Source: Vulcanimicrobiales bacterium
GTDB lineage: Bacteria > Vulcanimicrobiota > Vulcanimicrobiia > Vulcanimicrobiales > Vulcanimicrobiaceae
Direction: 5' to 3'
Assembly: GCA_038231455.1 (NCBI GenBank)
Contig: JBBRLI010000026.1
Span: 1-42,128, forward strand
Length of the DNA stretch: 42,128 nt
The position numbers and the translations under genes are program-made. Positions 1-42,128 of this stretch are shown one piece after another. The stretch's first letter is position 1; the number at the start of each line of letters is the position of its first letter. The notes below the pieces were generated by a model, which did no database searches, was not told where the DNA came from, and was given only the letters and a program-made list of their open reading frames with translations.

Positions 1-1254
1 ACCTACATCCACCCCGTCGGCGACAACGTCGTGAGCCTCTCGTTCGATACGAACTCCGATAACTCGACGTTTCTATCGGGCGATCTCTCGCCGTACACCG
101 CGGCCAACCCCATTACGCTTGGGAACAACAATCTCGCCCAATTGCCGACCTTCAACCGCAAGAACACGGTGAGCATCGAATCGCAGATTCAGCTAACCTC
201 TTCGCTCAACGCGGGCCTGGGTCTCTACTTCTTCAACTGGAAGAGCAACACGTTTCAAGAAGACCCGGCGGTTTTCAATGCGATCATCGCAGCGAAAGGC
301 GACTTGAGTGCGTCGCCTCTCGCCTTGATTCCGCTCGTCAAATCGTTCAGCCACTTCGACCCGCATCTCGGCCTGACGTACCGCCCGAACGCGAACACCA
401 TCGTGCGCGCGAGCGCTGGCTCGGCGGTGACCGTGCCGTATCCGGGTATCGCCTCGGGCGTTCCGAACCTTGCGACGCCCGCACCGAACTCGCTTCAACC
501 CACGGTGTACACGTACAACGCTCCGAATCCGAATCTGCGCCCGCAGACGACGACGGCGTTCGACGTCGGCAGCGACTTTCGCTTACCAAACAATGCCATT
601 GTGAGCATCGATGCGTTCAGTAACCTGATCTACGATGCGTTCGCGTTCACGTCGTTTGGCTATCAGGGTCCAATTCAGGTCCCGGCCGGCTTCACGGTCC
701 AGCAGTCCTCGAACATCAATGCGGGTCTACGCCGCAACTACGGCGTTGAGTTCACCGTAGATCGCACGGTCGCGCAAGGCTTCGGCTACCGATTTACGAC
801 GACGCTGCAGCGCAATTTCTACGACCATCTCGACCCCTCGCTCTTCGTCACCCCGAATACCCTCGTGCCGCTCGCGCAGATCAACGGTCAGCCGACGGTG
901 CCGTTCTCCAAGGCCTACGCCGAGATTCGGTACACCGGCGTGAAAGGGTCGCTGATCACGTTCGGCGCCGAGTATAACGGCGCAAACAACCCGACGTCGG
1001 CCCCCGCCTACACGATCTACAATTCCACCCTCCGCGTCCCGGTCGGCAACGGCTTCATCATCCAACTCGCCGACGACAATATCTCGAACTACCAAACCGG
1101 CATTGCCGGGTACGGCGCCCTTTTCGGGGCGGGCTACGCCCCGCCGACCTACCAACTCACGGCGAACGGCGCGGTCGTCGGCCAGCGTAACAATAACAAC
1201 GCACTGCGCATTCCTGAGAACTACATCCGCCTCGGAATCAGCAAACAGTTCTAA
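1..1254 (+). CDS. TonB-dependent receptor, C-terminal beta-barrel part (5'-truncated by window edge)
   Basis: Frame is open from base 1 (TYIHPVGDN..). Motifs HFDPHLGLTYR, NPNLRPQTTTAFDVGSD and a C-terminal Phe (..ISKQF) align with the downstream TBDR (YFHPVGDN, HYDPHFGFNYR, NPNLKPETTVAYNLGGD, ..LTKKF). Confidence 0.85.
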   Translation, partial: TYIHPVGDNVVSLSFDTNSDNSTFLSGDLSPYTAANPITLGNNNLAQLPTFNRKNTVSIESQIQLTSSLNAGLGLYFFNWKSNTFQEDPAVFNAIIAAKGDLSASPLALIPLVKSFSHFDPHLGLTYRPNANTIVRASAGSAVTVPYPGIASGVPNLATPAPNSLQPTVYTYNAPNPNLRPQTTTAFDVGSDFRLPNNAIVSIDAFSNLIYDAFAFTSFGYQGPIQVPAGFTVQQSSNINAGLRRNYGVEFTVDRTVAQGFGYRFTTTLQRNFYDHLDPSLFVTPNTLVPLAQINGQPTVPFSKAYAEIRYTGVKGSLITFGAEYNGANNPTSAPAYTIYNSTLRVPVGNGFIIQLADDNISNYQTGIAGYGALFGAGYAPPTYQLTANGAVVGQRNNNNALRIPENYIRLGISKQF

Positions 1255-1276
1255 GCCGGACCGCTAGGACTACCAT

Positions 1277-1310
1277 GGGTCGCGATTTCGGTCGCGGCCC
1301 TATTTTTTGT
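1277..1310 (+). terminator. Rho-independent terminator
   Basis: GGGTCGCGAT-TTCG-GTCGCGGCCC stem-loop followed by TATTTTTTGT, 22 nt after the stop codon. Confidence 0.85.
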
Positions 1311-1329
1311 GCTCCACGTCCGCACGGTT

Positions 1330-1376
1330 CTTAAGTCGGCCTTAAGATTTAATCCGATCCTTAAATGATTCTTAAG
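1330..1376 (+). promoter_or_regulatory. Phased CTTAA(G/A) repeats, putative OmpR/PhoB-family (Pho-box-like) binding site
   Basis: CTTAAG at 1330 and 1341, CTTAAA at 1360 and CTTAAG at 1371 form two pairs with 11-bp spacing, plus TTTAAT at 1348, in an AT-rich patch upstream of the TBDR. Confidence 0.55.
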
Positions 1377-1440
1377 TTCGATCCGGTACGGTTCTCAGCG
1401 GCCCACTCTGCGGCCCATCCGTACGTAGGAGAGCTTTTTC

Positions 1441-4400
1441 GTGCGCAAATTCATCAGCGCGCTGGTATGCTCGGTGCTGTGCGTGACCTCGATCGTTGGA
1501 CCCGTCAGTGCGGCAACGACCGAATCGCGTCAAGTAGCCCAAGCAAACTCAGCATCAGGGACCCTCACTGGCTCCGTCATCGACGCTCGGGGCCAAGCGC
1601 TCCCGAACGCTCAAGTCATCGCCACGAGCACCGGTTCCAACTACACCACCACAACCGACAAAGACGGCCGCTTCACGCTCGCCGTCCCCGCGGGCGTCTA
1701 CTCCGTTGTCGTCAACAAGGGCGGCTTCCAGGGTTCGCAAGCCAACGGCGTTGCGGTCACCACCGGCGCATCGACCGCAATCGTGGTCTCGATGACCGTT
1801 GCAAGCTCCGGCTCGCTGACCACAATCGGCCGCACGTCATCGAACGTCGTGCGTAACCCGATCAACAACGGCGTCACTGCTACCTCGACGCTCGGAAGTG
1901 CGACGATCCAGGATCGCTCGAACGCGAACCTCTCGGATATCGTCCCCGAGCTTCCGGGCGTGACGCTCTCGCGCACGACCGGCGCAACGGCCAACTCATT
2001 CTTCGTCGCTCGCGGTGCCTACACGGAAACGCGCGTCAACATCGATGGCCATCCGCTCAGTTCGGGCACCTTCGGCAACTGGAACTCGAACTACGCTGTC
2101 GCGAACATCTTCGATAGCGTCGAAGTCGTCAAAGGCGCCGGCCTCAACGGTCCGACCGCTGGCGAATCGGCCGTCGGTACGATCAACCTGCGCACGCCCG
2201 ACTTCTTCGCGAAGAACGGCGGCCGCATCGAAATTGGCGTCGACGGCTACCAAGGCTCGTCGTACTCGTTCCTCGGCGGCGTGAACACCGCAAACAACAA
2301 GATCCAAATCGTTGCCGGAAAATCGTTCTCCGGCTACCGCGGCCCGCAAGACGGCTACCTTGCCAATCGCCAGGGCGCCAAGACCGCGACGCCGTTCGGC
2401 ACGTTCCAAGCCCCGGTCTACACGGGTCTTGATCAGTGGTACGGCGACTTGACCAACCGCTACACGCTCGAAGGCGAAATCGCGAAGATCAAGTTCAACT
2501 TCACCGATTCGACCTCGCTTTCGTTCTCGTATCTCGGACTTCAGGGCCAGTACGGTCCGCAAGGCGGCGCGTACGCCAGCTTCAATGGCTATCAGACGAT
2601 CGCGCAGTGCTTCAACGGCTCGACGCCGGGCGCCGGTGCCACCTGCACCAACACGTCGACGTACAATCCGCCGTACGCGACGAGCGCCATCGGCACGCAA
2701 GTTCCGGTCTACAACTGGTTCCCCAACTCCGTCGTTCAGAACAGCGAACCGCAGTTCTCGGCCGAACTCCGCACGTCGATTAAAAACGACACGCTGCTGA
2801 TTCGCCCGTACACCGCGCAGATCTACCGCTTCATCGACGGCTCGCAAGAAAACAAGTACGCTGGTAACGGCGGCGCCTGGTTCCAAGTGACCAACTCGGC
2901 GAATTGCCAAGTCGCGTTCGTTGCCGCATCGGCAGCTAACGGCGGCGCCAAAGGCCCGTGCTTCGGCTCGGGCGCGACGATCACCGATTCCGGCTATGTC
3001 GGCAACGACACGACGCCGCATCACTTCCAAACGACGACGATCGCGCCGACATGTTCGGTTGCCGCTCCCTGCTATACAACCGCGACCGCGCAAGGCAACA
3101 ACGGCGAATTCGGCTACGGAACACCCTTCAGCCAGCCGGAGCTCGATCGTCTCCGCGGCGTGACGTTCCAGTACTTCCACCCGGTCGGCGACAACCAGTA
3201 CGGTTTCAGCTACGATTACAATCGCGAAGAAACCGCATCGACAACGGGCGACACCGGCATCCCGCCTGCAGGCTGCACGGCGACCGCCGGTGGCGGCGGC
3301 GCGAACACCGCAGCGAACGCGAAGCTCGGCTATCAACCGACGTGTCCGCTGATCTCGCTCCCGCGCTCGCCGATCAGCATCCCCGATACGATCATCACGA
3401 AGAACGACCTCGCGCTGACGGCACAGCTTCAGCTCACGCCGAAACTGCAGTTCGCCTTCGGTAACTACTTCACGAGCTACAAAGCGCAGGCACAGACGCA
3501 AGATACCGCGGTCCTCGCTGCGTACGGTAAAGCCGGAAATCAATCCGCGGCTCCCGTTGCACTGATCCCGATCACGAACAACTACAGCCACTACGACCCG
3601 CACTTCGGGTTTAACTACCGCCTCAATCGCGACACGTCGCTCCGCTTCACCGCGGGCTCATCAATTACGACACCGTACGCCTCGCAGATCTCGGGCTTCG
3701 GCAGCGTCGATCTTCCGAACGGTGCCAACAACAACACCTACACGCTGACGAACCCCAATCCAAATCTCAAACCCGAGACGACGGTCGCGTACAACCTCGG
3801 CGGCGACTTCCGCCTCAACGGTGGCGCGCTCGTAACGATCGACGCGTTCGACAATACGATCCACGACGCGTTCGTCGCAAACCGCACGCAGCTCACGCTC
3901 GATCCGGCAACGCAGGCGCTCTACGCCCCGACCTCGGCCGTTCTCGCCTCGACGCAGAACGTTTCGCTGCTGCGCAGCAAAGGTCTGGAACTTGGCATCT
4001 ACAAAACGCCCGCGATCGGCTTCGGCTACCTGCTCTCAACGACGTTCCAGCGCGCCTACCTCGACCAGCTGCCTTCAAGCATCTACACACCGGGTCGCGG
4101 CTCGACGCTCGTCAACCTCAAGCAACTCGACGGCAGCGTCAACGGACAGGCTTCGATCCCGTATTCGAAAGCGTACGCGCAACTTCAATACGCCGGTCTG
4201 AAGAACTCGCTCGTCACGCTCGGCGCCGACTACGAGGGCTCGAACAACTCGACGTACGGTCCGGCCTACGTCATCTACAACTCCACGATCAAGTTCGACC
4301 TCGCGCCGCAGACTTCGTTCAAACTCGCGATCGACAACTTGCTCAACCTCTCGACGGGCTCCGCCCTTGGGCGATCGCTCAACGGCCAGGGCAGCGAGCA

Positions 4401-4521
4401 GCTCCAAGCTACGGTAAACGCCGCCGGACAAGTGGTTCCGTTCTCGACCTCACCCCGAAACAACGCGCTCCAGCAGATCAACTTCCGCACCTATCGCTTC
4501 TTGCTCACCAAGAAGTTCTAA
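1441..4521 (+). CDS. TonB-dependent receptor with N-terminal carboxypeptidase-regulatory-like domain
   Basis: AGGAG RBS before GTG; signal peptide; GTLTGSVIDARGQALPNAQV..TTTTDKDGRF domain; plug (ELPGVT, VNIDGHP, VEVVKG, GTINLRT); barrel with NPNLKPE; terminal Phe. Confidence 0.9.
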   Translation: MRKFISALVCSVLCVTSIVGPVSAATTESRQVAQANSASGTLTGSVIDARGQALPNAQVIATSTGSNYTTTTDKDGRFTLAVPAGVYSVVVNKGGFQGSQANGVAVTTGASTAIVVSMTVASSGSLTTIGRTSSNVVRNPINNGVTATSTLGSATIQDRSNANLSDIVPELPGVTLSRTTGATANSFFVARGAYTETRVNIDGHPLSSGTFGNWNSNYAVANIFDSVEVVKGAGLNGPTAGESAVGTINLRTPDFFAKNGGRIEIGVDGYQGSSYSFLGGVNTANNKIQIVAGKSFSGYRGPQDGYLANRQGAKTATPFGTFQAPVYTGLDQWYGDLTNRYTLEGEIAKIKFNFTDSTSLSFSYLGLQGQYGPQGGAYASFNGYQTIAQCFNGSTPGAGATCTNTSTYNPPYATSAIGTQVPVYNWFPNSVVQNSEPQFSAELRTSIKNDTLLIRPYTAQIYRFIDGSQENKYAGNGGAWFQVTNSANCQVAFVAASAANGGAKGPCFGSGATITDSGYVGNDTTPHHFQTTTIAPTCSVAAPCYTTATAQGNNGEFGYGTPFSQPELDRLRGVTFQYFHPVGDNQYGFSYDYNREETASTTGDTGIPPAGCTATAGGGGANTAANAKLGYQPTCPLISLPRSPISIPDTIITKNDLALTAQLQLTPKLQFAFGNYFTSYKAQAQTQDTAVLAAYGKAGNQSAAPVALIPITNNYSHYDPHFGFNYRLNRDTSLRFTAGSSITTPYASQISGFGSVDLPNGANNNTYTLTNPNPNLKPETTVAYNLGGDFRLNGGALVTIDAFDNTIHDAFVANRTQLTLDPATQALYAPTSAVLASTQNVSLLRSKGLELGIYKTPAIGFGYLLSTTFQRAYLDQLPSSIYTPGRGSTLVNLKQLDGSVNGQASIPYSKAYAQLQYAGLKNSLVTLGADYEGSNNSTYGPAYVIYNSTIKFDLAPQTSFKLAIDNLLNLSTGSALGRSLNGQGSEQLQATVNAAGQVVPFSTSPRNNALQQINFRTYRFLLTKKF

Positions 4522-4538
4522 GCCGGAACCGGTCTTCG

Positions 4539-4579
4539 GAAAAACGGCACTCGCCTTACGGCGGGTGTCGTTTTTCTTT
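4539..4579 (+). terminator. Rho-independent terminator (possibly bidirectional)
   Basis: GAAAAACGGCACTCGCC-TTAC-GGCGGGTGTCGTTTTTC stem-loop followed by TTT. Confidence 0.8.
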
Positions 4580-4594
4580 GGCGAAGAAGCCGCC

Positions 4595-5053
4595 ATGCCG
4601 AACTATTGGCTCTTCAAGAGCGAACCCGAAGCCTACAGTATCGAGCGCCTCAAAAAAGAGAAGCGCACGGAGTGGTCCGGCGTGCGCAACTATCAGGCGC
4701 GCAACAACATGATCGCGATGGAGATCGGCGATCTTGGGTTTTTCTATCACAGCGTGCTGCAGCCGCCGGGGATCGTCGGTATCTGCAAGGTCGTAAAAAA
4801 AGCCTACCCCGACTTCACCGCACTCGACCCCAAGAGCGACTACTACGACGTGAAAGCCAGCCCAGAAAAACCCATCTGGCAGATGGTCGATGTCGCATTC
4901 GAGCGCGCGTTTCCGCGGCTGATCGGTTTACCGGAACTGCGCGAGATGAAGGCGCTTGTAGGGATGCCACTCGTGCAAAAAGGCTCCCGACTCTCGGTTC
5001 AACCCGTCACGCCCGCGCAGTGGAAGGCGATCCTCAAGGTCGCCGACGGATAG
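4595..5053 (+). CDS. EVE domain-containing protein (THYN1-like)
   Basis: YWLFKSEP..YSI..W.GVRNYQARN..M.IGD..FFYHS, DPKSDYYD, W.MVDV and RLSVQPV motifs. ATG 4595 preferred over GTG 4565, which lies inside the terminator. Confidence 0.92.
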   Translation: MPNYWLFKSEPEAYSIERLKKEKRTEWSGVRNYQARNNMIAMEIGDLGFFYHSVLQPPGIVGICKVVKKAYPDFTALDPKSDYYDVKASPEKPIWQMVDVAFERAFPRLIGLPELREMKALVGMPLVQKGSRLSVQPVTPAQWKAILKVADG

Positions 5054-5067
5054 CCAGAAGGCGAAAA

Positions 5068-5541
5068 TTACCGTCTAAGTGGGCGGCTAATTTCCGTTTG
5101 CTTCATTGCGATTGTGCCGATCAAAGAATGCTCGATCCACGGAAGGCGCGTATCGAACACCGTTATCTCGACCATCATGGGCAGCAGTAGAGCGATTCGC
5201 CGGGGAAGCCGCTTGCAAACCGGTCCGAACTCCGCCTCGAGCTTCTGCTGATCGGGACAGTGAAACGGGATACCATCAATCGTCATATCGTCGGTAAGAA
5301 AGACGCGGCTAATGTCTTCACGTCCCTCGATTTTAACAACGATATACGGCGAAATCAGAGCATGATCACGATTCGGATTGTATCCGAGCAAGAGCGCGCG
5401 TACCGTCGTTAATTCTGAGGAGTTATTTGGACGTACTGGGTGATTGTAGATTATCAGGTCGCTCTGTTCTGAGCCGAATGCTGAAGTGCCAAGCAACGCA
5501 CAAGATAGAAGCGCGACAAAAAACCTAACGATTCGAATCAC
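5068..5541 (-). CDS. Hypothetical secreted protein, AT-rich
   Basis: From GTG 5541 the ORF reads as a signal peptide (IRIVRFFVALLSCALLGTSAFG); it fills the gap between EVE and ppk1. No family recognised. Confidence 0.55.
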   Translation of the reverse strand: MIRIVRFFVALLSCALLGTSAFGSEQSDLIIYNHPVRPNNSSELTTVRALLLGYNPNRDHALISPYIVVKIEGREDISRVFLTDDMTIDGIPFHCPDQQKLEAEFGPVCKRLPRRIALLLPMMVEITVFDTRLPWIEHSLIGTIAMKQTEISRPLRR

Positions 5542-5563
5542 GATAAGAGAATCGTCGCTCGGT

Positions 5564-7684
5564 CTAAACGGCTTGGTGCCGCTTGAGGAAGATCTGCTGC
5601 GCATCGACGCGTTTTTCGCCCGGTAAGATGCCGCGGCGCTCGTAGCTGCCGTCGGCGTTGAGGACGCGGGCCTTCACGTTGTCCGCTAAGAGCACGTCCA
5701 TGATCTCATTGCAGATGATGTCCCCGAGCTCGACGTCCAGCACCGGCACGACGGTCTCAACGCGGCGGTCGAGATTGCGGCCCATCCAATCGGCGCTGCC
5801 CATATAGACTTCGCGGTCGCCGCCGTTGTTGAAGATGAACGCGCGCGAGTGCTCGAGGAAGCGTCCGACGATGCTGCGCACGCGGATCGTCTCGCTCACG
5901 CCCGGAACTCCCGGCCGCAGCACGCACATGCCGCGGATGATCAAGTCGATCGGCACGCCCGCGCGCGAGGCTTCGTACAGCGCGCGGGTGATGCGCGCGT
6001 CGCTAATGGCATTCAACTTCGCAACGATACCGCTCGGACGTCCGGCCCGCGCGTGTTCGGTCTCGCGCTCGATCAATTCCATGAAGCCGGTCCGCAAGCC
6101 GGCGGGTGCGACGAGCAGTTCTTCGTACGTGGTGGCCTTCGAGAAACCGGTGAGCGAGTTGAAGAGCTGGGTGACGTCGGCGCCCAGGATCGGACGGCAC
6201 GTGAACAGCGAGAGATCGGTATAGATTTTCGCGGTCTTGTCGTTGTAATTGCCGGTGCCAAAGTGCATGTAGCGGCGGATACCTTCGGGCTCGTTCCGCA
6301 CCACGAGCGTGACTTTTGCATGCGTTTTCAGTCCGGCAAAACCGTAGACGACGTGCGCGCCGACGCGCTCCAAGTTGCGCGCCCAGTGGATATTGTTTTC
6401 TTCATCGAAACGCGCTTTGAGTTCGATTAGCGCCGCGACTTGCGTGCCGTTTTCAGCCGCGTCGATCAGGGCCGAGACGACCGGCGAATCGCCGGAGGTG
6501 CGATACAGCGTCTGCTTGATCGCGAGCACGTTCGGATCGGCGGCCGCTTGACGTACGAACTGCACGACCGGATCGAACGAGTCGTACGGGTGGTGGAGCA
6601 GCAGATCGCCTTCGCGAATCGCGGCGAAAATGTCGTTCGTCCCGACCAGGCGCTTGGGGATCGACGGCGTGAATGGCGGATCGTGCAAACCCGGCTCATC
6701 GACGCTCACGAGCGTCCACAGATCGGAGGTCGCGAGCATCCCCTTCATCGGATAACAGTCGATCGGCGAGAGCGACAGCTCATCGAGCAGCATGTCGCGC
6801 AACGCTTCGGGCATCCCGTACTCGACTTCGAGCCGCACGGGTTCGCCAAATCGGCGCTTGCGGAGCTCCGATTCGATCATCGCAAGCAGATCGTCGGCTT
6901 CGTCTTCCTGCAGATCGAGATCGGCGTCGCGCGTCACACGGAACGTGTAGGACGCCTTCACCGTCATCCCGGGGAAGAGTTCGCTCAAATTATGCGCGAT
7001 GATATCTTCGATGAGCACAAACCAGCGCTGGCCGTCGGGCGCGTGATCGATCGGCACGTAGCGCGGCAAGGTCTGCGGCACTTTGACGCGCGCAAAATAC
7101 GCGGTCTGCCCCTCATCGAGCGTCTCTTCGAGTTCGACGGCAAGCGAGAGCGAAAGATTGGAGATATACGGAAACGGATGACCGGCGTCGATCGCAAGGG
7201 GCGTGAGCACGGGAAACACGCGCTCCATGAAAAACGCTCCCAGCGCCGCCTTATTCGTGGAATCCAGGTGATGATAAGCAAGAATTCTGATGCCGTGGCG
7301 TTCGAGCGCCGGCAGGAGGGCGTTTCGTAAGCAGTCCATCTGGCGGTCGACCGACACGCGCAGGCGCTCGGAGATCGCAAGCAGCTGCTCTTCCGGCAGC
7401 TGGCCGTCGTCAGAGCGTTTGTGGATCTCCGCTTCGACCTGTTGTTTGAGCCCCGCGACGCGGATCATAAAGTACTCGTCGAGGTTGGTCCCGTAAATTG
7501 CGATGAACTTCAAGCGTTCGAGCAAGGGGTTGCGCTCGTCGAGCGCTTCCTCAAGAACGCGGTCATTGAACTCAAGCCACGAAAGCTCGCGGTTAATGTA
7601 TAAGCTCGGATCGTCCAGCGATAGCGCGGCAGCAAGCGGCTGCGGTCGGCCCTGCGCTTCGACCTCGGAACGTCCGGTAATCAT
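5564..7684 (-). CDS. ppk1: Polyphosphate kinase 1
   Basis: YINRELSWLEFNDRVLEEA, NLDEYFMIRVAGL, HPFPYISNLSL, LLHHPYDSF, IKQTLYRT, ELKARFDEENNI, KTHAK, GTGNYN, GRFLEHSR, SADWMGRNLDRRVE. Start ATG 7684 is inferred. Confidence 0.97.
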   Translation of the reverse strand: MITGRSEVEAQGRPQPLAAALSLDDPSLYINRELSWLEFNDRVLEEALDERNPLLERLKFIAIYGTNLDEYFMIRVAGLKQQVEAEIHKRSDDGQLPEEQLLAISERLRVSVDRQMDCLRNALLPALERHGIRILAYHHLDSTNKAALGAFFMERVFPVLTPLAIDAGHPFPYISNLSLSLAVELEETLDEGQTAYFARVKVPQTLPRYVPIDHAPDGQRWFVLIEDIIAHNLSELFPGMTVKASYTFRVTRDADLDLQEDEADDLLAMIESELRKRRFGEPVRLEVEYGMPEALRDMLLDELSLSPIDCYPMKGMLATSDLWTLVSVDEPGLHDPPFTPSIPKRLVGTNDIFAAIREGDLLLHHPYDSFDPVVQFVRQAAADPNVLAIKQTLYRTSGDSPVVSALIDAAENGTQVAALIELKARFDEENNIHWARNLERVGAHVVYGFAGLKTHAKVTLVVRNEPEGIRRYMHFGTGNYNDKTAKIYTDLSLFTCRPILGADVTQLFNSLTGFSKATTYEELLVAPAGLRTGFMELIERETEHARAGRPSGIVAKLNAISDARITRALYEASRAGVPIDLIIRGMCVLRPGVPGVSETIRVRSIVGRFLEHSRAFIFNNGGDREVYMGSADWMGRNLDRRVETVVPVLDVELGDIICNEIMDVLLADNVKARVLNADGSYERRGILPGEKRVDAQQIFLKRHQAV

Positions 7685-7702
7685 CGGAACGGGGTTCGCC
7701 GC

Positions 7703-8308
7703 TTGACGGCAGACTTCATCGCCCACCTCGGGACGCATGTGGCGCTCGCGATCTCAGCGCTCCTCGCCGCGCTCATCATCGGCATTCCCCTCGCCGCCGC
7801 GATCGCCGACCGTAACCGGCTTCGTTCCGTAACGCTCGGCGCGACCAACGTGATACGCGTGATCCCGAGCCTCGCCGTTCTCGTTCTCGCGTTGCCATTT
7901 CTTGGGGTCGGTTTCCGCCCAGCTCTCCTGGCCCTCGCGCTGCTCGCGATTCCCCCGATCGTCATCAACACGGACCTTGGATTGCGATCCGTCCCCGCGC
8001 CGCTCTTAGAGGCCGCGCGAGGTCTCGGCATGACCGCCGATCAGATCAGCCGACGCGTTCGTTGGCCGCTGGCCGCACCGGTGATTCTGGCGGGCATCCG
8101 CACGGCAGCCGTCGAGGTCATCGCAAGCGCTACACTGGCGGCCTTCATCGGTGGCGGTGGTCTGGGCGAGTACATCGTCGATGGCCTCGCCAACCAAGAC
8201 TATGCCGAGTTGCTTACCGGCGCTCTTGCCGTTGCGACGCTCGCGATTCTCACCGAACTCGCCCTCGGCGCGCTCACGCGCCGCCTCACCGCCAAAGGAC
8301 AACCATGA
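7703..8308 (+). CDS. Osmoprotectant/betaine ABC transporter permease
   Basis: IPSLAVL, EAA loop (LLEAARGLGMT), ATLAAFIGGGGLGEYI; OpuBB/OpuCB type. Confidence 0.9.
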   Translation: MTADFIAHLGTHVALAISALLAALIIGIPLAAAIADRNRLRSVTLGATNVIRVIPSLAVLVLALPFLGVGFRPALLALALLAIPPIVINTDLGLRSVPAPLLEAARGLGMTADQISRRVRWPLAAPVILAGIRTAAVEVIASATLAAFIGGGGLGEYIVDGLANQDYAELLTGALAVATLAILTELALGALTRRLTAKGQP

Positions 8309-9189
8309 AACGCGCTCAGGCTCTCACGCTTCTCGGCTCCGCCGCGCTCGCCGGATGCGGCGGCGGTGGCAGCACGCAAACCATCGCGATCGGTTCAAAG
8401 AATTTCACCGAAGAACTCATCATCGGCGAGATTTATGCGCTCGTCCTCGAGCAGCAAGGGTTCAAAGTGAATCGCAAGCTCAATCTCGGTGGCACCGAGA
8501 TCGCGCAGGCGGCACTGGTGCGCGGCGACATCGACCTCTATCCCGAGTACACGGGCACCGCGCTGATCGACGTGCTCAAACTTCCCGTTCAGCACGATGC
8601 CGCCGCGATCTATTCAACGGTGAAGTCGGCATACGAGCAAAAATTTCAGTTGACGTGGCTCGACCCCGCGCCGTTCAACGATTCGCAAGGTCTTGCAACG
8701 ACCAAAGCGATCGCCGCAAAATACAACCTCAAGACGCTCAGCGATCTCAGCCGCGCAGCATCGCAGCTGCGCCTCGGCTCGATCCCCGAATTCGTCAAGC
8801 GTCCCGATGCATTACCGGGCTTGCAAAAAGCGTACGGCGGATTCGTCTTCAAGGACATCAAGCTCTTCGATATCGGCTTGAAGTACAAGGCGCTGCTCTC
8901 CGGCGCCGTCGATGTCGTCGTTGCTTTTACAACCGAAGGCGCGCTCTCATCGGACGATCTTGTGGTCTTCGTCGACGACAAGCATTTCTGGCCGACGTAT
9001 CAAGTCGCGCCGGTGATCCGGCAAGCGACGCTCAAGGCGATGCCCGCGATCGCAACGCATCTCAACAAAGTTGCGCCGAACCTCTCGGATGCAACGATGC
9101 GCGAACTCAACAACATGGTCGACGGCACGCAGAAGCGCGACGCCGCGGACGTGGCACGCGAATTCGTGAAGACGCACGGCCTCGTCTAG
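8305..9189 (+). CDS. Betaine-type ABC transporter substrate-binding lipoprotein (OpuCC/OsmF/EgtU-like)
   Basis: Lipobox LAGC; GSKNFTE, YPEYTGT, EFVKRPDALPGL, DDKHFWPTYQ; ATGA overlap with the permease. Confidence 0.9.
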   Translation: MKRAQALTLLGSAALAGCGGGGSTQTIAIGSKNFTEELIIGEIYALVLEQQGFKVNRKLNLGGTEIAQAALVRGDIDLYPEYTGTALIDVLKLPVQHDAAAIYSTVKSAYEQKFQLTWLDPAPFNDSQGLATTKAIAAKYNLKTLSDLSRAASQLRLGSIPEFVKRPDALPGLQKAYGGFVFKDIKLFDIGLKYKALLSGAVDVVVAFTTEGALSSDDLVVFVDDKHFWPTYQVAPVIRQATLKAMPAIATHLNKVAPNLSDATMRELNNMVDGTQKRDAADVAREFVKTHGLV

Positions 9190-9190
9190 C

Positions 9191-10135
9191 GTGGATGCAA
9201 TCGCGATGGCCGGTGTTGGGGTCCGCTATCCAGGTTCCGCAACACCGGCCGTGCATGACGTGAGCCTCACGATCCCGACGGGCGAACTCGCCGTGTTCCT
9301 CGGGCCGTCCGGCTGCGGCAAGAGCACACTCCTACGCACGATCAACCGACTCATCGAACCGACGGACGGGACGATCCACGTCGACGGCACCGAAGTGCGC
9401 GCGCTCGATGCAGTCCAGTTGCGCCGTCGCATCGGTTACGTGATCCAGGCCGTCGGTCTTTTTCCGCACCTGACGATCGCGCAGAATATCGCCGTCGTCC
9501 CCGAACTTCTCAACTGGCCCAAGGCCAAGATCGACGCGCGCGTCGACGAATTGCTCGCACTCGTACGTCTGGAACCGGCGCGCTATCGGGCGCGACTCCC
9601 GCGCGAACTCTCCGGCGGCGAGCAGCAGCGCGTCGGGGTCGCGCGCGCACTCGCCGCCGAACCGTCGATTATCTTGATGGACGAGCCGTTCGGCGCGGTC
9701 GATGCGATCGTGCGGGCGACGCTGCAAGACGAAGTGTGCCGCATCCATCGCACGCTCGGAACGACGATCGTCTTCGTCACGCACGACGTCGATGAAGCGC
9801 TCAAAATCGCCGACCGTATCGTGGTGATGAACACCGGAACGATCGTTCAAGCCGATACGCCGCTCGCAATGCTCACGAAGCCCGCATCGCCGTTCGTCGC
9901 GCAACTGCTCGATGCGGGCGATACCATTCGACGTCTGGGACTAATCGGCGTTGCACAAGCGATGCGTGCGGAGATCGTCGCACAGAGCACGGTTACGGTC
10001 GACGCAAAGGCAACCTTACGCGAGGCGCTCTCCGCACTACTCGGCGGAATCGAACGCATCGATGTCTTACGCGACGGTGCGCGCATCGGTTCGATCGGCT
10101 TTGATGATGTCCGTCGTGCGACAAGCGCCGCATGA
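9191..10135 (+). CDS. Osmoprotectant ABC transporter ATP-binding protein
   Basis: Walker A GPSGCGKST, LRRRIGYVIQ, LSGGEQQR, MDEPFGAVD, VTHD; degenerate CBS-like tail. Confidence 0.93.
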   Translation: MDAIAMAGVGVRYPGSATPAVHDVSLTIPTGELAVFLGPSGCGKSTLLRTINRLIEPTDGTIHVDGTEVRALDAVQLRRRIGYVIQAVGLFPHLTIAQNIAVVPELLNWPKAKIDARVDELLALVRLEPARYRARLPRELSGGEQQRVGVARALAAEPSIILMDEPFGAVDAIVRATLQDEVCRIHRTLGTTIVFVTHDVDEALKIADRIVVMNTGTIVQADTPLAMLTKPASPFVAQLLDAGDTIRRLGLIGVAQAMRAEIVAQSTVTVDAKATLREALSALLGGIERIDVLRDGARIGSIGFDDVRRATSAA

Positions 10136-10743
10136 CCTATCTCTTCGGGCATTTCGGCATCGTCGCACAACTCGCCGGAGAACATCTGGCGCTCGTTGCA
10201 ACCGCGCTCGTCATCGCTCTTGCGATCGCCTTCCCACTGGGCATTCTCGCCGCGCGCAGCGAGCGCGTAAGCACGCTCACGCTTGGCGCGCTCGGTGCGC
10301 TTTACGCAATACCCTCACTCGCGCTCTTAGTGTTGCTCGTTCCCATCTTGGGGCTCGGCTTTTGGACCGCGGTCGTCGCGCTCGTCACCTACGCGCAGAT
10401 GTTGCTCGTGCGAAACATCGCAATCGGACTACGTTCGGTACCCGCGGCGCAAATCGAGGCCGCAAAGGGCATGGGCATGACGTCGGCACAGCGTCTGATA
10501 CGAGTCGAAATCCCGTACGCGCTGCCGATCGTTGTCGGCGGCCTCCGAATCGCAACGGTCTCGCTGATCGCGATTGCAACGGTGGCGGCATTTATCAATG
10601 CCGGGGGCTTAGGGACGTTGATTTTTGCAGGCATTCATCAAGACGATCCGCAGCGAACGATCGCCGGGAGCATGGGCGCGGCCGCACTCGCGATCGTTGC
10701 GGACGCATTCTTTCGCACACTCGAACGCCGCCTCAGAGCTTAA
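10132..10743 (+). CDS. Osmoprotectant/betaine ABC transporter permease
   Basis: IPSLALL, IEAAKGMGMT, ATVAAFINAGGLG; ATGA overlap with the ATPase. Confidence 0.9.
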   Translation: MTYLFGHFGIVAQLAGEHLALVATALVIALAIAFPLGILAARSERVSTLTLGALGALYAIPSLALLVLLVPILGLGFWTAVVALVTYAQMLLVRNIAIGLRSVPAAQIEAAKGMGMTSAQRLIRVEIPYALPIVVGGLRIATVSLIAIATVAAFINAGGLGTLIFAGIHQDDPQRTIAGSMGAAALAIVADAFFRTLERRLRA

Positions 10744-11546
10744 AGGGCGGGTCGCTTTTCCGCAAAATCCTCAGACGCTTTGCGAGGCTCTTCGATCGTC
10801 ATATAGACGACTAGCGCGACGATGACCGTGAGAAAGACCACGCTCGTCGAGGTCGTTCCAAAGCCGAGACCGCCGTCTGCTTTGGCTTGCGAGAACAGGT
10901 CGCCGAGCGATGCACCGAGCGGACGCGTCATGATGTAGGCGATCCAGAACGCAAGGACGCCGTCGATCTTGAAGACGAAATATGCAAGGGCCGTGAGCGC
11001 GATGACCCCGGCAAAGAGGAGCGCCGTGAGCGGGTAACCGAGTTTGCTTGCCTCCGAGATGAGATCACCGGCCGACGTACCCAGCGCGAATGTGAAGAGG
11101 ATCGCCGCCCAATAGAAAAGTTCGCGTTTCGTCGTAAAGATCGCGTGCACGGAGAGCGTTCGTTCGCTGAACCACCACGCCAGGAAGACCACCGCAAGAA
11201 TGCTCGCGAAGATCGCCGTCGAGGTTTGCAATCCCATACCGAGTTTGTCGACCAGCAGATCGGAGGTGAGCGTGCCGACAACGCTGATAGCAACCACTAC
11301 GAACCAGTAAACCGCCGGCACGTAGCGTTTAAGGCTAAGCTGAACGAGCAGTGCCACGACGAACACGCCCGTCATCACAAGCGACGTATTTTGCAAGCCA
11401 AATTTCAGCGTCGTGTTGAGATAATCTGCGACCGTTTCTCCAACCGTTGTCGCGAATATCTTGATGATCCAAAAGAAGATCGTCACTTGCGGGACTTTAT
11501 TGAGCATCGCGCCCAACGTCGGACGTGCGTCAAAGGATGGTTGCAT
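10740..11546 (-). CDS. COG4705 / DUF347-repeat membrane protein
   Basis: NKVPQVTIFFWIIKIFATTVGET, ELFYWAAILFTFALGTSAGD, FWIAYIMTRPLGASLGD, GGLGFGT. Confidence 0.88.
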   Translation of the reverse strand: MQPSFDARPTLGAMLNKVPQVTIFFWIIKIFATTVGETVADYLNTTLKFGLQNTSLVMTGVFVVALLVQLSLKRYVPAVYWFVVVAISVVGTLTSDLLVDKLGMGLQTSTAIFASILAVVFLAWWFSERTLSVHAIFTTKRELFYWAAILFTFALGTSAGDLISEASKLGYPLTALLFAGVIALTALAYFVFKIDGVLAFWIAYIMTRPLGASLGDLFSQAKADGGLGFGTTSTSVVFLTVIVALVVYMTIEEPRKASEDFAEKRPAL

Positions 11547-11575
11547 GCTGGCCTTATCGCCCCTCGGGCAAGAAG

Positions 11576-12331
11576 CTACACATTAATCTCCGGTGAACCG
11601 GCGAAGCGTTCGCGCGCGGCAGCGATCAGAGCAGCGAATAGCGCCGCTGAGGGCGCGTCGACGGCGACCGTTGCTTCGGGATGCCACTGGACGCCGAGAT
11701 AAAATGGGTGGTCGAACGTTGCCTCAATCGCCTCGATCGTACCATCCGAACACCGGCCCACGACGCGAAACGCCGGGGGCACCTCGCGCGCGGCTTGATG
11801 ATGGACGGAGTTGGTTGACAGGCTCGTGATACTCATGATGCGGGCAAGCGAAGCGTTTGCTTCGAGCATCACGACATGGTGGGGAGTCAGCGCGTAGCAA
11901 TCCGCACCGTCCACCGTCTGAGAATGCAAAGCGTACGCAGCGCCCCGGTCGCTCGGCAAATCTTGATAGAGCGTGCCACCGAAGAGCACGACTGCCGCCT
12001 GCATTCCGCAGCAGATACAAAGCGTGGGTAGACCTCGGATGCGCGCGTGCGCGAGCGCCGCGAATTCGAATGTGTAACGTGCCGGATCGTGCGGGTCGTT
12101 TCGCGCCGGATAGCGCTCGTCTTCGCCGTAGCGGCCGGGATCGACGTCGACGCCACCAGTAACGAGTAAACCATCGAGCCCGTCAAGCACATCGCGGTCG
12201 TCGTGATACAGCGCGATCGGCGCACCACCCGAAATCTCGATTGCCTCGACGTATGCGCGTAGTTCCGCATGATCGCGCGGCTCGACGCCGCGCACGATCG
12301 ACGAGGTGATCCCGATCCGGGGCCGACTCAC
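11576..12331 (-). CDS. Peptidase C26 / PuuD-like gamma-glutamyl hydrolase (class I glutamine amidotransferase)
   Basis: RPRIGIT, LDGLLVTGGVDVDP, ICCGMQ nucleophile elbow, GGTLYQD, NSVHHQA, GVQWHPE; GTGA overlap with the egtD stop. Confidence 0.9.
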   Translation of the reverse strand: MSRPRIGITSSIVRGVEPRDHAELRAYVEAIEISGGAPIALYHDDRDVLDGLDGLLVTGGVDVDPGRYGEDERYPARNDPHDPARYTFEFAALAHARIRGLPTLCICCGMQAAVVLFGGTLYQDLPSDRGAAYALHSQTVDGADCYALTPHHVVMLEANASLARIMSITSLSTNSVHHQAAREVPPAFRVVGRCSDGTIEAIEATFDHPFYLGVQWHPEATVAVDAPSAALFAALIAAARERFAGSPEINV

Positions 12332-13329
12332 TCGACGAGCAGTAAGCTCAGCGCGTAACGGCCAGCCGCGTCGGTGAACGTCTTGCGTTCGCTAAAGCCG
12401 CAACGCTTCGCGAGCGCGACGATCTCGGCGGGGGTAAACTTGTACGAGGACTCGGTGTGAATCGGCTCGCCCTCCGCAAACGGGACGGTAAGATCGAGTT
12501 CGCGCAGCACGACCTGCTGCTTCTTCGCCGAGACTAAGAACGAATCGACGCAGCCGCGCACCGGATCGTACTTCGCGGTGAACCGAAATTGGCCGAGATC
12601 GAAGTCGCCGTCGAACTCACGGTTGATGCGCGCGAGCAGATTTTTGTTGAACGCTGCCGTGACGCCAATCGGGTCATCGTACGCCGCTTCCAGGATCGTC
12701 GCGTCTTTTTTCAGATCGTATCCAACGAGCAGACCGTCGCCGGTCTTGAGCGCCGATGCGAGCAATTCGAGCAGCGTGCGCGCGGCGTGCGGTTCGAAGT
12801 TGCCGATGTTGGAGCCAAGATACAGTGCGAGCACGCGATCTTGTGTTGCGAGTTCGCGCTGGCGAAGAAGTGAAAAGTAATCGGCGGCGTACGCCTGAAC
12901 GACCAAACTCTCGTGCGAGGCGATGAGCGCAAGCGACGATTCCATCAGCGCATCGGGCGAAATTTCGATCGGATGATACTTCAGCGATTTTTGTTTTTCG
13001 AGAATCGCCTCGATGATGATCCGCGTCTTCGTCGCGCTTCCACTGCCGAGTTCGACGAGTTCGAGCGGCGCTCCGAACGATGCCACGATCTCGCGACCGT
13101 ACGTCGCGAGCAGATCGCGTTCGACGCGCGTGAGATAGTATTCCGGAAGGCGCGTGATCGCCTCGAAGAGCGTCGACCCTAAATCATCGTAAAAATATTT
13201 CGGCGCAAGCGTCTTCGGGATTGCGGTCAGGCCGCGGCGCACGTCTTCGCCGAACGTGGCGATCCGTGCCGGGTGCGGATCGCGGTAGATGGTCAGACGG
13301 TCGGTCACCGCGGTCAGCGTGGAATCCAT
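12328..13329 (-). CDS. egtD: L-histidine N-alpha-methyltransferase (hercynine synthase)
   Basis: KTLAPKYFYDDLGSTLFEAITRLPEYYLTRVE, ELGSGSATKT, LGSNIGNF, AYDDPIGVTAAFNKNLL, IHTESSYKF. Confidence 0.92.
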   Translation of the reverse strand: MDSTLTAVTDRLTIYRDPHPARIATFGEDVRRGLTAIPKTLAPKYFYDDLGSTLFEAITRLPEYYLTRVERDLLATYGREIVASFGAPLELVELGSGSATKTRIIIEAILEKQKSLKYHPIEISPDALMESSLALIASHESLVVQAYAADYFSLLRQRELATQDRVLALYLGSNIGNFEPHAARTLLELLASALKTGDGLLVGYDLKKDATILEAAYDDPIGVTAAFNKNLLARINREFDGDFDLGQFRFTAKYDPVRGCVDSFLVSAKKQQVVLRELDLTVPFAEGEPIHTESSYKFTPAEIVALAKRCGFSERKTFTDAAGRYALSLLLVE

Positions 13330-13448
13330 GAAAACCTCATTTGGGGCACTCGTCGAGCAGAACAACCTCAGACGGGAATGTGTTGCGTGCCCGCGTATCT
13401 GCGGATTCCCACGTTTTCACAAGCGCAATCGAGGAGGCACTCCCAACC

Positions 13449-14198
13449 GTGCAGACTTCCCAGTTCACGATTACCGTCGGTGGCACCGCGATGCCGGTGT
13501 ACCTGGCCCGGCCGGACGGTGATGAACCCAAAGGTGCGGTAATCGTGCTGCAAGAGATCTTCGGCGTCAATACGGAGGTCAAGCGGATTACCGATCTCGT
13601 GGCGGCAGCCGGCTACGTTGGCATTGCCCCGAACTACTACTACCGCACGCACCCCGACCTCAACGTTCCTTATACGAACGAAGGCCTCGCCAAGGGCTTT
13701 GAGGCGGCGGGGCAGGTCACGCTCGACAACCTCAAGACCGACCTCCAGGCCGTCATGGACTACCTCAACAGCCAGGCCTATGTGAAGACGAACCACATCG
13801 CGACGTGGGGCTTCTGCTTCGGCGGGACCGTCGCGTTCATCAGCTCGATGATGCCGGGCCTCTCGGCAGCGGTTTCGTTCTACGGCGGCCACATCGCCCA
13901 AGCGCTTCCCAATAGTGATTTCGTGCCGGCCGATCACGCGGCCGAAGTCCGTGCCCCGCTACTGCTTGTGTTCGGCGGCAAAGATGCGTATATTCCGCAA
14001 GAAGCCGTCGACAAGATCGAATCGAGTCTCAAAGCAGCTGGCAAACGATTTGAGGTGCAAGTGTATCCGGATCAAGACCATGCCTTCTTCCGCGATAGTT
14101 CAGAAGCGATGACCGGAGATTCCGGCGACGCGCTTTCGCGGGACGTCTCCGATGCGTGGGAATGCGTGCAAGCCTTCCTTGCGGCGCACCTGACGTGA
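13449..14198 (+). CDS. Dienelactone hydrolase family protein (intact Cys-Asp-His triad)
   Basis: GAGGAGG RBS before GTG 13449; VIVLQEIFGVN, GFCFGG, SFYG, GGKD, DHAFF. Confidence 0.9.
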   Translation: MQTSQFTITVGGTAMPVYLARPDGDEPKGAVIVLQEIFGVNTEVKRITDLVAAAGYVGIAPNYYYRTHPDLNVPYTNEGLAKGFEAAGQVTLDNLKTDLQAVMDYLNSQAYVKTNHIATWGFCFGGTVAFISSMMPGLSAAVSFYGGHIAQALPNSDFVPADHAAEVRAPLLLVFGGKDAYIPQEAVDKIESSLKAAGKRFEVQVYPDQDHAFFRDSSEAMTGDSGDALSRDVSDAWECVQAFLAAHLT

Positions 14199-14920
14199 TC
14201 AGCGAGCACGTCGCGATTCCAGGCCCGCACGGCCCAATCCCCGCCTATGTCGCGCGCCCCGATTTTGGCGTTCACCCGGCGGTGATCGTTCTCGAGGGTG
14301 TGTACGGATTCGACGACGAGCTCAAACGCATTACGGATCTTGTTGCAAGCGCGGGCTATGTCGGCTGCGCGATCGACTATTTCCACCGCAACGGCTCGAC
14401 GTTCAGCGCGCCTTTCACCGAAGAAGGGCGCGCGCAAGGCGTCGAGGCGTCCAAGAAAATCTCAAAGTCCGAACTGCGCGAGGACGTCGCCGCGGCGGTC
14501 GATTGGCTCAATTCGCAAGACGTCGTCGAGCACGGCGATATCGCGACCTGGGGATTCGGTTTCGGCGGAACGGCCGCGTTCGTCAGCGCGACGCTCCCGG
14601 GGCTCAAAGCCGCCGTTGTGTTTTACGGGCAGAGTATCGGCAAGCCGATGCCAAGCGGTGATCCCGCTCCGCTCGAAGATGCCGCGACCTTACGTGCGCC
14701 GCTGTTGCTTGTTTTCGGCGGACAAGATGAATTGATCGAAGCAAACGACGTGGAACGGATCGCCTCCGTCTTGACGCAGCATGGAAAAAAATTCGACCTC
14801 CAGATGTATCCAAACGTGGGGCACTCGTTCTTCCGCGATACCTCCGACTCGGTTGCCGCGCGCGAAGCGGCCGATGCCTGGGATCGCGTCCAGGCGTTTT
14901 TGCGCTCGCGTTTCGACTAG
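14195..14920 (+). CDS. Dienelactone hydrolase paralog lacking the catalytic Cys (GFGFGG)
   Basis: GTGA overlap with the upstream gene; shares ELKRITDLVASAGYVG, IATWGFGFGGT, LRAPLLLVFGGQD, GHSFFRD and ADAWDRVQAFL with it. Confidence 0.88.
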   Translation: MISEHVAIPGPHGPIPAYVARPDFGVHPAVIVLEGVYGFDDELKRITDLVASAGYVGCAIDYFHRNGSTFSAPFTEEGRAQGVEASKKISKSELREDVAAAVDWLNSQDVVEHGDIATWGFGFGGTAAFVSATLPGLKAAVVFYGQSIGKPMPSGDPAPLEDAATLRAPLLLVFGGQDELIEANDVERIASVLTQHGKKFDLQMYPNVGHSFFRDTSDSVAAREAADAWDRVQAFLRSRFD

Positions 14921-15609
14921 CGCTTTTTCGCGCGCGGGGGCGGCGAGCCGTCAAAGGCGATGCGCGCCCAGCGTTCGACGATGTCACTGATGTAGTCACG
15001 CGTTTCGGCGTACGGCGGCACACCGTGGTAGCGGGCGACCGCCCCCGGCCCCGCATTATAGGCGGCGTCGGCTAGCGCGTAGGGGTCGACGGAATCGGCG
15101 TAAGCCCGGTGATACCGGCCAAGGAGTTGCGCGGCTCCGCGGATAGCATCGAACGGGTCGAGCGGGTCGACCCCATACGCCTCGGCGGTCTCGGGCGTGA
15201 ACTGCGCGATCCCGAGCGCCCCAGCCGGTGAGATCGCGCGCGGATCGAAAGCCGATTCTTGCAAGATGGTCGATGCAAACCAGCGCGGGTCGATGCCGTT
15301 GTCCGCGGCGGCGGCGAGCGCAACGTTCGCAAGAACCAGTGCATCGAACGAACCAATTCGCGGGTTGGCACGTACGATGGATCGGACGACGGCGATCGCG
15401 GGAGCCGCGGGACGCGGAGCGTCGTCGAAGAGCCGAAGCCCACGAATGGATTCGTGTCGTGGGGGTATATGCCAGGAGAGGGCGAGGTCGCGTAGGCGAT
15501 CGATCCGCGCGGGACCGCGTGCGGAAACGTTCTCAGCGAAAAACCGTTCCGCGTTCGACGTGCAACCCACCAGGAGCACGGAGAACGCGAGCGCAACGAA
15601 GCCCAACAT
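14917..15609 (-). CDS. Lytic transglycosylase (SLT domain), probable lipoprotein
   Basis: QESAFDPRAISPAGALGIAQF, AAYNAGPGAV, GVPPYAETRDY; lipobox LVGC after ATG 15609. Confidence 0.88.
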   Translation of the reverse strand: MLGFVALAFSVLLVGCTSNAERFFAENVSARGPARIDRLRDLALSWHIPPRHESIRGLRLFDDAPRPAAPAIAVVRSIVRANPRIGSFDALVLANVALAAAADNGIDPRWFASTILQESAFDPRAISPAGALGIAQFTPETAEAYGVDPLDPFDAIRGAAQLLGRYHRAYADSVDPYALADAAYNAGPGAVARYHGVPPYAETRDYISDIVERWARIAFDGSPPPRAKKR

Positions 15610-15667
15610 AGCGCCCGGATAAGCCGGATTTCTAACCTGTAAGGATGACCGTGAGTTCGATCGTGAC

Positions 15668-16228
15668 GTGTTCGCCGTGCTAGTTCTCAATGTGCTCGGT
15701 GCGATGCTCATCGTGCTTGTCGTGGGCGACTTCGCCTCGACGTTCTTTTACCACGTCCCGCAGCATGTCTGGTTCAAGCTCCATCTGCGCACGCATCACG
15801 ACCGCAAGCGTTCCTATTGGGACCATGCCGTGATCTCCCGCGACCCCGCTGTCATTTTAGACGGCGTGCTGGGCGCGATCCCCTACATCGCGATCGCAGC
15901 GCTCTGCTGGAAGATCTCGATCGTCGGCGCGGTTTTGGGCTTACTCCTGGGCCAATTACACGTGTGGTGGCGCCACACGGTCGACCTTGGCTGGAAAACG
16001 CCTGCTTGGTTCGCAGCGATCGCTCGGCCCTTGCAGATCGTGCTCCCCGAGGACCATGACGGCCATCACCGAAATCCAGAAATCGAGTTCGGCGATATCT
16101 TCCGTTTCTACGATGCGCCGGCACGCTATGCGATCAAGACCCTTCGCGCGATTACGCCACGGAAACGTGTGCCCGTGCGAACGATCAAGCGCAAATCCCA
16201 GATCCGGACGGTTCCGGGTCGCGGGTAA
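15668..16228 (+). CDS. Fatty acid hydroxylase / sterol desaturase superfamily membrane enzyme
   Basis: His boxes HVPQH, HLRTHH, HVWWRH and HDGHH between hydrophobic segments. Confidence 0.78.
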   Translation: MFAVLVLNVLGAMLIVLVVGDFASTFFYHVPQHVWFKLHLRTHHDRKRSYWDHAVISRDPAVILDGVLGAIPYIAIAALCWKISIVGAVLGLLLGQLHVWWRHTVDLGWKTPAWFAAIARPLQIVLPEDHDGHHRNPEIEFGDIFRFYDAPARYAIKTLRAITPRKRVPVRTIKRKSQIRTVPGRG

Positions 16229-16243
16229 CCCCGTGGAGCCCGG

Positions 16244-17419
16244 ATGACAAAACGCGTCCTCTTCCTCATCTCCGATACCGGTGGCGGTCATCGCAGCGGC
16301 GCTCAAGCCGTCGGTGCCGCGCTCGATGAAATCGAAGGAGAGACTCGTTTTGAGTGGCGGATCGACGATATCGCTACCCACTGCACCTTTCCGCTCTCCC
16401 AACTCGGGCCGGCGTACAGCGCGGCCCTTCGCTTTGCCCCGCCGATCTACGGTGCGCTCTTCCACGCCACCAACGGCCGCCGGCGCTTCAAATCGATCGT
16501 GCGCTTCTGCGAGCCGCTCTATCGCGAACGCCTGCGCGATTCGTTCTTGCTCTTCAAGCCCGATGTGATCGTCTCGGTCCATCCGCTGCTCAACCACGCG
16601 GCGCTGCGCGCCCGGGCAGACGCCGGGATCAACGTTCCGATCGTTACCGTTATCACCGACCTTGGCCGGGTCCACGAAGCGTGGCTGATGCCCGAGGCCG
16701 ATGCCGTTGTCGTTCCCGCGCCCGAAGTCTACCAGCGCGCCCTCGAACGCGGCGTCTCGCCCGATCGTTTGCGTTTGCTCGGCCATCCGGTCCACCCGAA
16801 ATTCGAAGACGTCTCGCAATCGAAAGCCGAACTGCGCAAGTCGCTCGGGCTTCCGCCGGATAAAACGATCGCGCTGCTCATGGCGGGCGGCGAAGGCGGC
16901 GGAAAACTGCTTCCGACGACGCTCGCGCTGGCGAAATCGAAATTGCCGTTCCATCTGGTCGTCGTAACCGGCCGGAATGCCGCCCTCAAGGCGAAGCTCG
17001 AAGAGATCGCGCCGAAGTTCGAGATTCCAATGACGATCCTTGGCTTCCGTAACGACGTCCCCTCGCTCATGCGCGCAGCCGACTTACTCGTGACCAAAGC
17101 CGGCCCCGGCACGCTTGCCGAGGCCAGCATCACCGAAGTCCCGGTCGTCGTCTACGACTTCGTGCCGGGTCAAGAACGCGGCAACCTCGATTACGTTCGC
17201 ACGAACGGCATCGGCGTCGTCGCACTCACCAGTTCCGATGTCGTGCAGTCCGTCTCACGCATCGTGCACAATCAAGAGCGGCTCGCGGCGATGCGTCTAC
17301 GCCAAGGCAATATCGCTCCGCGCGGCAGCTCGCGCCGCATCGCCGAACTCATCGCCGAGATCGCAACGAGCGGTCACGTGCCGAAAGCCGAACACCGCAT
17401 CCCCGCTGCCGTTTCCTAA
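16244..17419 (+). CDS. MGDG synthase-like diacylglycerol glycosyltransferase (GT28)
   Basis: ISDTGGGHRS, VSVHPL, VTVITDL, LLMAGGEGGG, TKAGPGTLAEA, PGQERGN. Confidence 0.88.
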   Translation: MTKRVLFLISDTGGGHRSGAQAVGAALDEIEGETRFEWRIDDIATHCTFPLSQLGPAYSAALRFAPPIYGALFHATNGRRRFKSIVRFCEPLYRERLRDSFLLFKPDVIVSVHPLLNHAALRARADAGINVPIVTVITDLGRVHEAWLMPEADAVVVPAPEVYQRALERGVSPDRLRLLGHPVHPKFEDVSQSKAELRKSLGLPPDKTIALLMAGGEGGGKLLPTTLALAKSKLPFHLVVVTGRNAALKAKLEEIAPKFEIPMTILGFRNDVPSLMRAADLLVTKAGPGTLAEASITEVPVVVYDFVPGQERGNLDYVRTNGIGVVALTSSDVVQSVSRIVHNQERLAAMRLRQGNIAPRGSSRRIAELIAEIATSGHVPKAEHRIPAAVS

Positions 17420-17427
17420 AAGGACCT

Positions 17428-18603
17428 ATGAGCGTCATCGAGATCCCCGCGTCGCTTGAAGCGGCGGTTATTGCGCTACGCCGCGACTTCCACCGTCATC
17501 CCGAGATGGGATTCGAAGAAGTCCGCACCGCCGGGGTCGTTGCAAAACGTTTGCGCGAACTGGGTTTCGATGTTCACGAAAAGATCGCCACGACCGGCGT
17601 GATCGGCGTGATGAAAGGCAACAAACCCGGCCGCACGATCATGCTGCGCGCCGATATGGATGCGCTGCCGATCGAAGAAGAAAATACGATCGACCACGTC
17701 TCGACCAACGTGGGAACGATGCACGCGTGCGGACACGACGGGCACGTCGCGATGTTGCTCGGTGCAGCCGAATTAATTTCGCAAGGTCGCGATCGTCTCG
17801 CGGGCACCGTGTGCCTGGTGTTTCAGCCCGCCGAGGAAGGTCGAGGCGGTGGGAAAGCGATGGTCGAGGAAGGCGTGCTCGAACGTTTCGGTATCGAGCG
17901 CGCGTACGGTCTGCACCTCGCATCCGCGCATCCCTCAGGCCAACTCGGCTTTCGCGAAGGCGCCTTCTACGCATCGAGCGATTCGATCGAGATTACGATC
18001 GAAGGCAAAGGCGGCCATGGCGCGGCGCCGCATCTTTCGATCGATCCCATTTATGTCGCCGGCGAATTCATCGTTGCCGTACAGCAAATCGTCAGTCGCA
18101 TGATCGATCCGATCGAGCCGGCGGTCGTGACGATCGGTTCGATCCACGGCGGGACGACACATAACGTCATTCCGAGTCGCGTCAAGCTCCTCGGCACGGT
18201 ACGCGCCTTCAATCCGGACGTCCGCGCGAAGATGGCCGAACGGATCGAACAAGTGCTCAAAGGCATTTGCGATACCGCCGGGGCCTCGTACGATTTCAAC
18301 TATCTCTGGCGCTATCCGGTGACCTCAAACGACGCCGATCAGACGCGCTATGTGCGCGCGCTGGCCGAGAAGACGATCGGCGCAGAGCGCGTCGCCGAAG
18401 TACCCAAACTCATGGGCGCTGAGGACTTCTCGTTCTTTGCTGAAAAAGTGCCCGCGTGTTTCTACACACTCGGCGCGCAATCCGACGAACGCACCTCGTG
18501 GCCGCACCACCACGCACGTTTCGACATCGATGAAGCAGCGCTCAAAACGGGCGTGCAGATGATGGCGACGATTGCCTTCGACGCGCCGACCAACGCCCCG
18601 TAA
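17428..18603 (+). CDS. M20D family amidohydrolase
   Basis: RRDFHRHPEMGFEE, LRADMDALP, MHACGHDGH, FQPAEEG, GKGGHGAAPH, MGAEDFS, HHARF. Confidence 0.93.
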   Translation: MSVIEIPASLEAAVIALRRDFHRHPEMGFEEVRTAGVVAKRLRELGFDVHEKIATTGVIGVMKGNKPGRTIMLRADMDALPIEEENTIDHVSTNVGTMHACGHDGHVAMLLGAAELISQGRDRLAGTVCLVFQPAEEGRGGGKAMVEEGVLERFGIERAYGLHLASAHPSGQLGFREGAFYASSDSIEITIEGKGGHGAAPHLSIDPIYVAGEFIVAVQQIVSRMIDPIEPAVVTIGSIHGGTTHNVIPSRVKLLGTVRAFNPDVRAKMAERIEQVLKGICDTAGASYDFNYLWRYPVTSNDADQTRYVRALAEKTIGAERVAEVPKLMGAEDFSFFAEKVPACFYTLGAQSDERTSWPHHHARFDIDEAALKTGVQMMATIAFDAPTNAP

Positions 18604-18606
18604 GCC

Positions 18607-19563
18607 TTAGTCTTTCGTCGAGAGTTTTCCGCGCATTGCCATGACGGCAGCGCCGACGGCGCCCGCGTCGTTGCCGAGTGTAGCCGTGACGATGCGGGTC
18701 GTTCCGCGCGGCGCCATCGTCGTTTTTTCATCCACGATCGGACGCACGGCATCGAGCATGAATTCACCGGCGCTTGCGACGCCGCCGCCGAGTGCGATCA
18801 ACTCGGGGTTCACAAATGCAACGATATTGGCAATACCAAGTGCGAGATCGGCGGTGTAATTTTTCCACGCCGCAAGCCCGTGACCGTCACCAGCCTGGGC
18901 GGCTTTGCGAATCGATTTCGAACCGAGTTTGTCCCGTGCGACGTCGAGCAACGCGCTTTTCGGGAACGATGAGGCAACGGCAAATGCGTGGCGGATGAGG
19001 CCCTGACCCGAGGCCTGCGCCTCAAAACAGCCGATCTTCCCGCAACCGCAGATGAAGCCGTCGGTCGGACGAATTTGATGGTGGCCAACCTCGCCTGCAG
19101 CCATCTGATCGCCTTGCAAGAGTTCGCCATCGGCGATGATGCCGCCGCCGATTCCGGTGCCCAGTGTCAGCAGCACGAAATTCTTCGAGCCCTTCCCTGC
19201 GCCGTAGGTGTATTCGCCAAGCGTTGCGCAGCGCGCGTCGTTCGCGATAAATACGGGCTGGGAAAACATCGCGCGCAATTTCTCGCCGAGCGGCACGTCG
19301 CGCCAGCCGAAATTCGGCGAGTAGCGGATCGTGCCGGTCTTGGGATCGATGTTGCCCGGCGAGCCGATACCGATGCCCACGAGATTCTTTTCTTTCGATG
19401 AATCGATCGCGCCGCCGATCGTCGTCTTGAGCGCGGCAAGCACCGCCTCGGGTGCGTGATCGTCGATGTCGTGTTCGTGTTTTGAAGAGAGCTCGCCGTT
19501 TTCATCAACGACGGCTGCCATCACGTGCGAACCGCCCAGATCGACGCCGATTGCTTTGCGCAC
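18607..19563 (-). CDS. ROK family sugar kinase (glucokinase-like)
   Basis: GVDLGGS, ANDARCATLGE, TLGTGIGGG, AGEVGH, CGCGKIGCFE, LGNDAGAVGAA. Confidence 0.92.
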   Translation of the reverse strand: MRKAIGVDLGGSHVMAAVVDENGELSSKHEHDIDDHAPEAVLAALKTTIGGAIDSSKEKNLVGIGIGSPGNIDPKTGTIRYSPNFGWRDVPLGEKLRAMFSQPVFIANDARCATLGEYTYGAGKGSKNFVLLTLGTGIGGGIIADGELLQGDQMAAGEVGHHQIRPTDGFICGCGKIGCFEAQASGQGLIRHAFAVASSFPKSALLDVARDKLGSKSIRKAAQAGDGHGLAAWKNYTADLALGIANIVAFVNPELIALGGGVASAGEFMLDAVRPIVDEKTTMAPRGTTRIVTATLGNDAGAVGAAVMAMRGKLSTKD

Positions 19564-20144
19564 TAGTTCGGCACGTCGATGACGTTCGATGCGCTGTTGA
19601 AGTCGCTAAAGAGCACGAAGGCCATGGCGCTATGGCAACGCACGAGCAAATACGAAGTCTTGTCGTAGTTGCAGACCGATACGCCCGTCTTTGCGGAGCC
19701 CACGCTCGAAGTGTAAGCGCCGACTTTCTTTCCATTGAAATCTTCGTCGGGCAGCGTCTTGACGACGATTTGGTCGATGTATTTCGTAGCATCGGTTTGC
19801 TTGAACATCGAAAAACCGCTGGGTATCCTCCGCCACTCGCCGCGGTTCATTTGGTTCCACGTTTGACCGTTTAGGACGACATTCTTCGAGGACACTCCGC
19901 TTATCTCGAGCACCACTTCCATTTTGTCGGGCAAGACCATCGTCGTCGTGATCATACCGCCGTGCAGACTCGCCGCAGCATCGCTCCCGGCCGGGGGCTG
20001 CATGGTGAATTTGAACGATTTCACACCTTGCCACGCCGAGGCGAGTTTCGCGTTGAGCGCGTCCGATTCGGGATCGGCACCCGCGGGAAGCCTCGAAAGC
20101 GTAAACACGGCAGCGAGTGCACAGAGGGCAAAACAACGCTTCAT
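19563..20144 (-). CDS. Hypothetical secreted protein (possibly LolA/LppX-like beta fold)
   Basis: AGGAAGG upstream; signal peptide MKRCFALCALAAVF; CNYDKTSYLLVRC motif; stop overlaps the ROK start. Confidence 0.65.
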   Translation of the reverse strand: MKRCFALCALAAVFTLSRLPAGADPESDALNAKLASAWQGVKSFKFTMQPPAGSDAAASLHGGMITTTMVLPDKMEVVLEISGVSSKNVVLNGQTWNQMNRGEWRRIPSGFSMFKQTDATKYIDQIVVKTLPDEDFNGKKVGAYTSSVGSAKTGVSVCNYDKTSYLLVRCHSAMAFVLFSDFNSASNVIDVPN

Positions 20145-20158
20145 GGTCGTGGGCCTTC

Positions 20159-20656
20159 CTACGGAGCGTACTTGGAATAACGAATGGTAACCGAGGGTCC
20201 AAAGCAGTCGACGACACGATAGGACGCGCGGTCGTAGAGACATTGGACGCGCACGGGCTCGAGGACTTCCGGCGAGCGGAACGTGGAGGCGAAAGCGCCG
20301 AATGTCGTGCCGTCCTGCACGCGGTCCGGCAACTTGGTTACGACGTGCCAGTCGCGAAACCCGCGATTGAATTCCAAGACGGGCGGACTATTCGGGTCGG
20401 TATGCGTCTGATTCTCCGCAACGGGTCGGTCGATCTCGAGGGCCGTTTTGGAGTACGTCGCGGTGAGGGTGCCTCGCGGCGAGACGGCGACCACGCGGAA
20501 CGCGGAGAGGTCGCGCATCGCTCGACGTATTTTATGCTGCAGCGATCGGGCTTCGATCGTGGCGCCATTTTTTTGCGCAACCGTAGAAGCGTGCGACTCA
20601 GCTCGCGCGGGCGGTGTCGTGCAGAGCACGGCGCCGAGGGTCACGAGCGCAAACAT
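20159..20656 (-). CDS. Hypothetical secreted protein, divergent paralog of the 19563-20144 gene
   Basis: Signal peptide MFALVTLGAVLCTTPPARA; CLYDRASYRVVDC motif. Confidence 0.55.
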   Translation of the reverse strand: MFALVTLGAVLCTTPPARAESHASTVAQKNGATIEARSLQHKIRRAMRDLSAFRVVAVSPRGTLTATYSKTALEIDRPVAENQTHTDPNSPPVLEFNRGFRDWHVVTKLPDRVQDGTTFGAFASTFRSPEVLEPVRVQCLYDRASYRVVDCFGPSVTIRYSKYAP

Positions 20657-20757
20657 GCGTCCAGACAAGCGATTACCTCTTCGCAAGGCGTTTCGGGTCG
20701 CGCAAGTGGCGCCCCTCGCGATGGGTCTGCACGCCCTCCGCACCGAAGGTTGGCTCC

Positions 20758-21438
20758 ATGCAAGAGACTATCGATCTCATCGTTCACCGCGAACTTCGCA
20801 ACCTCAAGAAATTCACGCGCGATACGGGGCAACCGACGCGGATCGACGAGCTCGATCTGACGCCGATGCAACACGTGCAAGAGATCGAGATTACCGAAGA
20901 ACACGTCACGATCAAATACAATGAAGAGATCAAGCGCAGCTACAACGCAAACGAGATCACGCATCGCGAATGGGTCTACAAATATAACGACGACCCCGAG
21001 ATGGTTGCCGCGATTGCCAAAGTGATCGAAGTCTCGCGCAAACATCTCTACGATTTGCCTGAAAACGTTGCTTGTCCGTCGGGCTGCGCGGAATGCTGCG
21101 GCGGCTACGAGCCCTTCGTCAATCACGGCGACGTGAAGAGGATCGCCGATCATTTCGGCTGGACGGTGCCAGAGGTCTTGACGACCTACGTGAACGAGCG
21201 TCCCTCGGCGGACGGCTTCGTTGCGGGCTGGCTCAAAAAAGTCGATGAAGATAGCGCCAGCAAGTGCGTGTTCCTCAAAGGCAGTAAGTCGGGCAAATTC
21301 TACTGCGGAATCTACGATGCGCGTCCCGATGACTGCCGCGCGTTCACGCCGATCGGCTGCCAAGACGTTGATGAGTCGCTCTCGTTTGGCGCCTATCCAA
21401 CGGGTCCGGCCTTCCAACCAAAGCACCCGAAGCGGTAA
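20758..21438 (+). CDS. YkgJ family cysteine-cluster (Fe-S/Zn) protein
   Basis: CPSGCAECC, CVFL, CGIYDARPDDCRAF; has an extra N-terminal domain. Confidence 0.85.
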   Translation: MQETIDLIVHRELRNLKKFTRDTGQPTRIDELDLTPMQHVQEIEITEEHVTIKYNEEIKRSYNANEITHREWVYKYNDDPEMVAAIAKVIEVSRKHLYDLPENVACPSGCAECCGGYEPFVNHGDVKRIADHFGWTVPEVLTTYVNERPSADGFVAGWLKKVDEDSASKCVFLKGSKSGKFYCGIYDARPDDCRAFTPIGCQDVDESLSFGAYPTGPAFQPKHPKR

Positions 21439-22968
21439 ATGACGTACGACGTCGCGATCGTCGGGGGCGGTCATAACGGTCTTGTAACCGCAGCGTACTG
21501 CGCGCGAGCCGGCTTACGCACCGTCGTACTCGAGCGTCGCTCGGTGCTCGGCGGCGCGGCGGTGAGCGAAGCGATATGGCCGGGTTACACCGTCTCGCTT
21601 GCATCGTACGTCTGCAGCCTGCTCGATCCGCAGATCGTAGTGGACCTGGATCTTGTGGCGCACGGCTATTCGGCGTATCGCAAAGACCCCGCGTCCTTTA
21701 CGCCGCTACCGGATGGACGTTCGCTCTTGCTTGGTCGCGATGATGAAGAGAACGCCCGTGAAGTCGGTCGTTTTGACGGACGCGACGTCGCGGGACTCGC
21801 GGCATTTGAAGCGGAGGCGGTGCGCCTGGGCGCACTTTTATTCGCGTCGTTCGCCGATCGCGAACCGTCGTTTGCGCGTTTTGACGACGCGACGCGCGCG
21901 ACGCTCGAAGGCTCGGCGGCAGATTTGGTCGAGCGTTACGTGCACACGCCGGTCCTAGCCGCGACGCTCGCAACCGACGGACTCATCGGAACGGCGGCAG
22001 GCCCGCGCGAACGCGGGACCGCCTACGTGCTCGCCCATCACTACGCCGGCCGCGCACTCGGTGCGCAGGGCGCATGGGGCTTCGTGCGCAGCGGAATGGG
22101 CGCGATCTCGCAAGCAGTCGCCGCGGCCGCGCGTGCCGCCGGCGCTGAACTTTTGACCGGTGCCGTCGTCGAGCGTATCGGCATGCGCGACGGGCGCGCC
22201 GCGACGATCGAACTGCGCGACGGACGCACGATCGAAGCGCGGTCGATCGCCAGCAACGCCGATCCGAAAACCACGTTTCTTCGGTTGCTCGATGCAAGCG
22301 ACGTGCCGACGGTAACGCGCGAGCGCGTTCAAGCGTGGCATTCGATGGGCGTCTCATGCAAACTGAATCTTGCCCTCGGCGAGCTCCCCAATTTCACCGC
22401 GCGTCCGGGGACGAACGTGCAATCGCACCATCGCGCGACGATTCACGTCGCGCCAACGGTCGATTATCTTCAAGCCGCCTACGATGACTGTGCGGCGCAC
22501 GGCATCTCGCGCGAACCGATGCTCGAGTGTTTCATGCAGACGCCGACCGATTCGAGCCTCGCACCGCCGGGCAAGCACATTCTCTCAATCTTCGCGCAGT
22601 ACTATCCGTACGACCGCACGGATCGTCCGTGGCAAGAAAGCGATCGCGCCGAGATCGCCGATCAGATTATCACCTTACTCGCACGCTATGCGCCCAATCT
22701 GCCCGGCGCAATCGAACACCGCAATATGATGGCGCCGCCGGATCTCGAATCGATCCTAGGCCTCGCCGGCGGACACATCTTCCACGGTGAGCTGCTGCCC
22801 GACCAAATCTACGAAAAGCGGTTTGGCGTGCGTACCGAGATCGACGGCTTGTACTTGTGCGGCTCGGGGACGCATCCGGGCGGTTGTGTGAGCGGATTCC
22901 CGGGCAGGCGTGCGGCGGAAGCGATGATCGCCGATCTGGCGTCGTCTATGAAAATGGTTTCCGTCTAA
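21439..22968 (+). CDS. Phytoene desaturase-like FAD oxidoreductase (COG1233, PYROXD2-like)
   Basis: DVAIVGGGHNGLVTAAY, LERRSVLGGAAVSE, DSSLAPPGKH, GGHIFHGE, LYLCGSGTHPGGCVSG. Confidence 0.9.
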   Translation: MTYDVAIVGGGHNGLVTAAYCARAGLRTVVLERRSVLGGAAVSEAIWPGYTVSLASYVCSLLDPQIVVDLDLVAHGYSAYRKDPASFTPLPDGRSLLLGRDDEENAREVGRFDGRDVAGLAAFEAEAVRLGALLFASFADREPSFARFDDATRATLEGSAADLVERYVHTPVLAATLATDGLIGTAAGPRERGTAYVLAHHYAGRALGAQGAWGFVRSGMGAISQAVAAAARAAGAELLTGAVVERIGMRDGRAATIELRDGRTIEARSIASNADPKTTFLRLLDASDVPTVTRERVQAWHSMGVSCKLNLALGELPNFTARPGTNVQSHHRATIHVAPTVDYLQAAYDDCAAHGISREPMLECFMQTPTDSSLAPPGKHILSIFAQYYPYDRTDRPWQESDRAEIADQIITLLARYAPNLPGAIEHRNMMAPPDLESILGLAGGHIFHGELLPDQIYEKRFGVRTEIDGLYLCGSGTHPGGCVSGFPGRRAAEAMIADLASSMKMVSV

Positions 22969-23011
22969 GACCAAGAACCCGCCGGAAATCTTAAGGGAGG
23001 TTTAACACCAC

Positions 23012-23428
23012 ATGAAGCGTCTTCTTCTGTCGCTCGGTCTTGCTGTTGCCGTAACCGCAACCGCCGCCAGCGCCGCAATGCATCCGGACCAATTCCGGCT
23101 CTCGGCCCAAAACGGGTCGGGTGAAACCGGGACCGCCACGCTGCTCCAGAGCACGGGCAACCCGGACGAGATTATCGTCCACGTTACCACGCGCGGCGGC
23201 GGCTCCGATCCGCAGCCAATTCACATCCATAAAGGCACCTGTGAAAAGCTCGATCCGAAGCCCGCGTTTCCGCTGACGGCCGTGATCGACGGTAGCTCGC
23301 AAACGAAGGTCAAAGGCATCACGCTCGCCCAGCTCGAGGCGGGCACCTACGCAATCAACATCCACAAATCGACCAAAGATGTCGCAACGTATGTTGCTTG
23401 CGGAAATCTCAAACTGGCCGCGAAGTAA
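23012..23428 (+). CDS. Secreted CHRD / Cu,Zn-SOD-like fold protein
   Basis: Signal peptide; QNGSGETGTATL, QPIHIHKGTC, AINIHKS, YVACGNL. Confidence 0.65.
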   Translation: MKRLLLSLGLAVAVTATAASAAMHPDQFRLSAQNGSGETGTATLLQSTGNPDEIIVHVTTRGGGSDPQPIHIHKGTCEKLDPKPAFPLTAVIDGSSQTKVKGITLAQLEAGTYAINIHKSTKDVATYVACGNLKLAAK

Positions 23429-23452
23429 CGCGCGACCGCAAAAACCCAATCG

Positions 23453-23488
23453 AACGGGCGTCGCGAAAGCGGCGTCCGTTTTCTTGTT
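23453..23488 (+). terminator. Rho-independent terminator
   Basis: AACGGGCGTCGC-GAAA-GCGGCGTCCGTT followed by TTCTTGTT. Confidence 0.8.
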
Positions 23489-23499
23489 AGGAGAGCACC

Positions 23500-24081
23500 G
23501 TGGACCACGTCTCGCGTTTTGGCGAACCCGATGAAGCGACGCTACCCGATGATATTCGAGAAATATACGAAACGAGCCGCACCAAGCTCGGCTTCGTCCC
23601 GAATGTTTTCCGAGCGTACGCAAAGCGTCCCGAGCACTTCCGCGCGTTTATGCATTATCACGACGTCCTGATGAAAGGCGAGAGCAATCTCACACGCGCC
23701 GAACGCGAAGCGATCGTGGTTGCCGTGTCGGCAGAAAACGAGTGTCAGTACTGCGTGACCTCACACAGCGCCGCGTTACGAATACTCGGTAAAGATCCGA
23801 TCCTCGCCGATCAAATCGCGATCAACTGGCAAACCGCGAATACGTCTCCTCGCCTGGACGCAATATTAACGTTCGCCTCGCGTGTGAACGAACGCGGCTT
23901 TGCCGCAAGCGATGAGGAGATCGAAGATCTTCGCAACTTCGGATTCAGCGACGATGACATTTGGGACATCGCATCAATCGCTGCGTTCTTCGGTTTCTCG
24001 AACCGAATGGCCGGCGCGCTCGACATGCGGCCTAACGCCGAATTCTACGCCATGGGCCGTATCGGACCCCAAGCAAAATGA
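23500..24081 (+). CDS. AhpD/CMD-family peroxidase-related enzyme
   Basis: AGGAG RBS; KLGFVPNVF, LTRAEREAIVVAVSAENECQYCVTSH, FGFSNRMA, PNAEFY. Confidence 0.9.
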   Translation: MDHVSRFGEPDEATLPDDIREIYETSRTKLGFVPNVFRAYAKRPEHFRAFMHYHDVLMKGESNLTRAEREAIVVAVSAENECQYCVTSHSAALRILGKDPILADQIAINWQTANTSPRLDAILTFASRVNERGFAASDEEIEDLRNFGFSDDDIWDIASIAAFFGFSNRMAGALDMRPNAEFYAMGRIGPQAK

Positions 24082-24240
24082 GGTTTGGCTTCGCTATCTT
24101 CTCGGAGGGTAGAAGCGGAACTTCGCTCATCGCGATGCGTATCGAAGGACGACCGTGGTGAAACGCTCCGAGATCGACGCTTTGGCTGCCGGTGCAGTCG
24201 GCGTCGCGGGTTTTATCCGCGGCGCCTAAGCAGCTCGGCG

Positions 24241-24843
24241 TTACGAAGTGGGCTTCGCTTTGTCGCAATCAAGATGGACGCGAAAACTCGGGTCGGCCAG
24301 CGGATAGTGAAACGGCAGAATGTTCGGATTGATAGCTTTCGGGTCGATTTCAATCAGCAATTTTTTCGGCACGATTCCCGGCGTGTCGAGAACCGTTTTT
24401 GCCGGATAGAATTTCAGCGAACCGTTCGCTGCGGCACCCGGCGGCACCGTCGCTTTGATGAACGCATTGTAGTCAGCGGTGTTCGAGCCGACCGTCTCGA
24501 CCGGTACGCTACTGTCGTCCGACATCACGAGGTTAATATTGCGACCGTACTCACCGCCGACGCCGGTATAGCTGACGATTTCCTGTTTGGCTGTGCCGTT
24601 GCGCAATTGGACGCGCACCGCATATCCCGCGTCCCCGCCGCCGTACGTGCCGCGTTCGAAGCCGAGAACCTTAAGCCGCCACACGCCGTCGAAAAGGAAC
24701 TGGTTCATGCAGCCCTCGACGCTGGTGCGCTGCATCGCGCCGCCTTGAGCGGGTTTCGGTGTCGGTTTCGCGGTCGTGGCGAGCGGCAGCAACGTCGCAG
24801 TGGCGAGCGTGAGAGCGGCGGCAAAGACGAATTGGTGCTTCAT
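24241..24843 (-). CDS. Hypothetical secreted protein
   Basis: Signal peptide MKHQFVFAAALTLA..; VEGCMNQFLFDGVWRLKV and PSFRVHLDC motifs; TACGCT -10 lies 7 nt before the ATG. Confidence 0.7.
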   Translation of the reverse strand: MKHQFVFAAALTLATATLLPLATTAKPTPKPAQGGAMQRTSVEGCMNQFLFDGVWRLKVLGFERGTYGGGDAGYAVRVQLRNGTAKQEIVSYTGVGGEYGRNINLVMSDDSSVPVETVGSNTADYNAFIKATVPPGAAANGSLKFYPAKTVLDTPGIVPKKLLIEIDPKAINPNILPFHYPLADPSFRVHLDCDKAKPTS

Positions 24844-24937
24844 GCCCGAAAGCGTAGCATCTGCTTGTCCGGGAAGCAACTGGTACGAACGCGACGACGA
24901 TCCAGCGCGATCCGTAACCAGAACGTAATCGACATTC

Positions 24938-25912
24938 TCAGTTGGTAAGAATCGCTGCGAACAGCGCGGGATCAACATTTCCACCGCTGATCGTTACGCC
25001 GACACGTTTGCCGCGGACGGAGACTTTCTCGAATAGCACGGCCGCAAGGCCCGCCGCTCCGCTTGGTTCGATGACGAGTTTGAGTCTTTCAAAAGCGAAG
25101 CGCATCGTTTCGCGCAGTTCGTCGTCGCTTACCGTGACCACGCCCGCGCACAACTTCTGAACGATTGGAAACGTCAGCACACCGGGCGCCGTCGTTTGCA
25201 TGCCGTCCGCGATCGTTACGGGCACGGCGATTTCAATCCGTTTGTTCGCTGCAAGTGATTGCACCCAGTCGTCGCCCGTTTCGGGCTCGACACCCCATAC
25301 CGCAATGCCGGGGGACATCGCGGTGGCTGCCGTCGCGCAGCCGCTGAGCAAACCGCCGCCGCCCGTGCAGACGAAGAGCATGTCCAGTGGACCCGTTTCT
25401 TCGATGAGCTCGAGAGCGGTCGTGCCTTGGCCCGCGATGATGCCTGCGTCGTCGAACGGGGAGATGAAGGCGGCGCCGGTGTCCGACGAGATGCCTTTAG
25501 CGATCGCTCCGCGGTCGTCGTTCATGCGATCGTACTCGACGACCGTTGCTCCGTATCCACGCGTCGCATCGAGTTTTGCCTTCGGCGCATCCGTCGGCAT
25601 CACGATCGTTGCCGGCATCCCGAGAATCTTCGCGGCGAGCGCCACGCCTTGCGCGTGATTGCCGCTCGAAAATGCAACGACGCCTTTGTGCCGGTCGGGC
25701 TCGGGGATTTGCGCGAGCCGGTTGTACGCTCCGCGAAACTTGAAGGCGCCCATGCGCTGCAAGTTTTCCGCTTTGAGGAAAATGGAAGCGCCGGTGCGCG
25801 CATCGAGAGTTCGCGAAGTGATCACCGGAGTCCGGTGCGCGACACCGCGTAATCGCTCCGCAGCGTCTTTGATATCTTGGAACGAGACGGCGAGCTGATC
25901 GACGGCGTTCAT
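24938..25912 (-). CDS. PLP-dependent threo-3-hydroxyaspartate ammonia-lyase / Ser-Thr dehydratase
   Basis: KAENLQRMGAFKFRGA, SSGNHAQG, GGGGLLSG, EPSGA, SGGNVD. Confidence 0.92.
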   Translation of the reverse strand: MNAVDQLAVSFQDIKDAAERLRGVAHRTPVITSRTLDARTGASIFLKAENLQRMGAFKFRGAYNRLAQIPEPDRHKGVVAFSSGNHAQGVALAAKILGMPATIVMPTDAPKAKLDATRGYGATVVEYDRMNDDRGAIAKGISSDTGAAFISPFDDAGIIAGQGTTALELIEETGPLDMLFVCTGGGGLLSGCATAATAMSPGIAVWGVEPETGDDWVQSLAANKRIEIAVPVTIADGMQTTAPGVLTFPIVQKLCAGVVTVSDDELRETMRFAFERLKLVIEPSGAAGLAAVLFEKVSVRGKRVGVTISGGNVDPALFAAILTN

Positions 25913-25916
25913 CCGA

Positions 25917-26336
25917 CTACTTTTTCACGACTTGTTCGTAGTTAAAGCCTTCGGCTTTGCCATCGAGATCGTATTTGAATCGCTCGCGTGCCGACCCGTG
26001 CTCGAACGTCAAGGCAAATGTGTGAACGCGCTCGGCCGATCCGGCGGGCGTATCCTCCTTGACCGATTTAACTTTGCCAAGCGGCGAAAGTGCATCGGAG
26101 GCAGCGCCCACACGCTGACGTGTCATCTGTTCGCGCGCCGTTGCATCGAAGTCTTTGGTGAGTGCGGCCATGTCGTTCTTCTGGATCGCGGTCGTGACTT
26201 CTTCGGCAGTCTTCTCGAACTTGTTCTCATGCGGTCCAAACGTCTTGAAGAGCACGTAAATTAAGAGCACGGCGACGACCGCGATGAGGATCGTGCGCTG
26301 GTTGGATTTGGCCGGGACTTGGGTCGGGCGCTGCAT
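25917..26336 (-). CDS. Hypothetical single-TM protein (DUF3887-like)
   Basis: TGATG coupling to the prfC stop; N-terminal TM segment; LGKVKSV..FEHG..DGKAEGF pattern. Confidence 0.6.
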   Translation of the reverse strand: MQRPTQVPAKSNQRTILIAVVAVLLIYVLFKTFGPHENKFEKTAEEVTTAIQKNDMAALTKDFDATAREQMTRQRVGAASDALSPLGKVKSVKEDTPAGSAERVHTFALTFEHGSARERFKYDLDGKAEGFNYEQVVKK

Positions 26337-27988
26337 CACGGCGAGATAGCCTCCGTCATAAGTTCTTTTGTACCAAAGGGCTCGAAGCGTAAGGTCGGAT
26401 TCCATTCCTCCGCGAGGCGCACGCTCCACTCGCTTTCGAAGAGCGCGAGGGGTTTACTCTCCCAGTCCTCGACGAGTTTCGCATTCGAAGGCATTTGCGC
26501 CGAGCCGACTTTTTCGAGATCGCCGCGAACGTGGCGTGCGAGGCCGAAATTCAACCGCGTGAATTGGGTTTTCACGTTGTACTCCGCCTCGAGACGATAT
26601 TGGACGACTTCGAATTGCAGTTCTCCAACCGCAGCGAAAATCGGTTCGCTGCGCTGGGTGTCGTTGTAGGGATACATCACTTGGATCGCGCCCTCTTCAC
26701 GGAGCTGCGCGATGCCTTTCTGAAACGACTTATACTGCGCGGTGTCGAGCGCGCGCACGAGCGAAAAGTGTTCGGGTTCGAAGGCTGGGATCGGATCGAA
26801 CGAAAGTGCCTCACCCTCGACAAGCGTGTCGCCGATTGCAAAGCTGCCCGGATTGGCAAGACCGACCACGTCGCCCGCAAAGGCGAGGTCGACCGATTCG
26901 CGATCGCTTGCGAAGAGTTTCATCGCGCGCGTGAGGCGCACGTCTTTTCCGGTGCGCATATTGCGCACCGTCATATCGCGTTCGAACTTGCCCGAGCACA
27001 CGCGCACGAACGCGATGCGGTCGCGATGGCGCGGATCCATGTTCGCTTGAATCTTGAACACGAAACCCGAGAAGTGATCGGTGTTCGGGTCGACCGGCGT
27101 GCGATCGAGATCGGGAACGGCGTGAATGGTGCCTGTGCCGTGATGCGCGAGGCGCGCCGTTGGCGTCGGCGCCATCTTCACGAACCCGTCAAGAAAGAGC
27201 TGGACGCCAAAATTCGTGACCGCAGAACCAAAGAACACGGGCGTTGCATCTCCGCGCAGCATCGCATCGCGATCGAACGCCGAGCCGGCGCCTTCGAGCA
27301 AATCGATCTGATCGATGAACGTGCTGTAGGTGCCCTCATCGGTGAGCGCTGCGATGCGCGGGTCGCGCACGTCGGTTACCGAGACGGGTGCCATCTTTGC
27401 TCCGTGCTGCGTGCGTTCGAAGAGATGGACTTCGTGCGAAATACGATCGTACACGCCGCGAAATTCGGGGCCCGAGCCGATCGGCCAGTTGATCGGAAAC
27501 GCGCCGATCCCGAGGACGTTCTCGAGTTCGTCGAGCAGTGCGAGCGGGTCTTGGCTCGGTCGATCGAGTTTGTTGATGAAGGTAAAGAGCGGAATGCGCC
27601 GCGCACGACAGATCGCAAACAACTTGCGCGTCTGCGGTTCTACGCCTTTAGCCGCGTCGATGAGCATGACGGCGCTATCGGCCGCGAGCAGCGTGCGATA
27701 CGTGTCCTCACCGAAGTCTTGGTGACCCGGAGTGTCCAGGAGATTGAGCGTCATCCCGTGATACGGAAATTGCAAGACCGTCGATGTGATCGAAATTCCG
27801 CGCTCTTTTTCCAGCTCCATCCAATCGGACGTGGCAGCGCGCGCACGTTTGCGGGCGGCAACTTGCCCCGCCGTGTTAATGGCTCCGCCGTAGAGCAAGA
27901 GCTTTTCGGTCAACGTCGTCTTGCCCGCGTCGGGATGCGAGATGATCGCAAACGTCCGACGCTTCGCGACTTCCTCGCGTAAATCCAT
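26336..27988 (-). CDS. prfC: Peptide chain release factor 3
   Basis: RRTFAIISHPDAGKTTLTEKLLLYGGAI, SDWMELEKERGISIT, DTPGHQDF, FKIQANMDPRHRDRIAF, AVGELQFEV. Confidence 0.97.
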   Translation of the reverse strand: MDLREEVAKRRTFAIISHPDAGKTTLTEKLLLYGGAINTAGQVAARKRARAATSDWMELEKERGISITSTVLQFPYHGMTLNLLDTPGHQDFGEDTYRTLLAADSAVMLIDAAKGVEPQTRKLFAICRARRIPLFTFINKLDRPSQDPLALLDELENVLGIGAFPINWPIGSGPEFRGVYDRISHEVHLFERTQHGAKMAPVSVTDVRDPRIAALTDEGTYSTFIDQIDLLEGAGSAFDRDAMLRGDATPVFFGSAVTNFGVQLFLDGFVKMAPTPTARLAHHGTGTIHAVPDLDRTPVDPNTDHFSGFVFKIQANMDPRHRDRIAFVRVCSGKFERDMTVRNMRTGKDVRLTRAMKLFASDRESVDLAFAGDVVGLANPGSFAIGDTLVEGEALSFDPIPAFEPEHFSLVRALDTAQYKSFQKGIAQLREEGAIQVMYPYNDTQRSEPIFAAVGELQFEVVQYRLEAEYNVKTQFTRLNFGLARHVRGDLEKVGSAQMPSNAKLVEDWESKPLALFESEWSVRLAEEWNPTLRFEPFGTKELMTEAISP

Positions 27989-28943
27989 GACGGCACAGCG
28001 TTCGACAAGGACCGGGGCGACCTTTGCCACGCTCTTGCTGATCGTGGTTTCGGCCTTTTGGGGCCTCAACGCAACGGCATCGAAGTTTCTCTATAACCCG
28101 GCCGGCCTCGGCATGGACGGGATCGGCCTCTTCGTCGCGCGCTCGGCGTGGACGCTGCCCCTCTTTTTGATTCTCGCTCTGCTCAACCGGCCGAAGACCG
28201 CACTCAGCGCGAACGATTGGTGGCGGCTCGCCGCACTCGGCGTCATGTTCGGCCCGTTGCAAACCGGCGTCTTCGCACTCGGGACCCAGCACACGAGTGC
28301 GGCACACGTCGTGATGCTCTTTAGTTTAAGCCCGCCGGTGACGGCCGTCCTCGGCGCGTACCTCTTGCGCGAATCGGTCACGCCCATCCGCATCGTCGCG
28401 CTCGGAATTGGAATCGCCGGCGCGCTGCTCTTGATGCTCACGCGCTCCGCGAGCGGCTCGAACATCGCGGGCGATGCACTCATCCTCATCATGGTCGTCT
28501 CGTTCAGCTTTACCGCAGTCCTGATGCGCGGTTTTGCGGCGAAATACTCGCCAATCTTCATCACGGGCGTCTACGGTACGTTTGGAACGATATTGCTCGT
28601 GGCGATCGGCGCGTTTCTTGGACGACTCGGCGCAATCGCGCAGCCGCTCGTTGCCGATCCGCCGACCATCTTCTGGTTCTTCGGCATCATGGTCGTCGGG
28701 CTTTCGCTCGTCGCCCAGATCGCGCAGACGTTCGCACTGCGGATCGTGAGTGCATCGACCTTTAGCATCGCAAGCTCGTATGGATCGTTGCTCGTTGGCG
28801 TAGCGAGTTCGCTTACGATCCTGCACGAACGAATCGGACCGACGGGGATCGTCGCGGGCGCGCTCCTTGCATGCGCGCTCGGGCTCGCCGTTTTCGCCCC
28901 GAGTGCGCGTTCGCAAGCGCGGGGCGCCGCCTCATCGACTTAG
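27987..28943 (+). CDS. DMT/EamA family transporter
   Basis: About 10 hydrophobic helices; AFWG, LSPPVTAVLG..LLRE, ILHERIG. Confidence 0.85.
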   Translation: MTAQRSTRTGATFATLLLIVVSAFWGLNATASKFLYNPAGLGMDGIGLFVARSAWTLPLFLILALLNRPKTALSANDWWRLAALGVMFGPLQTGVFALGTQHTSAAHVVMLFSLSPPVTAVLGAYLLRESVTPIRIVALGIGIAGALLLMLTRSASGSNIAGDALILIMVVSFSFTAVLMRGFAAKYSPIFITGVYGTFGTILLVAIGAFLGRLGAIAQPLVADPPTIFWFFGIMVVGLSLVAQIAQTFALRIVSASTFSIASSYGSLLVGVASSLTILHERIGPTGIVAGALLACALGLAVFAPSARSQARGAASST

Positions 28944-29344
28944 TAGTCGCCAATCTCCATGTCGATCGGGGCGAAAGCCGCCGTTCGATCGACGCTCTCG
29001 GCGATCGCCACAAGTGAAAACGCCTCCGCCGCTGCCGTTGCAATCGCTCGGAGCCGCTGGTCGGTCGGGTGTGCAATCCCGCCGCGTAGATCCGATTCGG
29101 CAAGGCGTCCGCGCGCCATCACGAGCGTAACGCCGAGCCGCAAGAGTTCGGCGGTCGCGGGATCGGCCGACTGCGCTCGTCTGCGGCGTTCGATCTCGCC
29201 GCGGTCGATGCCAAGGGCGGCCAGGCTCTCGCGCGCGCGGCTCGTGGCTCGTGCGCTGCGCAACCACTGTGCGACTGCAAGATGGATCGAGCGTCGGTCG
29301 CTCTCGGTCAAGACATCCGGCAGAGCCGGGGTTGTAACTGTCAT
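28940..29344 (-). CDS. AhpD/CMD-like protein lacking CxxC
   Basis: LTESDRRSIHLAVA..LGIDRGEIERRRRAQSADPATAELLRLGVTLVMARGRLAESDL follows the AhpD-like helical pattern but the protein contains no Cys. Confidence 0.6.
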   Translation of the reverse strand: MTVTTPALPDVLTESDRRSIHLAVAQWLRSARATSRARESLAALGIDRGEIERRRRAQSADPATAELLRLGVTLVMARGRLAESDLRGGIAHPTDQRLRAIATAAAEAFSLVAIAESVDRTAAFAPIDMEIGDY

Positions 29345-29419
29345 AATGGTTACATCTTACTCCGGCTGGCATTCTTGTCAAGGCCCGATCTTGACTGAAA
29401 CCGTCGTAGTGGTTACAGT
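29333..29419. promoter_or_regulatory. Divergent sigma70 promoters, each overlapped by a TG(T/A)AAC-N10-GTTACA operator
   Basis: Operators at 29333-29354 and 29396-29417 (18/22 identical). Plus-strand promoter TTGACT(29391)-17 bp-TACAGT(29414); minus-strand promoter TTGACA(29381)-16 bp-TAAGAT(29359). Confidence 0.8.
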
Positions 29420-29429
29420 GAAGCGAACG

Positions 29430-29996
29430 ATGGCGCACAACGACTTTCCCCTGCACCACGGATCCATCGCATTAAGCTTCGTTGGAACGATCGGCGACCG
29501 CGGATCGGAGCCTCTCGAGCGCATCGCATCACCCCGTGCGTTTGCGGAGTGGCTGCGCGCTGCGGGCCTCGTCGATCATCTCGCATCACCCTCGGCAAAA
29601 TCGCACACAGACGCGCTGGCATTGCGCGAATCGATCGGTCGCACCGCGCGGGCATTGGTCGCGAACCGTCGGCCGCCAAGAATCGACATCGCGACGATCA
29701 ACGACGCCGCGCGCAAATGGGCGAGTCGACCGCTGCTCGATCCAAAATCGCTCAGGATCGTCGAGCGTCAGGCCGATCCGATCAAAGCCGCGCTCGGACG
29801 GATCGCCGCCGATGCGATCGACCTGTTCGGCAACGCGGAACGGCGCGCGTTGCTTCGCTCGTGCGCGCTTGAGGCATGCGGTAGCGTCTTTTTAACGCCC
29901 GCGGGTCGCCGCGAACGACGCTGGTGCTCGATGGAACGCTGTGGCAATCGCGCAAAAGTCGCGGCGTTCCGCGCTAGAGCCGCATCAAACCCGTAG
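29430..29996 (+). CDS. ABATE domain / CGNR zinc-finger regulator
   Basis: ALSFVGT..AFAEWL..LRESI (ABATE); CALEACGSVFL..RRWCSMERCGNRAKVAAFRAR (CGNR). Confidence 0.92.
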   Translation: MAHNDFPLHHGSIALSFVGTIGDRGSEPLERIASPRAFAEWLRAAGLVDHLASPSAKSHTDALALRESIGRTARALVANRRPPRIDIATINDAARKWASRPLLDPKSLRIVERQADPIKAALGRIAADAIDLFGNAERRALLRSCALEACGSVFLTPAGRRERRWCSMERCGNRAKVAAFRARAASNP

Positions 29997-30471
29997 AGAT
30001 CCGGTACAGGCGCGCTTCGACGACCCGACCCTCGTCGACATCGACGAGCAAACCGCTTGCAATGGTATAGAGGCGCGCGTTCGGCGTCACCCGCAGGCGA
30101 TCGTCGCCGCGGATCACGACGAGGTCCGTGGCCCGCACGGAGATCGTACATGCTCCGATGGTAAGGTGCGAACCCGGCATCACGCGCACGCGTGTTGTGG
30201 AGAGTTGCGAATCGACGAGAGCGCGCGGTCCGCGGATGAGTTTCTCTTGGATCACGCAATCCGGCACCGTTGAAAGTACGGCCGGACCTTGCATGCGAAA
30301 CCCGCTCGCAGTGCTGCGGCGCGAGCCTCGTTCCGAACGAGCGTCCGCACGCGGCGTCACCCGAACTTGAACGCTCGCAAGCTTCGTCTGACCCATGAGG
30401 AAGTGGTGCGCGGTGAGCGCGCCTCCCACGAGCACGACGACCAGCGTTGCGATCGCGTACCAGCGCAGCAC
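29974..30471 (-). CDS. Hypothetical membrane-anchored protein
   Basis: N-terminal TM segment; TAGTG coupling to the GH130 stop. Confidence 0.6.
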   Translation of the reverse strand: MLRWYAIATLVVVLVGGALTAHHFLMGQTKLASVQVRVTPRADARSERGSRRSTASGFRMQGPAVLSTVPDCVIQEKLIRGPRALVDSQLSTTRVRVMPGSHLTIGACTISVRATDLVVIRGDDRLRVTPNARLYTIASGLLVDVDEGRVVEARLYRISTGLMRL

Positions 30472-31577
30472 TAGGCCGCGTTTTCGCTCCCCAAGGCCGC
30501 CGCCGCCGGCGCGAGCTCCAAACGCGCGCGGCCGATTTTCGCATCCGCCATGCCATAATAGACATCGAAGATGCGCTCGCCGCGTACGTCGAGCGCGGTC
30601 GGAAAGACGACGTTGTTGACGACGCCGTGCGTTTCGTCGCGGCCCTCCGGCACGAGTACGGGCGCTGGGGAACGATAGAGCACGACGTGCGGTTTCTCGT
30701 AGTCATGGATCACGAAGCCCGCACTATATCGCATCCGAAAGTGGCCATCGTTTTCGATCGCGTCGACGCCGTGGAAGAGCGAGAACCAGCCCTCGGCGAT
30801 GCGCACGGGCGGGGTCCCGCCGCCGTTCTTGATCCGTCCCCACTCGCTATCGGGCGTGAGAACGAGCGTGCTTTCTTTGACGTGCACGATGCTCTTGATA
30901 TCGGCGAGCACCGGTTCGAGCGGCACGTACGCGATACGCGTGCTCTCGCGATCCTCGGGTTTCATCGCAAAGATGATCGGGATCGCGGCCTGTCCGTCGA
31001 CTGCGGAGATGTGCAGCATCGGGCGATGATAGAACGCGATCGAAAGAACGCCGCTTGGCGAACGGACGGGCTCCGGAAAGAACGCCGCATCTTTATCATC
31101 GCCGCTGGGCAAACCCGGACCCGAGAAGTCGGCAAGGCCAATTCGCTCCCAGACATAGCCATCGAGTGACTGCGCGAATGCGATACGCGGCCCGCTCGGT
31201 CCAAACGCCGTGTAGGCCATCAGATAGCGTCCGAGCGCGGCGATAAAGGTCACGCGTGGATCTTCGCAGCCCATGCCGCCGGGTACGCTACGCATCTCGT
31301 ACGGCGCGCCCGGCTCGAGTGCGTAGCCGTCGCGTTCGAAGGTGATGGCATCGCCTTTGAGTTCGACTCCGCGTGCAATGCCGATGCGCGATACGTTGCC
31401 CGCAGCAACCAAACGCGGATAAAGAACGAACTTGCCGTCTTTCGCACGCACGCCCGCCGGATTGAGCACGCCTTCGATGTCGTCGACGCCGCCGCTGGGT
31501 TCGAACACGACTCCAAGACGCGTAATGCTCGCATCGAAACGAGTGAGGGTCGAGTTCATGTCCAGAGCTATTCCCAT
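30471..31577 (-). CDS. Glycoside hydrolase family 130 (mannoside phosphorylase/hydrolase-like)
   Basis: GVLNPAG, GCEDPRVT, MAYTAF, DDKDAAFFP, YHRP, GGGTPP, NVVFPTA, YYGMAD. Confidence 0.88.
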   Translation of the reverse strand: MGIALDMNSTLTRFDASITRLGVVFEPSGGVDDIEGVLNPAGVRAKDGKFVLYPRLVAAGNVSRIGIARGVELKGDAITFERDGYALEPGAPYEMRSVPGGMGCEDPRVTFIAALGRYLMAYTAFGPSGPRIAFAQSLDGYVWERIGLADFSGPGLPSGDDKDAAFFPEPVRSPSGVLSIAFYHRPMLHISAVDGQAAIPIIFAMKPEDRESTRIAYVPLEPVLADIKSIVHVKESTLVLTPDSEWGRIKNGGGTPPVRIAEGWFSLFHGVDAIENDGHFRMRYSAGFVIHDYEKPHVVLYRSPAPVLVPEGRDETHGVVNNVVFPTALDVRGERIFDVYYGMADAKIGRARLELAPAAAALGSENAA

Positions 31578-32560
31578 TCAGCGCGGCGCGCGAGCGAGCA
31601 AACCAGTTCGTGAGGCAGCAGATCCGCTTGCGCGGCAAGCGCATCCAGGTCGCTTGACCGATCGACCAAGGCGACGTGCGGGCCGTCGCTGCGCGTGTAC
31701 GTCGTCGTGAACTGCATACCTACCGAAAGTATATCGGACGACCCCTCCAGGAGCTTAGGGAACCCGTCGCCATACCCGAAACGAACGACCGACACCCCTC
31801 GGTCGGATGGGATCGCCGTCTCCCCATAACCCGCCCAGGCAAGCTCGCCCGCCGCATGTCGTCGCACGACCGGTGCGGTGAGGCGAATGGCACAAGCAAG
31901 AGCCAGCGGGACGCCCAGTCGCACGCCAAAGAGTCCGGCGCCGATCCGCACGCGATCGGCGGGTCGGCGCAAGTGCGCCGATCCCGTACTCGCATAATCA
32001 TCGGAGACGATATCGACGCCGCTCTCTTTAAAAAGCGCCATCGTGTCGCCGAGTGTCCGCAAGATCGCGTTCTGACGGTCGAGCGAGGTGATGTGCGTCC
32101 ACACTTCAATCGAGACCCGCGATCGCGCAGCGAGTTCCGCAAACGCGCGAATTTCTTTGGGACGGATCGAGGTCCAACTCGTCGAATCGACGACGCCGAC
32201 GCGAATGCGCGCGACGGCGTTCTTTTTGCGCGCCCACGTATCGACTCGTTCGAGCGACGCTCGGTCGCTGATGTTGACGATCGCGCCGCGGTCGAGCAGA
32301 TCGTCGAGTCGATCGATCGGTACGTCGTTGATCAGCCGGACCGGCTTTTGCGTATCCTTCCGCAAAACGTCGAATTCATCGGCGTTTCCAACGAAATAGC
32401 TTTCCACCAAATCATCGACCGCGCGCGCGATGCGTCCGGCGCCCCAGCCATAACCGTCGTTTTTTACGACGGCGGCTACGCTTGTGCGCGTGAACCGCGC
32501 CCAAGCCCGAACGTTCGCGCGCAGCGTCTCGCGATCGAGCGTTACCGTCGGTTGCATCAT
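31568..32560 (-). CDS. Divergent alanine racemase-like PLP enzyme
   Basis: AVVKNDGYGWGA (cf. AVVKADAYGHG), RVRIGAGLFG, AGYG, GYGDG, HELVCSL; shortened C-terminal domain. Confidence 0.75.
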   Translation of the reverse strand: MMQPTVTLDRETLRANVRAWARFTRTSVAAVVKNDGYGWGAGRIARAVDDLVESYFVGNADEFDVLRKDTQKPVRLINDVPIDRLDDLLDRGAIVNISDRASLERVDTWARKKNAVARIRVGVVDSTSWTSIRPKEIRAFAELAARSRVSIEVWTHITSLDRQNAILRTLGDTMALFKESGVDIVSDDYASTGSAHLRRPADRVRIGAGLFGVRLGVPLALACAIRLTAPVVRRHAAGELAWAGYGETAIPSDRGVSVVRFGYGDGFPKLLEGSSDILSVGMQFTTTYTRSDGPHVALVDRSSDLDALAAQADLLPHELVCSLARRAEWE

Positions 32561-32988
32561 CGAAGCGTCGTGGAAACGATCAAATCGCCCGACGGCGTGA
32601 CGACGTCGAGAACCGAGCCCGCGCGGTAGGCGGAATTGGGTACGCGCCAGCACGTATAGGTGCGATATTCTTTCGAGGCTGCGCCGCCTTCAAGTGATTG
32701 TCGTTCGAAAGCGACGACGCGCACGCGCTGGATGTTGGCGCGGATCGATTCGGTGAATTGCGTGTAGCCCGCTTCCTTATGCGGCCCCATGAATAAAATC
32801 ACCGCGAATTCTTTTGAGAAATTAAACGGTGCCTTGATCCCGAACGCGTCGAGCGTGCGCTGGTTGCGGATGACTTCGATGGCATTCCCGCCCGGGCTAT
32901 AGGCGATTCCCGAAGCGGCGGTGTTGACGCGGACTTCGCGGCAGCCAACGAGCGCGAGCGTGAGGAAGAGAAGAAAGACGGCGCGCAT
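32557..32988 (-). CDS. Lipoprotein, PrcB C-terminal-like domain
   Basis: Lipobox LVGC; NFSKEFAVILFMGPHKEAGY resembles the PrcB_C motif; ATGA overlap with the Alr-like gene. Confidence 0.6.
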   Translation of the reverse strand: MRAVFLLFLTLALVGCREVRVNTAASGIAYSPGGNAIEVIRNQRTLDAFGIKAPFNFSKEFAVILFMGPHKEAGYTQFTESIRANIQRVRVVAFERQSLEGGAASKEYRTYTCWRVPNSAYRAGSVLDVVTPSGDLIVSTTLR

Positions 32989-33058
32989 TGCCGCCGCTTT
33001 CGACGCCTTCTCCCGAGGATACCCTGGCCGTAGTGCGCGAACACCCGAGGTTACGCCG

Positions 33059-33751
33059 ATGATCGAACTTTTGTTCCTCGTGCTCGCCCTTGCACCGACC
33101 CCCGAGCCGAGCACGCCGCCCGTCCCCAGCTCGCCTCTCAAAGAGATCGGCCGCGTTCGCGCGCTCCCGGCCTGCACGACGATCGTCGTCCACGCCAATA
33201 GCGCGATCGACTCGGCCCTGCGCAACGACAATGCGCTCGCGGTCTCAGTGAACCGCCTCAAACACGTCGATCTCGATGCGAACGCGCTCTCGCGAACGCG
33301 CGGCCTCAACGAACTCATGAGCATCTCGCGCGATATGCGCAAGCAAGCCGTCGAAGCCGAAGGCGAAGTCAAGCGCCTGCGCGAGATCGCGTCCGCATCG
33401 GAGGACGCTACGCGCAAAGAGGAGCTGAAGACCTTCGCCGATGCGCTCGGAGGCGCGGTTTTCCGCCAAAAACGAGCGGCCGACGATCTCGCGCGATTCG
33501 TCGTGATCACCGAAGGCCGCGTCGCCAAAGCCGAGGCGCATATGGACATGCAGACCGGCAAAGATCCGACCCAGGACGGACTCATCAAACCCGGCGCGTA
33601 CGCGACGCAATCGCCCTACAGCCCCTCGCCGCTCTATCTCAACGAAACGGCGCGCGAAGCCGCCAAGGAGTTCGAGTCCCGTATTTTGCTGATCGGGGCC
33701 GATGAGGCCAAGGCCGCCGACCATTCTATCGGGGCAACCTCCGGCTGCTAA
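33059..33751 (+). CDS. Hypothetical secreted helical protein
   Basis: GAGG RBS; short signal, Pro-rich linker, LKEIGRVRA..C motif, coiled-coil body and a C-terminal Cys. Confidence 0.7.
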   Translation: MIELLFLVLALAPTPEPSTPPVPSSPLKEIGRVRALPACTTIVVHANSAIDSALRNDNALAVSVNRLKHVDLDANALSRTRGLNELMSISRDMRKQAVEAEGEVKRLREIASASEDATRKEELKTFADALGGAVFRQKRAADDLARFVVITEGRVAKAEAHMDMQTGKDPTQDGLIKPGAYATQSPYSPSPLYLNETAREAAKEFESRILLIGADEAKAADHSIGATSGC

Positions 33752-33837
33752 TCGAGCCAGGCGGGCCGATCAGGCAGTTGGCGCTCGATGTGCACCGAAG
33801 TCATATCCTCTGTTTGCGCTCGCGCGTAGGGTAGAAC

Positions 33838-34761
33838 GTGATGTTCCGGATTTTCGCCCTCGCCGCGGCACTCGCTGCGTACGGGGCTGCCGCGCTCGGC
33901 AGTTGGATTCGCATTAACCAGGCGGGCATGACCTGCCCGGACTGGCCGCTTTGCAATGGCGCGGTCGTCCCGGCGCTCGGCGGCGGCGTGTTGCTCGAAT
34001 GGGGCCACCGCATGATCGTGGCCTTCGAGAGCGTCTTGATGATCGCGGCGCTCGTCGCGGCTTGGCAGCAACGCAAACGGATCGCCGGCATCGGGCGTAC
34101 GGCCGCCTTCATCGTGAGCGCCTACTGCGTGCAAGTGATTTTGGGCGCGGCAACCGTGGCGCTCTCGAACAGCCCGTGGTCGGTCGTCTGGCACTGGGGC
34201 GCAGCGATGGCGTTCCTGGCCGGGCTCTCGGTTCTGGTGATCTTGGCCTTCGTGGAACCGGCGCGCAACGCGGCCCCCCGCGCGCAGAACGGGCTCTTTC
34301 CCTTGCTCGCGACGTGCGCTGCAGTCGCGTTTGTGACCATGTGTGCCGGGGCGTACGTGAGTTCGAGCGGCGCGGGCCTGGCCTGCCTCTCGCTTCCATA
34401 TTGCAATGGGACGCTCTTCGGCCGCACGCCCGATCAGCTCGCGCAGATGATCCACCGCCTCTTCGCCGGCCTGTTCTTCGTTTTTGCGACGGTCGCTGTC
34501 TACCGCGTTGCGGTTGGCGCGCCGCTTCGGGTGCGTGCCGCGACCTTGGCGGGGTACACGCTCATTGTGGTACAGATCTTACTTGGTTTTGCCAATGTCG
34601 CGTATCTGCTGCCGCCGGCGCTGCGGGAGCTGCACGCCGCGAACGCCGGACTCACGTTTATCGCATTCGTGTGCGCGTTCGCGTTCGCGACGATCGAGGG
34701 GACCGTGGCGCTTGCTTCGGCCCGCCGCAGCTCTCCCTCGATGACAGCCGGCGCACGATGA
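33838..34761 (+). CDS. ctaA: Heme A synthase (COX15/CtaA) with two Cys pairs
   Basis: AGMTCPDWPLC, EWGHR, VWHWG, GAGLACLSLPYC, QMIHR, ELHAA. Confidence 0.9.
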   Translation: MMFRIFALAAALAAYGAAALGSWIRINQAGMTCPDWPLCNGAVVPALGGGVLLEWGHRMIVAFESVLMIAALVAAWQQRKRIAGIGRTAAFIVSAYCVQVILGAATVALSNSPWSVVWHWGAAMAFLAGLSVLVILAFVEPARNAAPRAQNGLFPLLATCAAVAFVTMCAGAYVSSSGAGLACLSLPYCNGTLFGRTPDQLAQMIHRLFAGLFFVFATVAVYRVAVGAPLRVRAATLAGYTLIVVQILLGFANVAYLLPPALRELHAANAGLTFIAFVCAFAFATIEGTVALASARRSSPSMTAGAR

Positions 34762-35681
34762 GCAGCACGCTCTCGCGCGTCGACGGCCGTCTGCCGTTTC
34801 GTCCCGCGGGCCTGCTCGGTACGATCAACGACTATTACGAACTGACCAAACCGCGCATCATCTATTTGCTGCTCATCACCACGCTCGCAGCGATCGTGAT
34901 GGCCGCTCGCGGCATCCCGCCGATTTTGCTCACGATCTACACGCTCGTGGGCGGGGCGCTCGCCGCAGCGTCGGCCGGTGCATTCAACTGTGTGATCGAC
35001 CGCGATATCGACCGGCTCATGAAGCGCACGATGTCGCGCCCTGTTGCCGCGGGTCGAATCTCGCCACGCGATGCGCTGATCTTCGCGAGCATCACCGGCG
35101 TCGTCTCGTTTGCGATCTTGTACCTTCTTGCAAATCCGCTCGCCGCGTGGCTCTCGCTTGCGGGCAATGCCTACTACGTCTTCATCTACACGCTCTGGCT
35201 CAAACGCACGACGCCGCTCAACATCGTGATCGGCGGAGCCGCCGGTGCCGTGCCGCCGCTCGTCGGCTGGGCCGCAATCACGCACGCCGTCGGCGGCCCC
35301 GCGCTCGGTCTGTTTGCACTCGTGTTCCTCTGGACCCCGCCGCATTTCTGGGCACTCGCGCTCATGACGAACATCGACTACGACAAAGCAAACATCCCGA
35401 TGCTGCCCAACGTTCGCGGCGTCGCGCACACGAAAAAAGAAATCCTCGTCTACTCGGTACTGCTCGTGGTGATGTCCCTTGCGCTCTACCCGCTGCACGT
35501 GATGGGTGCGTTTTACTTTGCCGCTGCGGCCGTGCTGGGCGGAATCTTCGTGCTTGATGCAATCAAAACGCTCAACGATTCGACCAAAGCCGGCGCGCGC
35601 TCGCTCTTCAAATTTTCGCTGCTGTACTTGGCCCTGATGTGCCTTGCGATGGTGGCGGACCGCATCATCACCGCAGCCTAG
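34758..35681 (+). CDS. ctaB: Protoheme IX farnesyltransferase (heme O synthase)
   Basis: LTKPRII, DRDIDRLMKRTMSRP, YTLWLKRTTPLNIVIGGAAGAVPPLVGW, WTPPHFWAL, DYDKANIPMLP. Confidence 0.95.
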   Translation: MSSTLSRVDGRLPFRPAGLLGTINDYYELTKPRIIYLLLITTLAAIVMAARGIPPILLTIYTLVGGALAAASAGAFNCVIDRDIDRLMKRTMSRPVAAGRISPRDALIFASITGVVSFAILYLLANPLAAWLSLAGNAYYVFIYTLWLKRTTPLNIVIGGAAGAVPPLVGWAAITHAVGGPALGLFALVFLWTPPHFWALALMTNIDYDKANIPMLPNVRGVAHTKKEILVYSVLLVVMSLALYPLHVMGAFYFAAAAVLGGIFVLDAIKTLNDSTKAGARSLFKFSLLYLALMCLAMVADRIITAA

Positions 35682-35683
35682 CC

Positions 35684-37078
35684 GTGGCCGCCCTCACCTC
35701 GGTCGCGGGCCATCGTCTCGACCGCACGACGATTCCGCTCTTGATCACGCTGGGTCTTGGCGTGTTCGCTGGCGCCCTCGATCTTGGCGTCCTCTCGCCG
35801 GCCCTCCCGGCGCTTGCGACGGCGTTCGGCGTCGGCGCGCGGTACATGCCGTGGGTCTTCACCCTCTATTTGCTCGCGACCGTCGTGAGCATACCGATCA
35901 TGACGAAGCTCTCGGATACGTATGGGCGGCGTCCGATTTACATCGCGTGCGTGACGATCTTCGCGCTCGGCAGTTTGCTTGCGATCCTCGCACCTAACTT
36001 CGGTATTTTTCTTACCGCCCGCGGCATCCAGGCCTTCGGTGCGGGTGGAATCTTCCCAGTGGCGACTGCCGCAATTGCCGACCGCATTCCGCTCGAACGT
36101 CGCGGCGCCGCACTTGGTCTCGTCGCAGCGACGTGGGGGATCGCGGCGATCATCGGACCGGGTTTGGGCGGCGTCCTCACGCATCTGCTCTCGTGGCACT
36201 GGATATTTGCTGCGAACATCCCCCTTGCGATCGTCGTGATCGTCATGGCGCGTACGACCCTGCCGACGATCGCGAGCCGCGTACGCGGACCGCTCGACGT
36301 GGCGGGGATCGCCCTGTTATCGACGGGACTACTCAGCGCGATGATCGGCCTTACGCGACTCGATGCATCGAGCGCGCGCATCGGCGGAAACCTCACGACC
36401 TTCGTTGCAACCGTCGTCGCGATCGTCGCATTCGTCGCGCTCGCAATTGTCGAACGCCGCGCGCCACAGCCGGTCATTCCGCCGCATCTCTTCGCGCGTA
36501 AACAGCTCGTGGTCACCTATGCGCTCGAAATCCTCATCGGCATCCTCGAGGGGGCGCTCTTCTTCATCCCAGCGACGCTCGTCGCCGCGCAGCATCTTTC
36601 GTTTGCCGCGGCGGGCGGCATCGCCGCAATCGGCGCCGTGATGTTCGTCGCCGTGATCCCCGGAGCCGGTCGCGCGCTCGATGCCATCGGCTCGCGCGCC
36701 GTGCTCACCGTGGGTGCAATATTCACCGCCGCCGGTTTGCTGATCTTCGCGTTTGGCTTTTCCTCGCTGACACTTGCGATTGTGGCGATGGTGGTCGCCG
36801 GAATCGGCTTTGGGGCGTTACTCGGCGCGCCGACACGCTACATCATTACAACCGAAGCGGGTCCCGAGGGTCGTGCAAGCGCCGTCGGGCTGCTCTCCGT
36901 GTTTTTGATCATCGGTCAGATTCTCGGTGGCTCGCTTGCGGGCGGCATCGTCGGTAGTCACGCAAATCATGTCGACGGTTATCGTTACGCGTATGAAACG
37001 TTCACGGTCGTCGCGATCGTCGCAGCCGCGCTTACCTTCGCGCTCAAATCCAAGAACGCGGAGCGCGCCGCGCGATAA
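35684..37078 (+). CDS. MFS transporter (DHA2-like, 14 TM)
   Basis: LSDTYGRRP motif A, RGIQAFGAGGIFP, GPGLGG, WHWIFAANIP. Confidence 0.9.
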   Translation: MAALTSVAGHRLDRTTIPLLITLGLGVFAGALDLGVLSPALPALATAFGVGARYMPWVFTLYLLATVVSIPIMTKLSDTYGRRPIYIACVTIFALGSLLAILAPNFGIFLTARGIQAFGAGGIFPVATAAIADRIPLERRGAALGLVAATWGIAAIIGPGLGGVLTHLLSWHWIFAANIPLAIVVIVMARTTLPTIASRVRGPLDVAGIALLSTGLLSAMIGLTRLDASSARIGGNLTTFVATVVAIVAFVALAIVERRAPQPVIPPHLFARKQLVVTYALEILIGILEGALFFIPATLVAAQHLSFAAAGGIAAIGAVMFVAVIPGAGRALDAIGSRAVLTVGAIFTAAGLLIFAFGFSSLTLAIVAMVVAGIGFGALLGAPTRYIITTEAGPEGRASAVGLLSVFLIIGQILGGSLAGGIVGSHANHVDGYRYAYETFTVVAIVAAALTFALKSKNAERAAR

Positions 37079-37265
37079 TCGATTCCGCTTTGTCGAAGGC
37101 TTCGCGAAAATGGATTTCGGTCACACAACATAATCGTAGCCACACTTGTTCGCTTCGGCTAACGCATTCGTAATGTGCGCATGGCATGGTGGTCGTGCAC
37201 CGCTGGCACTTAAACGCTGACACTTCGGACAGCCTTCGGCACCACACTCCGCTCGGCCGTCGCAT
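37044..37265 (-). CDS. Possible small Cys-rich metal-binding protein
   Basis: 73 aa with CQRC, CAHYEC and LCC..H; GAGGA just upstream of the ATG; fills an otherwise empty gap. Confidence 0.3.
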   Translation of the reverse strand: MRRPSGVWCRRLSEVSAFKCQRCTTTMPCAHYECVSRSEQVWLRLCCVTEIHFREAFDKAESIIARRAPRSWI

Positions 37266-37342
37266 TCGTCCTCGCGCGCCCCGTTTAACGTAAGAGCAAG
37301 AATCAGCTTGCCGTGGCGCGTCGGAAGCGCTAGGGTACGGCT

Positions 37343-38038
37343 ATGCCAACGCACCTTCACCTCGATTGGACCGCGATCGAAAGCAGCCTTCACCGCGATG
37401 GGTATGCGCTCGTTGAGGACGTGCTCGACGTCGCCGCGTGCGCCGAACTCCGCGCGGGATATGAAACCGACGCCTTTCGTTCGCGCGTGATCATGGAGCG
37501 CCACAATTTCGGCCGGGGGGAGTATCAATACTACGCGTATCCATTGCCGCGATTGATCGCGCGGTTGCGCGCCGATATATACGCCGAGCTTGCACCGATC
37601 GCCAACCGTTGGACGGAAGCCCTCAAACGCCCCGAACGATTTCCGCTCGCGCAGCAAGAGATGCTCGCGCTGTGCGCCGAGCACGGACAGGAGCGGCCGA
37701 CGGCGCTCATTCTCAAATATGGCGCCGGCGATTTCAACGCGCTCCATCAGGATCTCTACGGTGAGGTCGCGTTCCCGTTTCAACTGACGATCTTTCTTAG
37801 CGAACCCGAGGTCGATTATACCGGCGGCGAGTTCGTGCTCGTCGAGCAGCGTCCACGCGCGCAGAGTCGACCCGAGGTGTTGCGTCCCCGGCGCGGAGCC
37901 ATGCTCGTTTTTCCCAATCGCTATCGTCCCGTTGCATCGCCTACCGGGATGTATCGGACGACGATCAAGCACGGCGTGAGCACGTTACGCAGCGGCGAGC
38001 GCTTCACGCTCGGGATTATCTTCCACGACGCCAAGTGA
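37343..38038 (+). CDS. 2OG-Fe(II) oxygenase (DUF2086 / Oxygenase-NA family)
   Basis: FRSRVIMERHNFGRGEYQY, RPTALILKY, LHQDLYGEVAFP, GGEFVLVEQRPRAQSR, HGVS, TLGIIFHDA. Confidence 0.92.
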   Translation: MPTHLHLDWTAIESSLHRDGYALVEDVLDVAACAELRAGYETDAFRSRVIMERHNFGRGEYQYYAYPLPRLIARLRADIYAELAPIANRWTEALKRPERFPLAQQEMLALCAEHGQERPTALILKYGAGDFNALHQDLYGEVAFPFQLTIFLSEPEVDYTGGEFVLVEQRPRAQSRPEVLRPRRGAMLVFPNRYRPVASPTGMYRTTIKHGVSTLRSGERFTLGIIFHDAK

Positions 38039-38056
38039 ACTCGTGAGCGAGGAGAA

Positions 38057-38946
38057 TTAGCCTCGCGTCCGATGCACGAACGCCCGGTCATCCCAATTGG
38101 CACTTCGGACGCCCGCAGCGTAACCGCTGCGCAAAAAAGCAAGGAGCGTCGCGCGCGGGTCGGCGGATTCGCGAACGCGATCGTACGGGAGACCACCGAT
38201 ATGTCCGGCGCCGGATGGATACCACGCTCCGCCCGCGGCGAGCGGTTGTGTCGGCAACGTCGCCGGTTCGGGCGCGGTATACGTGTAAAATGTCGGTGCT
38301 GACGTAGTCGCATCGCCGGGCCAAAAGCCAAAGGCAATGACTTCGTGCGAGTACGCTTCTGCCTGCACCGCGTCGGCCTTTGGCGGCCCGTCCGCGGGAC
38401 GGCCGTTGTAGCGACCCATCGCAAGATCGAAACCGTGCCAGAAGAGCTGCGGTACGCTTTGCTTCCCGAGAAACTCAGCGGAGAATTCTTCGAAGACGTC
38501 GCTCGTCCAGCGGACGATCTCCCACCAGCGGCCAACGGCCGAGGCATCGTAGCTACGATGTTCGGTGTCTTGCGCGAACGGCGTCGCGATCGGTACGCCG
38601 TAAGGTCGACCGACGATCGCAGCCTCGATTCCGTGTTCGCGCAACATCGTAAAGAGCGAGTCGTGGAATTCAGCGACGCTCTTGCCGAGCGCGATAGCGG
38701 CACTTCCATCGTCGGTCGTGAGGACAAGACGATGATCGAAGAAATCGAAAGACAGCGAGAAAAACACATCACCGGCCCGCAGCCGTTGCGTGGATAGCCC
38801 CGAACCTCCGGCCGCAGCGTCACGTTCCACCAGTGGTTCTGCAGAGCCGAGTTTTGCAAACGAATTTTCCCGACGACCTGCGTGTAAAGGTGCAGCGTCG
38901 TTTTCGTCGGTTCCCAAAGGGCGTAGGGGAGCGGGGGCAGCGTCAT
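38057..38946 (-). pseudogene. DUF5996 family protein, frameshifted
   Basis: N-terminus LPPLPYALWEPTKTTLHLYTQVVGKIRL..NHWWNVTL is in one frame; the rest (FDFFDHRL, FLGKQSVPQLFWHGFDLA, EAYSHEVIAFGFWPG) is in another. The switch is at the C4 run 38798-38801. Confidence 0.8.
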
Positions 38947-38961
38947 TAAGGGAGACTCCTC

Positions 38962-39348
38962 GTGAATGCGCATATTGAAACCAATCCGGTCATCGATCCG
39001 TCGGGCATCCCGTACGGCCCGGAAAACTGCCCGATTCGTTCGGCAATCGACGCGATCGGTGATGACAAGTGGAAACTTACCGTGTTCCTTGAAATCGCGC
39101 GCACCGGCGTGCTGCGTTTTCGAGCGATGCTTCGCGCAATTCCGATGATTCGCACGAAAGCACTCAGCAAAGCGCTACGAGCACTCGAAGAAGACGGTCT
39201 TGTCGACCGACGTTCGTACGACGAACTTCCGCTACGAGTTGAATATCGTCTCACGGCGCGGGCGGCTGCGCTAATCCCGATCTTGCTCCAGCTGCAAGAG
39301 TGGTATGGGGCTCCGCGTTTGCGCGCGCTACCGGCACCGCGGGACTAG
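38962..39348 (+). CDS. HxlR family winged-helix regulator
   Basis: CPIRSAIDAIGDDKWK, LRF, LSKALRALEEDGLVDR, PLRVEYRLT. Confidence 0.9.
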   Translation: MNAHIETNPVIDPSGIPYGPENCPIRSAIDAIGDDKWKLTVFLEIARTGVLRFRAMLRAIPMIRTKALSKALRALEEDGLVDRRSYDELPLRVEYRLTARAAALIPILLQLQEWYGAPRLRALPAPRD

Positions 39349-39989
39349 TCGGCCTGTAAACGATTGCGCATTTGCCACTCAACCGGGCTCGGAAAAAAGT
39401 AGATGATCGGCGTGACCGCATAGACGATAATGCTCGAGGTAATGCTGACGTACGAGAGCAACCCACCGATCGTGTACAACACCGGGTACATGATCCCGCG
39501 AATGGTCGAGAGTCGGAGCGCCCACGTGGGTGCTCCGCTGCGTTCGTCCATGTTGTGCGTACGACGCACGTGCGCGAAGAGCACGTTGAAGGCAACGCCG
39601 GTGGCCGCGAACGTGAGCCCGTAAAGCATCACGATGGGTTGCAAGGTGCCGTACTTTGCAATGAGCGCGGTTGGGAACGAGATGAACGATACAAAGAGCA
39701 ACAGGACCAGATTGAGCACGAGCGTCACGCGGTCGAGACGCCGAAGCGCGTGAAAGACCGTGTGGTGGTTCATCCAGATCAGTCCGATCACCATAAAACT
39801 TGTGATGTACGCTAAAAAGATGCGCCACTCACCGAGCAGCGCATTCACGGCATCCGTGCCGCTAAAGGGTTCCTTGAGTTCGGGGACTTTTATTTCCAAC
39901 ACCAGCAGCGTTGCGGCGATCGCGAAGATGCCGTCGCTAAAGGCTTCGAGGCGGTTCTTGCTGAGAATCTCGCCGACGGGTTCGCTCAC
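39345..39989 (-). CDS. TMEM175 family (DUF1211) potassium channel
   Basis: RLEAFSDGIFAIAATLLVLEI, SFMVIGLIWMNHH, FISFPT. Confidence 0.92.
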   Translation of the reverse strand: MSEPVGEILSKNRLEAFSDGIFAIAATLLVLEIKVPELKEPFSGTDAVNALLGEWRIFLAYITSFMVIGLIWMNHHTVFHALRRLDRVTLVLNLVLLLFVSFISFPTALIAKYGTLQPIVMLYGLTFAATGVAFNVLFAHVRRTHNMDERSGAPTWALRLSTIRGIMYPVLYTIGGLLSYVSITSSIIVYAVTPIIYFFPSPVEWQMRNRLQAD

Positions 39990-40681
39990 CCGAGACTGTC
40001 GTGAAAATCGACGTCGACGTGGGTGCCGTCGCAGAATGGCTTGTTCGAAGATTTTCCGCAGCGGCAGAGTGTCTGTCGATTGCGTACCTCGTACGCTTGG
40101 CCGTCTTGACCGATCACCTGAATGCCGCCGCGCACCCAGAGTGGTCCGCCACTGTTCTTCGCTGGATCTTCCGTCACGCTAATCGATTGTGCGAGCTCCG
40201 GTTCGATCGCCGCGTCCGTCGCCTTGTTACGGAGCACGAGGCGGCCGGAGGGACAACTCACGCCTTCGTGGATCGTGGTCTGCTCTTTCTCGCCGCCGGT
40301 CGCTTCCGTCACGAGTTGCCAGATCGTGCCGTCGTTATCGCAGAAGCGTGCGAACGCGCAGAGCACGTCGGCATCCTGCAGCTCCATCAGGGGTCCGTCG
40401 ATGGTCTTCGCTTGTTCGACGAACGGTTTGTGCGAGGCAGTTTCTTTGCCGTCCCATTCGACTCTGGCATGCGTGCCGTCGCAATACGGCTTGGTTGCCG
40501 ACTGCCCGCAACGGCACAGCGCGTATTTCTCTTTGGTTTCGAAGGTCTGACCCGGCTCCCACGTCCACGATCCGCCATCGGCTTTCGTGCCAATCGTCTC
40601 GACGTTCAGCGGAACCGAACCGGAGACGAGATAGGGGCCGTTGGGGGCAATTACAATCTTAGAGGCGTTTGTGTCTGCCAT
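39986..40681 (-). CDS. CDGSH iron-sulfur protein with central divergent 4Fe-4S domain
   Basis: NGPY, LCRCGQSATKPYCDGTH, LCAFARFC..CPSGRL, LCRCGKSSNKPFCDGTH; own TATACT -10 lies 8 nt before ATG 40681. Confidence 0.92.
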   Translation of the reverse strand: MADTNASKIVIAPNGPYLVSGSVPLNVETIGTKADGGSWTWEPGQTFETKEKYALCRCGQSATKPYCDGTHARVEWDGKETASHKPFVEQAKTIDGPLMELQDADVLCAFARFCDNDGTIWQLVTEATGGEKEQTTIHEGVSCPSGRLVLRNKATDAAIEPELAQSISVTEDPAKNSGGPLWVRGGIQVIGQDGQAYEVRNRQTLCRCGKSSNKPFCDGTHVDVDFHDSLG

Positions 40682-40755
40682 GTCCGCCGAGTATACGAGT
40701 AAGCCCACTGCTGAGGCAAGCGGGTTCCACAAAGAAACTACCCCGCCAACGGTCC

Positions 40756-41655
40756 TTACTTCAGATAACGATCTAAATAAGCAAGCCGGCCTTCGTAGAG
40801 GTCGGTTCCGCGCACGATATCGCTTGGGTAGTGCCCGCACCGGATAGGCGACAAATTCGGCCGTCTTCCCATTGTCGATGAGCGCGTGATACATCTTGTA
40901 GGATTCTGTGATCGGCACGCGCGCGTCGCCGACATCGGAGAGAATGAGCACGGGACAGGTGACGTTTGCCGCGTACGTGAGCGGCGATTGTGCGACGTAG
41001 TCGGCCATGTTCCCCGTAAACGGCGAGTCTTTGTAGCTATACGCTCCGGTGACGTTGCCGTCGGAGAGCGCGTATTCATCGACTTGATCGTTGACGGCCG
41101 CGCCGGAGATCGCGACTTTCCAAATGTGGTAGTGACCGATCAGCCACGAGGTCATGTAGCCGCCGTACGACCAGCCCGAAACGCCAATCCGTTTCGTATC
41201 GATCTTGACGTGTTTATCGAGAGCCGCGATACCCGCCATCACGTCTTTGACCGGACCGTCGCCTGCGTCGTTATAGATTGCCCGCTGGTAGGCGTTGCCG
41301 AGGTTATCACTCCCACGATAGTTGGGCTCAAAGACGATGTAATCGTGCGCGGCGATGAGTTGTGGGAACGAACCGAACGAGCGTTCCGAAGCGTATTGCG
41401 GTCCACCGTGGATGTAGAGTACGAGCGGGTACGCACGCGCGGGATTGTAACCCAGCGGGTACGTGACGACTCCGTATTCGTGGAAACCGTTTGGACCGTT
41501 CCAATCGATTGCTTCGTTGCGCCCAAGCGCGACCGTTTTGGGCAACGCGTCGTTGAGATGCGTGAGCTGACGCGGCGCGGCGCTGGGCGATGTAAGATAG
41601 TAGAGTTCGGTTTGGTGGAGCGGTGTGCTGCCGGGGAACGCGATCGCACCGTGTT
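40756..41655 (-). pseudogene. S9 family (acylaminoacyl/dipeptidyl) peptidase, C-terminal remnant, frameshifted
   Basis: PLVLYIHGGP, PNYRGS, GWSYGG, DARVP. The catalytic His segment GHYP..YLDRYLK is in a different frame after about 40835. The 5' part is replaced by IS3 sequence. Confidence 0.85.
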
Positions 41656-41987
41656 GCTCGCACGTTTGACCCTAGCGTGATCGGCGGAGTTAATCGCGTT
41701 TGGGCCGGCGACATCACCTACTTGCCCACGCGCGAAGGTTGGATGTATTTGGCAGTCGTGATTGATTTGGGTTCGCGACACGTTGTTGGTTGGTCGATGG
41801 CCTCGAAGATGCGCGATGACCTGGTAATCGCAGCTCTCGATTCAGCTCTCGCTGCTCGGCGACCAAATGACGGTACGATTTTCGATTCAGACCGCGGCTG
41901 GCAGTATGCAAGCGATGACTTTCGTGCTGTAGCGAAACGCCATGGATTGACGCTCAGCATGAGCGCAAAAGGCGACTGTTGGGACAA
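41653..41987 (+). mobile_element. IS3-family transposase (rve integrase core) internal fragment
   Basis: NRVWAGDITYLPTREGWMYLAVVIDLGSRHVVGWSM, SDRGWQYAS, SMSAKGDCWDN; no left end visible. Confidence 0.9.
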
Positions 41988-42128
41988 CGGAATGTGTCAA
42001 TGGGTTTGAGGCCACCGGCTATGCGGCTTGAGTGGATTCGGGTCGGTTGATGTAGGCGATGTTTGCGAGCGCCGGTGGCTCCGGTTGACCGCGAACGAAA
42101 CGTTCCGGGTGCTTGGTAAAGGCGTGAT
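41988..42128 (-). mobile_element. Right end of a second IS (IS3-family-type transposase C-terminus, CDS 42019 to >42128)
   Basis: Minus strand reads HAFTKHPERFVRGQPEPPALANIAYINRP..stop, a typical transposase tail, followed by the IR-like CTCAAACCCATTGACACATTCCG. Confidence 0.72.

Follow-up and report, generated by a model that had tools for sequence, protein, structure and literature searches.

Layout of the locus

The window, the whole 42,128-nt stretch of DNA that was analysed, carried a three-gene unit on the minus strand converging on a four-gene unit on the plus strand. The minus-strand unit began with egtD, encoding the hercynine-forming L-histidine N-alpha-methyltransferase (12328..13329; GAGG lies 6-9 nt ahead of the in-frame start codon ATG at 13329, and TGA at 12330-12328 ends the gene). 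The next gene encoded a Peptidase_C26, or class-I glutamine-amidotransferase-like, hydrolase (C26; 11576..12331; stop TAG at 11578-11576), and its GTG start at 12331 overlapped the egtD stop as GTGA (12331-12328). After a gap of 29 nt (11575-11547) came a gene for a DUF347 (COG4705) polytopic membrane protein (10740..11546; ATG at 11546, stop TAA at 10742-10740).

The plus-strand unit encoded an ABC importer composed of an OpuCB-like permease 1 (7703..8308; PF00528, 89.8 bits), an OpuAC-family substrate-binding lipoprotein (8305..9189; PF04069, 218.9 bits), a ProV/OpuCA-like ATPase (9191..10135; PF00005, 129 bits) and an OpuCD-like permease 2 (10132..10743; PF00528, 83.5 bits). The binding protein started at 8305, with the Met that is residue 82 of the open reading frame 8062-9189, followed by a lipoprotein-type signal ending in the lipobox LAGC. 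The palindromic TTAA at 10740-10743 held the stops of both convergent units, those of the DUF347 gene and permease 2. The TTG of permease 1 at 7703 overlapped the start of the divergent ppk1 (7738), and its true start is probably downstream of 7738. The TTG of a neighbouring hydrolase at 13341 was 11 nt from the egtD start, and the true start of that gene is probably further in.

The gene identities given in the initial annotation were upheld by profile searches, and the egtD-C26 coupling, the 29-nt spacing to the membrane gene and the convergence on an OpuC-type importer that it described were confirmed in the sequence. Also as described there, egtA, egtB, egtC and egtE were missing from the window.

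EgtD and the C26 hydrolase

EgtD scored 324.6 bits with TIGR03438 (cut-off 290.9) and 334 bits with PF10017, and its best solved match was mycobacterial EgtD (4uy6; E 4.8e-67). It kept nine of the ten histidine-site residues named in PMC8593015, Thr163 being replaced by Asn. These scores and residues indicate a genuine EgtD. EgtD was present in 144/151 genomes of the family.

C26 matched PF07722 (160.4 bits), and its best solved matches were Lin1909 (3fij) and PuuD, the E. coli gamma-glutamyl-GABA hydrolase (6vtv), with both of which it shared Pfam family, length and Cys-His-Glu triad. Cys107, His217 and Glu219 were invariant (alignment A1). It differed from PuuD in scoring 103 bits with the equivalog model NF008471 (cut-off 266), in having no puu genes nearby and in carrying Cys in place of a nearly invariant Arg after the nucleophile. 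C26 is thus predicted to be a PuuD-family gamma-glutamyl-amide hydrolase with its Cys-His-Glu triad intact, outside the PuuD equivalog group, and its substrate would most likely be an ordinary gamma-glutamyl amine or peptide. Like EgtC of the mycobacterial egtABCDE system (TIGR03442), it has a cysteine nucleophile, a predicted action on gamma-glutamyl amide bonds and a gene adjoining egtD, but the folds are unrelated (class-II Ntn in EgtC, class-I triad in C26).

Remaining ergothioneine genes in the genome

Whole-genome family searches located the sole EgtB-like gene of the genome on contig C14, not on the egtD contig. Its product was a stand-alone, OvoA-like sulfoxide synthase with DinB_2 and FGE-sulfatase domains, scoring 240 bits with ovoA_Nterm (under cut-off) and matching EgtB-IV best among solved structures (8vih, 198.8 bits; OvoA 8khq, 151.7; EgtB-I 4x8b, 137.5). 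It retained the three His positions and an NWF motif. In PMC11030361, NWF is the EgtB-IV motif, OvoA reads Y/F-A-F at the same place, and cysteine, in preference to gamma-glutamylcysteine, is named as the EgtB-IV substrate. By its best solved match and this motif, the synthase appears to be of the EgtB-IV type and not the gamma-glutamylcysteine-using type I, which bears on the question of egtB type raised in the initial annotation; a cysteine-using EgtB was there taken to speak against its reading of C26, and the sole synthase appears to be of that kind. The two-enzyme route of EgtD plus an OvoA-branch EgtB-IV (8vih) was reportedly described by Liao and Seebeck in 2017, with EgtB-IV preferring cysteine over gamma-glutamylcysteine. 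With cysteine as substrate there would be no gamma-glutamyl group to remove, and therefore no EgtC-like step would be needed.

The whole-genome family search found no EgtC in this genome, and EgtC was above cut-off in 0/41 relatives. As to glutamate-cysteine ligase, neither GCS2 nor GshA was matched in this genome, which is 93.7% complete, nor in the relatives G001, G005, G011 and G023; G005 is one closed contig and carries the same operon as the window. Eukaryotic GCS gave no match either, in a search that was also silent in all 14 control genomes and hence uninformative. For EgtE, the whole-genome search returned no dedicated enzyme, but aminotransferases elsewhere than on the egtD contig matched it weakly, under the threshold.

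Set beside the EgtD plus EgtB-IV route (8vih; PMC11030361), this genome had an EgtD above the equivalog cut-off, an OvoA-like NWF synthase and neither EgtA nor EgtC. It differed from that route in having egtD and the synthase on separate contigs, a C26 gene coupled to egtD and no dedicated EgtE found, and from mycobacterial egtABCDE in having no detected gamma-glutamylcysteine source and no type-I EgtB.

Distribution of the C26 and DUF347 genes

By coordinate comparison, egtD was directly followed by C26 in 28/151 family genomes. C26 was not found in 104/151 at the threshold used for counting (E<=1e-28), and most of these genomes keep EgtD. The egtD-C26 neighbourhood, whose conservation the initial annotation proposed to check, was conserved in part of the family. 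Among seven egtD-C26 loci read, the spacing was -4 nt (GTGA) in four and +4, +8 and +43 nt in the others, and was tight in six. Overlap by GTGA, or a spacing of <=8 nt, was kept across roughly 20 genera, at a C26 identity of only 40-57%. The adjacency is beyond chance.

C26 belongs to one class-wide ortholog line. The gene order lexA-C26-EIIC-PF06838-PilZ occurred in two sister families (f2 and f3), and the present genome had lexA-EIIC-PF06838-PilZ with the C26 slot empty. C26 trees matched the three families, with the egtD-linked rows basal within the f1 group. EgtD occurred in none of the flanks fetched for C26 loci from other phyla (0/80). An S9 peptidase gene lay between egtD and C26 in G082, and the same S9 type followed egtD alone in three other genera (G013, G016, G017). 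A YbdK-family carboxylate-amine ligase (GCS2) was found in 12/28 genomes with the egtD-C26 operon and in 17/123 without it, raw counts whose contrast is overstated by the relatedness of the genomes.

The DUF347 protein (PF03988, four repeats, 199.4 bits) had seven hydrophobic windows, some overlapping, which made up about five distinct segments. Its gene adjoined egtD-C26 only in the window and in G001, was located elsewhere in the genome in 7 other relatives (58-76% identity), and is a genus-level insertion. In other genomes unrelated genes filled the space that separates egtD from the importer.

The importer

The importer lay within 8 kb of egtD in 28/33 related loci, across three families, and is a lasting neighbour of egtD. 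The best NCBIfam matches of permease 1 were choline/ProW permeases, all under cut-off; the ATPase scored 303.5 bits with the proV subfamily model TIGR01186 (cut-off 326.6) and the binding protein 172.8 bits with the OsmF model (cut-off 400). The four-gene layout was that of OpuC/OpuB of Bacillus, OsmF/YehZ and AfProX. The importer belonged to the same transporter family as EgtUV/EgtU (S. pneumoniae 7txk, H. pylori, L. monocytogenes BilE), and the two had in common the OpuAC fold of the binding domain (E about 1e-42 to 1e-44), but EgtU is a fused permease-binding protein, whereas the importer has four separate genes.

Solved matches of the binding protein were Thermoanaerobacter OpuBC-derived sensors, 8dp6, OpuCC, EgtUC and AfProX, the best being the Thermoanaerobacter OpuBC derivative and OpuCC. 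By tblastn it was the only OpuAC-type binding protein of the genome. Its pocket residues varied little or not at all among 29 homologues of the class, and its K-x-F and EYTGT motifs were in the AfProX state. Mapped by position and motif and not from a printed alignment, Phe115 fell at EgtU Gly244 and Tyr163 at EgtU Phe293, both named as ergothioneine determinants for EgtU. The first hinge of the homologues read F/M-N-D-S/T-Q, against F-N-N-T-Y in the Thermoanaerobacter relative, with one cage Tyr lost and one Asp gained in 28-29/29. The importer is thus predicted to be an OpuC-type quaternary-amine uptake system with a pocket that is not EgtU-like, for a candidate betaine, possibly hercynine.

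Interpretation

We put at about 0.6 the probability that the locus provides the hercynine-forming step of an ergothioneine pathway that has two enzymes and depends on cysteine, in an Eremiobacterota genome, with C26 as an accessory or passenger, the DUF347 gene as a later genus insertion and the OpuC-type importer as a long-standing neighbour. Going by family membership, histidine would be trimethylated by EgtD, hercynine would be coupled with cysteine by the EgtB-IV-type synthase encoded on the other contig, and the product would be finished by a general PLP C-S lyase, with no gamma-glutamyl intermediate along the way. Gene order, the tree and the overlapping stop and start suggest that C26, from the class-wide line that sits in the lexA operon of two sister families, came under the egtD promoter in an ancestor of the family. 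It would be co-expressed with egtD, yet accessory or passenger; most EgtD-keeping genomes are without C26 at egtD.

The initial annotation took C26 for a non-orthologous EgtC replacement that cuts glutamate from gamma-glutamyl-hercynylcysteine sulfoxide; its gene calls and the coupling stood, the adjacency is kept in part of the family, EgtC is lacking and the importer is a lasting neighbour, but this role is highly improbable. The coupling to egtD, the 0/41 relatives with EgtC and the cleavage of gamma-glutamyl bonds by C26-family enzymes would suit it, with a precedent in plant GGP1, which acts on glutathione conjugates, and so would the YbdK-family ligase of the 12 operon-bearing genomes, for which a weak Glu-Cys ligase naming is reported. 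Against it are the EgtB-IV type of the synthase, the lack of GCS2/GshA matches in this genome and four relatives, the patchiness of C26 relative to EgtD, and an ortholog that adjoins lexA and not egt genes in sister families also without EgtC; moreover, the families beside sulfoxide synthases in Table 1 of PMC13674229 include no gamma-glutamyl hydrolase. A pure passenger, however, would not need the tight spacing kept over so many genera, which looks like selection for co-expression; the YbdK distribution, though overstated by relatedness, is the pattern expected of a make-and-break gamma-glutamyl pair; the S9 arrangements may reflect a module of hydrolases linked to egtD; and the cysteine preference of EgtB-IV is drawn from one passage of PMC11030361 and from the reported 2017 work of Liao and Seebeck. 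The persistence of the operon over many genera, the S9 arrangements, the YbdK distribution and the existence of gamma-glutamyl-2-thiohistidine (thioglutine) as a bacterial product (PMC13674229, section 10) give some small likelihood to an unrecognised branch, accessory to the metabolism of histidine betaines or thiohistidines, joined in some genomes by the S9 peptidase and YbdK-type ligase, in which C26 might, as one possibility, free histidine or thiohistidine from a gamma-glutamyl conjugate. Such a branch is disfavoured by chemistry, the quaternary alpha-nitrogen of hercynine and ergothioneine being unable to carry a gamma-glutamyl group, by neither an ATP-grasp enzyme nor any other ligase adjoining egtD or EgtB-IV here, by the work of the same C26 line in the lexA operon elsewhere and by the raw nature of the YbdK counts.

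Salvage of ergothioneine or hercynine by the importer, in place of uptake of ordinary osmoprotectants, was also proposed in the initial annotation and is a tentative reading, somewhat less probable than its negation. Synteny allows it: the importer has stayed convergent on egtD despite the variable slot between them, its binding protein has, by tblastn, no OpuAC-type counterpart in the genome, and Glu243 and Arg247 are spaced as EgtU Glu375 and Arg379. The pocket counts against it in that, on the positional mapping, both EgtU determinants are replaced, Phe115 standing where EgtU needs Gly244 and Tyr163 where it has Phe293, both as in the AfProX/glycine-betaine state; Gln209 takes the place of one cage tyrosine and Asp207 that of the cage-base Asn, which fits neither pattern. 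The importer and egtD are, besides, convergent and not co-transcribed. The egtD-importer pairing, which also lends salvage some weight, is not new, OpuB/AfProX-like ABC genes co-encoded with sulfoxide synthases being tabulated at 5.4-13.6% in a 2026 paper (PMC13674229, Table 1).

Organization of the egtD Region

The region comprised seven genes in two convergent units. On the reverse strand, egtD ran from an ATG at 13329 to a TGA at 12328 as read from the ORF, and the Peptidase_C26 gene (C26; 11576-12331) began with a GTG at 12331 that formed a GTGA overlap with the egtD stop codon. A gene for a DUF347 membrane protein with four repeats (11546-10740) followed C26 after a gap of 29 nt. The importer genes on the forward strand were tightly packed and encoded a permease (ORF 7703-8308), an OpuAC lipoprotein with an LAGC lipobox (start at 8305, to 9189), an ATPase (9191-10135) and a second permease (10132-10743). 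A single TTAA ended both units and held both stop codons. By ORF coordinates and domain searches, the initial annotation was correct in every detail in describing an egtD, C26 and DUF347 unit that faces an importer. A promoter and terminator scan of 7400-13700 returned two promoter-like and three terminator-like sites, which were not above shuffles. No RNA sample was listed as matching 10600-13500, and the single DNA sample listed there may be the source of the assembly.

The region was flanked on one side by ppk1 (5564-7738) and on the other by two tandem dienelactone-hydrolase genes (13341-14920) divergent from egtD, with just 11 nt between their annotated TTG start (13341) and the start of egtD. 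Dienelactone-hydrolase homologues adjoined egtD in most loci of the window's family, but not in the sister families. In one sister family (f2; loci L046-L050), ppk1 immediately preceded egtD in the same orientation (blast matches about 11-70 nt apart), and in the window's family the importer separated the two genes. The two genes and the importer remained neighbours despite this rearrangement. Elsewhere in the window, 39986-41545 encoded the unusual combination of an S9 peptidase domain joined to two CDGSH iron-sulfur zinc-finger domains, and an integrase core (rve) ORF was present at 41623-42009, near the end of the window and of the contig.

Ergothioneine Pathway in the Genome

EgtD passed the TIGR03438 equivalog cut-off (324.6 bits vs. 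290.9) and aligned over its full length with solved mycobacterial EgtD proteins (HMMER alignment to 4uy6). The alignment placed a Ser at the position of Met252, a specificity residue of EgtD. Among the histidine-site residues given in the available text of PMC8593015 (Tyr39, Phe47, Tyr56, Thr163, Asn166, Ala205, Tyr206, Thr213, Glu282 and Ser284), 9 of 10 were kept in the alignment to 4uy6, the exception being Thr163, replaced by Asn. As judged by family, the window protein is a genuine EgtD.

Whole-genome family searches of the assembly containing the window (106 contigs, 93.7% complete) returned no match to EgtC (TIGR03442), GCS2 or GshA; the eukaryotic GCS search was equally blank in this genome and in every control genome, and was given no weight. 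EgtE-like aminotransferases were weak and below threshold. Of 41 related genomes, drawn from three families of one class, 40 had EgtD and about 33 an EgtB-IV-like gene (read from result rows), and EgtC exceeded its cut-off in none (best 28.2 bits vs. 218.65).

The only sulfoxide synthase gene of the genome was on contig C14, outside the window, and encoded DinB_2 and FGE-sulfatase domains (Pfam) without a methyltransferase domain. EgtB-IV is said, in work attributed to Liao and Seebeck in 2017, to prefer free cysteine specifically. The top model for the C14 protein was OvoA N-terminal, with a score under the cut-off, and among solved structures it matched EgtB-IV (8vih, 198.8 bits) better than OvoA (151.7 bits) or type-I EgtB (137.5 bits). 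Aligned to 8vih, it kept the iron-binding His positions and R-N-W-F; in the available text of PMC11030361, the NWF motif separates EgtB-IV from OvoA, and EgtB-I, -II and -IV are described as joining cysteine to hercynine. By these scores and by the part of the 17-position composite motif that was checked, the C14 synthase is of the EgtB-IV type.

Features, Distribution and History of C26

The C26 protein matched PF07722 with 160.4 bits (gathering score 20.5) and failed the PuuD equivalog NF008471 (103 bits vs. a cut-off of 266), which assigns it by profile to the PuuD family, below the PuuD equivalog level. Its fold differs from that of EgtC, a class-II Ntn amidohydrolase. The triad of Cys107, His217 and Glu219 was invariant in the C26 protein alignment, and on this basis the enzyme looks active. 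Residue 108 (12010-12012), right after the catalytic Cys, was Cys in the window protein vs. Arg in 10 of 11 aligned homologues (CICCG vs. CICRG).

A close C26 homologue directly followed egtD in 7 of the 41 relatives, all from the window's family, with a spacing of -4 nt at four loci and of +4, +8 and +43 nt at the remaining three. In both sister families (f2 and f3), the C26 homologue occurred in a lexA, C26, EIIC-like, PF06838 lyase and PilZ string. The genome containing the window had the equivalent string without C26 on contig C43, where lexA ran straight into the EIIC-like gene. Maximum-likelihood trees clustered the C26 proteins by family and, within the window's family, placed the egtD-linked rows basal to two clades whose genes had other neighbours, in one case a LuxR-type regulator. 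The family-wise trees, the lexA-string context and the empty slot in the window's genome together identify one ortholog line that switched operons. The string itself, with or without C26, was conserved across the class, with its EIIC-like gene matching PF02378 and its PF06838 gene 'Met_gamma_lyase/YnbB' (G000:C43:2053-5540 in the window's genome; relatives' loci L061-L073, e.g., L063:5221-9773).

Across a broader set of 151 genomes from the window's family (EgtD at E<=1e-50, C26 at E<=1e-28), EgtD was present in 144 and C26 in 47. Coordinate comparison placed C26 right after egtD in 28 genomes, or 26 if the unpublished G070 and G114 are set aside. In 1 genome an S9 peptidase separated the two genes, and in 18 C26 lay elsewhere. 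The adjacency whose conservation the initial annotation proposed to test was kept in those 28 genomes and missing from most EgtD-bearing ones. The egtD-C26 operon is real, and old within the window's family. Beyond the class, EgtD was absent from the retrieved flanks (up to 4 kb) of all 80 C26 loci, which came from many phyla, in a sample that included two Eremiobacterota loci with the lexA context and from which records close to the window are possibly absent. The literature searches made on ergothioneine gene clusters and on EgtB-IV returned no paper on an egtD-C26 operon.

Role of C26

C26 was initially proposed as a stand-in for EgtC, acting on gamma-glutamyl-hercynylcysteine sulfoxide. 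This role would draw its substrate from a Glu-Cys ligase and a gamma-glutamylcysteine-using EgtB; the genome had no match to such a ligase and its sole sulfoxide synthase was of the EgtB-IV type and not type I, so that there would be no gamma-glutamyl group to remove. Nor was a gamma-glutamyl hydrolase among the sulfoxide-synthase neighbours in Table 1 of PMC13674229, as far as the available part of that source goes, and replacement of EgtC by C26 is very improbable. Three observations kept alive a functional link of some kind between C26 and egtD. The overlap was preserved over about 20 genera; an S9 peptidase shared or took the same slot; and a YbdK-family ligase was present in 12 of 28 operon-bearing genomes vs. 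17 of 123 others, a contrast that is overstated because the genomes are related. The ligase was not found in the window's genome or in the closed genome G005, and the egtD-C26 operon therefore cannot depend on it.

These observations can be joined with those on the importer in a reading in which egtD of the window's family heads a hydrolase module that makes and breaks a gamma-glutamyl conjugate of a histidine- or cysteine-derived intermediate, and the importer, with its Asp/Gln pocket, has a new class of hercynine or ergothioneine binding protein. Such a module would comprise C26, the S9 peptidase in some genomes and a YbdK-type ligase elsewhere in the genome, and would amount to a third mode of supplying the sulfur donor or scaffold for ergothioneine; as a whole, this combination is unlikely. 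C26 was instead read from sequence as a passenger or accessory, co-expressed with egtD, that would cut some ordinary gamma-glutamyl amide, because most genomes had EgtD but lacked C26 and the sister families had C26 apart from egtD. If C26 is a passenger, the locus belongs to an ordinary EgtD/EgtB-IV ergothioneine producer of a little-studied phylum, and close spacing with translational coupling to a pathway gene does not necessarily make a neighbour a pathway step; tracing the orthologs of the neighbour in sister lineages would be what exposes its passenger status.

YbdK-family carboxylate-amine ligases were present in 29 of the 151 family genomes, and were commoner with the egtD-C26 operon. 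Family was assigned at three of six GCS2 loci (G015:C9:99134-99970, G112:C13:288944-289780 and G121:C2:2033247-2034086), with NF010039 scores of 495-505 bits, over the cut-off; an arginase gene was near the ligase at two of the three loci read. Glutamine-synthetase-like paralogs, considered as the ligase partner of C26, were rejected, as most genomes had two copies with or without C26. An S9 prolyl-oligopeptidase-family gene with PD40 repeats followed egtD co-directionally in three genera (L036:5878-7953, L039:8876-10999 and L040:5737-7848). In G082 (L170:2037-5886), the S9 gene sat between egtD and C26, and the egtD match was split in two, perhaps by a frameshift.

Importer

In 28 of 33 related loci, the importer and egtD were convergent and no more than 8 kb apart, and three of the five misses were on short contigs. 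The importer had the OpuC/OsmF-type layout, in which one operon encodes an OpuAC protein, a ProV-like ATPase and two BPD_transp_1 permeases, and its OpuAC protein was the only binding protein of this type in the genome (tblastn). The binding protein failed the OsmF equivalog (172.8 vs. 400). Its closest solved relative was a Thermoanaerobacter OpuBC derivative, followed by 8dp6, OpuCC, Lmo1422, EgtUC and AfProX.

Permease and binding domain are fused in EgtU/EgtUV, whereas the window had separate permease and lipoprotein genes. In the available text of Zhang et al. (PMC9732360), Gly244 and a Phe293/Tyr337 switch are the ergothioneine determinants of EgtU, and AfProX has Phe and Tyr/Phe at those positions. 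Unlike EgtU, the window protein had K113-N-F115 and E-Y163-T-G-T in place of Gly244 and the switch, and neither motif varied among the 29 homologues from the class. With residues mapped by offset or motif onto the ranges matched to AfProX and EgtUC, the pocket is, at the level of sequence, in the glycine-betaine-like state. The first hinge read F/M-N-D207-S/T-Q209 (residues 205-209 of ORF 8062-9189), in contrast to F-N-N-T-Y in the Thermoanaerobacter protein, and 28-29 of 29 homologues had lost one cage Tyr and gained an Asp. This hinge may mark an unstudied ligand class. When an EgtU ortholog was sought in two Streptococcus genomes, the match was an OpuCC-like stand-alone protein instead; an OpuCC-like Streptococcus protein (L160) had N-D-S-A at the hinge position.

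OpuB/AfProX-like ABC genes are among the commonest sulfoxide-synthase neighbours (5.4-13.6%) in the available part of Abbott et al. (2026; PMC13674229, section 7, Table 1). The link between importer and egtD is real and has been seen before, and ergothioneine and hercynine, whose salvage was put forward in the initial annotation, are candidate substrates.

DUF347 Gene

The DUF347 protein (PF03988, COG4705) had four repeats (199.4 bits) and hydrophobic segments. Only the window and its congener had its gene (10740-11546) next to egtD-C26, and the same slot held a phosphoesterase, a MarR regulator, a GMC oxidoreductase, a glyoxalase or other unrelated genes in other genomes; the slot was taken to be variable and the DUF347 gene to have inserted there recently. 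Homologues were found in only 9 of the 41 genomes (L175-L177), located elsewhere in 7 other relatives, with 65-76% identity in six and 58% in G022, where the match was short. Identity was higher than the roughly 50% of EgtD across the same genomes, and this patchy, highly conserved pattern suggests lateral movement.
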